Source: Mustelus asterias
Taxonomy: Eukaryota
Reading direction: 5' to 3'
Assembly: GCF_964213995.1 (NCBI RefSeq)
Contig: NC_135804.1
Location: 59,830,001 to 59,894,000 of the forward strand
DNA length: 64,000 nt
Notes under the pieces: generated by a model
Databases searched by the model: none
What the model was told of the DNA's origin: nothing
The model's input: the letters and a program-made list of their open reading frames with translations, nothing else
Program-made: the position numbers and the translations under genes
Shown: piece after piece, positions 1 through 64,000 of the stretch
How the letters are laid out: each line of letters starts with the position of its first letter
Position numbering within the stretch: the stretch's first letter is position 1

Positions 1-285
1 ATTAAGACACTCGACACTTTAAACTCCGATACCAAATATGTAAACCAGCCAATTTCACTCGACATAATTGTTACACAAATGTTGAAACAGGCGGCAGCTT
101 CATTACGTACAACTTATTTTCGATCTGAATGAATAAATGAATTGATGAAAACGCATTAACTGTATTTTCAACGAGGTAAGCAGTTCTCTTTTCTAAGCGT
201 TTATCACTGTTTGCCAATAAAGCACTCGGTGGCAACTAAATTTCCACATCCGATTGAAATGTAGAATCTCATTGAGACAAAACAA

Positions 286-441
286 GATGCGGAGATGCCA
301 GCGTTGGACTGGGGTGGGCACAGTAAGAGGTCTCACAGCACCAGGTTAAAGGCTCACCTGATGCAGGAGCAGCGCTCCGAAACCTCGTGATTCCAAAGAA
401 AAACCCGTTGAACTTTAACCTAGTGTTGTGAGACCTCTTCC
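286..441 (+). mobile_element. Short Penelope-like inverted-repeat element with a mutated hammerhead motif
   Basis: Inverted repeats at 329-351 and 413-435. CAC-CTGATGC-A-GGAGCAGCGCTCC-GAAA at 355-382. Flanking 13-bp direct repeat TGAGACAAAACAA (273-285 and 442-454). Confidence 0.65.
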
Positions 442-563
442 TGAGACAAAACAAATACATTTATTAAGTGGACTTAACCTGGTCTGACGTGATTATATTA
501 AGTTTCCATTATATCAATCTTTCCTGGTGTTTCAACAAATTGCCTGTAAATGAATGAACGTAC

Positions 564-607
564 CAGTTCCTCGCTACGGTTCCCTCCTGTTAAACGCCCG
601 TCATAAC
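564..607 (-). CDS. Gene 1 probable short cytoplasmic exon (GYDGRLTGGNRSEEL)
   Basis: cttatttccag acceptor and CTG|GTACGT donor, 44 nt, open in the phase-1 frame left by the TM exon. Confidence 0.55.
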
Positions 608-1330
608 CTGGAAATAAGTGAAATCTCATGATATTGAAAGAAAAAGTTCTGAAGAAGAGTCTTGCGGACCCGAAATGTTAACTCTGTGTGCTTCGACACA
701 GACGCTATCAGAAGTGTTGACTTTGTCCAGGATTTTCTGTTTTTCAACTCATTTTTCACATCAGAGATTGCAAAGATACGTCTATGGTCAGAAAAATGCC
801 CAAGAGGATTTCCAATTTCGTAATGTGCGGAAAATAATTGAAATCCTTCCCAGCAGCAGGGTGCTTTAAAATATTTCGCGGAAACTACGGTAATATTTCG
901 CATTGTACGAGAAGGCGGGCAAGTGTCGAACATCAGCAATGGTAATATTGCGTGACGGAGCAGGCCCGAGGAGCCATCTGGCCTGCTACTGCTCCTGTTT
1001 GTTTTGTAGCTCTGTGCACAACCGTTCCCGGACCAGAGCCACAGTTAAAGCTAATTGTGACTCCACCACGCAGAGGTTTGGAAACTAATTTTGTGTCAGA
1101 GCGCATTTCGTTCATCTGGTTCCAAAAGGAAATGTATTTGGAAACATCTGGATAACGGCTTTCATCTTTATTATATCTCTCTATGTCCTAAAACATATTT
1201 TCAACAATTAGTGCTTCCTCAACACCATACGACTCTTTCCAACTTTAACTCCGAACTGTTCTTCCTGTTGTGGTCCCTGGAAACTCTCAGTCGTCCCAAG
1301 GGTATGTACGAAAATCAAGTGTAATCTTAC

Positions 1331-1441
1331 CTTCATTCTTTAGCATTTGTTGCCGCCTCGTAATGACGATCGCAAGCACGAGGAACGACAATCCAACCAA
1401 CGCGCACACTGGAATCGAATAAAGTAATTTCGGGATATTTT
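1331..1441 (-). CDS. Gene 1 transmembrane exon (ENIPKLLYSIPVCALVGLSFLVLAIVITRRQQMLKNE)
   Basis: ttgcag acceptor and G|GTAAGA donor, 111 nt, phase 1-1. Uncharged hydrophobic stretch followed by an RR stop-transfer. Translated by hand; not in the ORF track. Confidence 0.85.
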
Positions 1442-3009
1442 CTGCAAGATTAATTGTAACATGAGGTAATAGTGGATATTAAATCAACAAAATTAGGCTC
1501 CAATATAGTTTACTATTTAAACTATAGTGATGGTTGCACTAATCCCGCAGTGTTCAATGGAAGTAGAACGTTTGAATAAAAAGCTTGTTTGCAGCTAAGT
1601 ATCTGCTGTATCTTGTTCCTCGAACATTTCGCGCGTTATTGATTAATCTACGAAGACTAAAAGGCAGGAGTCACATGTAGGCCAGACCGGGAAAGGGTGA
1701 CTGATTTCCTTTCCGAAAAGTCATCAGAGAGCCAGATCGGTTTTTGCGTCTGAATTATAGTTTCATGACACATTACTAAAACGAATGTTTAGTTCAGTAT
1801 TTATTAATTGGTTTTAAATGTCATGATGTGATTTGAACCGATATCCTTACAGCTTTAGCCTGCACCCCTTGAGTAATAGGCTAGTGATATTAAAATCTCG
1901 CCAGCATCTTCCATTAGTAGAATGCCATTGGAGATAATCGGACAACAACCAAATGGTTCACTCTTAACTGTCGCCTGAAAGGGTCTAACAAGCTACTCCG
2001 TTTAAGGGCAATTAGGGATAAGCAATAAATGTTGGCTTAGCCAGCGACGTTCACATTTCATAAGAGTTTACTTTAAAAAATGCAGTGAACCGGACATACA
2101 GCGTTTTTTCCGGTTACAGTTTAAATGAGATTTATGAGACTGATTTCAGTTAAACCCGTCATGATCTGTAAGTAGGATGAGAAGCTGGTCATTTGGTTAT
2201 TCCAAAACTCTGCACTGAACGTAACCGAACGTGTGACAATATCGGAAATCCCACGGCAATCAGTCCTTGCGCAAACTGCGTGCCTGCAGATCATAATAAT
2301 AGTTTTCAAGCAAGACGAGTTCGCAACGGTCAAGTTGAAAGCATTTTTTAAAAAAATAAACAGAAAGCGAAAAAGATTAATAACATTCAGGTTAAGAAAT
2401 ATTACACTAGAAAATATGAACGGATGTTTAATATTGTTCCGTTAGAAATAGAGGAATTCGAAAGCAAACCCGGTTGGATTTTTGTTCTTGTATGGGATGT
2501 GAGCATTGCTGACGAAGCCAGCATTGGTCATTCCCAATTGCCCCTGAACAGAGTGGCCCGCTAGAGAGTTGCAGGGGGCAGTTAAGTGTCAACCACGTTT
2601 CCCTGGCTCTGAAGTCACATGTAAACCTAGCTGGGTAAGGAGAGCAGATTTCTTTCCCTGAAGGACATTCGTGAACCAGATTGGTTTTTACCACAATCGA
2701 TCATAGTTACATGGTCACCATTACTGAGACTAGCCTGATATTCCATAGCTATTAATTGAATTATGTTTCCAGAAGCTGCCCTTGTGGGATGTGAATCCAT
2801 GTCCTCAGATTGATTACTAGTCTGAGTGCATGGCTGGCTATATAAATCGATTTCAACACTGCATTAAATTCAATGTAAAGGCACTTTAATGTTTCTGTTG
2901 ATATTTCCCGTGACATTTCCGTGATTATTAATATGCATAAAACTTACGAAAAATTTCACTATGAATTCTACTGTAGCTGGCTTCCCTTTTAGAACAATTT
3001 TTCCCCTAC

Positions 3010-3321
3010 CTCGGTTCGGTTCAGGAATCGTGTACACCACAATAGCCGGAGTCTTGAGGGTGACATGAGATACCAGGCATGTATAATTGACGTCTTTCGG
3101 TACAGGCTGAATCTCAACCAAAGTGCTGGAAACTTCATACAGTCCCTCTCTGTTCTGCACTTTACTGGTGTGTATTCCTGATGCAGTTTCGACGCCATTT
3201 TTATACCAAGTAAGGGTGAAATTTTCCGGATAAAATGCAGCCGTTTCACAGACGAGGGTCAAAGACGCAGTCGAATTCCCTTCAGTTGTCCTGGAGACAA
3301 GATTCAGTGGGGTTGGGGCCG
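3010..3321 (-). CDS. Gene 1 Ig C1-set exon
   Basis: ccgcag acceptor and G|GTAGGG donor, 312 nt. Motifs: LVCETAAFYPENFTLTWYKNG, GLYEVSSTL, YTCLVSHVTL. Confidence 0.92.
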
Positions 3322-4344
3322 CTGCGGAGCAGAAAATGAACATAGTACTGTGCATGGTTTGGAGAAATTAAATTCATTTTTGACGTTCGGTTAATATCCC
3401 TAATCACTGGCAATTCCTATTTCCTGTATTTGAATGTTACACACAAGATCAGTATAGATCTAATCTATATAAAGACCGGCATTCGATCAATTCCAATAAT
3501 TTTTGAATTCCCTGTCGGACAGGGTGAAGTGATTTGCGAATCAACGTTCTGTTCAAATCGCCCAGAGAATTAAATCTTGATGAGACAGTCGTCTCGCTGA
3601 GTTGTTACGTGTTTTATGTGCAATGACATGACAGAGAGTGACGAATAATATTCATATTCTTGATGATGAAATGAGCGTTTTAATGCTCCTTTAACGCCGC
3701 AGCTTGACATTTGACTAAACAAATAACTTTCAGTTGAATCTGCCGAATTTTCACCAACACAGCCTCTCTGTTAAATTATAGGCAAAATACTGCGGATGCT
3801 GGAGTCTGAAACAGCCTCTCTGTGTTGTTTATTTATTGGAAAATTAGTGAATTTGGCAGCCATGTTGTGTCTGAAACTCCAATCTGTTGAGTGAATCGAT
3901 TTGGTCAACAATTAGACAAACATTGAGTATTTGAATACGCGCCGTATCGTTCTTTGAAATTTACTTGAAGGAATACAGTTATTCATGGACTATTAAAACT
4001 AAGCCAAAAGCTTTGTATATTTATCTTGGGAATGGAGCATTAGTATAAAAGATTTTCTGTCAGTTTTACTTTAGGAATTCATTCTGAGTGCCGCCAATGT
4101 AAATCTGGTGCATAAATTGACTTTATAGTTGTGATGTGTTTGATAAATATTACTAATATATTCAGTACTCTCCGAGTGGCATTGCAGGTATAATTAGCAT
4201 TTTAATGCAGAGGACACGAATGTACAACTCACTTATCGCGAAATATGTTCATAGGCATGATTTCACTGACAGAAAGTATGCACATACCCGATTTTTGTGT
4301 TTGATATATTATGGCGATCGCGCTCACCTGTGTTCCAATCTTAC

Positions 4345-4665
4345 CATGCACAATTAGATGCGATCCAGTTCCATTTCCTCGACCTACTCCCGGACGGAAC
4401 ACCGTACAGTGATAGATTCCAGAGTCTTGAAATGTCGCATTTACTAAGCGAAAGAAACCGCTACCTTTACTTCCCATACCAAACCTTTTTCTCTTGTCTG
4501 GGCTTGAATGCAGGAATTCATTCTCACCATGTTTCCACCATAACACCCGTACCCAGGCTTGGGGTTGAAAAATGTGGAATATGCAGTAGAAGGTGATGTT
4601 TCCCCCTCTGGATACAGTCGTTTCTTTTGGTGCTTGAGACACACTGAACGAAGAGTCGTCCGCAG
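4345..4665 (-). CDS. Gene 1 Ig V-set exon (SIRP/NKp30/NITR-like) with J-like C-terminus
   Basis: ctgacag acceptor and G|GTAAGA donor, 321 nt, phase 1-1. Motifs: VSQxP, TFYC, WWK, DSGIYHC, GNGTGSHLIV. Confidence 0.92.
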
Positions 4666-4832
4666 CTGTCAGAAAGATAGACAAACACAGGTTAATTGCA
4701 TTAGATACAACATAAAGGTAGAAAAGTGAAAGCATGATCTAGAGCGAGGAAATAAGGTTCTTTAAATTAATATGAAAACTACTTCCTCGGAAGTTATTAA
4801 TTAAAGTAACATGGTAAGTGAAAATCTAGTGC

Positions 4833-4896
4833 CTGTGTGAATAATTCCTCGGAGGATCAAGTACAGAAGCACCCTGATCGTTGTCATCATTTGCAT
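4833..4896 (-). CDS. V-C1 IgSF receptor gene 1, leader exon (MQMMTTIRVLLYLILRGIIHT, phase 1)
   Basis: ATG in a GCCATG context with a hydrophobic core. The exon ends ACAG|GCACTA, at the position equivalent to ACAG|GTACTG in gene 2. It joins the V exon in frame only if this GC donor is used. Confidence 0.6.
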
Positions 4897-7800
4897 GGCT
4901 TACAACTGTTGCCTCTCTGTAGTAACTGCGAGTTTACAGCTTTTAAAAATAGCTTGCTGTTAGTTTTCCATCAGAGACGTCGCAGTGACGTTTAACATCC
5001 GGAAAGTGAGGTCTCAGAAACTAAGCTTCCATTTTAAGTGAGATTTTCTAATTTTTGCAACTACTCAATTCCCTGGAATTACATGTTTTACCGGCAGCAT
5101 AAAGGAAGTGGAATATAGATTTTCTAACGCTGAATTTACGAACATTCTCGGAGTTGGTTTGTTTCCTGACAGCTAATGGTTTTGTAACCACGATGGACAT
5201 CAGAGGGGTTGTGAACGAAAATAAATTGAGAATACGCACCATGGTCATATTCAGACGTATTGTAATTGGGGACGGTTGTCTGCCTGTTTTTGTATTGCAC
5301 AAGAGCTGGAAAAATTCATGCAGGGACATGATCTGTGAGCTGACAACATATGCACTGTCTTCAGTGAGGACCAGTAGGTTGGGGATATGGTGACTCTTTC
5401 CAAGGAGACCACAGTCGAATACGAGTTTTTTGAGAAGGAGTGATGACAATGGTACCCATGGGCATAAAGTCGTCAGATAAGCCGCCAGTTAGCATGCTAG
5501 CTATGATGGGGACTAAAAAGGTGGACGACAAGTTGTTCATTCGCGTATAAATTATGGCACAGAAAATGGTTCTTGGATAATACGTGTTTAGAGTGTGTTT
5601 GGGGAAGAAGACGAGATGTTTCTGCGTTACAGAGTTTCACGGTTATGGTAGGATGCGGAGTAGCAATTTGGTTCGCTAGATAAGTGGAAAGAAGGAAGCA
5701 GCAGAAATCATTGGCTGGAAGATAATTTGATGACGAGGGATTCCTTGAGCTTCTTGTAATATTCGTAAAGCGAGGAATGTTGAGAGATTTAAGCAGAAGG
5801 TTTTGGGTTTGGGGGATGGGTAGGGAGGGTGAATATGCGGGGTGGTGGGTTGTTTGTGGTGAGTTGTTTGTGGGAGTGGAGGTGTGGGGGGAACAAATAA
5901 TTAGTTATCGTTGCTCTCCAGCACAATTGTCCAGTAATGAGCAGTTGTGGCTGTGAACGGTGAGACTTTGGGAAGTTTCTCTTGATTTAACCAGATGAGG
6001 CTCTGGATGGTTAGACCAGTTGTTTGTAAGACCTCGTCAATCCTTTTGGAATTGAGGATGCGAAGGTTAATGCTGTGCCATTATTACAGTAAGCATTCGA
6101 GACCGTGAGGCATTTATTTTGACTACGTGCGCTTACGCTTTATTTCCTTTTTTTTCTCAACAGATTTCCAAATTGTTTCATTCGAAGAGTGCACTGTTTC
6201 CAGTCTCTATCCCAGAAAGACACTTTGCTACACAGCTGTATAATCTGTTCGTCGTCTCGGGAAATTGCTGTGTATATTATTGTCGCATGCTTCCTCTCAA
6301 AGTAATTTTTTGGATACAATTATTCAACCAGAGTGCGTGCTTCATACTCATTGGTGTCTCATTTCCAGAACAGTCGATTATGAGTTGGATCCTCACTCCG
6401 GTGGCTTCAACAGTTAATCTGAACTACAAGAAATTGCTCTGCTAGGCGAATGCTACAATATTAGAGACGTCGCATTTCAGATGAGGTGTTCAGTAGCCGC
6501 AACTGCTTCGTAAAACGACCTTTCCTTCGCCAGTTCTTGATTCCTTGTTTTTTTTCCTTTCCATGTAAGATTTGCACCTCGATGTGAATTGGATCACATC
6601 GACGATGAACCATTGCTATGGGAGAAGAACACCAAGATGAATGTTGAAGAACGAGATAAAATTGCACAGCCAACTGAGAGAGCCAACCCTCTTGGTGTGA
6701 AGATGAGTTCGGAAATGGGAGCGATTGTGCCCAGTTTCACGGAATTCAGTTATGCAGATAGGCAGGAGACGCTGGGAACAATCTTTTTAGAACAGAAACA
6801 ATGAAGAATAAATTTGATCATAGTTTTCGAAACTATGAGTAGTTTTACAGAAGTAAATGGAGAAATGGTTTCTGGGATTTGTCAGGTAAACGCGCACATT
6901 TATGATGATTAGCAAAGCAGTCATAGGTGAGAAACATTTATGGTCACTGCACCATTTTCTCCCTTATTCCTTCACGGATGTTGATGTCGCTGGAAAGATC
7001 ACCATTTGTTACTCATCCCGAATTGCCCTATCAGAGCAAAGTCAAGAATCAGTCATTTTGTTGTAGATCTGGAGTCACGTGCCGGCCAGACTGGACAATA
7101 AGGCAAATTTCCTTCTCTAAAGGGCATTACTGAAACAAAATGTTGATAGTCACCATCACTGATAGTAAATTTAGATTCCGGATAAAATAGCTGCAGTCAA
7201 ATACCTCAATAACTTAAATACCAGCTGCGGTGCTGGTATTGGATCCAATGCTGCCAAATCGTTACAATCGGTCCTCTTAATTATTTGGTCAGACACATTA
7301 CCACTACGCTACCGTCTTCGCACTCTGTCCTGCTCATGCTGAGCAATGTTTGGCTCGAATCAAGCAAACGGATGCCAAAATGTCCTAAACACTTGACTTA
7401 AAGTGTTTTAATTGCAGCGCATCAATGGAGCAGCGTTAAGTATTGAATTCTATCACACTGAAACAAGTTGCAGGAGATAATACTGACGAGGAGAGAAAAT
7501 GTGTATGCTTACGTAAGACCGAGTTTCCAACGAACTTTGAAGCTGCTGTCCTGCATTTATGTGGTACCAGAGCATTTAGGTTTATGTCGATATGGATCGA
7601 GTATTACAACCTAAGCAAATGGATGTTTTGAGCAACAAACCATCAACCAGTAAGGAAAAAGAGAATATGTCCCCAAACCGTGGCTTAACCAAAACAAATA
7701 GTCATTGACCAGTTGAAATGCACGATTATTACATTGAATAATACGAAGGGAAATACGGGGATACCTAACAATAACAAGCTGACCACAGAAAATTCAGAGC

Positions 7801-9309
7801 GAAAGGCGAACATTCAAAGGCGAATCAAAGTGGACATTTATAAGAAAGCAAGCACCAAATATAGTGATAGAATTCTAGTTACCAACACTTAATGGCAAAT
7901 GTTCATGTCAAATCTGTATGCATTAGCAGGGCAAAAGAAATGGTGCTAACATAATCTTGATATTCTTTATAGTTATCCAGTCAATTGCCTTTTCTGGATG
8001 TTAAAAGCTTAATGAAAGTGTATAGTTCAATATCCAAGCCTGTTACAAAAGCAAATTAATTCTTGTTAGTGCGCGACATTTGCAGAAGCAACCATTTCAG
8101 TGCGTTCCGATTTTCGGAAATTGACTGAATTTTACAACAGGCATTTTTTGCATTCTCGGTATTCCTGCTTTCTGGATTTTTCTCCAAATTATTGTTAGTT
8201 TCATAATCATCAGTGTAATGAGACTATCCTTTTGTAGTTTGGATTAATATGTTCTGAAGCATTTTCTGCTCAAATTGATGAAGCCATTTAACAAAAGCAA
8301 AACCAGAATTATTGGAAAGCAGACAGGTTAGTTCAGGTGACAGCCTTAATTGTGAGACAATTAAGGAATAATTAGTTCATTAATAGAAATGCTAGAAATA
8401 CTGGAAATGTAATTTGGAAAAGAAAACGTTCTAACTTTTATAATTATGAACAAATCATTAACATTTGATTATTAATACAGTTTCTTAAAGTGCTGTGGGA
8501 ATAAAAATCTAGTGTACTTCTCAGGCCACAGAATGAAAAGAGAGAACATGACTTGTTAATCTTGTCTAGAAAGAATGAATAGGCACTTGATTAAGGAAAT
8601 GTTGAAAGATGTGGATAGCGAGGGAGAGAGAGAGCTTTTGATGGTTAGGCGTTGAGAGTTATTTTCTAAGTTTTTCGGCGTCGTCACTTCAGAACTTGGC
8701 CTTTGAAGGGTGACAAGAAGTCTCTTCAATTGTTAAAGATAAGCTCTCTCCGTTTATTGCTAATTACTAATCGCACATTGCTATTAATTAGCACTTTGCC
8801 TTTTTATCTTTGTGACATTTTACCTTTTTCATAGTTAATAAACATTTTTTACTCGCCATTTAGAGTGATCCTTCTTCCAATATGGTTAAGTCTCTGGAAT
8901 TTGATGCGATTTTTAAGTGGGTGGTAATTGCAAACAAGTGATCCCCATAAATCTTAGATCAGATAAATAAAAAATATATCATACTGCCTCTGTGTGAAGA
9001 AGATTCCGCAGGGTACAGGGAACGTCGCTTCATTACTGATTGATTGAGAATTGCGTTGCTTTTTTCTAAAAGGCTTTGAAATAAATTTGAGGTTGAAGTC
9101 TCAACACATATATATTCCGTGTGATAGCATTTATTTTATATTGTACTCGATACAGTTTGCACAACATCTTTAAGCATCAGACCGTTGATTAGCATACTTG
9201 ATGATTGTTGTTCCCACAACCATCCTGTTGCTTATTAAAAATGCTGTCAAATTCAAGCATGTTGTGTTGATCGCTATAACTTCGGCAATAGACGAGCAAA
9301 ACTGACAGT

Positions 9310-9673
9310 GTAGGCAATGGCCTAGTGGTATTATTGCTAGATCATTAATTCAGAAACTCAGTTGATGTTCTGGGGACCCGGGTTCGAATCCCGCCACGGC
9401 AACTGGTGGACTTTGAATTCAATAAAAAATATCTGCAATTCAGAATCCACTGATGACCATGAACCATTGTCGATTGTTGGAAGAACCCATCTGGTTCACT
9501 AATGCCCTGTGGGGAAGGAAATCTGCCGTCCTTGCCCGGTCTGGCCTAGATGTGACTCCCGAACCACAGCAATGTGGTTGACTCGCAACTGCTCCCTGAA
9601 CAAGGGCAACTAGGCCTGGGCAATAAATGCTAGCCAGCCAGCGACGCCCATGTCCTACGAATTAATAAAAAAA
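9310..9673 (+). mobile_element. tRNA-derived SINE, best-preserved copy of a family recurring in the window
   Basis: A-box TGGCCTAGTGG, B-box GGTTCGAATCC, A-rich end. Decayed relatives at about 1660-1910, 2470-2830, 6960-7310, 40580-40930 and 45940-46210. Confidence 0.8.
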
Positions 9674-11694
9674 TCCTCTGGTCATTGTCTGCATCCGCTC
9701 CATAGTATCCATTAACTGTCAGAAATAGAGTTGTTCTATGTGGGCACCAATGGGTACAAAAGGACACTTAGTTGTATTGTAATAATTTGAAAACTAGTTA
9801 ACCTAATCACAAATCGGGGTCTGGTGACTTGAAAGATAGAAACGTGATTTATGTCATATTCTTCTGGACACGCCGTTTCTGCGAGACCTGATTCTCCCTT
9901 TCCTGGCAGTTCTCAGAAGAGCTAATACTACACGGTGATATGCGTAGATATTACCCCGTCATTGCGGCTGACGTGTCGAAAGTAACTACCTAAATTATTC
10001 TTTGTTTTTTTGAACGAAGATGTTTATTTTTCTTCACAGTTGAGAAATTGAGTAGGATGCATAGATATAGACAAAAGCCAATCGAATGTACAATCACAGA
10101 CACAAAGTGACTCAGTTATACATTTTATACCTTTACTGCGACCAAAGTCTATCCAAAGAATTAAACAAATAAAACATGCATGAAAACAAAGCCCAACCAA
10201 ATTGTAAAGGTATAAAGTGCACAGGGCCGTAAACTGTTTAAGTTTCAACCCCATGACCTGCTCAGAAAATAACTGTTACTACAGCGCAACACGACATTCC
10301 TAACTTTTGAGAGGTGCCCATTATCCTGCCACCCAGCAGACAACGGCACTTCTTTTCGGGTTGATTACGTTTCAATCAGGGAGGCTTAATTTAGGTATAA
10401 AATAAATGCAGCGCATCTCTGTCTCGCCTAATGCGTGTCTGATAACTACTTGTACTTTGCGTTCGGCTTTCTAATCACTCTTTCTTGACCTAACGCCTAA
10501 TCCTATCTGACGAGGTGAGCCAGATTTTGTGTCTCGAATGTTTACGCGATGCTTTCAAGCAAATGCACAATTTACTTTGGACATCATAATTACTACTTTG
10601 GGAATGGCTGCCAAGACCAGCTGGCCCTGAGATTCGCTTTTAGTGCTCACAAAACTTTTAACTATACTGCCAGTGATTCCTGATACTAGAACTACCGCCA
10701 TTGCCGTCAGACCTGGAATAAAATTCAGCATTAATCTCACTGTGATCATAGCATGCTTTGCCTTTCATCAGTGTCACTGGGAACTCTCTAATGTTTTCAG
10801 AATAACAGGCTTTCTATTAATGTTTTAGATCCGGAGACCATGAAAAGATAGCTCAACTCTATTCAACATTTCTCAACTTTGATATTCCGGAAGTTCCCAG
10901 ATTCCGGGGTTGCTGGAGTTGTGCTTAACCTGATTCCATTCTGAACATGCAAGTGTTCTATTGGAGTATTGTTCTTCCAAAACTTGTCAGAAATGCCACA
11001 GAGACTTTCCATGTTTAATAAAACTGATGTGGCGCCGTTTCTGCCAAATAATCCACAATACTCGTCTGCGCTTTGTTTTTATATACTGGTACTTTGTTCC
11101 ACTAACCAACGCGAGTAATACTTCCAGCAATTCCAGTTATAGGTGTTTTGCTTTTTTATGGGCTGTTACGATCTCCCAGTGAACAATTTAAGTGTCAATC
11201 ATGGCGCAGTTGACAGCAGTTCCGCCAGTGATTCAGAAGGTTTTTAGTTCCAGTCGCACTCCAAACATCGAGGCTGACACCACAGGGCAGTTCTGAAGGA
11301 ACGATTCACAGTTGTATCTGTCGCCTTTCGGATGCAACTTCATACTGAGGCCCCGCCTGCTGGAAGGCGCTCGGAATGAATTCCCAAACATGATCTGCTT
11401 CACCTCCCCTGCCCTACGGAACGCAGCTGGTGGGAATACCAGGAAGGAAGTGACAAGTCGATTAAAAATGAAAGCAGGTAAGCATTTGGGCCTGCAGCTT
11501 ACGCACCTCGTGGAAAGCATGACAAACGCTGCTCTCATCATTACGCAGCGGGCTAGGTACAACGTCCAGAGCACCGCCCTCAGCAAGATCCGATTACTTG
11601 AGGAGAGTCGGTTCAAGGAAATTGGCGGTGGTGACGTAATTCGTGTATGGAAATGAAGAACTGTACGCAGCCGGGATCGACTTTTTGATTCTAA

Positions 11695-12225
11695 ACTATC
11701 TTGGTTTCCTTATCTGAGGAAGAATGTCCTTGCTATAGCGGGAATGCATCTAAGGTTTACCAGGCTGATCCCTAGGATGGCAGGTCTTCATATGAGGAGA
11801 GATTAAGTTGGATAGGATTATATTCACTGAGATAAGAAGAGTGAGAGGGGATCTCAGAGAAACTTGTACAATTCTAACAGGTTAGGCAGGGTAGATTCAG
11901 AAAGAATGTTCCAAATGGTGGCGGAGTCCAGAACGAGGGGCCATATTTTAGGATGATGGTAAATCTTTTAGAACTGAGGTGAGAAGGAATTTCTTCACCC
12001 AGAGAGTAGCGAATGTGTGGAATTCACTAGCACAGAAGGTAGGTGAGGCCAAAACGTTCTCTGGTCTCAAAAAGAAATTTCAGACAGCTCTAGGGACTAA
12101 AGGGATCAAGGGATATGGGGGAAGGTGGGATCAGGGTATTGAATTCGATGATCAGCCATGATCAAAATGAATGATGGAGCAGGCTTGAATGGCCTACTCC
12201 TGCTGCTAGTTTCTATGCTTCTATC
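11695..12225 (+). mobile_element. CR1 3' fragment
   Basis: RRNFFTQRVANVWNSL and a CR1-type 3' UTR ending in TTCTATG repeats. Confidence 0.85.
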
Positions 12226-12599
12226 TTATCAGTAAATTGACTGACCTTTCCAAGGGTGTTAATGGTTGTCTGTTGGCCCTTAAACCTCCCTGCATGGCAA
12301 CAAGCAAGTAACTTCCACCGGTGTTTCCGCCTCTCGCATAACCAACACTGATGAAGCCACCAATATATTCTACTTCTTGCTTATTGCTGTTCCAAAATAA
12401 GATAAGTTCATCATCCTTCCTTGGTAAACTTCAGGGGTTGCGCAGACCAACGGGCAGGGAACGTTTAATTGGAGAAGACGGTCAGTTGCAACATAAATTG
12501 TTTCTTCCTGTTGAAGATATCTGCTGAATATGCGTTCTGAATCATCAAGTTTTCCGCCTCTCTGATCGCAAAGAGCCGTCTTGTTTGCACCCGTGCTCC

Positions 12600-14950
12600 A
12601 TGCATTAACATCTACTCCTCTATGTCATTCATAGGCAGAGGGACAGATAGGACGTGCTTGCAACGAATGACCACCGTTTTCCCGCTAGATGCCCCCAGAG
12701 CATATGGGTCCAGAAGCATCTCATGCTTCAAGGCTCAACCAGGCAATCATGAAGGAATCTATTACTGAAAAACTCAAGAGTTACCTCTGTATAGCGAAAG
12801 TAAACTGTATCAAAGTTGACGAGCTAACCTTGAGATATATGGTGCACTCCACTGTTCCAGTGGCCTTTGGCTCTACCGCGTAGAGGTCACCATTGGTTTC
12901 ACCAAAAATTAGGAGTTCCGGAAACAAGCAGAGGAGAAGCATCGTGCAGTACAGGTCCTACTTCAACAACGAGTCATCACTATCCAGGCACATTGCCGAC
13001 ACATACACCTACAGGACTCTCCATTACAAGTTCGAAGAAATTTAAGAAAGTTGGCCGAATCAGAAAACAGGTGAACTTCCGTCACATTCCAAACACAAAG
13101 GCTGGAATAGATTCTACGATGCTCTGAAGTCTCTCTGTCAACTCCCACTCTACTAGTACGTCCCCATTTATCAGTGGCATGATGTTAATATTGCTCACAG
13201 GGAATAACCGCACACATTTTAAAATGACGGGCAGAGAGATTTAGATACATCTTTCATGAACTTCCACCCGTCAACGAGAATAATGAACATGCTACTACTG
13301 GTGTCCATCAAATGTTCTGTTGAGGACACGGACGTTCCCCACAACCCCGTCCAACAAATGTTCCCCGCCGCACCACCGCCCCCCCCCCCCCCACCCCGCA
13401 CCACCACCCCCCACACACACACACCCCCGTCACCTTTCGTCATGCTGTTAGAAATGATGCCGCTGACTAGCAGCAAAGCTCCAGGAGTTGATTACCTCTC
13501 AGCTGTGGTCCACAAGGCCAGGGGTAATTAGCTGGTCGGAACGCTCAATGAACTATTTGAGTCCAAATGCCAGTAAGGAATCACTCCACAAAAACAGAAA
13601 TATGTTTCCATTGTCGACATAAACAAATTGAAAGAAGCTCTGCAATATTGTGGCAATCAAAGGTGAATCTCACTTCTCTTCATCATCAGAAAGGTATTCA
13701 GCAGACTCCTACCGAACCTTTAGTCCATCATCTTGATCAGAATGTGCAGCCAGAGAGATAATGTGGTTTCAGAGAAGTCGGAGGGAGCTATGATACCGTG
13801 TCTGCAGATCGACCGCTCAAGGATGAATGTTAAGAAAATAACACGGACTTCGACATCATTTTTATTAACCTGACCATCTCATCCAACACATTGCGTGATG
13901 AGGGCATTTGAAAGGTACTGGAGAAGTTAGGCTGCACTGGGAAAATCATCACAATGGTTCAGCAGTTTCACCACGGCATGCTCACGGATGTATTGGATGA
14001 TGCTGAGTCATCTGACTCATTCCATGTCACTAACGGAATAGCACAGGACCGCGTGCATGTATTTGTTAATCCGTAGGGCTCTGCAATGCCTTCAAAGATA
14101 TCCATCCTATCATTGAAATCAGATATCATATGGACGGGAAGCTGTCTGAACTGAGACGGCTCCAAAGAGTACTGTCTCCAATACCGTATTTGACGATTTC
14201 ATGTTTGTTGATGACAGTGCACGAACTGCCAGATCCGATCTTGACACCCATCGTAGCATGCGCGTGTGTTCCACTGCATGTGACAACGTTGGCCTTACGA
14301 TCAGCACAAAGAAAACCGAAGCAACGTACCAGCTTGTCCCAGCGAAGCCCTATCTCAAGTTCGGTGACCCATAGTGGTTCCCTTATCTTGACTGCCCTCT
14401 CTCTTGCTGCCCCCGCTCCCTTCTTTCTTGGTCATTGCATCCACAAAACGCCTGCAAGAATTGTAAAAGCATCTCTGTAACCATTAAAACACCACGAACA
14501 GCAGTCATGTTATGAAGACGAACAGTCTGCCAACCAGACTGAAATTCTATGGAGCAATGATCCTCTCTATGCAGGCCACGGCGCTGGAAATTGTACCTCC
14601 GCCATGCCAAAAAGTTCGACGGCTTTAACTTGAGTTATCCTTGGAAGCTTCTGAAGATTGGATGGTCGTACAAAATACCGGACAGCGGTGGGTTGACCCG
14701 AGCTTGTATGTCAAACATCCGCACAATAAACAGAGGTCACAACTGAATTGAGTTGATCTGATTGCCAGAATGACTGACACTCGTTCACCAAAGTTAATCT
14801 TCTCTGGAGATCTTGAGTAAAGGGACTCCCACAGTCAAAGGAAGAGCTACGAGGACATTCTGAAGAGTTTGCTTTGGCGTTTTAATATCGACCCTGATTC
14901 ATAGGTGAAGTTCATCGAGGATTGCGGCATCTGGTGCAATGGAACAAAAA
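12600..14950 (+). mobile_element. Highly degenerate RTE-clade LINE
   Basis: Hand translation gives remnants such as CGFR, KVLEKLGCTGKIITMVQQFHHGM, DSFHVTNG and GLTISTKKTE, typical of RTE reverse transcriptase. Confidence 0.7.
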
Positions 14951-16129
14951 CAAATGGGCGTGGGATCGTTCAATTTTGATAATCATTTACATTGGTTTAG
15001 TTATTGGCATTAGTGAAATCATCACTGTGTGCCAACCCAATGTGGTTTTATGCTGAATTATAGGACCGCAACTTACCATATGACTTGGTCGTACCATCAC
15101 ACTCACAATTAACAAGAGAAAAAGAATATAGGCCCTTAAGCTAGGCATACAAGATGTCAAGGTTGACCAGTTAATGGTATGGAACCATCCACCTCCTTGA
15201 CATTTAAAATTCTCAACTCCATTCTATTAATTCAAAGTGCTATTATGCAAAGAAACACAACATTTAGCTTTGTGCTTGAAATTGAGACAGTTTAACTTGT
15301 GATATTTAAGGGAAGTCAATTTCAAATTCAAGACGTAACCATCTTTGATTTTGCAAGTTTAGGGTCAAGTTCTGTAATTAGCTTTTGTAACTCTATAGTT
15401 CTTTTAAATTTCAACATATATTTTCAAATCACTTTCAAGCATTGATTCTACATGTATTTTGTATAGCCTTTGTGTATTTTCTGTAGCTTTAAGTTTGGCA
15501 AAACTATTCTGCAATTTTAGATGACTTATACCAAGCACAGCAACAACAAAAACACACTATAACAAAGCAGTTGCCCTAACAAAACCAAGTTGATGAGTGT
15601 CTGTTTTAATGAAGTTCTACGTCCATTAGACATCTGGACAAATGAGTGCATTTTCCAAGGCATCTCATTCTGTCTTATCTCAAATAAAAGTAGAACTATT
15701 CTTACTTACATTCTTCGTGCGTGTGTGTGTGTGCTCTCACGTGCGTTATGTACGATGTCAGTTCTTTGTAAATTGCTTTACTACTTTTAAGGTAATAAGC
15801 AAATTTATCACTCTATGTTTTGTAGCAAAAATAAATTAACTCTTCCCAAATAACCACAGAGCAAAGTCATATCGACCTTCTAATCACCTATGCAAAACAG
15901 AAAGTCGCTGATAGGAATCTGATTTGAACGCAAATAAATGAAATCTGAGACTATGAACTCAAGATATCAATCACGGGGGCATGACAATATATTTCCCCCA
16001 TTCTGAACAACTGGGGAACGAAGATAGCATGAAATATGATGTTATCTTAACAAGAAGTAAGTAAATTAACAAACTAACTTTAGTGACTGGACTTGTCCCA
16101 CAAGTAACTGAAATCTTCGAGGGCCATTC

Positions 16130-17690
16130 AGGGGATAGTAGTAAATATGAGCATATCTTTCCTTTCATAAGAGGACCAAAACTGTTCACAGTATTCCCGT
16201 TGTTGTCTGCCTGGTGCTTTATATAGTTTTAGCAAGACTTCCCTATTTCATGCACAATTCCATTTGAAATAAAGAGTAACAATCCATTTGCCTTCCCTAT
16301 TACTTCCTGAACATTCAGGCTCGCTTTTTGTAATTTTTGCCCGAGGACACCAAAATCCCTCTGGGTTGCAGCTTTCTGCAGTCTTTCTCCATTTAAACAA
16401 TATTCAGCTCCTTTATTGTTTCTGCTAACGTGCATAAATTAACATCCCCCTGCATTGTATTCCAAGTTTTTGCCCACTCACGTAAGTCATCTGTATCCTC
16501 TGTAGACTATTTGTGTCATCCTCACCACTTGCCTTTCCACCTATTTTGTGTCATTAGCAAATTTGGTAATAGTACAATTACTTTGCTCATCCACGTCACT
16601 TATATATATTGTAAATAATTGTGGCCCCAGCACTGATCCCTGTGACACTCCACCAGTTATAGGTTGCCATCCTGAAAATGTCCCTCTTATTCCAAATCAC
16701 TATCTTCCTGTAGGTCGCCAATCCTCTATCCATGCTTATACACTTACCCGGACACAATGGACCCTTATCATATGAAGTAGCCTTTTGTGTAGTATCTTAT
16801 CGAATGCTTTGTGTAAATTCAGGTATACTACATCTAGTGGTTCCTCTTTATTAATCCTGCTCATTATCACCACAAAGAATTGTAATTAATTTTTCAGGAA
16901 TATTTTCCCTTCATGAAGTCATGACTGACTCTGCTTTATTATGTTATGCATCCCTAAACCCTCTGCTAAAACATATTTTATGATAGGCTCTAACATTGTC
17001 CCAATAACAAATATTAAGCTAACTAACTTTACTCACCTGATTTTCTCCCCCTTCCTTTTTGAATGGTGTTACATTGGCAGTTTTTCGATCCTCAGGGAAT
17101 TTTCCAGAATGGAAGGATCTTGGAAACTTACAACCAATGCACTTACTGTCTCTGGCGCTACTTCCTTTAATATCCTAGGATGCAACCAATCAGGTCCAGA
17201 GACTTATCGGTCTTTCGCCGCAAAAGTTTCCCTAGTACTTTGTTCTCGAGTGCACCTTATTGTATTAATTCCTTCACTTCCTCCCCCACCCCAGCTCCCA
17301 CCGTTTTTCCCCTTGATTATTTAGTATTTCTGAAGTGTTATTAATGTCTTCCATCGTGAAGACAGACTCAAAGTATTCATTTAACTCCTCCACCATTTTC
17401 TGGTTTCCCATTTTTACTCCCCCATGTTCAACTAAGGGGTTTATGGTCCCGTCAACCTCAGAAACTCTTACTGTTGTTTTTACATTACCCTCTCGTTTAA
17501 TTCATGGTTTATCTTCTCCCTCTTCATTATTTTGGTCATCTTTTGCTGAATTTTAAATCATTCGCAATCCCCTGGTTTATCATTAATCTGTGCCACATAG
17601 TGTGTTCAGTTCATTTAGTGTTATAAAATCTGTATATGTATTTAATAACCATGGTTGAATTATCCCCTTCCTAGAAATCATCATCCACAC
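16130..17690 (-). mobile_element. Degenerate CR1 fragment
   Basis: YCLNGERLQKAATQRDFGVL and other decayed RT segments. Confidence 0.8.
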
Positions 17691-18229
17691 AAGGATATTT
17701 ATTTGTCTGAGGATCACACTTTGGTCTGATCAGCCATCTCAGAGTTGAAAGAAGCCATCGTTGTTCCCTCGGGCCTGCCTAAGGGAACAAGAGGTATTTG
17801 CAAGAGAGCATTCTGGAACAGATTGCCTATGCCTGCGGCAAAACCTCACCCTGTGCCTTAGATGTTAGACATGATGATCTTACCTCGAAGGACGAGCAAC
17901 ACCACTTTCCTATCAATTCAAATTGCCCAAAACTATACCAATTATATGTTTCGTGGTACTCGGGTGTCAACAAACGATATAATGCACACATGATCTGGAA
18001 ACATTTTCCATCGTCTGGATTGAAACGAATAGAGAACAGATTGCAGCGTTATTCTTATTTGTGGGGTTGCAATGCAGTTCATTTTTAAAGGAATGTGAAC
18101 ATGATAATGTGGCTGTACGAACTTGTATACTTCCCTACGTTGAACAATTATAAACTGTTTCAAGAAGACATATTTGCAATATTAATTCTTCTGCCATGAC
18201 AGATTTTTAAATGTTCATCCCGGAACCAC

Positions 18230-21065
18230 GGAATTGTTATGGTACGAAAAGAGGCCATTTGGCCCATCGTATCTGCGTCAGCTCTGCAAATGAGCATCAT
18301 GCTTGAGTGCAATTCATCTGCATTTGCCCCCTCGCTCTGCATTTTTTCTATTCAAATAATCACCTGATGCTCTTTCGAATGCCTCGGTTGAATCGACATC
18401 CACCTCACTTCCAGGCAGCGCATTCCAGACCAGAAGCATTCATTGTCTGTAGAGATATTTTCTCACATCACATTTGGTTCTTTTGAAAATTACCTTAAAA
18501 CTATGCCCTCTCGTTATTGGTCCTTTTACGAACGGGAACAGTTTGACTCTATTTACACTGTACAGCCCTCTCATGATTTTGAACATCTCTATCAAATTTC
18601 CTCTGAGCCGCATTCTCTCCAAGGAGAACAATCGTAACCGCTCACATCTGTCCTCATAACTGAAGTTTCTCATCCCTTCAGCCATTCTTGTAGACCTCTT
18701 CTGCACTCTCCAATGCATTCCTACTGTTCCCATAATGTGGCATCCAGAACTGTATGGAATTTTCCAGCTGAGGTCCAATTAGTGTCTGTTTAACCTCCTT
18801 GCCTATGTACTCCAAGCACGTATTAATTGAGTTCAGAATACTATATGCTTTCGTAACCCCCGTTCTCTACACCTTTCCTGACGATCTATTCACATATGCA
18901 CCCAGGTCGTTCTGCTCCTGCATCCCTTTAAGAATTTTACCCATTGTTTCATATTGTTTCTCCATGCTCCACCGACAAAAATGCATCACCTCACATTTCT
19001 CCATATTTAATGTTATGTGCCACCTATCTTCCCATTCCAGCAATTTATCTGAAATTCTCCACTACTCTTTGATTTGATTTGATTGATTATTGTCACATGT
19101 ATTCGCAGACAGTGAATAGTATTGTTTCTTGCGCGCTATACAGACAGAGAACACCGTTTATAGAGAAGGAAACTGAAGAGTGCAAAATGTAGTGTTACAG
19201 TCATAGCTAGGGTGTAGAGAAAGATCAACTTAATGCAAGGTAGGTCCATTCAAAGGTCCGATGGCAGCAGGGAGGAAGCTGTTTTTGAGTCGGTTGGTAC
19301 GTGACCTCAGACTTTTGTATATTTTTCCCGACGGAAGAAGGTGGAAGAGAGAATGTCTGGAGTGCGTGGGGTCCTTAGTTATGCTGGCTGCTTTGCGGAG
19401 GCAGCGGAAAGCGTAGACAGAGTGTACTCATCACAGTTTACAATAATTATGGTTTTGTGTCATCCGCAAACTTTGAAATTGTCCCCTGTACACCAAGATC
19501 TGGATAATTAATATTTCTCAGGAAATGTAAGGTTCTCAATACCGACACCTGGGGAACACCGCTACAAATGTTTCTTCCGTCCAGAAAAATCCACTAACAA
19601 TTACATTTTGCTTCCTATTATTCAACCAATTTTGTCCAGCCGCTATAACTCTCCCTTTTATTCCATGAGCTATAACTTTTTCCACAAGTATGTTGTATGG
19701 CACTGTATCAAAAACCTTCTGAAAATCCATGTGTACGAAAGCAACACCATTACTCTCATCGACCCTTTCTGTTACTCGCCCCATCCGCCACCCCTCCCCC
19801 GCCCCCCCGCCCGCCCTCAAAAAACTCCAGCAAGTTAGTTTCGCATGACTTCCCCTTTCGAAATCTATGCTGGATCTTCCTAACAGCGCACATTTGTCCC
19901 ATCTGTCTACCAATTTTATCCAGAAAAATTGTTTCTAGACGCTTGCTCATTACTAATGTTAAGCTCACTGACCAATAATTGCTGGGGCTATTCCTACAAT
20001 CTTTTTTGAACAAGTGCATAACATTGCCAATTCTCTGTCCTCTGACACCTCCCCTGACTCCAGAGAAGACTTGATTATTATGACCATTCTCACTTCCTTC
20101 AATGTATTTGGATACATCCCATCTGTTCCGGCTGCCTTGTCGACTTTCAATACTCAGTCTATTCCATGCTTCCTGGGTATCAATTTTGATCGCCTCTAGG
20201 GGCCGAATTTCCTTGCCTGTGACCAAGTCCTGGATAGTATTATCTCCTTGGTAAAGATGGATACAATAGATGCATTCATTTAAGACGTCAGCCATGCCCC
20301 TGCCTCCATGTGTATATTCCCTTTCAGCCCTACTGCTTTTACAACCCTTTTACTATTTGTATGCTTCGAGAAGTATTTTGGATACCCCTTTATGTTTGAT
20401 GCCAACCATTTCTCAAATACCTCTTCGCTTCTTTAATGTGCTGACTGTTTCCCCTCTGAATCTTCTTCATTTGTCCCGGCCCTCGAGTCTGTTTTCACCT
20501 GACACTTGTCTTAAGCACACTTTTTTCTTCGGTATCCTAATTTACATCACCTTTTTCATCCAGGGGGATCTCGATTTGTTTGCCCTTCTTTTCACCTTGA
20601 GGGAATATACCTTGACTGTGCCCAGACAATTTATGTTTTGGAGGTAACGCATTGTTCAGCTCCAGCTCTTTCCCGCCAATATTTGGTTTCAGTCGAACCG
20701 GCCAAGCACTGTTCTTGACTCATTGAAGTTGCTTCTCTCGCAGTTTAGTAATTTTATCATTGCTTGCCTAATTAATTACCTTTCCTATGATTATCCTAAA
20801 ACTTCCTGTACAAGGTCGCTGTCTCCTAAACGTCTCCCCTTTGACACTAGATCTAACTTACCCACCCCATTTCCAAGAACTAGGTTCAACATTGCATCCT
20901 TTCTTCTTGAACTGGACAGATACTGCTGTTGAAAATTTTCCCAAACACGATACAAGAACTTTTGCCCCTCTCCACCCTTTACATTATCACCATCCCAGCC
21001 TACCGTTGAGTTATTAAAGTCACCCATTAAAACTGCTCCATAATGTTTGTACTTTTCTCAATGTT
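18230..21065 (-). mobile_element. Degenerate CR1, interrupted at about 19070-19425
   Basis: MDFQKVFDTVPY, HRFRKGKSCETNLLEFF, GDFN endonuclease remnant, and 3'-end ORF 18440-18778. Confidence 0.85.
19070..19425 (-). mobile_element. 3' end of a non-LTR element (Rex1/Babar-like) with a TTTGA-repeat tail
   Basis: Minus strand encodes TNRLKNSFLPAAI. Same family at about 32690-32920 (+) and 63655-64000 (-). Confidence 0.6.
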
Positions 21066-21199
21066 CCTTTTCCTATACATACTTCTCGGTAATTGGCGAA
21101 ATGTAGAGTGCACCGAAGAATATACCTGCATCCTATTTTCTTTGTTTTTTTCATTCTGTCCTTTTCTGCAATTATATTTTTATATTGGATTTCTTCTTT

Positions 21200-21385
21200 T
21201 AGTCCAAAGGTGTGCGGGTTAGGTTGATTGGCCATGCTAAAAAATTGCCCCTTAGTGTCCTGAGATGCGTAGGTTAGAGGGATTAGCGGGTAAATATGTG
21301 GGGGTAGGGCCTGGGTGGGATTGTGGTCGGTGCAGACTCGATGGGCCGAATGGCCTCCTTCTGCACTGTAGGGTTTCTATGATTC
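21200..21385 (+). mobile_element. HE1-type SINE, 3' half
   Basis: TCCAAAG.TGTGCGGGTTAGGTTGATTGGCC through ATGGCCTCCTTCTGCACTGT. Confidence 0.75.
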
Positions 21386-24300
21386 GTATATTGATAGAAT
21401 GCCACGCCGCATAATTTGGCTTTTGGGTCGGATCTGCAAATTCGGGTTTAGTTGATTCCTACACTCCAGCTTTTTCCCCATAATCTCCCACCTCCCCGAA
21501 TGATTCTTCAGGTAAAATTGAAATTTGCTCTTAAGCCCACTTCTACTGTCCTTTCAAGTAGCACATTCTAAAACTTAAATCCGTTTGAAAACATTTCTCC
21601 TCATTTCCATTCAAATTCCGTTCCCAACTATTTTGCCATATTTCTTCGACCGCGAGTTACCGACCCAAGCGTTTCAAATTAGGTATTTTATAATTTCGGT
21701 ATATATTGTCTTGACAGACTGATCGCGGATTATAGGATATTTCAGAAACGGCAGCTTTAAATGTGCACATGTTCCAATGAACACTCATTCTCTAGAAACG
21801 TAAGGAATCAGCGAAGATTTTGACCGTGTGGTTTTATGCAGTTCTCAAGTTTGTCTGCAACAGCGGGACGTATGCGTTACATTCCCCAGCTAAATAAAGA
21901 ATGCGGTCCATTGGTTCACTTCTCCGCAGCAACGGTTTAATTTTAAATTTAGTTCATTGCAACATCGTGGGAAACCGCCTCATGCATATGAACAAGATTA
22001 ATGTTCGTATTTCATTTCTTAGCTTCCAGAATATGAAATCCTTTATCCTGAATATATCATATCTGATCGTTTCTTTCTATTTCTCGATATTATGCAAAAT
22101 ATGCAATTAATTGCAATATGTTTTTCTCACTCCTGTCGCTTTGCATTTTTTTTTCGTCATTTGTCTACTACGGCGACATTTCTTGAATATTTTGTACGAA
22201 ATGTCTCCATGCACTGCAACAAGCCTCCGCTGATCATATGGGATCCAACCATGTTTTCGTTGACCAGTCAGGCAAAAGGCGAGCAGATTTTCCATAATTG
22301 TTACTGCTTTAGGCTAATGCTGCTGATTAAGGTTGCCCATTGTGATTACATTGTTCATGATATTTAATCTCCGCTTAAGCTGGAGGTTTCCTCTCAAGCC
22401 TATACAGCCATGTGTTGAATGGGTAATACCTGCCCTGGAGAATCCATGCTGAATGCGCTCACTTGTCCGGAAAGATGGTGCCACTTACCACCGCCATTGT
22501 AGCTTTTTTCATCAAAACGGGCAGACACTTGATTGGGCTGCTCACAGACTAATTGGAGACCGATACAATGTAAGTCGTTTTTTCTCGATGAAGATCACCG
22601 ACTGCTGTGTGAGATTCTTAATGGCCAGATAGATGCAATAGATGATACCTTTTATAAGATGGAACCTAGTGATGGCTGGGAATCCAATTAATTTATCTAC
22701 CTGTTGCACGAATAGATTTGGTAATGAAATTGCTCACCTCCTAGATGCATCGAAGAATTGCAGGCTGGGATTTTTCATACACATTCTTAGTGGATTAATG
22801 GAAAGATGCGGAACCATATATGTTGGGAAACATGTCACTGCAAGTGTTGTCCAGCAAATCCCATTGGTCTCAGCTCGACTTGCAGAATTATGAATAGACC
22901 AATGACGCCCTCTATGGTCTTTGGAGAGTCCCTATGGATCAATCCCACGCCAGGTGGTCCTCCCATCCTTTTGGAATATTTTGGTAGCACAATTCCGTCA
23001 AACATGCTGTGGCAATTCTGTTGGTAGCAAGTGCATCGCCCCCCTCCCCACCTCCCCCCGCCGCCTCCCCCCCCCCCCCCACCCCCCACCACCACCAGCC
23101 CCACTGAACACCACCCATTACGCAGTATACATGTTGGTGACAGAGTTTCACGCCTTCCACCTGTTGGCGACGTTTCCCTCCGAGGACTTCAGCCGCTGGC
23201 TGGCAACGCCTCCGTTCCCCAATTAATTTCTCCCTTGCCACATAACTTATCTTTCAGAACGAATGGCTGGCAGATATTCCGCCTTACTGCAGTGTGAAAT
23301 CCATGCTCTTTCCCACTCTTTGTCACAATGGGAGGCAAGTTCGCAACAGTTTGCTTCTAGTTGAGTGAATCAAGGCTACACTTACGCTCGTCTCCCGTAT
23401 CAAACATCAATCTACCCTGCTCTTACAGGTCCAATAAATTCTACGCTCACTCCTGTCGGGGCCGCATTGCGTGATTGTTTTATGTGTCAGCATAATGCTT
23501 ATAATGCATCATTTAATAGCTTGATTGTGAATTTCTGTAGTTGTGAGCCCTCACTATATGGCGAACACTTGAGGTAGAAGACATTAATGGAGTGCACAGA
23601 ATGAGAGTGATGGTGAATGTATCTTTAGCCTTAATGTAATGACGTGGCCAATAGGGATAAAAGGCCTACACGGCTACCTCGATGAGAAGACTAAATCGCT
23701 TCTGCCGACATTTTAAGATATCGTAAGAGAAACATGAACTTGTGAGTGAGTGGCGTTTTTCCATGGCATGTATGCCAATGGTTATTAACTTCGTTAATAC
23801 GAGTGTATTTGCACACGTTGCCGGGTCTGGATCATCTGCTCCGCTCCCTTTCAGGGACAAGGAGAAAAAGTTGAGCCCATTATAATCGTCATTTTTCAAT
23901 TCTATTGCCCCGGTTTGTGTGTACCACGACGATACGTGAGTAACACGCTGGGGCGTACTGCAGGGCTTCCTCGCAATTACTGAAGCATTTGAACCGCATT
24001 TTCAGAAAGCGTTGAATGTTGAATCTTTAACCTTGTAATCATACAATCATGGAATCATACATTGAAGAAGAGGCCCTGCAGCCCATTGAGCCTGCACTGG
24101 CACATTAGAAACACCTGAACTCCCACCTAATCTCATCAGCCAGCACTTGGTCCATAGCCCTGAATGTTATGCCGTGCCAACCGCTCATCCAGGTGTATTT
24201 TAAAGTATGTGAAGCAACCCGCCTTTACCACCCTCCCAGGCAGTGCATTCCAGGCCGTCACCATCCTCTGGGTAAAAAGCGCTTTCCTCACATCCCCCCT

Positions 24301-24891
24301 AAATCTCCTGCCCCTCACCTTGAACGTATGTCCTCTTGTGACTGACCCTTCAACTAACAGGAACAGCTGCTCCCTACCCATTCTGTCCATGCCCGTCATT
24401 ATCGTGTACGCCTCAATCATGTCGCCCCTCAGTCATCTCTGCTCCAACGAAAACAATCCAAGCCTATCCAACCTCCCTTCATAACTTAAATGTTCAATTT
24501 CAGGCAGCATCCTGGTGAATCTCCTCTGCACTCTCTCGAGTGCAATCGCAATCTTCCTATAATGTGGTGACAGAACTGCACACAATACTCTAGCTGTGGT
24601 CTCACCAAAATTATATACAACTCCAACATTACTTTCCTGCTTTTGTAATCTAAGTCTTGATTGATAAAGGCAAGTGAACCATATGCATTTTTCACCACCT
24701 TACTAATATGCCCTTCCAGCTCCAGAGATCTGTGGATAAACACGCCAAGGTCCCTTCGTTCCACAGAACTTCCGAGCGTCGACCATTCATTGAATGCTTC
24801 ATTATCAAATTACTCTTTCTAACGTGTATCCCCTCACACCATTCAGGGTTAAATTCCATCTGCCACTTAGCTGCCTATTTGATAATTCCAT

Positions 24892-25713
24892 TGTGGTGAT
24901 ATAAACAGGGCCAAGTTTTAAGGCTGATAAAATTGGATATCCTAAATTAAAGAATGGGGCATATTCAAATCAAACACAAACCTCAGACAGGCCAATTATA
25001 CAAATACACAAACGTGCCTGGGCCTGACCCATCAACCATCCATCAAAGGTCGTTACACTCTACTTGAGACGTAGCAGGAGATCATGGCACCTCATTGAAA
25101 TGTATCGGCCTATTGTTAGAAGCGCAGATCAAGCCAGACTTTCTGTCACCAAGAGTTCCTGCAGATAACTTATCTGATAACAAGTTCAACAACATGGAGA
25201 TGGACACTTGGGGGGGCGGACCCTGGTGTCCTGTCAGGCAGACATCAAGAAACCCACTGGGCATTGGAACCCTCTCCTGGGACCTCATTGGCCGGAAGCC
25301 AGAGATGTTTCTGGAAAGGCAAGCAGGCTGGGGGATAAAGGGGCACATTTTCAGACACACTGCAGCGAAGACTCGATAGGGGAGATGGCCGTGACCATTC
25401 GGAAGACTGACCAGAGAAGGAAGGAAGGAAGAAGCGGCCATCAAGACTCACCTTCGTGACGACGGACCAGAGGGACTCAGAGAATCGGACCTGCAGTTCA
25501 ACCAAACCACCTCTACGGGTAGTATACTTGAATCTGCTGGGGTATCCTCTTGTTTTATGTGGGTAATTTAAGGGTTAATAGTGTTATCATTAATAAACTT
25601 GTTGAAACTTTACTTGTGTTTGTCCTTTGTCCATCTTGCAAATAAGGGCACTGCGGTAAAACCTTGGAGTAAGTAAACTGGTTGAATGTATCTGAGAATT
25701 AACAGGTACAACA
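24892..25713 (+). repeat. 5' LTR (822 bp)
   Basis: TGTGGTG...ACAACA. Direct repeat of 29821-30646. AATAAA at about 25592. Confidence 0.95.
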
Positions 25714-25714
25714 G

Positions 25715-25732
25715 TGGCACCCCAGATGGGAC
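25715..25732 (+). promoter_or_regulatory. Primer binding site, tRNA-Arg(CCU)-type
   Basis: TGGCACCCCAGATGGGAC lies 1 nt after the 5' LTR. Its reverse complement GTCCCATCTGGGGTG-CCA matches the 3' end of a vertebrate tRNA-Arg-CCT as I recall it. Confidence 0.85.
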
Positions 25733-26045
25733 TTCGATAAGAAGTGATACATTGCTCCGAAGTCGAAGCTTCAACCCGGTATTCTCCGACACTCCGTCTG
25801 AGCCTGAATTAAGAGGGCAGCTGCCCCACGTGACGGCCAGTCTTAAGTGAGTGAAGGACTAATACAGATTCAACCAGTAAATTGGACCATAACGGTGTCT
25901 GTGACACAAGGTGGACAAACTGTGTAGTTAGAACTAGAACAGTCCAGGGAATTTGGGTAAAATCTACGGGAGGGAATTTAGTGAAAACCAGACCCCTTCC
26001 CCGATCCCTTACCTATACTCAAGTGACGAATCCTAAAAGGAAATA

Positions 26046-27947
26046 ATGATGGCCAGTCATGCTGAATGGGGGGACCTCTGGGATTGGGGTTCAAATGTCC
26101 AATTCCACCCATGGGTCTGCATTCTGTCACAACTGGCCGTATTAGGAATCCTACTTATGGCAGTGTACCTAACCATCCTCACACTTAAGTTCTCCAGATA
26201 GGCAGAGGAAGTTAAACGTAAATGCAGCGACCTACAGGCTGCAGTGAAAGTTTTGCACCAAGCAGGAAAAGTAAAAACAGGCCGCGCAACAGACCACTCC
26301 AAATGCCTGCACGAGATTAAAGATCTAAAAGCGCAACTCTCCATAAAAAGGGGTGTTATGTGTGCATACAGGACCGAAACAGGGGACAGTGACCCAGGGG
26401 TAGAGTTGGGGGATTTAGAAGAGGATGCCTGCCATTATGCAACAGCTAGCATCACTGCCGACTGGGGACCCCCACCTCCCTTCCCGGTAATGGAACCAAC
26501 GGCACCACCTAATTCGGCCCCCATCTGGGGAAACTCAATCTCAGCTCCTAGTCCTTTTATCATCCCAATAAGCCCAGCCACTAATCCGGTTCCTGTGCCG
26601 ATGAATCCGGTCACCACCCGATGACAGGACGGTCAGAACCACAATGTGACTTATGTAACTCCATATACCATGACACAGCTCACTGACATCGCTAAAGCGA
26701 TTGGAGTATTTGAACCCTCCGGGGATCCACATGCTCTCTTTGATCAGGTCACCCAATACCGTGTTTTAAACGGCCTACACGAGGCAGAAGAGGTTAAACT
26801 TATTCTGTTATGTTTAAGACCTGCCATCCGTTCCGCCCTACCTGAACCCCAGAACATGGCTAGGGGAACCCTACCAGAAATGAAGGTAGCCGTTCTGGCC
26901 GCCATCGGCTACAATAGGGATGACCCGGTACAAGGCTTAAACAACTGCCAACAAAAGAGAGGGGAGCACCCGACGGCCTATGCTGGCCGACTATGGAACC
27001 AATTTGTTGCGGTTTTCGGCCAATTAAATCGAGTCCAATTAAATGCACACCACTGGCCCACATGGATCCGGACCCTGATAGCACACGCCACCGAGGGGAG
27101 TCAGAAAGCCTCTGAGAATTTTGATCAAGATGATAATACACACACAGAAGCCTGGGCCATCCGCAAAATGACTCGTGTGTGGGAACCGGAAGTCAGACAA
27201 ACAGACACCCCCAAGTCCACAAAACACGGAAAGATGAACCCAATCCACACAGACCTAGCCCCAGTTTGGCTTAACGAAGGGGAAAGTGGAAACAGGGGAC
27301 AGGGAAACTCAGGGCACCCACCCCCATATATCCCTGCCAATCATCGATACAGAAAACCGCAGCCCCGCGCAGAGCCCCGATATATTCTCAACCCCAAGTA
27401 TAGGGAACAAGATAAAACCAAGCCCAGACATGCACCCCCACAAGCACAGTGTTATAACTGTGGGCATCCCAACCATTTTGCCCGGGGCTGTAGGGCACCA
27501 CCAAATTTCAGGGGACCAGCAAACACCGCACACCCATACACCCCTGCTGATCGCCGACACAGGGAACCACAAGGCTGCACAGGACATAAGCCCAACCCCC
27601 GACACCGAGAACGATATAGAGCTGAGCCCAGAGGCTCACGCCCACAAGCACAGTGTTATACCTGCGAGCAACCCAACCATTTCACCCGGAACTGTAGGGC
27701 ACCACCCAACTACCCCACACGACCATCTCAGCAGTTGCCCGACGATGGACTCCGACCCATGCCCCTTGAAGGACCAGCCCGACAAGCAGCTAAAGACCCC
27801 AGATTCCTGGCAGGCAAGCTAACCTACGTCGGGGAGCCCCATGAATGCCAGGTTCCGGCAATAAAAGACCCCAAGGGGCCATTTTTGCCAAAACAAAAGG
27901 GGGAGGAGCAAGGGGAATCAGCCAAACCCAGGCTCAGGACAGTTTAA
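26046..27947 (+). pseudogene. gag: gag with two in-frame stops, apparently fused to a short pol connection remnant
   Basis: ATG 26046 and the ORFs at 26244 and 26646 share one frame, broken only by a TAG (~26199) and a TGA (26622). Capsid-like region, two CCHC knuckles (CYNCGHPNHFARGC, CYTCEQPNHFTRNC), PTAP and PPPY motifs. Confidence 0.85.
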
Positions 27948-28115
27948 AAGTTTTTGTAGATGGGTCATCCATGGTGGAAGAGGGAAACAGGAGGACAGGA
28001 TGCGGGATATATGTGGAAGACCAAGAAAGCCAGCCCCTCGGTATACAAGGTCATGGTAGACCACAAGAAAGCCACGTGGTATCATGTGAACCAAATGAAG
28101 GCAGTCGGCTCCCAG
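27944..28115 (+). pseudogene. pol: pol remnants: RNase H N-terminus joined to integrase C-terminus
   Basis: LKVFVDGSSMVEEGNRRTGCGIY resembles the first RNase H catalytic motif. It is followed in another frame by SPSVYKVMVDHKKATWYHVNQMK, resembling an integrase C-terminal domain. No protease, RT core or integrase core is visible. Confidence 0.75.
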
Positions 28116-29124
28116 CAAAATTTTCACCAATACCATGTCACCCTGGAAGAGTCTTTGAGTCACAGGGAAGCCCCAACCCTCACCCCACAGCACCGGACCT
28201 AAACCACGGTCCACAATCTGTACCCCAGGTTATCAACCTCCACCCAGTATCCACAGGAACAGCACACGCAACCTCGGTCCCCGCCCCAATTTACAGGGCT
28301 TCAGGAATAAATCCCCGGCCCAGGGGACCCCGACGAAAAGGATGGGGAAACCGGAAACCTTACCCCCTGTGGTGCCCCTGGTACCGGGACTCCCAGAACC
28401 GTTTGACCCGGCGCTCACTACCAGAGGTGGTAATGCAGTGGGTACCTGGCAGCCAAAGCCCGCCCACATAGGTTCCCTCCACTAAGAAAGAATCAGGGCA
28501 TCACAGTCCAGATTGTAAATAGCTTTATCCGTCCACGCCATGCATCACCCAATTGAAAAAGGCTTAAGAAAGAATCAGGACATCACAGTCCAGATTGTAG
28601 GTAGCTTTCTCCGTCCACTCCACGCATTACCCAATTGAAAAGGGTTTCTTATCTGCCCACGTTAACCTGCATCATAATTTTCCGACACCCCACGGTTTGG
28701 TTGTGAGATGAAGAATCTATTGTTATACTGTGCCATAGTCCTCCAACAACAAGGACACATGCCACAGACCCAACATTTTATTTTCACGCTCTGCAAACTC
28801 CTTACCCAACTCAACCCCATCAACACTGATTGCCGACCAACCTTTCATATGACACTCTTGGGCCTTTATTATTCCTTCACTTATTTCTTTGTTTTTTTAA
28901 AAAAGAGGAGTCATATGACATTCTAGTAAAGAAAAGGAAAAGAGAATCAGATATTAATAAGAATTAACAGGTGCTACCTTGATCTTCCCCAGAATGAACT
29001 ACATACTTCCCTGTTATCTGGGACTCCTCGTCTCAGACCGAACCACAGACACCACATCAACCAAAGACCAGAAGATCAGCCTACGATAACCTGGATATAT
29101 GTGGTTCACCCCACGCCCGATGGA

Positions 29125-29520
29125 AGTACACTCATCAGAGGTCAACCTTTTGGCACCCCGTAGAAACTTTCTGGAAGGGGACTACAGAACAGTATCTAAA
29201 GAACGTAAAATCTTGCAGAATAAAATACTTAATTTAGATGCAGCAAAAGCAAGACTGAAGAAGGCAAAGGTTTCAGAGGCCCGTTCAGCAGCAGAACAGG
29301 AAATGCAAATTACACAAAGTGAATTTGATTGCCAGGCAGAGAACACAAGACTTTTGCTTGAAGGAATTAGCAGTACACATGCTCATCACCTTCATTGGCT
29401 GCGTGACAATGTTGATGCCCAGTTGACCTACTATGCTCAGTGTTACTAGTATATGGTTGATTTACAGAAGCAACTTGGAAGTTTTCCAACCACATTTTCT
29501 TCCAACAACAATCAGCCTGC
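29125..29520 (+). pseudogene. SH3GLB1: Processed (intronless) endophilin-B1 fragment: C-terminal half of the N-BAR domain plus linker start
   Basis: NLLAPRRNFLEGDYRTVSKERKILQNKILNLDAAKARLKKAK...EQEMQITQSEFDCQAENTRLLLEGISSTHAHHL...AQLTYYAQCY*YMVDLQKQLGSFPTTFSSNNNQ aligns along its length with vertebrate SH3GLB1 as recalled (NFLTPLRNFIEGDYKTIAKERKLLQNKRLDLDAAKTRLKKAK...YYAQCYQYMLDLQKQLGSFPSNYLSNNNQ). Confidence 0.93.
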
Positions 29521-29808
29521 TCGGCTTACTGTTTATTGCTTTGTTTTGTATATACCCGATTGACGTATTGTTTCTTATTGTTTCTTTGATTATTTTACTT
29601 CAGTTTGCACTGTCTATTGCTTTGTTTTGTTTATACCCGATTGATGTATTGTTTCTTATTGTTTTTTAAGAATTATTTTACATCATTTAAATTTGTTGGT
29701 ACTATTGTGGGTTAGGGATGATACCGCCAACGCTAGATACGGGATGCTTGCTTGTTGAGATGGTTTGGTGAGACTTGTGTGATCCGGTTCACTGACGCTC
29801 ATTGGATC

Positions 29809-29820
29809 AAAAGGAGGGAA
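29809..29820 (+). promoter_or_regulatory. Polypurine tract
   Basis: AAAAGGAGGGAA directly abutting the 3' LTR. Confidence 0.9.
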
Positions 29821-30646
29821 TTTGGTGATATAAACAGGGCCTAGTTTTAAGGCTGATAAAATTGGATATCCTAATTTAAAGAATTGGGCATATTGAAATC
29901 AAACACAGTCAAACCTCAAGCAGGCCAATTATACAAATGCACAAACGTGTCTGGGCCTGACCCATCAACTACCCATCAAAGGTCGTTACACTCTACTTGA
30001 GACGTAGCAGGAGATCATGGCACCTCATTGAAATGCATTGGCCTATTGTTAGAAGCGCAGATCAAGCCAGACTTTCTGTCACCAAGAGTTCCTGCAGATA
30101 ACTTATCTGATAACAAGTTCAACAACATGGAGATGGACACTTGGGGGGGCGGACCCTGGTGTCCTGTCAGGCAGACATCAAGAAACCCACTGGGTATTGG
30201 AAGCCCCTCCTGGCACCTCATTGGCCAGAAGCCAGAGAAGTTTCTGGAAAGGCAAGCAGGCTGGGGGACAAAGGGACGCATTTTCAGACACACTGCAGCG
30301 AAGACTCAACAGGGGAGACGGCCGTGACCATTCACCAGACTGACCAGAGAAGGAAGGAAGGAAGAAGCGGCCATCAAAACTCACCTTCATGACGACGGAC
30401 CAGAGGGACTCAGAGAATCGGACCTGCAGTTCAACCAAACCATCTTTACAGGTGGTATACTTGAATCTGCTGGGGTATCCTCTTGTTTTATGTGGGTAAT
30501 TTAAGGGTTAATAGTGTTATTATTAATAAACTTGTTGAACCTCCACTTGTGTTTGTCCTTCGTCCAACTTGCAAATAAGGGCACCGGGGTAAAACCTTGG
30601 AGTGAGTAAACTGGTTGAAAGTATCTGAGAATTAACAGGTACAACA
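29821..30646 (+). repeat. 3' LTR (826 bp)
   Basis: Highly similar to the 5' LTR with scattered substitutions and small indels; the initial TG reads TT. Confidence 0.95.
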
Positions 30647-33600
30647 CCATCTATATCTTCTTATAGGTAGTTAGCCTTGCTGCTAACCACCTGGCAAATT
30701 TTTGTGTCATCTGCAAACTTATTAATGCTTCCCCACGAAGTCATCTATGCCATTTCCATAAAGGACAGATAATATAGGACCCAACACGGATCCCTGTGGT
30801 ATGCAAATCGACTATGGCTTCCAGTCACTAAAGCAGCCTTCTGCCATCTCTCTCTCATACAATAGAACCAATTCTGAATCCACTTTGTCAAATTGTCCTG
30901 TATCCCATGTGCATTTACCTTCTTTATAAGTCTCCTATATGGAACATTATCAAAAGCTTTGCTAAAAACCATTTTAACTACTCTCGACAGCACTACCCAC
31001 GTACACACACCTGGTAACGGCCTCAAAAAATTCAAACAACTTTGTTAGGCATGATTCCCCCCCCCCCCCCCCCCCCCCCCCCGCTGATGAAGCAACAATG
31101 ACTATCCAAGTGGATATAGATTCTCTCCTTCAGAATTTTCTCCAAAGGTTTCCCTTTCAATGACGTAAGACACACTGACCTGTACTTCTTTGCTTTATCT
31201 CAGCAACCCTTCTTAAATAGTGGAACCGCATTCGCTGTTCTCCAGTCATCTGGCAACTCCCCCGTGGCCAGAAAGGAATTGAAAATTTGGGTCAGAATTC
31301 TTGTAATCTCCTCCCCTGTCTCCCAGTGCAGCCTAGGGCACACTCCATCGGGACCTGGAGATTCATTCTCTTTTAAGGCTGCCAACACTTCCAATACCTG
31401 GTCCTTCCCTATGTCAATTTGCTCAAGAACCTTACAGTCCCTTTTCCTCAATCCCATACCATCGTCCTCATTGTCTTGGGTGAAAGCGGATTCATTCAAA
31501 CTCTACCAATGTCCTCTGGTGCCACCTACGGATTGCCCTCTTGGTCCCTAATGGGCCCCACTCTTTCCCTCGTTAACATCTTCCCATTGATATTATTAGA
31601 GGATATCTTGAAATTTTCTCTACTTTTACCAGACCGAAATTTCCCATACCCCCTCTCTGCTTTCCTAATCGCTTCCTTCAGCTCCAACCTGCACTTCCTA
31701 TACCTCACTAATGTTTCCACTGATTTGCTCCCCTTCTACTTTATAACAAGGCTTTCTTTTCCTTCTCATTGTATTGTGAATATCTCTGGTCATCCATGGC
31801 TCTCTTGGCTTGTTATGCCTTCCTATCACCCTAGAGGGAACATGCAGGACTTGCACCCTCCCCATTTCATGTTTGAATGCCCCCCCCCCCCCCCACCCGC
31901 CCGCCCGCCACCTCCCCCCCCCCCCCCCCCCCCCGCCCGCCCCCACGCCCTCCCCCACCCCATCCCACTGCTCTTCTGAAGATTTTGTCATTAGTAGCTG
32001 TTCCCAGTCTACCTTGGCCAGATCCTGAACTATTTTACTAAAATCCGCTCTCCCCAATCTAAAGCCTTTTTTGCAGCTTGTCTATTTCCTTGTCCATAAC
32101 AAGTTTGAATTGTACCATGTTGTGACCGCTATCACTAAAATGCTCCCCCAACAGTTCCTCAACCTCTTGTTCGGCTTTAGTCCACATAATTGGGTCTAGC
32201 ATAGATCCTTCCCTTGTTGGACCCTCTACATATTGATCTGCAAAGTTCTCCTGCACATATTTCAGGTAATCTATTCCATCCAAGCCTTCAACTCTATGTA
32301 TATTCCATTTAATGTTGGGAAAGTTAAAATCACCGAATATAATAACCATATTGATATTGTTTTTACACACATCCGCAACTTGAGCACATATTTGCTCCTC
32401 AATATCCCTCTGACTATCTGGGGGTCTATAATAAAGACCTAACAATGTGGCTGTCCCTGTTCCATTCTTAAGCTCTATCCATAAAGTTTCATCAGATCCC
32501 CTTTCCAAAATTGATTCCCTTCCAAAATTGATTCCTTCATTAATAATGCAATGCCTCCTCCTCTTTTATCTCCTCCCCTGTCCTGTCTGAAGATTCTATA
32601 TCCCAGATGTTGAGTTGCCAATCATGCCCTTCCTTCAACCATGTCCCTGTGATGCCCACTATATCACATTACGTATGTGCCTCTCAACTCAACCGAATCA
32701 AACGATTCAAGAACAGCTACTTTCCTGCTGCCATCAGACCTTTGAATGGGGCCTATCTCATATTGAGTTGATCATTAGCTACATCCTCGCCATGGCTGTA
32801 ACACTACATTCTGTACCCTCTCCTTTCCTTCTCTATGTACGGTATGCTTTACTTGTATAGCATGCAACAAACAATACTTTTCACTGTATACTAATACATA
32901 TGACAATAATAAATCAAACCAAAATTGTCACCTTCAATTCACCCGTTTTACCTGCAATTCTCCTGGCGTTAAAGTAGAGGCCATCCAGCCTGGCCTTACT
33001 CCCTTGAAACTTAATACAGCTGCAATCCTTCTGACCTGATTGTTTTACTGTATGATTTGGTGCCCTTACTCTGTGCTCCCCCCCCCCCGCCCCGCCCCCC
33101 GCGCGCCCTTACCCTCGCCACATTAATTCAAACTCCGCCCAACAGCACTGGCAAGAATGTTAGTTGCAGTCTGATTCAGATACAGAACGCCCGCTTGTTC
33201 AGGTCCCACCTTCCCCAGAAATTGTCCCAGTGATCCACCAGTCTAAACCCCTCCTTCTGCACCAACTCTTAAGCCACGCATTAATCTGCAGCATCCTACT
33301 ATTTCTGTGTTCGCTACAACGTGGCATTCGGATTTCAACCCGAGAGGTCCTGCTTTTTAATCTAATGCCTAACTGCCTGAATACTTGATGCAAGACCTCA
33401 CCCATCTTTCTATCATTGGTACCAATATGTACCATGACCTCTGCCTAATCACCCTACCCCTTCAAGATACACTGCAGTCATTCAGTAACATCACGGACCC
33501 TAGCACGAGGGAGGCCACCTATCATTCTGGAGTCACGTTGATGGACACAGTAGCGCCTATCTCTCACCCGATTATAGAATCCCCTATTACCATTGCGCTG

Positions 33601-34149
33601 CTACTCCCCCCTCCCCCTCCTGTACAGATAGGCTGCTTGTGGTCCCAGAAGCTTGGCTCTGCCGACACCGCCTGGAGGAACCAGCCTCATCAGGCTCCAA
33701 AATAGAATACCGATTTGCAAGCAAGACACCAGGGGACTCCTGAACTACCTGCCTAGATCTCTTGAACTGCCTGGTGGTCACCCATTCCCTTCCTTCCTCA
33801 AATTCCTTCAACCACCTTCCTAAATGTGCTATCCAAAATGTTCTAAGACTCGCGGGTGCTCCACGATGTCTCCAGCGTTCATTCTAGCTCCGAAACCCGA
33901 GCTTCAAGGAGCTGCAGCTGCCTCCTTTTCAGCACACATGCTGGCCCCGGGCACTGAAAATGTGCCCGGCCTCACACATGGAGCAAGAAGAGCAAACCAC
34001 AGCTCCGAGCTCTATCAAATTGCAGAGATTGTTTTGGAAAGGTGCCCTTGCATTGGAAGAAATGAAATGCAACCCCATTATTCAGAGAGAGGTTGAAAGA
34101 GAAAACTTTGAATAAGAAGCAAGTTAACCTGACCTCAGGAATAGGGCAA

Positions 34150-35150
34150 ACCCAAAATCCATTGGAAAGGACATGCTAACAGAGCAAGTAGAAACTTAGG
34201 CAGAGCTCATTCAGATTTATGAAAGGAACATGGTGTTTGACGAGTTGATGAGATAGTTGTAGGTTGTAACGAATAAGACCAATGAGGGATAATTAATGGC
34301 TTTGGTACAGTTGAACATTCAAAAACAAAATAGCCCATATGCGCCAGATGATAAACCATCAAACTGTGCTACCTTAGAAGGGCGTACTGAATGAACGTAG
34401 CTGAAAGATATATCAGCAGAGAGGAAAGACAACTTAGAAATATATTGCCCATTTTGGGTTGGCAGGCTATAACTAACACAACACCATTAGAATCAGCGCT
34501 TGCACTTGACGATTTGCAATATATGTGATCAACAGAGATGACTGGGTTCAATGCAATGATCCTTTTTAGGCGGTACAATGTTACATGGCGCAGTTAACTG
34601 TGAGAAGGACGCAAAAAACATTGCAAAGGAATGTAAGCTGAAGTGAGTGCTGAAGAAAATTGCGGATGAGAAGCAATGTTTTGAAATGTGAAGCTATCCA
34701 CGCTGCAAGGAACAAAAAACGAAAAGCAGAATATGTTTCAAACGTGAGAGAATCAGAAACGCTCCAATTCCAAAGGACTTGGGCGTCATTTTGCCCCAAT
34801 GGCCGGATGTTAACGTCCACTACGGGAAAGCAAGAAATATGTTGATCGTTATTGCGATTGGATTATAGTATCCGTGTAAAAATCCTTTTTTTCCTACTAT
34901 TTCGCAGCGTCCTGTTCAGACAACATCTTCCATTCCTGGAGTATTGTGTGCAATTTTGTTCTTCTCATCTCCATGAATATATTGTTAACTTCGAGGGACT
35001 GCAAAGTATGTGTACTGAATTTATTCATGTGACGATGGCACTGTTGTATGAGAGAAACAATAGTAGACTAGGTCTATGTTATACCTAACCTTGAAGAATA
35101 GGAGGTTTCACATTGAAATTTATATCATTAGCAATGCGACATAAGGGAAA
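34150..35150 (+). mobile_element. Ancient CR1 RT remnant (paralogous copy at about 61540-62430)
   Basis: KCEAIH and LEYCVQF remnants. Confidence 0.6.
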
Positions 35151-37387
35151 ACTCACCAAAGTTTGGAGTCATAACTACAACAAGGGAAGATGGTTGTTTT
35201 TTTTGGAAGCGAATGATCTCAACCACGCAACAACGCTGCAGGACATATTCATCGTAATATCCTAGACGCAACCATTTTCGGCTGCTTCGTCAGATACCCT
35301 CCTTCCATCATAGGGTCAGCAGTGGGGATGTTCGCTGATAATTTGGGGGACTCTGGTATAGTAGAAGTGTCATTGGATTTGTAATGCAGAACCCTGGACC
35401 AATTCTCTGGAGACATGGGTTTTGATCCCTCCACAGTTGCTGGTGGAATTTGAATTCATAAATGAATCTGGAATTGTAAAACTGGCCTTAGTAATGCTGG
35501 AGATGGTCCTTACCTGACGCTCAAGTTGTGTTGTCAGTAATCAGTACAAACGATAATGTTGCCCAGCGCCTTATATTTCTGGAAACGGGTGTTTCATTAA
35601 ATGAGGAGTTTTGAGGTAAATGTTCCGCCATCATTAGCGAACACCCCACAACTGATAAATAATGGATGGAAGGTAATTGAAATTTCGGACATTAACTTGT
35701 GGATCTCCTGCAGCGATCCCTGGCCTATGACGATTGAACTACAAAAATCATTGCCAACTTTCTTCCAGCTAGATATGATTCCATCCTGTTTAGAGTTTTT
35801 GTTCGTGTTCCAATCGACTTTAAAACTACCAGGGGTCTATGATGCCACACTCTGTCAAGTGCTGTCAAAGTCAGTCACTCTGGAATTCAGCGCTTTTGTC
35901 AAGTTTGGACAAAGTCTGCAATGAGACTGAGAGCCGGCTGCTCCCGGCAAGGAAGCCAAACTGAGCACCAGAACATTGATGAATAACTGTTGATGACAGA
36001 CTGCGTTACAATTTCGATGATTTAGTGTAGAATGATAGGGTGCAATTGGGCGGCTTGTATTACTCCCGCGAAGTAAGTTAACGGTTGTGGGAAAAAATGC
36101 CGACTGGAAAAAATGACGTGAATGTTTAATGATTTATAACCCAATGCTGCACAGGCAAGTTCCAAGGACCCTAAACAAAAGTCTGCAAATAAATAGAGCT
36201 GCAATTTTGTTGTGAGATGGTATCTTTGAAAATTGGAACGCATTCGTCCAAAATTGCTCTCTTTCTTATTTTAGCCTTGCATGGAGCAATTTAAACGGAC
36301 GTTTGAAGAGGTGACAAATTGAAAGTAATGCCCAAATTTCACTCACTGAATAATTTTTAAGTTTAGGACTTATTGCCACAGATCACATTTAAGAATGGGC
36401 TTGATTTGAAACTTGGTACTGGCCTGTTTCTAATCATTTTATGTGGCAGCAATTAACTGAACATCAGATCAAATGTAAACCTAGCCGTTTACGAAGTGAG
36501 AGTTGTGGTTTAAACACTCACTACAGAGATAATAAATAATTACCTGGATACTATTCCAATCAACAGCGAAAGCAATTGAAGTAGCTCTCGTCCAAAGCCC
36601 CGTTTATAAAATCAAAGCTACATGTGTTCTCACCGGCATGGCTGAAAACACACGTAATAACATCAACTCAAACACAGTTGAAAAAGAATGAGCAGCACGA
36701 CAACAGTGCGTTTAGAAAATTACTGTCTCCTCCCCACCGCCTATACTACTTTTAATTCTACTGCCCTGTTATCATCTGAAAAAATTAAACGTGGGCAAAT
36801 AAATCGACCTATGGCAGAAGAAGAATAATGAATTTACATTCTTATCCTGAGCCCAGCTACGTTGACCTGCTCAATCGAAAAGACTACTGACACCAATAGC
36901 TGTTTAGATGAGCACATGGAATTCCAAGGCCAGTCGTGCAAATATACAATTACATAAACGAAACACTTTCTGGAAAGCAAAAGCAAGAACAGAAGGGTCA
37001 AAGTCATAATCAACTTTCTGAGTTGTTTGTGATTACTCGCAATATATTTAAATATATTATCATCTCTGCCGAGATGAAAATTTTCCGGTATGAAACTTTA
37101 CAGTCCAGAAGATCAATAACAAGTACCCAATGGAAAATACAGGTGAATATTACAAATTGCCAAACAACAATTATAATTGCAGTGAATAACACCAGACTAC
37201 AATCTTGTAAAGTATATTAATTAACAGTTGAATTAAATACATTCTGGTTCGTAGGAAGATACACACATAGGGACATAGGACACAGGAATAGGCCATTCAA
37301 TTCTTCGAGCCTGCCGCGCCATTTAATGAGATTATGGCTGATCGTCCGTCTCATGGTCATTTTTCGCACGATCCCCATATTCCTTAA

Positions 37388-37527
37388 GACAAAGGCAAAA
37401 TACTGCGGACGCTGGAATCTGGAACAAAAGCAGAAAATGCTGGGGTACCTCAGAAGATCTGACAACATCTTTGGAGAGAGAATGGAGCTAAGATTTCGAG
37501 TCTGGATGACTCTTCGTCAGGGCTCAA
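37388..37527 (-). mobile_element. Second Penelope-like short repeat with a hammerhead-like motif
   Basis: Minus strand CTGACGA-A-GAGTC-ATCCA-GACTC-GAAA. Flanked by the direct repeat ATATTCCTTAA. Confidence 0.6.
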
Positions 37528-39244
37528 ATATTCCTTAATACCTTCACTGTTTAGAAATCCATTGGTGTCTGTTTTGAGCAGCCTCGGTGACAGAGTCCTC
37601 CGGGGTAGAGCATTCTAAAGATTTGTCACGCTCTGAGTGAAGAAATTACTCCTCATCTTAGTCCTAAAATGCCTATCCTTATTCTGAAGCAGCATATTCT
37701 GCTCCTATCGGCCGGCATCCACCGTCACGGATACTACCCACCCTCACAAGCGAAAATCATCATTAATATTAGTAATTAAGTAAAGAACAGACTGGCATAT
37801 GGGTAGGATCTATATTCTATTTTTACTTATTTCATTTTGCACGCAATATTTTTGAAATTAGACCAAAATAATAAACATGCAGCCAAAGATTCCAGCAATT
37901 TCTACACATTTTCATACAGAAGTGTAATTAGCAACTGATGAGTAGCGAACTTCCGTTGTGGATTTGCATATCAACTGGACATCCCAGAGACATTAAAACG
38001 ATTCGCCTGCGACGCAGAATATCTGGAACAATTACACTAATGTTGAATACACGGAACAAAACTTTTGTAATCTTGCACATCCCGAACAGTTGCCGGAGTG
38101 TGGCGACCAGGGAATTTTCACAGTAACTTAATTGCCGTGTTCATGTAAGCCTACCTGTGACACTAAGAAATAAACTAAAAAAAATTTCTTAATATATAAA
38201 TGCCACTCAATTTAAATATAGTTTGATTCCTTCAGGCAAACTTCACACTTCCTCATGTTGTTTATATACTGCTCTGCTTTAATTGGTCAATGATTCATTA
38301 CTGTTTAAAACTGGGTGGATTGGTACACGGAAATAACTAAGAATGGTATAGTTGATCCTTGCTATGCCTTCCTCAACTCTATTCCACGATTGAGCATCTA
38401 AATTAAAATTCTACCCACTTCATAACAGCTCATGAACCACTTGTGTCGTTTGCTTTGTGGCACGCTCAATATCGTACCTCAGTGGAAAGCACCAGCTTGA
38501 ACCATCTCATGCCAATCTTATTGCGATCCTAAGGTTGACTGACTGTTGAAATATAAAGCACATGTTTCAGTATTTGGTCCAAGCTGTGTTTTGTTAAAAT
38601 ACTGGCACAGTCAACTGATCCGATATGGCATTTACCACTTACACGTTGAAAGTGGTAAATTCGATGGTGAGGAACGTTTCAGGACTTGACGTTGTGTTTC
38701 GTGCTCTGAATGAATGTTCCACAGTTTTCCAATTTGCGAATATATCTGCAAACTAAACAAAAAGAAAGCAGAAGTTAGCGATTAACCTCTATCAAAATGA
38801 CAGGTTACAATATAATTCAGTGGCAGAAATGAATATGTAAAGATAAAGATGGGCGGTCCAGAAATGTATTACTCAAAGCCAACTAGCGTAATGTTCTACT
38901 GCTTTCATTGGACCGATGGTTCTGATATTTTGATTTGAATGTTGCAAAAGCAAGAAGAGAGCTTGCACAATAAGATGTTGCATTTATCCCATTCATCCTA
39001 TTGTGGTGATGCGGCAATGTCTCATAATGTGATTAAATCGGTTGTGCCGCGGAGATATATGTGTTTACAATCCTTTCGCTTTAGAGTTCTGGTCAGGAAG
39101 CCTCGGTTCTCTTCGTGCCATTGTTATTATTAAGTCATCCGGTAAAACTCGCTGCCAAACAGCCTTATACCATAAACCGTGTACTGGTTATGAAGAAATA
39201 AGCCGTAAATCCAATGGTATCAGTCGCAAATAACAATAAGCGAA

Positions 39245-40318
39245 TTGGCAGTTGTATGTTTTTCCGGTTGGAGGAAGGTAACTAGTGGCGTGCCGCAGGG
39301 ATCGGTACTCGGGCCGCAACTGTTTACCATTTATATAGATGATCTGGAGGAGGGGACGGAGTGTAGGGTAACGAAGTTTGCAGACGACGCAAAGATAAGT
39401 GGAAAAGTGAATCGTGTGGAGGACGGAGAAGATCTGCAGAGAGATTTGGACAGGCTGAGTGAGTGGGCGAGGATATGGCAAATGGAGTATAACGTTGAGA
39501 AATGCGAGGTTATACACTTTGGAGGAAATAATAACAAATGGGATTACTATCTCAATGGAAACAAATTAAAACATGCTACCGTGCAAAGGGACCTGGGGGT
39601 CCTTGTGCATGAGACGCAAAAGCCCAGTCTGCAGGTACAACAGGTGATCAAGAAGGCAAATGGGATGTTGGCCTATATTGCGAAGGGGATAGAATATAAA
39701 AGCAGGGATGTCTTGATGCACCTGTACAGGGCATTGGTGAGGCCGCAGCTGGAATACTGTGTGCAGTATTGGTCCCCTTATATGAGGAAGGATATATTGG
39801 CATTGGAGGGAGTGCAGAGAAGGTTCACCAGGTTGATACCGGAGATGAGGGGTTTGGATTATGAGGAGAGGCTGAGAAGATTGGGTTTGTACTCGTTGGA
39901 GTTTAGAAGGATGAGGGGGGATCTTATGGAGACTTATAAGATAATGCGGGGGCTGGATAGGGTGGAGGCGGAGAGATTCTTTCCACTTAGTAAGGAAGTT
40001 AAAACTAGAGGACACAGCCTCAAAATAAAGGGGGGTCGGTTTAAGACAGAGTTGAGGAGGAACTTCTTCTCCCAGAGGGTGGTGAATCTCTGGAATTCTC
40101 TGCCTGCTGAGGTGGTGGAGGCTACCTCGCTGAATATGTTTAAAGCGCGGATGGATGGATTCCTGATCGGTAAGGGAATTAAGGGTTATGGGGATCAGGC
40201 GGGTAAGTGGTACTGATCCACGTCAGATCAGCCATGATCTTATTGAATGGCGGGGCAGGCTCGAGGGGCTAGATGGCCTACTCCTGCTCCTATTTCTTAT
40301 GTTCTTATGTTCTTATGT
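39245..40318 (+). mobile_element. Young 5'-truncated CR1 LINE
   Basis: Uninterrupted 323-aa RT C-terminal ORF (SGVPQGSVLGP, FADD, LEYCVQYWSP), 3' UTR, and a TTCTTATG-type repeat tail. Confidence 0.95.
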
Positions 40319-41149
40319 CCTGGTGCGAGAATGGACTTTCGCAAGAGAAACGTACTCGCGGTCTTGACATTGAAGTTGTGCCACTAACAGAACACTAACC
40401 TGTTGTTGTCTGAACGAAGAATTGCAAAGACTTTGGTGTTGTAATGCTTGTGCGACTGGCTTCAATCCAACGAATGTTGCTGGAGATCTGAGGTGGAGAA
40501 TTTGAAATCAGATTTAAAAATACAACCAGCAACATGATTTGGAAAAGTATGTTTCAGGCAAACTGTTGGTTTTTTTTATTGTTTGGATACGGGTGTCGCT
40601 GGCTAAGTCTTTGCTAATTACTCGTGAACTGCGTGGCATGCTAGGTCATTTCTGAGGGCTGTTTAGAGTCAACAATATTGTTGTGGACTTCAGGTCACAT
40701 GTACGCGAAACCGGGTAAAGGCGACAGATTTCCTTCCCTAAATTCCATTAGTGAACCAGAAGAGTTTTACAACAACCAACAATGAATGGTTTCATGGCTG
40801 GCATTAGAACATTAATTCCAGATTTTCTTTAATCATTTAATTCAAATTGACTTCATCGGCTGCGCTCCAATTCGAACCCTGGTCCTCCGCACATTATCCT
40901 GGGTCTCTGGAACACTAGTGGCAATACCACAGCCCGAATGTGCTATTCCTGCTTCCCCTATAGTCGAAGCGTTTTGCTAATCATCTTTCCGTTCGAGAAA
41001 CATACATGGCCTCTGAACTATATATGACTCCAGTCCTAAACTATTATTGTGGACTCTAATCTGTCCCCTGAAAAGGGGAAGTAACGCAGTGAGTTGTCAC
41101 GAAACTTCAAGGAGAACAGCACGTACCTCAAGACAAAATACTCTAACAT

Positions 41150-43140
41150 TGTAAGAATTCCACCAAATTAGTCAGACATCACCTGCCCTTTATGAACCCA
41201 TGCTGCGTCTTCCCAATGGGACAATTTACTTCCAGATGTCTCGCTATTTCTTCCTTGATGATAGATTCAAGCATTTTCCGTACTACTGAAGTTAAGCTAA
41301 GTTAACCAGCCTATAGTTAGGGAATTCCACAGATTCACAACCCTTTGTGTGAAGAAGTTCCTCCTCAATCCTAAATCTGCTTCCCCTTATTTTGAGGCTA
41401 TGCCCCCTAGTTCTAGTTTCACCCGCCAGTGGAAACAACTTCCCTGCTTCTATCTTATCTATTCCCTTCATAATCTTACATGTTTCTATAAGATGTCCCC
41501 TCATTCTTCTGAATTCCAATGAGTATAGCCCCAGTCGAGTCAGTCTTTCCTCGTAAGCCAACCCTCTCAACTCCGGAATCAACGTGGTGAATCTCCTCTG
41601 CACCCCCTCCAGTGCCAGTATATCCTTTCTCAAGTAAGGAGACCAAAACTGTACACAGCACTCCAGGTGTGGCCTCACCAGCACCTTATACAGCTGCAAC
41701 ATAATCTCGCTGTTTTTAAACTCCATCCCTCGAACAATGAAGGACAAAATTCCATTTGCCTTCTTAATTGCCTGCTACACCTGCAAACCAACTCCTTGAG
41801 ATTCCTGCACAAGGACACCCAAGTCCCTCTGCACAGCAGCATGTTGCAATTTTTTACCATTTAACTCATAATCCATTTTGCTGTTATTCCTATCAAAATG
41901 GATGACCTCACATTTACCAACATTGTACTCCATCTGCCAGTCCCTCGCCCACTCACTTAGATTATCTATATCCCTTTGCAGACTTTCAGCGTCCTCTGCA
42001 CACTTTGTTCTTCCACCCATCTTAGTGTCATCTGCGAATTTTGACACACTACACCTGGTCCCCAAGTCCAAATCATCTATGTAAATCGTAAACAATTGCG
42101 GTCCCAACACTGATCCCTGAGGCACACCACTAGTCACTGATCGCCAACCAGAAAAACACCCATTTACCCCCACCCTTTGCTTTCTGTTAGTTAACCAATC
42201 CTCTATCCATGCTAATACATTACCCGTAACACTGTGCACCTTCATCTCATGTAACAGTCTTTGGTGCGGCACCTTGTCAAATGCCTTCTGGAAATCCAGA
42301 TACACCACATCCACAGGTTCCTTATTGTCCACTGCACATGTAATGTTCTCAAAGAATTCCACCAAATTTAGTCAAACATCACCTGCCCTTTATGAACCCA
42401 TGCTGCGTCTTCCCAATGGGACAATTTACTTCCAGATGTCTCGCTATTTCTTCCTTGATGATAGATTCAAACATTTTCCCTACTACAGAAGTTAAGTTAA
42501 CCGGCCTATAGTTACCTGCCTTTTGTCTACCTCCTTTTTTAAACAGTGGCGTCACATTTGCAGTTTTCCAATCTGCGGGAACCACTCCAGAGTCAGCGAA
42601 TTTTGGTAAATTACTACTCGTGCATTTGCTATTTCTCCCGCCATTTCTTTTAGTGCCTGGGATGCATTCCATCAGGACCAGGAGACATGTCTACCTTTAG
42701 CCCCATTAACTTGTCCAACACTACCTCTTTCATGATAATGATAGTTTCTAGGTTCTCACTTGCCAGAGCCTTCCTGTCATCAATGTTTGGCATGTTATTT
42801 GCATCTTCCACTGTGAAGACTGACACAAAATACCTGTTCAATGCCTCAGCCATTTTCTCATTTCCAGTTATTACATCCCCCTTCTCGTCCTCTAAAGGAC
42901 CAATGTTTACTTTAGCCACTCTTTTTCGTTTCATATATTTGTAGAAACTTTTGCTATCTGTTTTTATATTCTGAGCTAGTTTACTCACATAATCCATCTT
43001 ACCTTTCTTTATAGCTTTTTTCGTGGCTTTCTGCTGATCTTTAAAGATTTCCCAATCCTCTAGGTTCCCACTCATCTTTGCCACTTTGTATGCATTTCTT
43101 TCAATTTGATACCCTACTTTATTTCCTTAGATATCCATGG
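41150..43140 (-). mobile_element. CR1 LINE ORF2 fragment with an internal duplication
   Basis: RT motifs YLDFQKAFDKVPH, GVPQGSVLGP, KFADD, with frameshifts. Confidence 0.92.
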
Positions 43141-44078
43141 AGAACAGAGGTTTAAAGGAACAGCATAAGATTAGAGATATCTGACGTTTGGAGTGGAAAT
43201 GCGCTACAGCTTAACCCTGTCCTCCGATTAATAAAGGTTAGTCCAGCTCAAATGTTGCGAGAAGCACGACTCATAATATCATGCTAGCTTTTTGATTCAG
43301 ATCTACTAAATCGACACAAAGCAGGAACCTACCACAGGCTGAATGTCTGGTCCTTACTTCGTTAAAGTATCATTTCTCTTTGCAATCATCTGAATGTGTC
43401 GTTTTGTTTCGCTTCTGCTCGCAGCTCCATGCGCAGCTGTCACTAAACATTTTCGTGAACATTCTTCGCTGCTGGACTGAAGCACGTGGATTTGGGCCAA
43501 AATTTCAGCTCTGGTTGAATGAAACTAAAATTTGCCTCAGCAATTCTGGTCTAGAGAAAGACAGATGAGCAGGATGATTAATCCGAATTGCTATTCCTGA
43601 GATTTTTGCGAGAATTCTGGATGCGCGGAGGCTGGTGGAGATCTGGATCGCACTTCGCTCAGAGCGCCCAAGGCGATTTATTTGCTCACTTACACTGCCT
43701 ACCTCTTGCACGAAGACAAACCCCTTAGATGAGATGCTGCAGAATTGCCCACTCCTGCGGTCTGAATCGACATTTTGAGGAATGGGAAAATGATCAATGG
43801 TAGATGTAGACGAAGAAGATTATTAGAACATAGTGATACAGGAGCGGGTGAAAAAGCATTGCTTTTCGCACGGAAACTTTGAACGCTTAGGAGGAGACTT
43901 CCGACTTCCCGGACTCTCACCATTACCGACCACAATGCACAACTTTAGCCACGTGATATCTCGTGTCATGGTCACACATTCCGTTTCTTTGTACATGAAA
44001 TCAATTTCTTTGCCAAATCATTCAAGGCATCGTTGTTATTTGCTGCGAGTGGCAAACTTTTATTCTTCATTTTACAGT

Positions 44079-44133
44079 ATGTCGCTGAGAACTGCAGTTC
44101 AGTGTATGGTTCTTCTGTGGATGGTCTGGACAG
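44079..44133 (+). CDS. V-C1 IgSF receptor gene 2, leader exon (MSLRTAVQCMVLLWMVWT)
   Basis: Hydrophobic signal peptide with a phase-1 ACAG|GTACTG donor. A tttacag acceptor lies just before the ATG, suggesting an upstream non-coding exon. Confidence 0.75.
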
Positions 44134-44332
44134 GTACTGTTGCTTGTTATATGTTGCCATTCAGAATATCTTAATTTCTGTTTAAGAATATTCGCAAAGT
44201 TTCTACGTTACAAATTAGATGCGTTACAGCTCCAATTCGATCGTTGGTGCTTCTCAACTGTTCTTGTACTTTACTTATCTTAGTTTTTGTTTTCTTTGAC
44301 GCATACAGTTCATCGCCGTTCTTTTTTTATAG

Positions 44333-44638
44333 GTGCGAAAGTAACATGGAGCCAAGTGGATCAGTTCCCTAAACATTTGACGGTTGCCAGGGCTGACAAT
44401 GTTTCCATGTTCTGCACATTTCCCATATTTGAAGGCGCTCCTGAAGTTTCTTGGTGGAAACGGGGCGAAGAATCTGTTCTGGAACCAGACAGCAGAAAGA
44501 AAATGTATCTAAAGAAGGGCAGTAGTTCATTTGAAGTTCTGAATGCGAGTGTTGCAGACTCCGGAATGTATCACTGTTCAGTAAAACATCAACAGAATAA
44601 GATTGGGGATGGAAGTGGCTCCCAGCTCACCGTGTGTG
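44333..44638 (+). CDS. Gene 2 Ig V-set exon with J-like C-terminus
   Basis: tttttatag acceptor and G|GTAAGT donor, 306 nt. Motifs: VDQFP, MFC, WWKRG, DSGMYHC, GDGSGSQLTV. Confidence 0.92.
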
Positions 44639-46785
44639 GTAAGTATCATTGGACCGGGGAAAGGGCGCTTTTCAGCTGTGTGTGATTTATGTAATTTGAA
44701 CTTCTATCACGAGATGAAAATCTGGATTCGTTTTTCGCTGCTGGAATTTCATTTCTGTTGACCTGCAGGTTCAACGGCCGTCGATTGCCTGTCTCCTGAT
44801 TCGCACCACTGCCCAAGATCAATTTCACCCACTCCCTGTCTATCCTCGTGACATTTCAAAGTGTTTTTCATCCAACGAGTGCAGTTGGTTCAGTTATAAC
44901 TGTTACTGAAAATGATACTGACATAAAAAGATCGCATCAACTCTGAGATTGAGATTAATCAATTGGATGAGTTGCTCGATTTTCTTGTCATCGAAACATC
45001 AGTGCCTAAGTGCAAAAATGGAACAATTTTAACAGGGCCTCTGTCGAATCTTTTGTAAACTATTAATTCATGTCAATAGGTCCCACAATTTACCTTTGTT
45101 AAAAGCTCAACAGTGTTAATCTCTTCTCATTGCTTTCAATATTTCACACACCAGCTAACTTTTGAACTCACTGCTTTATATTGCCAAACTATTACTTTTT
45201 CAGCTGAATTGTCCAAATTTTGATTTGAGAAAGATTCTTATACATGCGTGATGAAGAGGATGGAGTTAAGTCTGACACATCGAGTTGAGGTCTATCCACC
45301 ATAATGTAACTGAATATCAAAGTAACCTAGAGAGATGGAAAGGCCTACTCCTGTTCCTATCTTGGTACTCAATGCTGCACGCTTGTGTCAGTTGATAACC
45401 ATGTTTGAGATGCCAAACCTTCACTGAATATTGCTGCAATGCATATCAGAGGGCACGCGGTGATCTTAACCTCAGTGTTGCTTGTCAACCAAAGCCCTGG
45501 GATATATAGGACAGTGAATAGATCAATTGCCTGTTTTGAGACCCTTTGGCGTCAGCCAGTTGGATTTCTCAAAATCAATAATTCCAGACAGACTATCACC
45601 GAACGTTCCTGTGTATTCCTGGTGTTCAATACGTTTAAATCAGGATTTCTATTTAAATTCCCCAAACCTGACACGGAAGTTGCAACAAGACAGCAGAGAA
45701 CATTATCCTCATTCGCTTGCACGGATAATCTATAGCATTACCTATTACAGCTAAAAAAGAATCTATGGTTTTAAAAAATGCAGGCATTCTGAATCACTTG
45801 GAGTAAAGGTTAACATTATCTTGAAGTTAAAAATTTCCCGTTTAACATTAGGATAAATAACGAAACATTTTCATAATAAAGCCAGATAAGTTGTGACAGT
45901 CGATCTAGCTGACACAATTAGTACGAACTTTATATTCATTTATGGGTTTTATTTATTTACTTGCTGGGCCAGCATTTACTGCCCATCCCCACTCCAGAGG
46001 GAATTTGAGATCAATCATAGGCCAGGTAAGAATGGCAGATTTCCTTCCCGAAAGGAAAGCATGGAACCAGATGGGTCGTTACGCCAATCGACATTGGTTT
46101 CATTGTATTTCCAGATTTTTATTGAATTCAAATTTCACCATCCAACTGTGGGCTTTGAAACCAGGTCCCCAGATCTGGCTCTGGGTCTCTCCAGTGACAA
46201 CAGCACTACGCCACTGCTGTTCCGTAAACAACTGTAATGCAGATTTTAATCCATACATTTATAATCAACATTTATAATGCCTTCATTGACATGAGAGATA
46301 TTTCGGCGATTCACGGTCTTCATAGTCAGAGGATAATGTGCGTGGTAATAAATGAAATATTCGAACATCAACTAATTTTGAAGTAGGCACGCAAAACAAT
46401 ATACGGCAAGTACATTATGCGAAAAACGAAAGAGGACTCCACTGCTCCGTTCTGACTGCGTGGCACAGTCATCTGCATACACATAGAGATGAATTGCATT
46501 CGGGCTAACCCCAACAATTTGCCAGGACCTGATGTTTCCTTTCAATGTCGCGTACCTCCATGTATGCCAAAAATACCGCGAGACTCAGTCCCGCTGTTTA
46601 GGATACATCCGCATACTTTGCAGTGCGCCGTTAAATTATTTCTAACGTGAATACAAACACGATGATTAAGAAATCACAGAACGAATAACTATTTCCACTG
46701 TTAAGAGTGTAACATAATTGTTGCGGCATACAAACGCCAATGTGTTCCTTTACATTTAAAATTACCTTCTATTTCCCTGTTAAAG

Positions 46786-47082
46786 TTCCCCCAACCCCCC
46801 TGAAACTCGTTCAGGTTGAAGGGATTTCAGCGACTTCTCTGAGATTCGAGTGTAAAACGGCTGCCTTTTACCCGGAGGATTTACAAATCTCCTGGCGCAG
46901 AGATGGTGTGGAAATTCTGGCTGGAATAGAAACTGTGAGAAACAAGACAGTGGATGGTCTTTTTGAAGTCTCCAGTTCTTTGGAAGAGGCACAGCCTGCC
47001 CCGAGCCGAATAGTTTATACATGCCTGGCATCTCATATCTCCCTTAAGGTGCCCGCCAGTGTCAGCTATATCGCCATTCAAG
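46786..47082 (+). CDS. Gene 2 Ig C1-set exon
   Basis: taaag acceptor and G|GTAAGA donor, 297 nt. Motifs: FECKTAAFYPEDLQISW, GLFEVSSSL, YTCLASHISL. Clearly paralogous to the gene 1 C1 exon. Confidence 0.92.
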
Positions 47083-48377
47083 GTAAGATTGGACACATTT
47101 GCAGCAGCGAGCTATATCGCTATAGTCCGACCTATAGTTATTTATGAAACATTTAGCAGGGCAGCTGTTCAAACACGAAGTTGCAGGGTGAGTGTGGACA
47201 TTCTTTAATCTTAATTTCACATCAATGGAAATGAATTAAAATACCTAAGGTGGCTTGTAACTGCAGGAGAGGGAATATTTCCCTGAAAAGATCTGAAACG
47301 GGAGGGCGATGTGCGAACTACTCAAAACTGAAAGCTTATTTGTTATCAAACTCTTGCCAAATGTAATGAACGTACACATGAAATGGATCCGTTTTAGCAG
47401 TATCACTTTAATTGGTCAATTCCTGTGTGGAACTTTAGCCAAGGATATCGTTCAAGGACATTTCCTCCATGATCCAGATCCTTTTGACCATTATTAAACT
47501 GTTTCTCTTTGATCCAAACACTAAACTTCGGGGGAAGAAATTGTTCCGCCTGGATTTACATCATTCATTGAATTCCTTCTTTCCTTATTTTTTCTCTCAA
47601 ACTGCTAAGGCATAAAAAATGCTTCCAAAACTCCTCTGGTTGCAATTTCGGTTGTGGACCCTTTACTCCAATAAACAATACCCTATTACATTTATTAGCA
47701 CTGTGGCTGTAAACTTTAAAAATGAGGAAACTACAGTGTAAGTACAGAGCATGTGGCGCTTGATCTGTGTTCTGGTGAGAGTGCATCTGCCATGAGGGAA
47801 ACGACCCAAGCGACCAAACTGAATGTCAGAATCCAAAAGCATAACTTTCGTCCTGATGAAGTTAACCGCGCGGGAAGATCATAACCTGATCATCAGCGAG
47901 CTAAATTTTGATCGCTGAGGGCGGTGTTGTGTGACCGAGTTGTACTGTCCCACGTTATTATTATAGGGTCCAGAGGGACATTTCTGTTTTTTCCTGCACA
48001 GCCAAAAATAATTTTTAAGTCATTTGTTTGGGATTTCTTTACCTATTTTGCTGATACAAAGAACAAGCACACATATTATATCCTAAAATGGACATCAGCG
48101 TCCTATTTGAAGAGAAGCCAATTGCCGACAAAATGGCACTAGCACCAAGCAACAGGCTGTCTTGGAAGATGGAGTGCATCTTGTTAAAATGTTCACATGG
48201 TGCTCAATTTGAGGGTATTTTCCGTTCGGTCGACTTTGGAAATTTAATATCGGTCACGAAGTTTAGAGTAGCAATTGTATGGATCTCTTTCATGTCTCGG
48301 AGCCAGTACTATTTGGTTTCATTCAATAATTCATATGTACAGAAAATTTATGTGTCTATTTTAATCCTGTACTGTAG

Positions 48378-48481
48378 ATAACAGTTTCCGGAACGTGATG
48401 ATTTTACGGCTTGTTCTGGGTTTTTTGATAATTCTTGGATTGCTGGGCATAATTGTGGACCATGTAGCATCTTTCAATTGA
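48378..48481 (+). CDS. Gene 2 TM/terminal coding exon (DNSFRNVMILRLVLGFLIILGLLGIIVDHVASFN*)
   Basis: ctgtag acceptor, phase 1. Hydrophobic helix with an N-proximal Arg. TGA stop lies 2 nt before an AG|GTAAGG donor. The spliced CDS totals 762 nt (253 aa). Confidence 0.85.
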
Positions 48482-50059
48482 AGGTAAGGGGACGCCGTTT
48501 TAATTCAGCAAAGCACGTTCAAAGTATATACACAGTTAACACTGGTGGGCTGGAAATAGGAAATGTGCTTTTGTCCGTCGTTTCTCCGGTAATTTAAGGC
48601 TCACGGGTAGTGATTTTAAATGTTGCTATTAAGTAACTCACAATATAGAAGGCCACCACTTTTACCACGACAATGCTCACATTTACTGCTGCTGAAAAGT
48701 CACAGAGATGAAACGTTAAATCTGTTTCCCTTCCAAGCCGTGCCGCCTGATCTGCCGAGTTTTTGCCACGTTTTCTGCTTTTGTTTTATATTATATTAAT
48801 TTTCGTATTAAATTCAGTTTAGGGCATGATATGCCAAGTAATAAACACCGAACGTCAGTTTTGAGCTTTGGTTTAGTTTTTTCTCCTTTCGTGAAAATGA
48901 TTTTGGTTTCAACTTCTCACTTGAGATACTTGAGCACAAACTTCCGGCTAGCATTGCAGCGCAGCAGTGCTGGCGGTTTGGTCTTTTTTCAACGACTAAA
49001 AACGAGATCCTCTGCTCTATATGGTGGCCGTAAAAGCCCAATTGGTCATTTCGTAACTGAGCATCGTGGAGCTGGCTAGTGTCCTGATCAGAAATTAGTT
49101 TCCCATCTACTTCGCTGAAACCGATTCATTTTTCATTTATTTCAGTAATCTATGTGGTTAGGAACGTCCCGTGTTGTCTTTTTAAGTACACGTTCCAATT
49201 CCAGGTGCTGTGAAAGACGGCATATCAATATTGATCCGTTCTTCTGTTTTGCAAGATTTTTATGTATGGTTAGAAAATTTATAATACAAACGCCACTTTC
49301 TGAGCACTGTTTTCTGTTTTGCGTTAAACTCTGCTAAAATTATGCGGTTAGGAATCTGGCAGAGGTACTTAATTTCGGAAATATGCTTCTCATGATGAAA
49401 TTTTCAGCACGTTTACATGTATCATTTTATCTATTTTGCTTCCCTACTCAAGGCACTGTGTCTCGCTGCGATGCCCACAACCTTCTCGCACCACCAAATC
49501 GTTTCGTATTACTGTTAAGGCGTGAGCATCACGTTGTTGAACTCAGAGTCGTCATTTTTAGATTAGCAATTTAAATGGGGGCCCTGGGATAAGCATCTGG
49601 AGCAGAATGTAATGCTAATTTCCCCCAGCTATCCCTGAAAACACAGACAGCTTCATCTTTTCAGCTGTTGCAGAACAGTGCATATAGTATACGACATAGA
49701 GGACATCTAACCTGCCATCTTATGATGAGTATGTCTCGGTGCGACAGCGAAGGGTTGCATACGTATTCATTCAGTGCTAAATGGAATTTGTTTTAACATG
49801 TGCAAGAGATCACGGGACACCAAGAGACAGCTTGAAAATTTCAATTCATGTCATAACAAGAACCTTTTTTTAAAACTTAAATGTCATTCTACATTGAATG
49901 AGTGGAAATCCGTCAATTCCGGATAGATAATGAGGGGTTAACGTTTACCTTTTATAGAAAAGGGATGTAACACATGATTACTCACCCGCCCAATAATCGT
50001 AGTTTTCACCAAATCAAACTGAAAACGCAAATTCAACTTTAGCAAGCTGATATTTTGTA

Positions 50060-51780
50060 ATCCCATTTTCCAGCTGTTGGTCCATAGACTTGTACGCTAT
50101 GGCATTTCAAATGATCGTCTAAATACTTCTTAAATGTTGTGCAGGTTCCCGCCTCTACCACCTTTTCAGACAGTGAATTCCAGATGCCCATTGCCCTCTG
50201 GGTGAAATGATTTCCTCTCACATCTCCTGTAAACCTCCTACCCCTTAACTTCAGTCTATGCCCCCTGATTATTTACCCCTCTACTAAGAGGAAATGTTCC
50301 TTCCGAGCCACCATGCTTATGCCCCTCATAATTGAATTAATCTCAATCAGGTCCCCCACCCCCACAGTCTTCAGTGATCCATGGAAACCAACCCCAGCCT
50401 ATTCAGTCTCTCTTGTTAACTTAAATGCACCAGCCCCAGTTGAATCTCGTCTGCACCTTCACCAGTGCAATCAATTTTTCCCAATCGTGTGTCGACCAGA
50501 ACTGCATACACTATTCCTGCTATTGCCTAACTAGCGTTCATACAGCTCCATCATAAACACCCTGCTCTAATATTAAATGCCTCAGCTGATGAAGACAAAT
50601 ACCCCATATGTTTTCTTAACCGCTTTTCTCCTTGTCCTGCTGTCATCAGGGATCTATGGAGGTGCACACCAAGTCCCTCTGATTCTTTGTATTCCCTAGG
50701 ATCCGATCATTGGTTGTACATTCCCTTGCCTTTTAGTGCTCCAAAATATATTACTTCACACTTTTCGAGGTTGAATTTCATTTGCCACTGTTCTGCCCAT
50801 CGAACCAACCCGTCCATATCGTCCTGTTCTAAGCCTTTGCTCCTCGCAGTTTACCACACCACCAATTTTTGTATCCTCTGCGAACCTACTTATCATACCA
50901 CCTATATCCACGTCCAGAATATTATTGTATACTACGAACAACAAATGGCCCAGTACCAATCCTGTGAAAGACGACTGGGCACAGGCTTCCAGTCACAAAA
51001 ACAATCTACGAACAACACGCTCTCCCTCCTGCCGCTAAATCAATTTGGCATGCAGTTTGTTAAATTGTCCTGGATCCCATGGCAATCCCATCTTTATCAG
51101 CCTCCCATATGGGACCTTGTCAAAAGCTTTACTGACTATGCTGACGTATATTGCTGACGTCTATTACTGACGTATATACATCAACTGCACTACCCTCACC
51201 GACACACCGAATCACCTCCTCGAAAACGTCAGTCACATTTGTAAGGGATGATCTCTCTTTGACAACACTGTGCTGATTATCCTTCATTAATTCTTGCGTC
51301 ACCAAGTGCAGATTAATTACGTCCCTCAGAATTTTTTCCAATAGTTTCCTATCACAGAGGTTAGCCTCACTGGCTTGTAATTTCCTGTTTTTTTCCTACT
51401 TCCCTTTTTGAATAACGGTACCACATCAGCTATCATCCAGTCCTCTGGTGCCTCTGCTGTTGGACTTCAACCTGGTGTTGTGAGACTTCTTACTGTGTTT
51501 ACCCCAGTCCAAAGCCATCATCTCCACATCATGGCTCTGCTATGGCCGGAGAAGATTTGAAAATTATTGTCAGAATCGCTGCAATCTATTCCCTTGCCTA
51601 CCACAGCAGCGTAGGATGCATCTCATCTGGGCCTGGGATATTTATCAACGTAAGGCCCGTTAAAACCTCCTCTTTCTTAATGTTTATCAACATAAGGCCC
51701 GTTGAAACCTCCTCTCTCTTAATGTTTATCAACATAAGGCCCGTTGAAACCTCCTCTCTCTTAATGTTAAGTTCTAACGT
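50060..51780 (-). mobile_element. Degenerate CR1 fragment
   Basis: NHFTQRAMGIWNSL, ISRFAEDTKIGG, PGPDEMHP. Confidence 0.82.
51641..51766. repeat. Three 42-bp tandem repeats inside a CR1
   Basis: Unit TTTATCAACATAAGGCCCGTTGAAACCTCCTCTCTCTTAATG. Confidence 0.9.
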
Positions 51781-54254
51781 TGGAAATGGTGGCATATTCA
51801 TTTAAATTAAATTTGCCTAGGTCTTGGTTGTATATATTGTAAGGATGTTTTAATAATTACAGTCGAATAACAACGAAGGGATGTAATTGGAGACAGTTCC
51901 ATTAAGTTAGTAATAGTTTGATGTGATACTGATGAGTCTAGAAATATAGATGCAGTGCTGAATTTACTTGCGGATCTTGGGAAATTAATGCTGACGCAAT
52001 TAAGTGGGAACTGTTTGCGAATATAAAATTGAAACTGTAATTAAAAGATAATGCATCGTTTAGAAAACAAATTTCAATTTTATTTTTGATAGTCAGGTTA
52101 AGATCGATTGATAATCTCCGCCTCTGTTTATATCTACACGAGAGCAATACCTTAAAATTGGTAAAGAAGAACACGTGTTCAGATGCAGGCGGAAGAAGAA
52201 ACACACGAAGCAAGGAACAAGATGAAGGAGCCACAATCGAGACGAATCAGGGGCACATCCAGCATTCGCTCACAACCATTTTCAGTTGTATTTAGATGCA
52301 CTTTTTTCCTACAGTATTAGAATATAAAAATAGTTGGCGCCCGTGCATAAAATGAGTTAGTGCATTCCTTGTAAGTGCAGTAACAAGAATGGAGAGTTGG
52401 CCGTGGATCAATCCTCATGTTGAACTTTTAGGAGGGCTGGCACCTATCTTGATGTATGAATGTCATCAATTGAAAGTATATTAAAATTAAATTTAACTCT
52501 TGATTTTTAGACGTATCACATGACTTTAAGTAAATAAACATTTCATGTGTCTTTTTACCGTCGACTTTGGAAATGACTGAGCCAGCCTTTCCTGTTCATA
52601 GAATTTAAATCTGAGTTGCATTCCGGTACCTTCAACACCAGTCCATGCTGATTGTATACCTGTCTCTGTAAATATTCCATGGGCGAAATTTAAAAAAAAA
52701 AGAAACGATGCATTGTCCACTTTCTTCACTTCCGGAGAAAATCTTAAACCGGAACTCTGTTTCACTCTTCTGGGCATCAGTTGACTGCACAACATCTCTA
52801 TTATTTCAGCTAAGAACAAGGAGATCTTCCGGTCAGCTGGTTCTGAACACTCAGCTCTTAACTTCGAGTATATCTTTGAGAAACCTCCCAACATTATTTT
52901 GTGTTTAGGGTCTAAAACAGCACCTGTTTACTAAGTTACAACTAATAACTTTAACATTAATTATTGGTTTTGTGAAATGCTTTAGGATGACTGTGTAGGC
53001 TTTACGGTGCCACGTCAATGGAAACTCGCTACTTTCCTTTACAATTGTAAGCGTATAGTCGGGGAAACTTTCACATTATAAAGTGAATGTATTCAGTTCC
53101 CACATTTGTACAAACAAATGCCTGACTTTGAATTGAGAATCCTTAGATATCCATTAAGGTTAAATATTAAATATTTCAATTAATTTTAAAAGCATGTAAT
53201 CGTTGAGAATATGAGACGCAAATCAATGAGTAAGAGATAATTTAATATAAATATGACTCAACCAGGGAGTGATCTCATCAAACGAGTAGTTTCCCGCACT
53301 GAAACTGGATTAGTTTGAGATGAACCCTGTCGTTAATGCGAAGTGTGTCCGAAATAAAATAACTGCAATTCGCACCAGGAAAGCAAATAACACACGCAAT
53401 GGTCGTTTTTCTTCAACTTGATTTTCTCTAATGTGGAACCTTGCACAATTTCTGCAGCCTTGACCTGTCGATTAGCATGCGTAACATGCGTGTATTTGCA
53501 TGTATTAATCTGAGCTTTATATGTTGGGGAGATATCCAAGTGAAGTATTTCATCCTCACATGATACATGCAGGTGGAAATCACTGCCGAGCGAACAAGAG
53601 TGGAGGCTCCAACAAATGAACACACCTGGTACACCAGTGTATTTTAAGATAGGCAGACAGCCATCCTGATATGGTCTGGGCTATATGTGACACTAATCGC
53701 ACAGCAATGTGCTTAATTTCAACTGCTTTCCGAAATGCCTTGCAAGCTATTTAGTTGTATCAAAAAGTTACAGCGAAGATGAAAAATATTTAAAAAGGTG
53801 AGCGCTGCCGAGTGGAATTTGCAAAGTCTTGCTGACAATATCTATGTATTATATATAAATTTGACAGAACTGAGAGAGCCTGACGTAATCAAACTCACTG
53901 AAACTCATCTTACAAGCAATATCCGGGCGTACACACTGTCCCACCAGCAGAACAGACTCATCAGACGTGCCATCTTTGTAGTTTACAGTCAGCAGAGTAT
54001 GACCATAGACGTCGTCAGCATTGGCACTCTGCTACTTGAAGTCCAATGATACCTGATCAATTGCAGCCAAGGAAAACCTCTTCTTGCTTATAGCATGCTG
54101 ACCCCTCTCAGGTGAAGAACCAGAGTTCTTTCCTGTTGAACACTATTTGAAAGGACACTAAAAATAGAGGAAACAGAATGTATTCTGCACAGAAGATGTC
54201 AATGTGTTTCACCGAGAATGGCTCGATAAATGCCCACTTTTTGGATATTAATTT

Positions 54255-54560
54255 TCATAGAATCCTGCAGTGCAGAAGAAGGCCATTTGGCCCATTGAGT
54301 CTGCACCGACCAAAATCCCACCCATAACCCCATGCATTTACACTAGCTAGTCCCCCTGACACTAAGGGGTAATTTAGCATGGCAATCCACCTAACCCGCA
54401 CATCTTTGGACTGTGGGAGGAAACGTCAGCACGCAGGGGAAACCTACGCAGACACGGGGAGAATGTACAAACTCCACACAGACAGTGACCCAAGTCAGGA
54501 ATCGAACCCGCGTCCCAATCTCTGTGAGGCAGCAATGCTAACCACTGTGCCACCGTGCCG
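54255..54560 (-). mobile_element. HE1/V-SINE-type SINE
   Basis: GGCACGGTGGCACAGTGG head, GGTTCGATTCC B-box, GTGTGGAGTTTG..CATTCTCCCCGTGTCTGCG central domain, CR1-like tail. Confidence 0.82.
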
Positions 54561-55636
54561 CGTAAGTCCCCACTCCTTGGCAGGTGAAGCCCTCGTGAAT
54601 ATTCAAAACTTGGGGCCCAATGGTATAATTTCAGACACAATGTTATTTTGACCCTGAGCCATGTGAAATGCTCTCAGTGCTATCCCTGCCTCGGGACTCT
54701 GCTGAAACAGGGGTCCAGGAACCGCAAAGAGCCCAGGTGAGTAAAAATATTTCATGATTTGAATGTTTTCTTGTGGGCCTGGGGGAGTTGAAGTGCTCCT
54801 CCGGTCCTCATAAGGAATCCCAGGGCGTCTGCTGACCAGGATTTCCTTTCTCCTCATGTGACTGCCACCCGCTCAGATCTCTGCCATCATTTACCAAGTT
54901 TATGTGTGTCGCTGGTGACGATCTGTGGCCACATGATTCCCCACTTCCCCATATTGGCTGTTTCTGTAAATTCTATGTATGGGTTCTTCATCATTCACCC
55001 TCTAATGGTCTTACTCAATTGCAAGTCACATGCTTGATTTTTCCTTCTAAATCCATGACCAAACCCAAGTGCGCACTCTTTCACTGAAATTGAAATGTAG
55101 ACATCCTAGAATGATTGCATTTAAGCTGGTTCCAGGAGACTATAAAGATTCAGATGTTGACAGTGTCGTTTTCTCTGTCAATGAATGTGAGCAGAGCCCA
55201 GCCTCAGAGGCTTCTAACATAATGTTCCGTGTCTGTAGCGTTGCTGTACACTGGGTGCCTGAGCACTGTATTATTATTATAAACTATGCTTGAAGCTGGC
55301 TCACTATCCATTGCACATCTCAATTTATAAGTGCAAATTGGAAGTGCCTTTGGTATTGGCAGACTGTGCAATGTTGTGTTTCAGATGCTGACCAAAGTGC
55401 CAATGTAAACAGATTCCTTAATGTGTTCAGATTGATGATTGAAGCATTTGAAGATCGCTTCAACTGCTGGGTACCGACTTGATGGGAGGTGAAGTCTTCA
55501 TATTGGCCCAGATGTGCACCCCAGCCGTACAGGCCTAGTTGTGCTTGCGTTTGGTGGACCTGGCCCGTCACAGGATCTGCTCGCACATTCACTGTGGCCC
55601 CACACATTGGAAGAAACTTGCACCATGAATCAGACG

Positions 55637-55825
55637 GGGCACGATGGCACAGTGGTTCTGAATCACAGCGCCAGGGATCCGGGTTCAATTCCAAGGTTGG
55701 ATGCCTCTCTGTGTGGAGTTTGCACATTATCCCCATGTCTGCGTGGGTTTCCTCCTGGTGCTCCAGTTTCTTCCCACACTCCAAAGATGTGCAGGTTACG
55801 TGGATTGCCATGCTAAATTGCCTTA
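55637..55825 (+). mobile_element. HE1/V-SINE-type SINE, 3' truncated
   Basis: Same head and central domain as 54255-54560. Confidence 0.8.
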
Positions 55826-55834
55826 TAAACAGTT

Positions 55835-58250
55835 GAGTTCCCATCACTGATCCCTATGACACAGCACTCGTTACATCTTGCCACCCTGAAAAAGATCATT
55901 TCATGTTATTCTCTGCTTCCTGTTACCCAGCCAATATTCCATCCATGCTAATGTGTATTCCTCTATAACATGCGCAATTATTTTCCACAATTATCTTTAA
56001 TATGGCACTTAATCAAATGCCTTCTGGGAATCTAAGCACAGTACAGCAGCGAGTTGTCCTTCATCCATAGCACGGGCTACTTCCTCAAACGTCTCCAATA
56101 AGTTGATTGAACACTATTTCCCTTTCATGAAACCATGTTGACAGAGTCTAAAAACATTGAGCTTATACAAGTGCCCTGCTGTAACTTCTTAAATAATAAC
56201 TTCTGAAATTTTCCCTATGGCTGTTGTCTGGTCGGTAATTTCTCACTTTCTGTCTGTTTCCCTTTTTAAGTAATGGAGTTACATTTGCTACCTTTAAATC
56301 TAATGCGACCTTCCCCAAAATTAGGGAGCTCTGGAAAATTGAATCCAATGCATCAACTGTCTCGCTACGCATTTCGTTAAACACCCAGAATGAATTCCAT
56401 TAGGGTCTCTACTCATGTCAGCCCGCAGCTCCAAAGTGTTTGCTCGGTATGAATTATCCGGTGACTGTAAATATTTTCAATTCCTCCCTTCCCTCCATTT
56501 CCTCGTTTAAAACTGATGTTGGTATGTTACTTCCATTCTCTATAGTGAAGAATATTCAATTCATCTTCCATCTACTTATTTTCCATTATCAATTCCAGAG
56601 GCTCACTTTCTATGGTAACACTTTTCACTTTGTTAACACTTCACTCCTTTCAATATTTACGAAAGCTCATTCCATCCGTTGGTATATTTTGGCTAATTTG
56701 CGTTAGGTTCCCCCTTCTTAATCTTTTAGTCATCCCTTACTGTTTCTGATCTTTCTACGAATATTCTCATCTGCCACCTGTCTTTGCACAATTATATGCT
56801 TTCACTTAAACTTTGATACTATCTTTAACCTTTCTAGTTAATCATGGATGGTGGACTCGTCCCTTGGATTTTTCACACTCATTGGAATATCCCTATTCTG
56901 TGCATTCTAAAATATTCCCTCTGCATCTCTGATGACCTATCACTTGACCTATTTTGCCAATCCGCTTTAGCCAGCTCAGCTTCCATGCCCTCACATCTGT
57001 CCTTATTATAAAACATTCTTTCTCCTTCAAACTGAATGCAAAATTCGCTCATTGAATCCATACAGTGCACAAGGAGGCCATTCTTCCCACTGAGTCTGCA
57101 CCGACATTCTGACAGAGTATCTTGCCCAGGCCCTCACCCCGCCCGATCCCCGTAACGCTACGTGATTTACCATGGCTAATCCATCTAACCTACATATCTT
57201 GGAACACTAAGAGGCAATTTAGCATGGCCAATGCACCGAAGCTGCAAAACTTTGGAAACCATCGAAAGAGGCCATTCCGCCCATCGAGTCTGCACCGACA
57301 ACAATCCCACCCGGGCCCTATCCTTGTATCCCTACATATTTACCTGCTAATCCCTCTAACCCGCATATTGACCCATTAATCCCTCTAATCTACGCATCCC
57401 GGGACACTAAGGGGCAATTTAGCTTGGCCAATCAACCTAACCCGCACATCTTTGGACTGTGGGAGGAAACCGGAGCACCCGGAGGAAATCCACGCAGACA
57501 CGGGGAGAATGTGCAAACTCCACACAGACAGTGACCCGAGCCAGGAATCGAACCCAGGTCCCTGGCGCTGTGAAGCAGCAGTGCTAACCACCATGCTACC
57601 GTGCCGCCCCAACTGGACTGCGCGAGGAAACCAGAGTACCCGCAGGAAACCCTCACAGACACAAAGAGAATGTGCAAACGTCACGCAGGCAGTCACGCAA
57701 GGCCGGAATTGAATCCGGGCCCTTGGCGTTGTGAAGCAGCAGTGCCGTCATGCTGCCTATATCATATCATGGTTGCTGCTACCTCAGGGTACCTCCACAA
57801 TGAGAGCATTAATTGCTCCAATCTCGTTGCACAATACCAGGCCTAGCATAGCCTTGTCTCTGGTTGGCTGCAGAACATATTATTCGAAGCAACTTTCCAA
57901 AAGGTATTCAATGAACACCTCAACCAGACTACCTTTGTCCTTCTGACTTTTCTCGTCTAAACTAAAATCTTCCACGATTACCATCGTACCTCTATGAGAA
58001 GCTCCAATTATTTTTTTCCTTTATGCTCCACCCGACCATGTGGTTACTGTTCGAGGGTCTGTACACAACTCCCACAAGTGACTTCTTACACTTACCATTT
58101 CTCAACTCTACCCAAATCGTTTCAACGTCCTGGTTTTCTGAATTTAGGTAATCTGTTCTATTGTGTTCATACAATCTTTAACTAATAAAACCACCCCTTT
58201 GCATTTTCCAGTGTTCCTGTCGTCTCTAAATATCCTTTGCCTTTCATTAG
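55835..58250 (-). mobile_element. Degenerate CR1 with nested SINEs
   Basis: VANVTPLLKKGNRQKVRNYRP and ETIWVELRNGKCKKSLVGVVYRP. Confidence 0.78.
57050..57750 (-). mobile_element. Cluster of nested HE1/V-SINE-type SINEs
   Basis: One near-complete copy at about 57265-57610 inserted in an older copy. Confidence 0.8.
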
Positions 58251-61200
58251 CCAGTTCTCAAATCATGTCCTGCTGCGGTCATGCCCCTGTAGATCCTCCA
58301 GATTCGGTGGCAAGAATGGTGATCCATCAACAGCGTCATCTCCCAAGGTACATGTTGAACGTCGAGGCACTAATTACTCCAAACCTGTTCCGCCCGACGA
58401 GACATAACCGTTCTTCTGGGAAATCGATCTCTGCAGGAATCTCCCAGGATAGATCCCGAGGAGGAGAGCAGACGCATTTTTGGGATGTTGCGGAAGATTC
58501 GCAGATGGGTCAAATATGCCGACTGACTCATGTGTGAATCTGGCTTATGAGTAACGAAAAATCAGAAGATTCTTTGGGAATGAACCAAGAACATCGGGCG
58601 CATTCATCACCATGTGCACAGTCGCATTTGAGGCCGCGCAGAAAGCGCAGTAACCTCCAGGCAAATTATCTAATCAATGCCTCAGGATAATCCTCTCCAC
58701 ATGTGCCAGAGTCTGCAGATCACACATTGGGCTTATCAAACATCTCAGACCTATCGACCTGCAGTAGGAACAAGTCGCCCTTGATCCCGAAGGATTATCT
58801 AAGGGAAATAGAAAAAGAACCTTGCTGGAGCAACTGACCTTCAATGTGATCTGCATTTCCATCATTCACCAGAACCCCCGACCAAGCATTCCAGATGTTC
58901 CACATGATAATCTGACGGTAGAATCTCTACATTGCAGAAGGAGGTTATTCGGCCCACTGAGTCTGCACCGTCTCTCAGAAACAGTATCATACACAGGCCT
59001 CCTCGCTGCCCTATCCCGTAAATTCATCAAATCTGATCTTGGATGACGAACAGCTAAATCATTTTAACCACTTTGAATTTCAGTAATCTAATTTAAATCT
59101 GCTACATTTATTCAAATATGATTTTTGAAGCATGTGTGCGTCGTCTGGATTGAAAATATCTCTGTTCTGATTACCTCGTATTCTCATTCGTACAGTTTGA
59201 ATACGTAGTTGTTTTTAAGAACTAAACCATAATAAACCTGAAGGAATAACTTTTCTGTCGGTGTTTAATGATAATAGGCTTTTCCAACAAGGATCAAATT
59301 TGCAACACGAATTGTTCTGGCGTGACACTGTTTTTAAAAGGTGAACAAGTTGTTCAGCGATTGCTTGCATTTAAGTGTATTTTATATTCGATTTACTTTT
59401 CTAATAATCACAGACAGAATAATGTTATTCGGCCTGAAGTGCCTGTGCGTGTTTAATCGATTTTCGCTCTCCAATTTTATCCCAATAACCCGTCAAATTA
59501 GTCTTCCTCAGGTGCATGTCCAACTGCCTGTCGAAACTCCCTCTGAAATCCAATCCCATTACTCTTTCAGGTAACGCATTCCAAAACTTAAATCTTTGTT
59601 TGAATCCAATTCTCTTAATTTCCTTTCAGGCCACCTTTCCAACTATTTTGGCATATTTCTGTGACTTCTGGTTACTGACCCAATCGTTTCAAACAGGAGT
59701 TGTATAATTCGGGTCTGGATTGTTTTGTTCTGGTGGCGGATTACAACATATTTCAGGCAGTCAGCATGTTCGAATTATCACGTACTCTATTGAACTGTAG
59801 CGGTGCAGAGAAGATTTTGACAGTTTGGTATATGCAGCTCTCAAATTTATTTGTAACAGCGGGACAAGTGCGCGACGCTCCCCTGCAAATAACAAGTTGT
59901 GGTCTATTACTTCACTTCTCCATAGCAACAATACAATTTCAAATATAGCTCATTGAAACATCGTGCGATACCGCCACATATATATCAACTCGAGTCACGA
60001 TCACAATCAACCACCTGCATTTTATTTCTTAGCATCCCTATATAAATTCTTCTATCCTGACGACGGAATATCGGAGCCTTTCTTAGATTTTTCGAAATTA
60101 TGCAAAATATGAAATTAACCGCAGACGTGTTTTTGCTATCCCTCTGCGACAGAGACGTTACATAATTTCCATGCGGTTTCTCCATAGATTACAACACACT
60201 TCCGCTTATGATATCGGACCCAGAAACGTTTTTGTTGGCCAGTAAGGTAGAATTAGCACACAACTGAATTTCCCGCAATTGTAAGTGCTTTGGCTGGAAT
60301 GCATCTGCTTAAGGTTGCTCTTTTTACAGTACTGTAAACTATATTTTACTCCGCTCTGCTGCAGCAGGCGGGATGCTCACGGGCCTGAGTAGCAATATAT
60401 TGAATCGCTCGTTCTTGCCGTCGAGAATCCACACGTGAAGGCATTCAGGTAGCAGGAAAGACTGTACCACTTTCAATTGTCATTGCAGCTGCTGCACTCA
60501 AGACAGGCAGACTTCGAATGAAGTGTTTTTGGTGGTCACTGACTAATTGGAGTTTGATTGAACGAATGCCTTTTACTGATTAGGGTCACTGAATGGTGCA
60601 TGAGGTCTTGACAGCCACATGCAGGCGGTGGGTGGCATGTTCTATACAGCGTATTGCATCGATGGCCCTGAGTACAATTAACATCTCCGCCTGGCGCCCT
60701 GGTGGGTTCGCACATAATCACTGACCCTCTTGAGAGTAACACTGGTCACTCCTTGATGCCACGGAGAATTGTAGTCTGTGAGATCCGCATCTTCCCAGTA
60801 AATCCATGAAAATTCATCGACATTGTGAGAAATTGTGCACGCCTGAGACACTGTAACTGGAATCGCCCAACCCCAATTGGTCTAGCTCGAATTGAGGTAG
60901 AGTGAATAAACTAATGATGACCTCTATGGATAGCCTCTATAGATCAATCCAGGCCATGTGGTTTTCCCATTCGCTTAGAACATAAGGGCGTACAAAATAA
61001 GAGCAGGAATAAGCAATTCAGACCCTCGAGCCTGTTGCACCATTCAGTACAATCATGGCTAATCTCATCTCGGCCTCATTTCCAGCTTCCAGAATTAAAA
61101 GCCCATTTTTCTCCTCCTTAAATTTGTTTAGTGTTGCGTTATCCATTGCAATCTGCGCGACGCTTTGAGTGAAATAATTGCTCCTCATTCTTGTTTTAAA

Positions 61201-61539
61201 TCTGCCACACCTTAACCTACAACTATGGCCTGACCTTCCAGAATGCGCAACATTTTGGCACTATCCCTTGCACTATCTTTACAGTCCACCTCAGCCAAAA
61301 CCTTCCTCTTGAAATTATTTTGGTAGTAAATATAGCCCCCTCCCCACCACGCCATGTTCACCCACCCTTCCACCAACTCCCTCCCTCACCAGCCTCCCCC
61401 ATCCCCACCCCCAGCACCGCCACCATTCAGCAGCATTTGTGTCGCTGGCGCTGTTACTCGGTTGCAACGAATCGTACACTTAGGGAATAATTAATGGTTA
61501 TGGTGCATTTGGATTTAAAAGAAACAGTTAATGAAGCTC

Positions 61540-62430
61540 TATTTGTTAAACTATTAAAACTGGAGATCGTGGGATGGTCATTTTATAAAAGCGTCGCTTA
61601 AAGATTTATCAATGGACTGTAAAATGATGTTATGAATATATTGGTTATTTTGGGTTGGTAGGCTTTAAGGAACATTGCACCACAAGGACCAGCACTTGAT
61701 CTGAATCATTTATAAAGCATGTTAGCGACACATAGGATGGGACTGAATGTAAAAGATCCACGTTTACAGGCGATACAGAGTTACATGACAAAGCAAGTTG
61801 TGAAGAGGGTGCTAAATTGCTGTAAAGGAATATAAATTGAGATGCGTGATGAATAAGAATGGCAGATGGAATATAAGGTGAGGGAATGTAAAGCTATCCA
61901 CTTTGGATTTAAAAATATGAAAAGCAGAAAATGCTATTAACAGCGAGACAACGGTAAATGTATGTATTCAAAGAGGCTTGGTTGTCCTTGATCATGAATC
62001 ACAGGAAGTTAAAATGCAAGTCCATAATTGCAGGAAACAATGCTCGCCCTTTTGCAACAGGTTTCCTACTATTATAAGTGTCCTTCTGACACAAATCTGC
62101 CATCCCTGGAGGACTGTGTGCAATTTCGATCTTCCCATCTACGCTTAGCTTAGATGGGCTGGAATGGAGTTCATGAACTGATTCCTGTGATGAGGGTGTG
62201 GTCCTATGAGAGAGAAAATAATAGACGAGGCCTACATTCTACATAAATGAGAACAGTAAGTGGATTGCATATTGAAATTTACAAGTTATTAAGGAGATAC
62301 TCAGGGTAGGTACTTGAAAGATGCTTCCCGTTACTGCGGAATGCAAAACTAAGAGTTACAGACTCAGGATAAATGACCAGTCATTTAGGGCTGAGTTGAC
62401 AGGAAGTATCGTTACTCCAAGGTTGCGTTC
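61540..62430 (+). mobile_element. Ancient CR1 RT remnant
   Basis: Decayed WQMEY..ECKAIHFG and LEDCVQF; collinear with 34150-35150. Confidence 0.6.
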
Positions 62431-63082
62431 ATTTATGCTTCAAGAATAGGGGAACCATTTCCTGTACAAGCGCAGTATCAGTCTAAGTGTGAGCTGTTAC
62501 ACTAAATAAACAAGTTTGCTTGCCACAGGCTAAAAACACTGTGCAGTTCTTAATAAAGAGCAAGTTCTTGAATCCATTTTAATGTATCAACTATTGACGC
62601 TGGGCAACATGCTTTTGGCGAGTCAGTGAATGATGAATGTATAGAATCAGGCTATTTCAGTAAACGAATTTCCCAACTCCTTTGATCTCAGAGGCTGCGA
62701 ATAATTGTTTGCAATATTTTTTGTTAAACACCAAGAAATATTTTCTGAACCATGTACTTAAGAAGAAACTTCTTACCCCATGCATCTGTCAGAACAATGT
62801 GTCTGGGATTAAGGGAATTTATTCCCTCAGAGCACTGCGAATCTTTGCAACATTCTACCCCCGAGAGCAGTGGAGGCTAAATCATTGAATTACTGAATTG
62901 GACAAATTTCGAACTGTCGGGGAGACAACGGTCGTGAAACAATGTCAGGAAAGTTGAGTTGAGGTCAAGGTCCATGATCTTATTGCATGATGTGGAGATG
63001 CCGGCGTTGGACTGGGGTAAACACAGTAAGGAGTCTTACAACACCAGGTTAAAGTCCAACAGGTTTATTTGGTAGCAAACGC

Positions 63083-63117
63083 CACTAGCTTTCGGAGCGC
63101 TGCTCCTTCGTCAGGTG
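63083..63117 (-). ncRNA. Minimal type I hammerhead ribozyme motif in a Penelope-like repeat (repeat about 62990-63125)
   Basis: Minus strand reads CAC-CUGACGA-A-GGAGC-AGC-GCUCC-GAAAGCUA-GUG: intact CUGAnGA and GAAA cores, 5-bp stem II, CAC/GUG stem I, palindromic AGCU stem III. Confidence 0.72.
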
Positions 63118-63654
63118 AGTGGGAGATCTCCTACTCTTGTGTCGTTTGCTTTGCGGCACCTCAATATCGGACCTTCATTGTAGATGCCTCAGTGGAACGC
63201 ACCGGCTTAAACTATTTCATATCAAATTTGGAATAACTGTTGAAAAATGAAGGAAGAATTTTACTATTTAGCCCAACTTGTGGAAAACTTTGTACAAATT
63301 CTGACACAATCAACTAATTAAAGCTGCCATATGTCACTTACATATTGAACTGGATTCAATGGTGAGAAAGATCTCAGATCTTCACTTTATCTTTGGTGCA
63401 AGGAATGAATTCTAAGTGGCTTTACAATTTGCAAGTGCATCTGCAAAGTGAACAAAAACAACTGGACATTAGAAAATAAGCTCTTGGTAAAATTGCAAAT
63501 TACAACGAAATGTTTCAACGATGCAGATTTATAGAGCAATGTGCGGGCTGGAAATTCATTACTGAAAACCAAATAGCATAATATTTCACTGCTTTTATTA
63601 GACCAGGATTTCTGTTATTTTGATTTGAATGTTGCAATATTAGGAAGAGAACTT

Positions 63655-64000
63655 GACTTTTGATTTGATTTGATTTATTATTGTCACATGTATTAGTATA
63701 CAGTATAAAGTGTTACTACTTGCGCGTTATATAGACAAAACATATCGTACATATCGATGGAATGTGCAGAATATAGTGTTACAGTCAGAGCTAGAGTGTA
63801 AAGAAAGATCAAATCAATGCGAGGTAAGTCCATTCAAAAGTCTGATGCCAGCAGGGAAGAAGCTGCTTTTGAATCGGTTGGTACCCGATTTCAGACTTTT
63901 GTATCTTTTCCAGATGGAAGATGGTGGAAGACAGTCTGTCCGGGGTGCGTGGGGTCCTTGATTATGCCGGCTGCTTTTCCGAGGCAGCGGGAAGTGTTGA
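63655..64000 (-). mobile_element. 3' end of a Rex1/Babar-like LINE
   Basis: TTTGA-repeat tail and TNRFKSSFFPAGI; similar to 19070-19425. Confidence 0.6.

Follow-up and report, generated by a model that had tools for sequence, protein, structure and literature searches.

A provirus in the DNA of the shark Mustelus asterias carries a spliced piece of a host gene, endophilin-B1 (SH3GLB1), near its 3' end. This raises the question of how a host mRNA came to lie inside a retroviral genome, whether one locus or a whole family is concerned, and whether the virus gained from it. The locus was followed through the window (the whole stretch analysed, 64,000 nucleotides) and through related copies in the genome. 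We find that a multi-copy endogenous retrovirus (ERV) family transduced the spliced SH3GLB1 piece, as the initial annotation had proposed, and that this cargo was probably copied around the genome as a passenger.

Structure of the provirus

The provirus is complete, in line with the first description, and has the 4-bp TSD, LTRs, PBS and PPT of an endogenous retrovirus; we take the PBS to be of the tRNA-Arg type. The following features frame the element and its gag and pol:

24187..31217, minus strand: LINE ORF2 remnant, cut in two by the provirus
24888..24891, plus strand: 5' TSD CCAT
24892..25713, plus strand: 5' LTR, TG...CA, 822 bp
25715..25732, plus strand: PBS
26046..27800, plus strand: gag, disrupted here, with a coiled and a capsid-like region and two CCHC knuckles
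27798..28039, plus strand: pol remnant of about 80 codons, RT-connection/RNase H boundary
28026..28482, plus strand: pol remnant of about 150 codons, C-terminal end of integrase
29809..29820, plus strand: PPT
29821..30646, plus strand: 3' LTR
30647..30650, plus strand: 3' TSD CCAT

The two LTRs differ at 44 of 822 aligned bases. Residues 80-194 of the LINE ORF2 query lie at 30981-30649 and residues 200-231 at 24874-24779, on either side of the provirus; LINE remnants are plentiful in this region. The gag gene, described initially as kept, is present, but it is disrupted by a 159-nt deletion and by stops at 26199 and 26622. Almost all of pol is gone, as had been noted, and the protease and RT core are absent from the pol of this copy. 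The order PR-RT-tether-RNase H-IN is present in the sibling L033, and the RT core and integrase find their best solved-structure matches in foamy virus (E = 1e-20 for foamy Pol versus 2e-11 for MLV). The pol-deleted form is the commonest among cargo-bearing copies, which agrees with the suggested helper dependence, but siblings carrying pol and cargo together exist, so the family is not purely helper-dependent.

The endophilin-B1 cargo and the env remnant

The region between pol and the PPT contains the remains of env and the cargo:

28970..28993, plus strand: pyrimidine tract and AG directly before the env start codon, a putative splice acceptor judged by sequence only
28994..29114, plus strand: env 5' leader, beginning at the ATG and sharing the frame of the cargo, with a stop in this copy
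29115..29126, plus strand: 12-nt env 3'-tail stub, fused to the leader
29127..29527 (end approximate), plus strand: spliced SH3GLB1 cDNA, residues 133 to about 266, with four exon-exon junctions

The cargo matches the Pfam BAR family (E = 1e-21) and endophilin-B1 6UP6 (E = 6e-45), and its closest named relatives are shark endophilin-B1 proteins (87%). Aligned to the host SH3GLB1 locus, it spans four exon junctions and joins five exons with the GT/AG introns precisely removed and an alternative exon skipped, which bears out the intronless sense copy reported at first. The 32 cargo copies compared diverge from the host exons by 1.2-5.1%. The longest type comprises residues 133-270, inserted as 414 nt. 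Starting at residue 133 of 363 and matching the 234-position BAR profile only from position 120 onwards, the cargo is the C-terminal half rather than a complete BAR domain with its N-terminal helices, and it lacks the SH3 domain. Versions shortened at the 3' end have also spread (43 of 112 protein matches stop at residues 240-243).

The cargo lies in sense orientation, 12 nt after the env deletion join. Comparison with empty-site copies reveals a clean insertion at an intact env-tail site; no lost viral bases, TSD, poly(A) or microhomology were seen at the cargo junctions. Since env-less copies without cargo also exist, the view that the cargo took the place of env is unsupported. A spliced cargo, flanked by neither poly(A) nor TSD and moving with the element, is what characterises host-mRNA capture by ERVs; the junction microsimilarity and replacement of element sequence typical, though not universal, for LTR-mediated retroposition are missing. 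Read-through from a provirus within the host gene was also considered and rejected: the 16.9 kb holding the captured exons contain no family sequence, and the junctions fall mid-exon.

About 1.84 kb of env is missing between the leader and the 3'-tail stub. The 5' join of env, diagnostic of env-bearing copies, gave 115 matches genome-wide (control 0). Env-like frames in L048/L051 and L050/L055 have a cleavage site, which is basic, and a C-terminal hydrophobic helix; the protein may be F-protein-like, with fusion proteins as its candidate look-alikes (0.92, Atlas). No match was obtained with Pfam on the env pieces, with the PF00523 HMM on seven env relatives or among the 226 candidates of a homolog search with one env piece. 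A genome search with PF00523 was silent everywhere, including its own controls, and is hence uninformative. The predicted env fold has a mean pLDDT of 36.

An env-derived Gag N-terminus

26067..26200, plus strand: env-derived membrane-proximal and transmembrane stretch at the Gag start (ATG 26046/26049), from DNA match and hydropathy

In one env-less lineage, the transmembrane (TM) stretch of env itself has replaced the Gag N-terminus. The stretch at the Gag start matches, at 88-93% DNA identity, the end of env in a copy that still has this gene, and reaches a hydropathy of 2.44 over 19 residues. Its join to gag was matched 245 times genome-wide (control junction 0); among 100 listed places it occurred with env in none and with the cargo in 58. 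An ordinary Gag start was found in the one env-bearing copy read and in one copy of a second family. An altered Gag N-terminus is thus linked to env loss, as in IAP elements, and by analogy with these TM-Gag probably anchored Gag to internal membranes, making the element an intracellular retrotransposon. No purifying signal was seen in the TM stretch, where shared changes are nine nonsynonymous to one synonymous.

Copy number and spread

The filled virus-cargo junction was matched 147 times genome-wide (control 0) and the empty site 171 times (control 3); 57 of 100 listed empty sites are env-bearing. The cargo was never found with the env join among 100 listed places, and env-less copies without cargo are outnumbered by cargo copies. 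Eight of ten siblings tested have their own matching 4-bp TSDs; in the exceptions, the 5' LTR was absent from the stretch examined (L024) or the flanks mismatch (L013). With these distinct TSDs, the cargo-bearing genome was multiplied by ordinary LTR retrotransposition, and segmental duplication as the sole cause of the copies is ruled out. The initial annotation named as the contrary outcome a cargo confined to one locus with its own TSD or poly(A); this was looked for and is not what the genome contains.

The LTR end motif was located at 21 of 30 loci, a tandem copy among them, and at these the 3' flanks differ from one another; the 26 contigs C1-C26 hold 85 of 100 listed junctions. About 25 near-identical matches lie on small unplaced contigs and may be duplicates. 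Virus-cargo junction contigs also occur in DNA runs of two other organisms; in another organism, where the element reaches a depth in the thousands, host exons are all that is seen of the cargo region. One presumed RNA run contained host mRNA and the empty site, and its listed pieces include no contig with the junction. A tree of 30 shared stretches (5 of 35 rows were dropped because their overlap was short or interrupted) is weakly supported, and copies with and without cargo interleave in it, so phylogeny does not resolve the order of events.

Reading frame and selection

The fusion of leader and cargo keeps the reading frame of the env ATG and ends in a stop created at the 3' junction. This 182-codon frame is intact in 10 of 30 copies, open frames occur in many copies of all three cargo length types, and the 32 copies compared include no subfamily that was amplified with a frameshift in common. 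In the copy in the window, two stops break the frame, the first within the leader and the second following residue 239.

Measured against the host exons and one natural copy, single-copy changes in the cargo were 73 nonsynonymous, 26 synonymous and 3 stops, and shared changes 20, 12 and 1, for a neutral expectation of 0.68:0.28:0.04. The omega of shared changes was 0.69 (interval 0.32-1.54). Cargo substitutions look neutral by a test of little power; it is not decisive, because shared changes in the Gag control (19 rows, L064 dropped as poorly aligned) were also near neutral (omega 0.6-0.9). The membrane or budding role first envisaged for the cargo finds no support in this low-powered test, in the half BAR domain or in the spread of shortened versions.

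Origin and role of the cargo

We propose the following history, which we consider probable as a whole. An env-bearing retrovirus would have colonised the shark germ line. One of its lineages lost env and exchanged its Gag N-terminus, as the joins record, and in this env-less background a single event placed the spliced endophilin-B1 piece in the env-tail stub. The capture most likely took place when reverse transcriptase left the viral template for a host mRNA packaged alongside it and then returned. LTR retrotransposition then spread the cargo genomes, mostly in pol-deleted form, with enzymes presumably supplied in trans. The cargo would be a passenger and its in-frame fusion an accident with no selected role. 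Against this account stand the cargo junctions, which depart from the usual template-switch pattern (PMC5131818) in having neither microhomology nor viral loss, and likewise the in-frame fusion, its intact frames, the lack of a shared-frameshift subfamily and the excess of cargo copies over env-less cargo-free ones.

The last observations could also mean that the leader-BAR fusion, made via the env splice acceptor, aided spread as a dominant-negative coiled coil with host endophilin or at particle-forming membranes. The reading frame with its new stop, the open frames in every length type and the number of filled relative to empty sites speak for such a function, as do the purifying selection on crocodilian captured ORFs (PMC4299795) and the interaction of MLV Gag with endophilin-A2 cited in PMC12457278. 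That interaction, however, concerns endophilin A and not B1, the N-terminal BAR half and SH3 are missing, shortened cargos spread, synonymous changes are not in excess, and the presumed RNA run listed no junction contig. Moreover, the leader-BAR piece would enter the ER lumen if the env leader, with its weak hydropathy of 0.38, acts as a signal peptide. We regard a functional fusion as unlikely. It is rather doubtful that TM-Gag and the half-BAR made from the env start codon both re-routed particle assembly to internal membranes, the cargo adding a further advantage; TM-Gag alone as a working targeting device is the likelier version, to which we would give about an even chance.

RNA-templated break repair is a known process, and a break in a single master provirus may have been mended with a LINE-made cDNA, LTR retrotransposition afterwards only amplifying a cargo that was still a passenger. 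Such DNA-level entry would suit the clean insertion without viral loss or microhomology and the abundance of LINE remnants here; in PMC5131818, 25 of 29 Drosophila junctions show replacement and microsimilarity and none is a simple interruption. A piece from within an mRNA, truncated on either side, in sense, without poly(A) or TSD and beside an earlier recombination join nevertheless fits switching by reverse transcriptase, and we hold entry at the DNA level to be quite improbable. A single LINE retrocopy into the provirus after integration, or spread by segmental duplication only, is hardly credible: the matches on unplaced contigs may be duplicates, but siblings have their own TSDs and differing flanks, most listed junctions lie on C1-C26, and junction contigs occur in runs of other organisms.

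Comparison with known systems

Acutely transforming retroviruses can have a defective genome in which the env leader is joined to spliced host sequence. The shark element shares this layout; its cargo, unlike theirs, is no known oncogene, is nearly identical to the host gene and has spread in the germ line.

Although the initial annotation knew of no described example, host-mRNA capture by ERVs is already known from crocodilians, where CrocERV31 took up nectin3 and CrocERV29 KIT-ligand (PMC4299795). There too, host mRNA lies in the env region, was later multiplied and has env-bearing relatives. The crocodilian elements number six and nine copies against 147 junctions here, and keep near full-length ORFs under purifying selection, whereas the shark cargo is a half-domain with no selection detectable by a low-powered test; crocodilian ERV4 has a 5-bp TSD and no zinc fingers, the shark element a 4-bp TSD and two CCHC knuckles. 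Cases of LTR-mediated retroposition (FAM8A1/HERV-K, maize Bs1, fly, zebrafish, chicken and mouse; PMC5131818) likewise involve an internal, spliced and truncated mRNA piece without poly(A) or TSD that can retrotranspose again, but in the shark nothing viral was replaced, the junctions lack microsimilarity and the copy number is very high.

In its pol order, the family resembles spuma-related or snakehead-retrovirus-like fish ERVs and lokiretroviruses (PMC4422223, PMC4977317, PMC7947760). Of three carpet-shark genomes surveyed in this literature, none is reported to contain lokiretroviruses; the rate for dating in PMC4422223 is its author's assumption. Further likenesses to these groups are the foamy virus matches of the RT core and integrase and, in env, the basic cleavage site and possibly F-protein-like features; PF00523 was undetected in the seven relatives.

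The fossil series is unusually complete within one genome, with the env-bearing parent, env-less, cargo-bearing and pol-deleted forms each countable by a junction. A retrovirus has carried a host exon block to more than 100 loci in a cartilaginous fish, which points to a route for exon shuffling and for spurious endophilin gene models. As in mouse IAP and MusD (PMC2791754), an altered Gag N-terminus accompanies env loss and amplification while an env-bearing progenitor persists. Unlike in these elements, the shark Gag start demonstrably copies the TM region of the element's own env. If this swap targets Gag to membranes as we infer, the shark element took by convergence the path along which IAP went from virus to retrotransposon, here with molecular steps that can be traced.

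Structure of the provirus and its family

The features of the element and its cargo, a spliced piece of endophilin-B1 (SH3GLB1) cDNA, are as follows.

Features of the provirus (window coordinates)
24892-30646, provirus flanked on either side by a CCAT duplication, with LTRs, primer-binding site and polypurine tract
26067-26200, gag start, matching the 3' end of env of an env-bearing copy
27315-27709, duplicated nucleocapsid segment
28483-28647 and 29528-29688, non-coding tandem repeats (82 and about 81 nt)
29127 to about 29527, cargo, encoding part of endophilin-B1 (Pfam BAR, E 1e-21; 6UP6, E 6e-45)

All hallmarks of the provirus proposed in the initial annotation are present, and the insertion interrupts a LINE ORF2 remnant whose halves resume on either side. 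The LTR pair differs at 44 of 822 aligned bases. Gag is indeed kept, but a 159-nt deletion and two stops break it in this copy. Pol was rightly described as almost wholly lost: what is left comes from the RT/RNase H boundary and from the end of integrase. In the rest of the window (11700-62400), LINE ORF2 remnants are numerous on both strands; neither a tRNA nor a further frame of at least 200 codons recognisable as a gene was found. Its env and dual RNase H layout identify the element as a retrovirus, with spuma-related, snakehead-like and loki groups as candidate affiliations; its RT core and integrase best match foamy virus structures and its RT-RNase H best matches MLV, and the likeness of env to F-type fusion proteins is an Atlas lead only.

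The element belongs to a multi-copy family. Of 160 DNA candidates, 40 were scored and every one matched, the 39 besides the window copy at 94-96%; so did the 112 scored protein candidates (of 215), most of which begin at residue 133. The filled 5' junction, i.e., the virus-cargo join, has 147 genome matches with at most two mismatches (control 0; contigs C1-C26 hold 85/100 among the matches listed), a count that overstates independent insertions, because about 25 almost identical copies of cargo plus integrase, located on small contigs that are unplaced (e.g., C28, C32, C58, C219, C241) and probably an array or segmental amplification, may be duplicates. Ten siblings with a retrieved 5' end were compared for their target-site duplications; eight have their own 4-bp duplication, one has non-matching flanks and in one the 5' LTR was not found. 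Sibling LTR pairs differ by 0.7-3.7%. The primer-binding site varies in some copies (L030, L035, L042), which suggests that two related tRNAs are used; L030 lies within a tandem array on C2.

Four layers of copies make up the family. In copy L048/L051 a broken env survives, with a basic cleavage site and, at its C-terminal end, a hydrophobic helix; L044 and L046 have neither env nor cargo. The env 5' join occurs 115 times in the genome, and the intact tail site has 171 matches, with an env join upstream in 57/100 among those listed; among the cargo sites listed, 0/100 had a listed env join upstream. The commonest cargo copy spans only about 2.7 kb from Gag start to cargo and is thus pol-deleted, so the helper-dependent genome originally proposed may fit these copies. 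It is not the only form: in L033, protease, RT, tether domain, RNase H and integrase precede the cargo, and the copy also has frame breaks and an inserted LINE. Copy L068, whose cargo site (5.4 kb downstream) is empty, has the same 159-nt gag deletion as the window (at 26200), so sublineages appear to have recombined. A second related ERV family (L049, L050, L054, L055), with about 63-70% integrase identity, has env and an ordinary Gag start.

Origin and entry of the cargo

The cargo derives from spliced mRNA. Its alignment to the host endophilin-B1 gene on contig C8 (a paralogue lies on C13) matches five exons end to end, the removed introns starting with GT and finishing with AG; an alternative exon between the captured ones is skipped. 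Both ends fall within exons, and the longest type is 414 nt. The best named relatives are shark proteins (87%). Difference from the host exons is 1.2-5.1% in the 32 copies examined and greatest in the window copy; just 3 differences are common to all 32. Two nested family LTRs lie at G000:C8:126123461-126125077, about 22 kb downstream of the last coding exon of host endophilin-B1, which may be chance given 2071 LTR candidates in the genome.

Contrary to the initial annotation, the cargo did not take the place of env. Env-less copies join a 44-codon env leader to a 12-nt env-tail stub after a loss of about 1.84 kb, and the cargo sits directly behind this stub. The bases flanking it adjoin each other in env-bearing and cargo-free copies, hence no viral sequence was lost, and the cargo entered an already env-less genome. 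A cargo confined to one locus, with its own target-site duplication or poly(A), is contradicted by the number of filled junctions and by cargo ends that show neither mark. Neither end shares a base with the host sequence. The cargo most likely entered when reverse transcription switched template twice, to a co-packaged mRNA and back, although the insertion pattern departs from the one described in PMC5131818; patching of a master copy at the DNA level is a less likely alternative.

Junction contigs were sought in four of the 24 listed sequencing runs. One contig from run X9 (organism E) spans both cargo junctions at depth 55, vs 2 for the host exon contig, and run X6 (organism B) gave contigs over each junction, of which the one at the 5' junction includes just 24 viral-side bases. 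Run X11 yielded host mRNA and the empty site. In run X13 (organism G), viral parts reach depths in the thousands, but the cargo region is represented only by individual exons (depth about 5); the capture was thus not seen in the X13 contigs of this virus-carrying organism, although contigs cannot prove absence. Together, these runs indicate a capture common to some organisms.

Is the cargo functional?

The env ATG is in frame with the cargo, which terminates at a stop created at the junction, and the 182-codon leader-cargo frame is intact in 10/30 copies, with 3 more of a shorter type open; this speaks for a selected role. Against such a role, the cargo lacks SH3 and matches the 234-position BAR profile only from position 120 onwards, and shortened pieces are common (43/112 protein hits end at residues 240-243); the shortened types probably arise from deletions into the 3' repeat. 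Substitutions compared with the host gene also lie near neutral shares (0.68:0.28:0.04 for N:S:stops), with 73:26:3 for changes seen once and 20:12:1 for shared ones (shared omega 0.69, interval 0.32-1.54), in copies picked by likeness to the window copy, not at random. This argument is weakened by the Gag control (first 200 codons, 18 copies), whose shared changes are near neutral as well. The Gag link cited in PMC12457278 concerns endophilin-A2. We consider the cargo probably a passenger, and a selected role unlikely.

An env-derived transmembrane stretch at the Gag start

In sibling L053 the env-derived match at the Gag start is 92-97% over about 139 nt and in frame with the remaining Gag. 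The stretch comprises a tryptophan-rich part and a transmembrane helix whose hydropathy over 19 residues is 2.4-2.5; the two ordinary Gag starts, found in the env-bearing copy and in one second-family copy about 68% alike in integrase, score 1.2 and 0.6. The join of this stretch to Gag occurs 245 times in the genome (control 0); among the best 100 matches listed, a listed cargo site follows downstream in 58, an empty site in 3 and a listed env join in none. Shared changes in the stretch carry no purifying signal.

Comparison with known systems

The capture is real, and it is notable for how many copies exist, for the completeness of the series and for the Gag swap, more than for any cargo function. 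A literature search outside most subscription journals found no publication on an endophilin-carrying shark ERV or on an env-anchor-to-Gag swap. Host-mRNA capture by ERVs in general is already known: crocodilian ERVs captured nectin3 and KIT-ligand mRNA and amplified later (PMC4299795), and capture by LTR elements is described generally (PMC5131818). In the latter, element sequence was replaced and microsimilarity was present at 25/29 fly junctions, whereas the shark cargo shows neither replacement nor microsimilarity. Mouse IAP and MusD went intracellular via changes of the Gag N-terminus, with env decay after (PMC2791754). By the same logic the shark element may have turned intracellular via its Gag-start anchor; the Gag N-terminus is changed in both, and the putative shark anchor comes from the element's own env.

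What the first reader, a model, noticed from the sequence alone, without database searches (positions are those of the whole stretch)
28975..29563. Cargo is in frame with an env-like leader behind a splice acceptor (env-onc-style fusion ORF)
Seen: the pyrimidine-rich acceptor ctaccttgatcttccccAG (AG at 28991-28992) is followed by an ATG at 28994. The frame reads MNYILPCYLGLLVSDRTTDTTSTKDQKISLR*PGYMWFTPRPMEVHSSEV, runs directly into the endophilin sequence, and ends at TGA 29561-29563 (189 codons). It has only two point stops (TAA 29087; TAG 29447 where endophilin has Gln) and no frameshift. A candidate major donor AA|GTGAGT sits at 25847 in the leader. Inference: the ancestral element expressed a leader-BAR fusion from the spliced env mRNA, as in v-sis or v-mpl. 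The ORF track hides this because of the first stop.
Basis: partly seen in the sequence, partly recalled or inferred. Interest (0 to 1): 0.82.

Follow-up and report, generated by a model that had tools for sequence, protein, structure and literature searches.

The report
Shark retrovirus carrying captured endophilin fragment
An endogenous retrovirus in a shark genome lost most of its envelope gene, took up a piece of the host's endophilin-B1 messenger RNA in frame with the envelope start and multiplied to over a hundred copies, but the fused protein shows no sign of having been useful.

Summary
The fusion frame is real. Window 24892-30646 is a decayed provirus. 28994-29114 is env codons 1-40 of the parent family (109-115 of 120 nt identical in 8 of 8 env-bearing copies). 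29115-29126 comes from the env tail. 29127-29527 is spliced host SH3GLB1 mRNA (five exons, residues 133-267). Both stops are private (1 of 79, 1 of 66 copies); 40 of 77 copies read open. Correction: the window has a private 1-nt gap near 29522, so its end at 29563 is not the family's.

Likely history: env-bearing element (97 junctions), env-deleted form (29), clean mRNA insertion (138). A relative of the parent env folds like paramyxovirus F (lokiretrovirus type). Unexpectedly, the env-less lineage moved the env transmembrane segment in frame into the Gag N-terminus (196 junctions).

Against a v-onc role: shared variants look neutral (18 N:6 S versus 191:57, p=0.8), while env shows purifying selection (p=0.008); power is modest. 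The splice joint was not seen in four contig sets. Best reading: a passenger retrocopy on an env-less retrotransposon.

The parts
24892..25713 (+). 5' LTR; a 4-bp target-site duplication flanks the provirus (24888-24891 and 30647-30650)
   Evidence: Direct repeat. LTR pair differs at 43 of 800 sites. 4-bp duplication in the window and in 4 of 4 other copies where both LTR ends were located (6 tried).
25715..25732 (+). Primer-binding site (tRNA-Arg type, identity recalled)
   Evidence: Directly after the LTR; conserved in copies, with a different 3' part in env-bearing copies.
25847..25852 (+). Candidate major splice donor
   Evidence: GTGAGT in 23 of 24 copies where the region was found, including 4 of 4 env-bearing copies. 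Use not shown.
26049..27947 (+). gag with two CCHC knuckles; broken in the window (stops at codons 51 and 192, ~160-nt deletion near 26190-26200)
   Evidence: Pfam zf-CCHC.
26067..26199 (+). Env membrane-proximal and transmembrane segment inside the Gag N-terminus, replacing about parent Gag residues 9-96, in frame at both ends
   Evidence: 89-92% identical to the env TM region. In 20 of 20 cargo copies and 5 of 5 env-deleted copies with the same linker; 0 of 4 env-bearing copies. 196 junction matches genome-wide.
27797..28202 (+). pol remnants (tether end/RNase H start joined to integrase C-terminus); most of pol deleted
   Evidence: Matches interior parts of pol-bearing copies; Pfam on sister copies.
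28975..28992 (+). Pyrimidine tract and AG: env splice-acceptor candidate
   Evidence: AG in 29 of 30 best copies and 8 of 8 env-bearing copies.
28994..29114 (+). env codons 1-40 (weak hydrophobic stretch at residues 4-14); private stop at 29087
   Evidence: 109-115 of 120 nt identical in 8 of 8 env-bearing copies, which continue into a ~2-kb env.
29115..29126 (+). 12-nt linker from the env tail, scar of a ~1.83-kb env deletion, read in another frame
   Evidence: Matches env ~1950 nt downstream of the ATG; same join in cargo-less copies.
29127..29527 (+). Spliced SH3GLB1 (endophilin B1) mRNA piece, host residues 133-267, exon joins after 29197, 29290, 29380 and 29480; private stop at 29447 and 1-nt gap near 29522
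   Evidence: Five host exons at G000:C8:126.15-126.17 Mb, 94-97% identical; the alternative exon of longer isoforms is skipped.
29528..29820 (+). Viral 3' untranslated region with 81-nt repeat and polypurine tract (29809-29820)
   Evidence: Shared with env-bearing copies; repeat D8.
29821..30646 (+). 3' LTR

Best explanation
An env-bearing endogenous retrovirus with a paramyxovirus-F-type env became an intracellular retrotransposon: it deleted env between codon 40 and the tail, and swapped its Gag matrix region for the env transmembrane segment. During one reverse transcription the enzyme switched onto a co-packaged spliced endophilin-B1 mRNA and back, inserting 414 nt into the env remnant with no viral base lost. 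The insert landed in the env frame behind the inherited donor, acceptor and ATG, so intact copies could make a 160-200-residue leader-BAR peptide. That lineage then amplified, trimming the 3' end twice. The cargo most likely rode along as a passenger. Shown: anatomy, sources, junctions, copy numbers, neutral variant pattern. Inferred: template switching, order of events, splicing, membrane-anchored Gag.
For: The cargo spans four exon joins. Joining the viral sides of the two cargo junctions gives exactly the cargo-less form, seen in 14 of 14 fetched loci plus L067; 29 such junctions genome-wide. One cargo-less copy groups with env-bearing copies (support 98), and their four usable LTR pairs differ by 2.6-4.5% against 0.4-3.7% for the two large cargo subfamilies. 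Non-CpG variants shared by 4 or more copies: 18 N:6 S versus singletons 191:57, p=0.80; against the host gene 13:5 versus 161:48, p=0.58. Env control: 21:22 versus 90:34, p=0.008; contrast p=0.043. Indels in the cargo: 18 frameshifting, 5 in frame. Published precedent for sense, partial, in-frame LTR-borne retrocopies that keep transposing (PMC5131818, passages).
Against: Power is modest: only 24 shared variants, the 95% bound excludes only dN/dS below about 0.34, and the gag (p=0.31) and RNase H/integrase (p=0.27) controls also missed significance. The frame is open at the 5' junction (1 in 3) and a stop forms exactly at the 3' junction in 47 of 49 copies of the longest subfamily (47 of 445 possible end points, about 0.11). 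The youngest well-supported clade (43 rows, support 99) is all cargo-bearing, with 0 of 12 cargo-less rows. No microhomology is evident at either cargo junction, which template switching usually shows.
Confidence: 0.62

Rival explanations
1. The fusion protein helped the element spread (env-onc-like accessory gene). The BAR helix-2/helix-3 hairpin could bind or block host endophilin B1, or help a membrane-anchored Gag bud on internal membranes.
For: In frame at the start with a clean stop at the end (joint chance about 0.04, post hoc). Cargo junctions outnumber the cargo-less form 138 to 29 and make up the whole youngest clade. The two later subfamily deletions trim only the 3' end. One CpG stop site is hit in 11 copies against 0-7 at most other CpG sites, which could mean the host removes a harmful product. 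Crocodilian ERV captures show purifying selection (PMC4299795, passages).
Against: No purifying selection detected. One founder event explains the counts. The piece lacks residues 1-132 (amphipathic helix and helix 1; boundaries recalled) and SH3. If residues 4-14 act as a signal peptide, the piece would enter the ER lumen, away from cytosolic partners.
Confidence: 0.2
2. The insert mattered as RNA, not protein: host-like sequence or added length aided stability, export or escape from silencing, or copies feed small RNAs against SH3GLB1.
For: Every large young subfamily keeps at least 320 nt of the cargo while the protein evolves neutrally.
Against: Sampling was by cargo match. The cargo-less form also transposed (29 junctions). 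No small-RNA data.
Confidence: 0.1
3. Different order: the cargo-less env-deleted copies are later recombinants between cargo-bearing and env-bearing genomes across the shared 12-nt linker, not the precursor.
For: Cargo-less copies are scattered among older cargo-bearing copies in the tree (8 label changes for 12 rows) and carry the same TM-Gag.
Against: The linker itself requires the env deletion. One cargo-less copy is sister to the env-bearing group, and their LTRs are older than most cargo copies. Recombination also explains the scatter under the simpler order. No clade test with an outside root was run.
Confidence: 0.12

Closest known systems
LTR-mediated retrocopies (Tan et al. 2016, PMC5131818; passages read)
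   Same: Partial, sense-strand, intronless host mRNA inside an LTR element, in frame, re-transposed as a non-autonomous element.
   Different: Vertebrate retrovirus with well over 100 junction matches; fused to env behind its splice acceptor; no microsimilarity evident and no viral base lost.
CrocERV31 nectin3 and CrocERV29 KIT-ligand captures (Chong et al. 2014, PMC4299795; passages read)
   Same: Host mRNA captured at the env position of an ERV and multiplied.
   Different: Those are near-complete proteins in 6-9 copies under purifying selection. This is an internal fragment fused to env codons 1-40, with neutral variation.
env-onc fusions v-sis and v-mpl (recalled)
   Same: env N-terminus fused in frame to spliced cellular sequence in a defective genome.
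   Different: Their cargoes act in the secretory pathway and transform cells. Here the cargo is a truncated cytosolic BAR piece with no sign of selection.
Lokiretroviruses (Wang and Han 2021, PMC7947760; parts 1-2 of 4, passages and supplement rows read)
   Same: gag-pol-env, tether plus RNase H, F-like env with basic cleavage site, heptads and TM.
   Different: Their supplement rows list 0 for the six cartilaginous-fish genomes screened (column meaning inferred from the Fig. 1 legend). RT and integrase placement were not tested here.
IAP versus IAPE (env loss: PMC10536682, passages; Gag retargeting to the ER: recalled)
   Same: Env loss accompanied by a new hydrophobic Gag N-terminus and high copy number.
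   Different: Here the new N-terminus is the element's own env transmembrane segment, moved by recombination at an 8-nt microhomology.

Membership tests
LTR-mediated retrocopy / ERV gene capture | Intronless host mRNA sequence between two LTRs with target-site duplication | tested here: met
LTR-mediated retrocopy / ERV gene capture | Further transposition of the chimera | tested here: met
   138 junction matches, 0 in reversed control; 127 loci fall in 93 flank groups, cargo-less loci included
LTR-mediated retrocopy / ERV gene capture | Microsimilarity at the switch points | tested here: not met
   None evident by eye at either junction; PMC5131818 also reports junctions without it
env-onc fusion (v-sis/v-mpl type) | Env N-terminus in frame with captured sequence | tested here: met
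env-onc fusion (v-sis/v-mpl type) | Expressed from the spliced env mRNA | tested here: inconclusive
   Signals conserved; no 25846-28993 joint among 8 joints listed for 4 contig sets
env-onc fusion (v-sis/v-mpl type) | Functional signal peptide | tested here: inconclusive
   Kyte-Doolittle 11-residue maximum 2.03 at residues 4-14, like env relative P0126 (2.04), but 19-residue maximum 0.38; SignalP not available
env-onc fusion (v-sis/v-mpl type) | Product under selection | tested here: not met
   modest power
env-onc fusion (v-sis/v-mpl type) | Transforming activity | not testable with these tools
   None
Lokiretrovirus | Env related to paramyxo/pneumovirus F | tested here: met
   Env stretch matches P0126 (37%, E 1e-41), whose model (pLDDT 63) hits RSV F and hPIV3 F at E 1e-9 to 1e-8; indirect. 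Pfam PF00523 not hit
Lokiretrovirus | Basic cleavage site, fusion peptide, coiled coil, TM | tested here: met
   R-x-R-R followed by a hydrophobic stretch at about codon 220; C-terminal hydrophobic segment
Lokiretrovirus | Tether plus second RNase H | tested here: met
   RT_RNaseH and RNase_H in one sister-copy frame
Lokiretrovirus | RT falls in the loki clade | not tested
   No reference set; best PDB hits are foamy RT, E 7e-36 versus 3e-20 for MLV
Lokiretrovirus | Integrase close to CGIN1 | tested here: inconclusive
   Atlas gave only generic integrase clusters

The most novel reading that the evidence does not exclude
A loki-type shark retrovirus turned into an intracellular retrotransposon by anchoring Gag with its own env transmembrane helix, then used the vacated env transcript to express a captured BAR hairpin that helped it bud on internal membranes or blunted host endophilin-B1 autophagy. 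This would be a host membrane-shaping module recruited as an accessory gene in the germline.
Probability: 0.15. Interest if true: 0.85.

Novelty: new variant of a known kind. Interest (0 to 1): 0.55.

Why it matters
All stages of a retroviral gene capture survive side by side in one genome (env-bearing, env-deleted, cargo-bearing), at base resolution and in numbers large enough to test for selection. It is a caution that an env-onc architecture plus high copy number need not mean function. Two side results may matter more: an F-type env family in cartilaginous fish, where the lokiretrovirus screen listed none, and an in-frame move of the env transmembrane segment into Gag that tracks env loss, an apparent independent parallel to IAP retargeting. 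I found no report of this element in five searches of the open library; most subscription papers are not held.

Tried and rejected
RNA evidence: no listed run held half of the sampled words. Four contig sets (kind unrecorded or guessed) gave 8 joints, none from 25846 to 28993. Depth rises near the acceptor in three of the four, but contig depth cannot show splicing and I give it no weight. One set has a contig across the leader-cargo junction, but its flat cover looks like DNA; another has the cargo-less join.

Database search with the 45-residue leader found nothing. The env stretch found nothing in the word-indexed database, Pfam or PDB by sequence; its single-sequence model was unusable (pLDDT 35). 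Atlas searches gave generic hits.

An in-frame ATG in the window's U5 is private; the aligned codon is not ATG in any of the 26 other copies read there, so an upstream leader exon from U5 was rejected. The stop at codon 105 is scattered over the tree, apart from one pair, so it is not one replicating stop-bearing lineage. Twenty-six fetched loci share one flank and count as one insertion.

Rows left out: L015, L016, L118 and L139 from the variant counts (duplicates or truncated); 10 long-branch or mis-cut rows from the second tree; 2 of 14 new cargo-less loci failed the alignment cut-off. No complex prediction was run, since a pass would follow from solved BAR dimers. A recalled paper on endophilins and MLV Gag is not held. 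Two look-ups of earlier scan findings were empty.

Full report
OBSERVATION. The acceptor AG (28991-28992), ATG (28994), the 189-codon frame with stops at codons 32 and 152, and the donor GTGAGT (25847) are as described. Residues 45-176 match endophilin B1; the nearest database proteins are shark endophilin B1. The stretch lies in a provirus: LTRs 24892-25713 and 29821-30646 differing at 43 of 800 sites, a 4-bp target duplication, a primer-binding site, a broken gag and pol remnants.

CARGO. The host gene is at G000:C8:126.15-126.17 Mb; its exons match P0085, labelled Mustelus asterias, at 91-100%, so the host is probably a houndshark. The cargo joins five exons without introns and skips the alternative exon of longer isoforms, so it came from spliced mRNA. 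In 85 aligned copies it starts at host residue 132-134 in all but one and is 94-99% identical to the host. It ends at residue 269-271 (55 copies), 264-267 (13, the window's type), 250 (2) or 239 (15). It covers the distal two thirds of the BAR domain, without the amphipathic helix, helix 1 or SH3 (helix boundaries recalled).

FRAME. Junction spacing is unchanged in 83 of 84 copies. The leader is in frame with the cargo in 69 of 77, and 40 of 77 read open to the subfamily's end (22 of 52, 4 of 8, 12 of 15, 2 of 2). The window's stops occur in 1 of 79 and 1 of 66 copies. The window also has a private 1-nt gap near 29522, so its end at 29563 is not ancestral. In the longest subfamily a stop is formed by the last host base and the first two viral bases in 47 of 49 copies; 47 of 445 possible end points would do that.

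LEADER. Of 20 loci fetched by integrase similarity, 8 share the window's sequence to 29114 and then carry about 2 kb of other sequence before the same 3' UTR. The first 120 nt from the ATG are 109-115 identical. The continuation has a basic cleavage motif, a hydrophobic peptide, heptads, a cysteine-rich region and a TM segment. Sequence searches of Pfam and PDB were blank. A full HMMER scan found 35 relatives; a model of full-length relative P0126 (37% identical, pLDDT 63) matched RSV and hPIV3 fusion proteins at E 1e-9 to 1e-8. With the tether-plus-RNase H pol and foamy-like RT, this fits lokiretroviruses (PMC7947760, parts 1-2 of 4 read). That paper's supplement rows list 0 for six cartilaginous-fish genomes (file cut when stored), and I ran no RT tree, so membership is open. 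The donor is kept in 23 of 24 copies, including 4 of 4 env-bearing ones, and the acceptor in 8 of 8 env-bearing ones. They are inherited env signals and do not show selection for the fusion. A signal peptide is possible but weak.

HISTORY. The 12-nt linker matches the env tail about 1950 nt downstream of the ATG. Copies exist with leader and linker running straight on into the env tail: 29 junction matches, confirmed in 14 of 14 fetched. The cargo sits exactly at that point with no viral base lost or repeated. Genome-wide counts at one mismatch: 97 env-retaining, 29 env-deleted, 138 cargo-bearing, reversed controls 0. The 138 probably include one insertion duplicated on at least 26 loci. LTR pairs differ by 2.9-5.1% in 4 env-bearing copies, 2.6-4.5% in 4 env-deleted, 3.2-5.4% in 3 of the window's type, and 0.4-3.7% in 16 of the two large subfamilies (4 of 28 and 4 of 7 gave no usable pair). 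Trees are star-like. Env-bearing rows form one group (100/100), and a 43-row clade with support 99 is entirely cargo-bearing (FastTree, 10 rows dropped). No rooted clade test was run, so the order rests mainly on the junction logic.

GAG. The gag start carries 130 nt that are 89-92% identical to the env membrane-proximal and TM region. It replaces about residues 9-96 of the parent Gag at an 8-nt microhomology and is in frame at both ends; 11 of 25 copies read open beyond codon 480. It is in 20 of 20 cargo copies, 5 of 5 env-deleted copies with the same linker and 0 of 4 env-bearing copies, with 196 junction matches. I infer a membrane-anchored Gag suited to intracellular budding, by analogy with IAP (env loss: PMC10536682 passages; Gag retargeting recalled). 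This offers a reason for the amplification that does not need the cargo.

SELECTION. Against the host cDNA in 81 copies, non-CpG singletons are 153 N + 8 stop: 48 S and alleles in 4 or more copies 13: 5 (p=0.58). Over the whole frame in 77 copies: 191:57 versus 18:6 (p=0.80). The env control in 8 copies gives 90:34 versus 21:22 (p=0.008, threshold 2 copies); gag (p=0.31) and RNase H/integrase (p=0.27) lean the same way without significance. The fusion-env contrast is p=0.043, and the data exclude only dN/dS below about 0.34. Cargo indels: 18 frameshifting, 5 in frame. In favour of function remain the in-frame start, the clean stop, and the all-cargo youngest clade, each traceable to a single founder.

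EXPRESSION. Not shown. Four contig sets gave no donor-acceptor joint; contigs show presence, not absence.

COMPARISON. It works like an LTR-mediated retrocopy (PMC5131818, passages) and resembles crocodilian ERV captures (PMC4299795, passages), which differ in being near-complete and selected. It has the architecture of v-sis and v-mpl (recalled) but fails the selection test and is not filed as a v-onc. Passages of PMC12440569, PMC13524379 and bioRxiv 2024.03.25.586437 served only for loki context; bioRxiv supplements were not seen. Searches listed no report of this element; the 12 of 47 papers listed hold neither endophilin-B1 term.

VERDICT. Observation mostly right and a true family feature; env origin shown; v-onc-like function unsupported. 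New variant of a known kind, interest 0.55. Functional accessory gene about 0.2; the full novel reading 0.15.

Noticed in passing
window 26067-26199: The env transmembrane segment sits in frame in the Gag N-terminus of the env-less lineage, replacing the matrix region; 196 junction matches. The env piece ends at the same env site as the 12-nt linker. Possibly more novel than the finding itself.
   Followed up: partly
L055-L058, L064, L065, L068, L069; P0126, P0135, P0142, P0146: Paramyxovirus-F-type env family with relatives labelled as several sharks and two frogs, although the lokiretrovirus screen listed none in cartilaginous fish.
   Followed up: partly
window 25715-25732: Primer-binding site differs between env-bearing and env-less lineages, and two variants alternate among env-less copies, as expected if different tRNA primers were copied.
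   Followed up: no
L033, L034, L043, L078-L100 and others: One insertion with an expanded 60-nt tandem repeat is duplicated as DNA on at least 26 loci, mostly on small contigs, suggesting a megasatellite or segmental array.
   Followed up: partly
fusion frame codon 105 (about window 29306): A CpG stop recurs in 11 copies, more than at most other CpG sites (0-7); unexplained.
   Followed up: partly
about 24 nt upstream of the donor (near window 25821): 15 of 20 cargo copies, but not the window or the env-bearing copies, have an ATG that would be in frame with the env ATG after splicing.
   Followed up: no
window 28955-28972 and 25693-25708: A 12-nt motif just upstream of the acceptor recurs at the LTR end and offers a second AG at 28969-28970.
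   Followed up: no
window 28483-28646; 27379-27709: An 82-nt tandem duplication (single in most copies) and a duplicated zinc-knuckle block.
   Followed up: no
L059, L061-L063; L070-L073: Integrase-bearing copies that end in LTR sequence with no env region, and a sister family about 65% identical in integrase with its own env.
   Followed up: no
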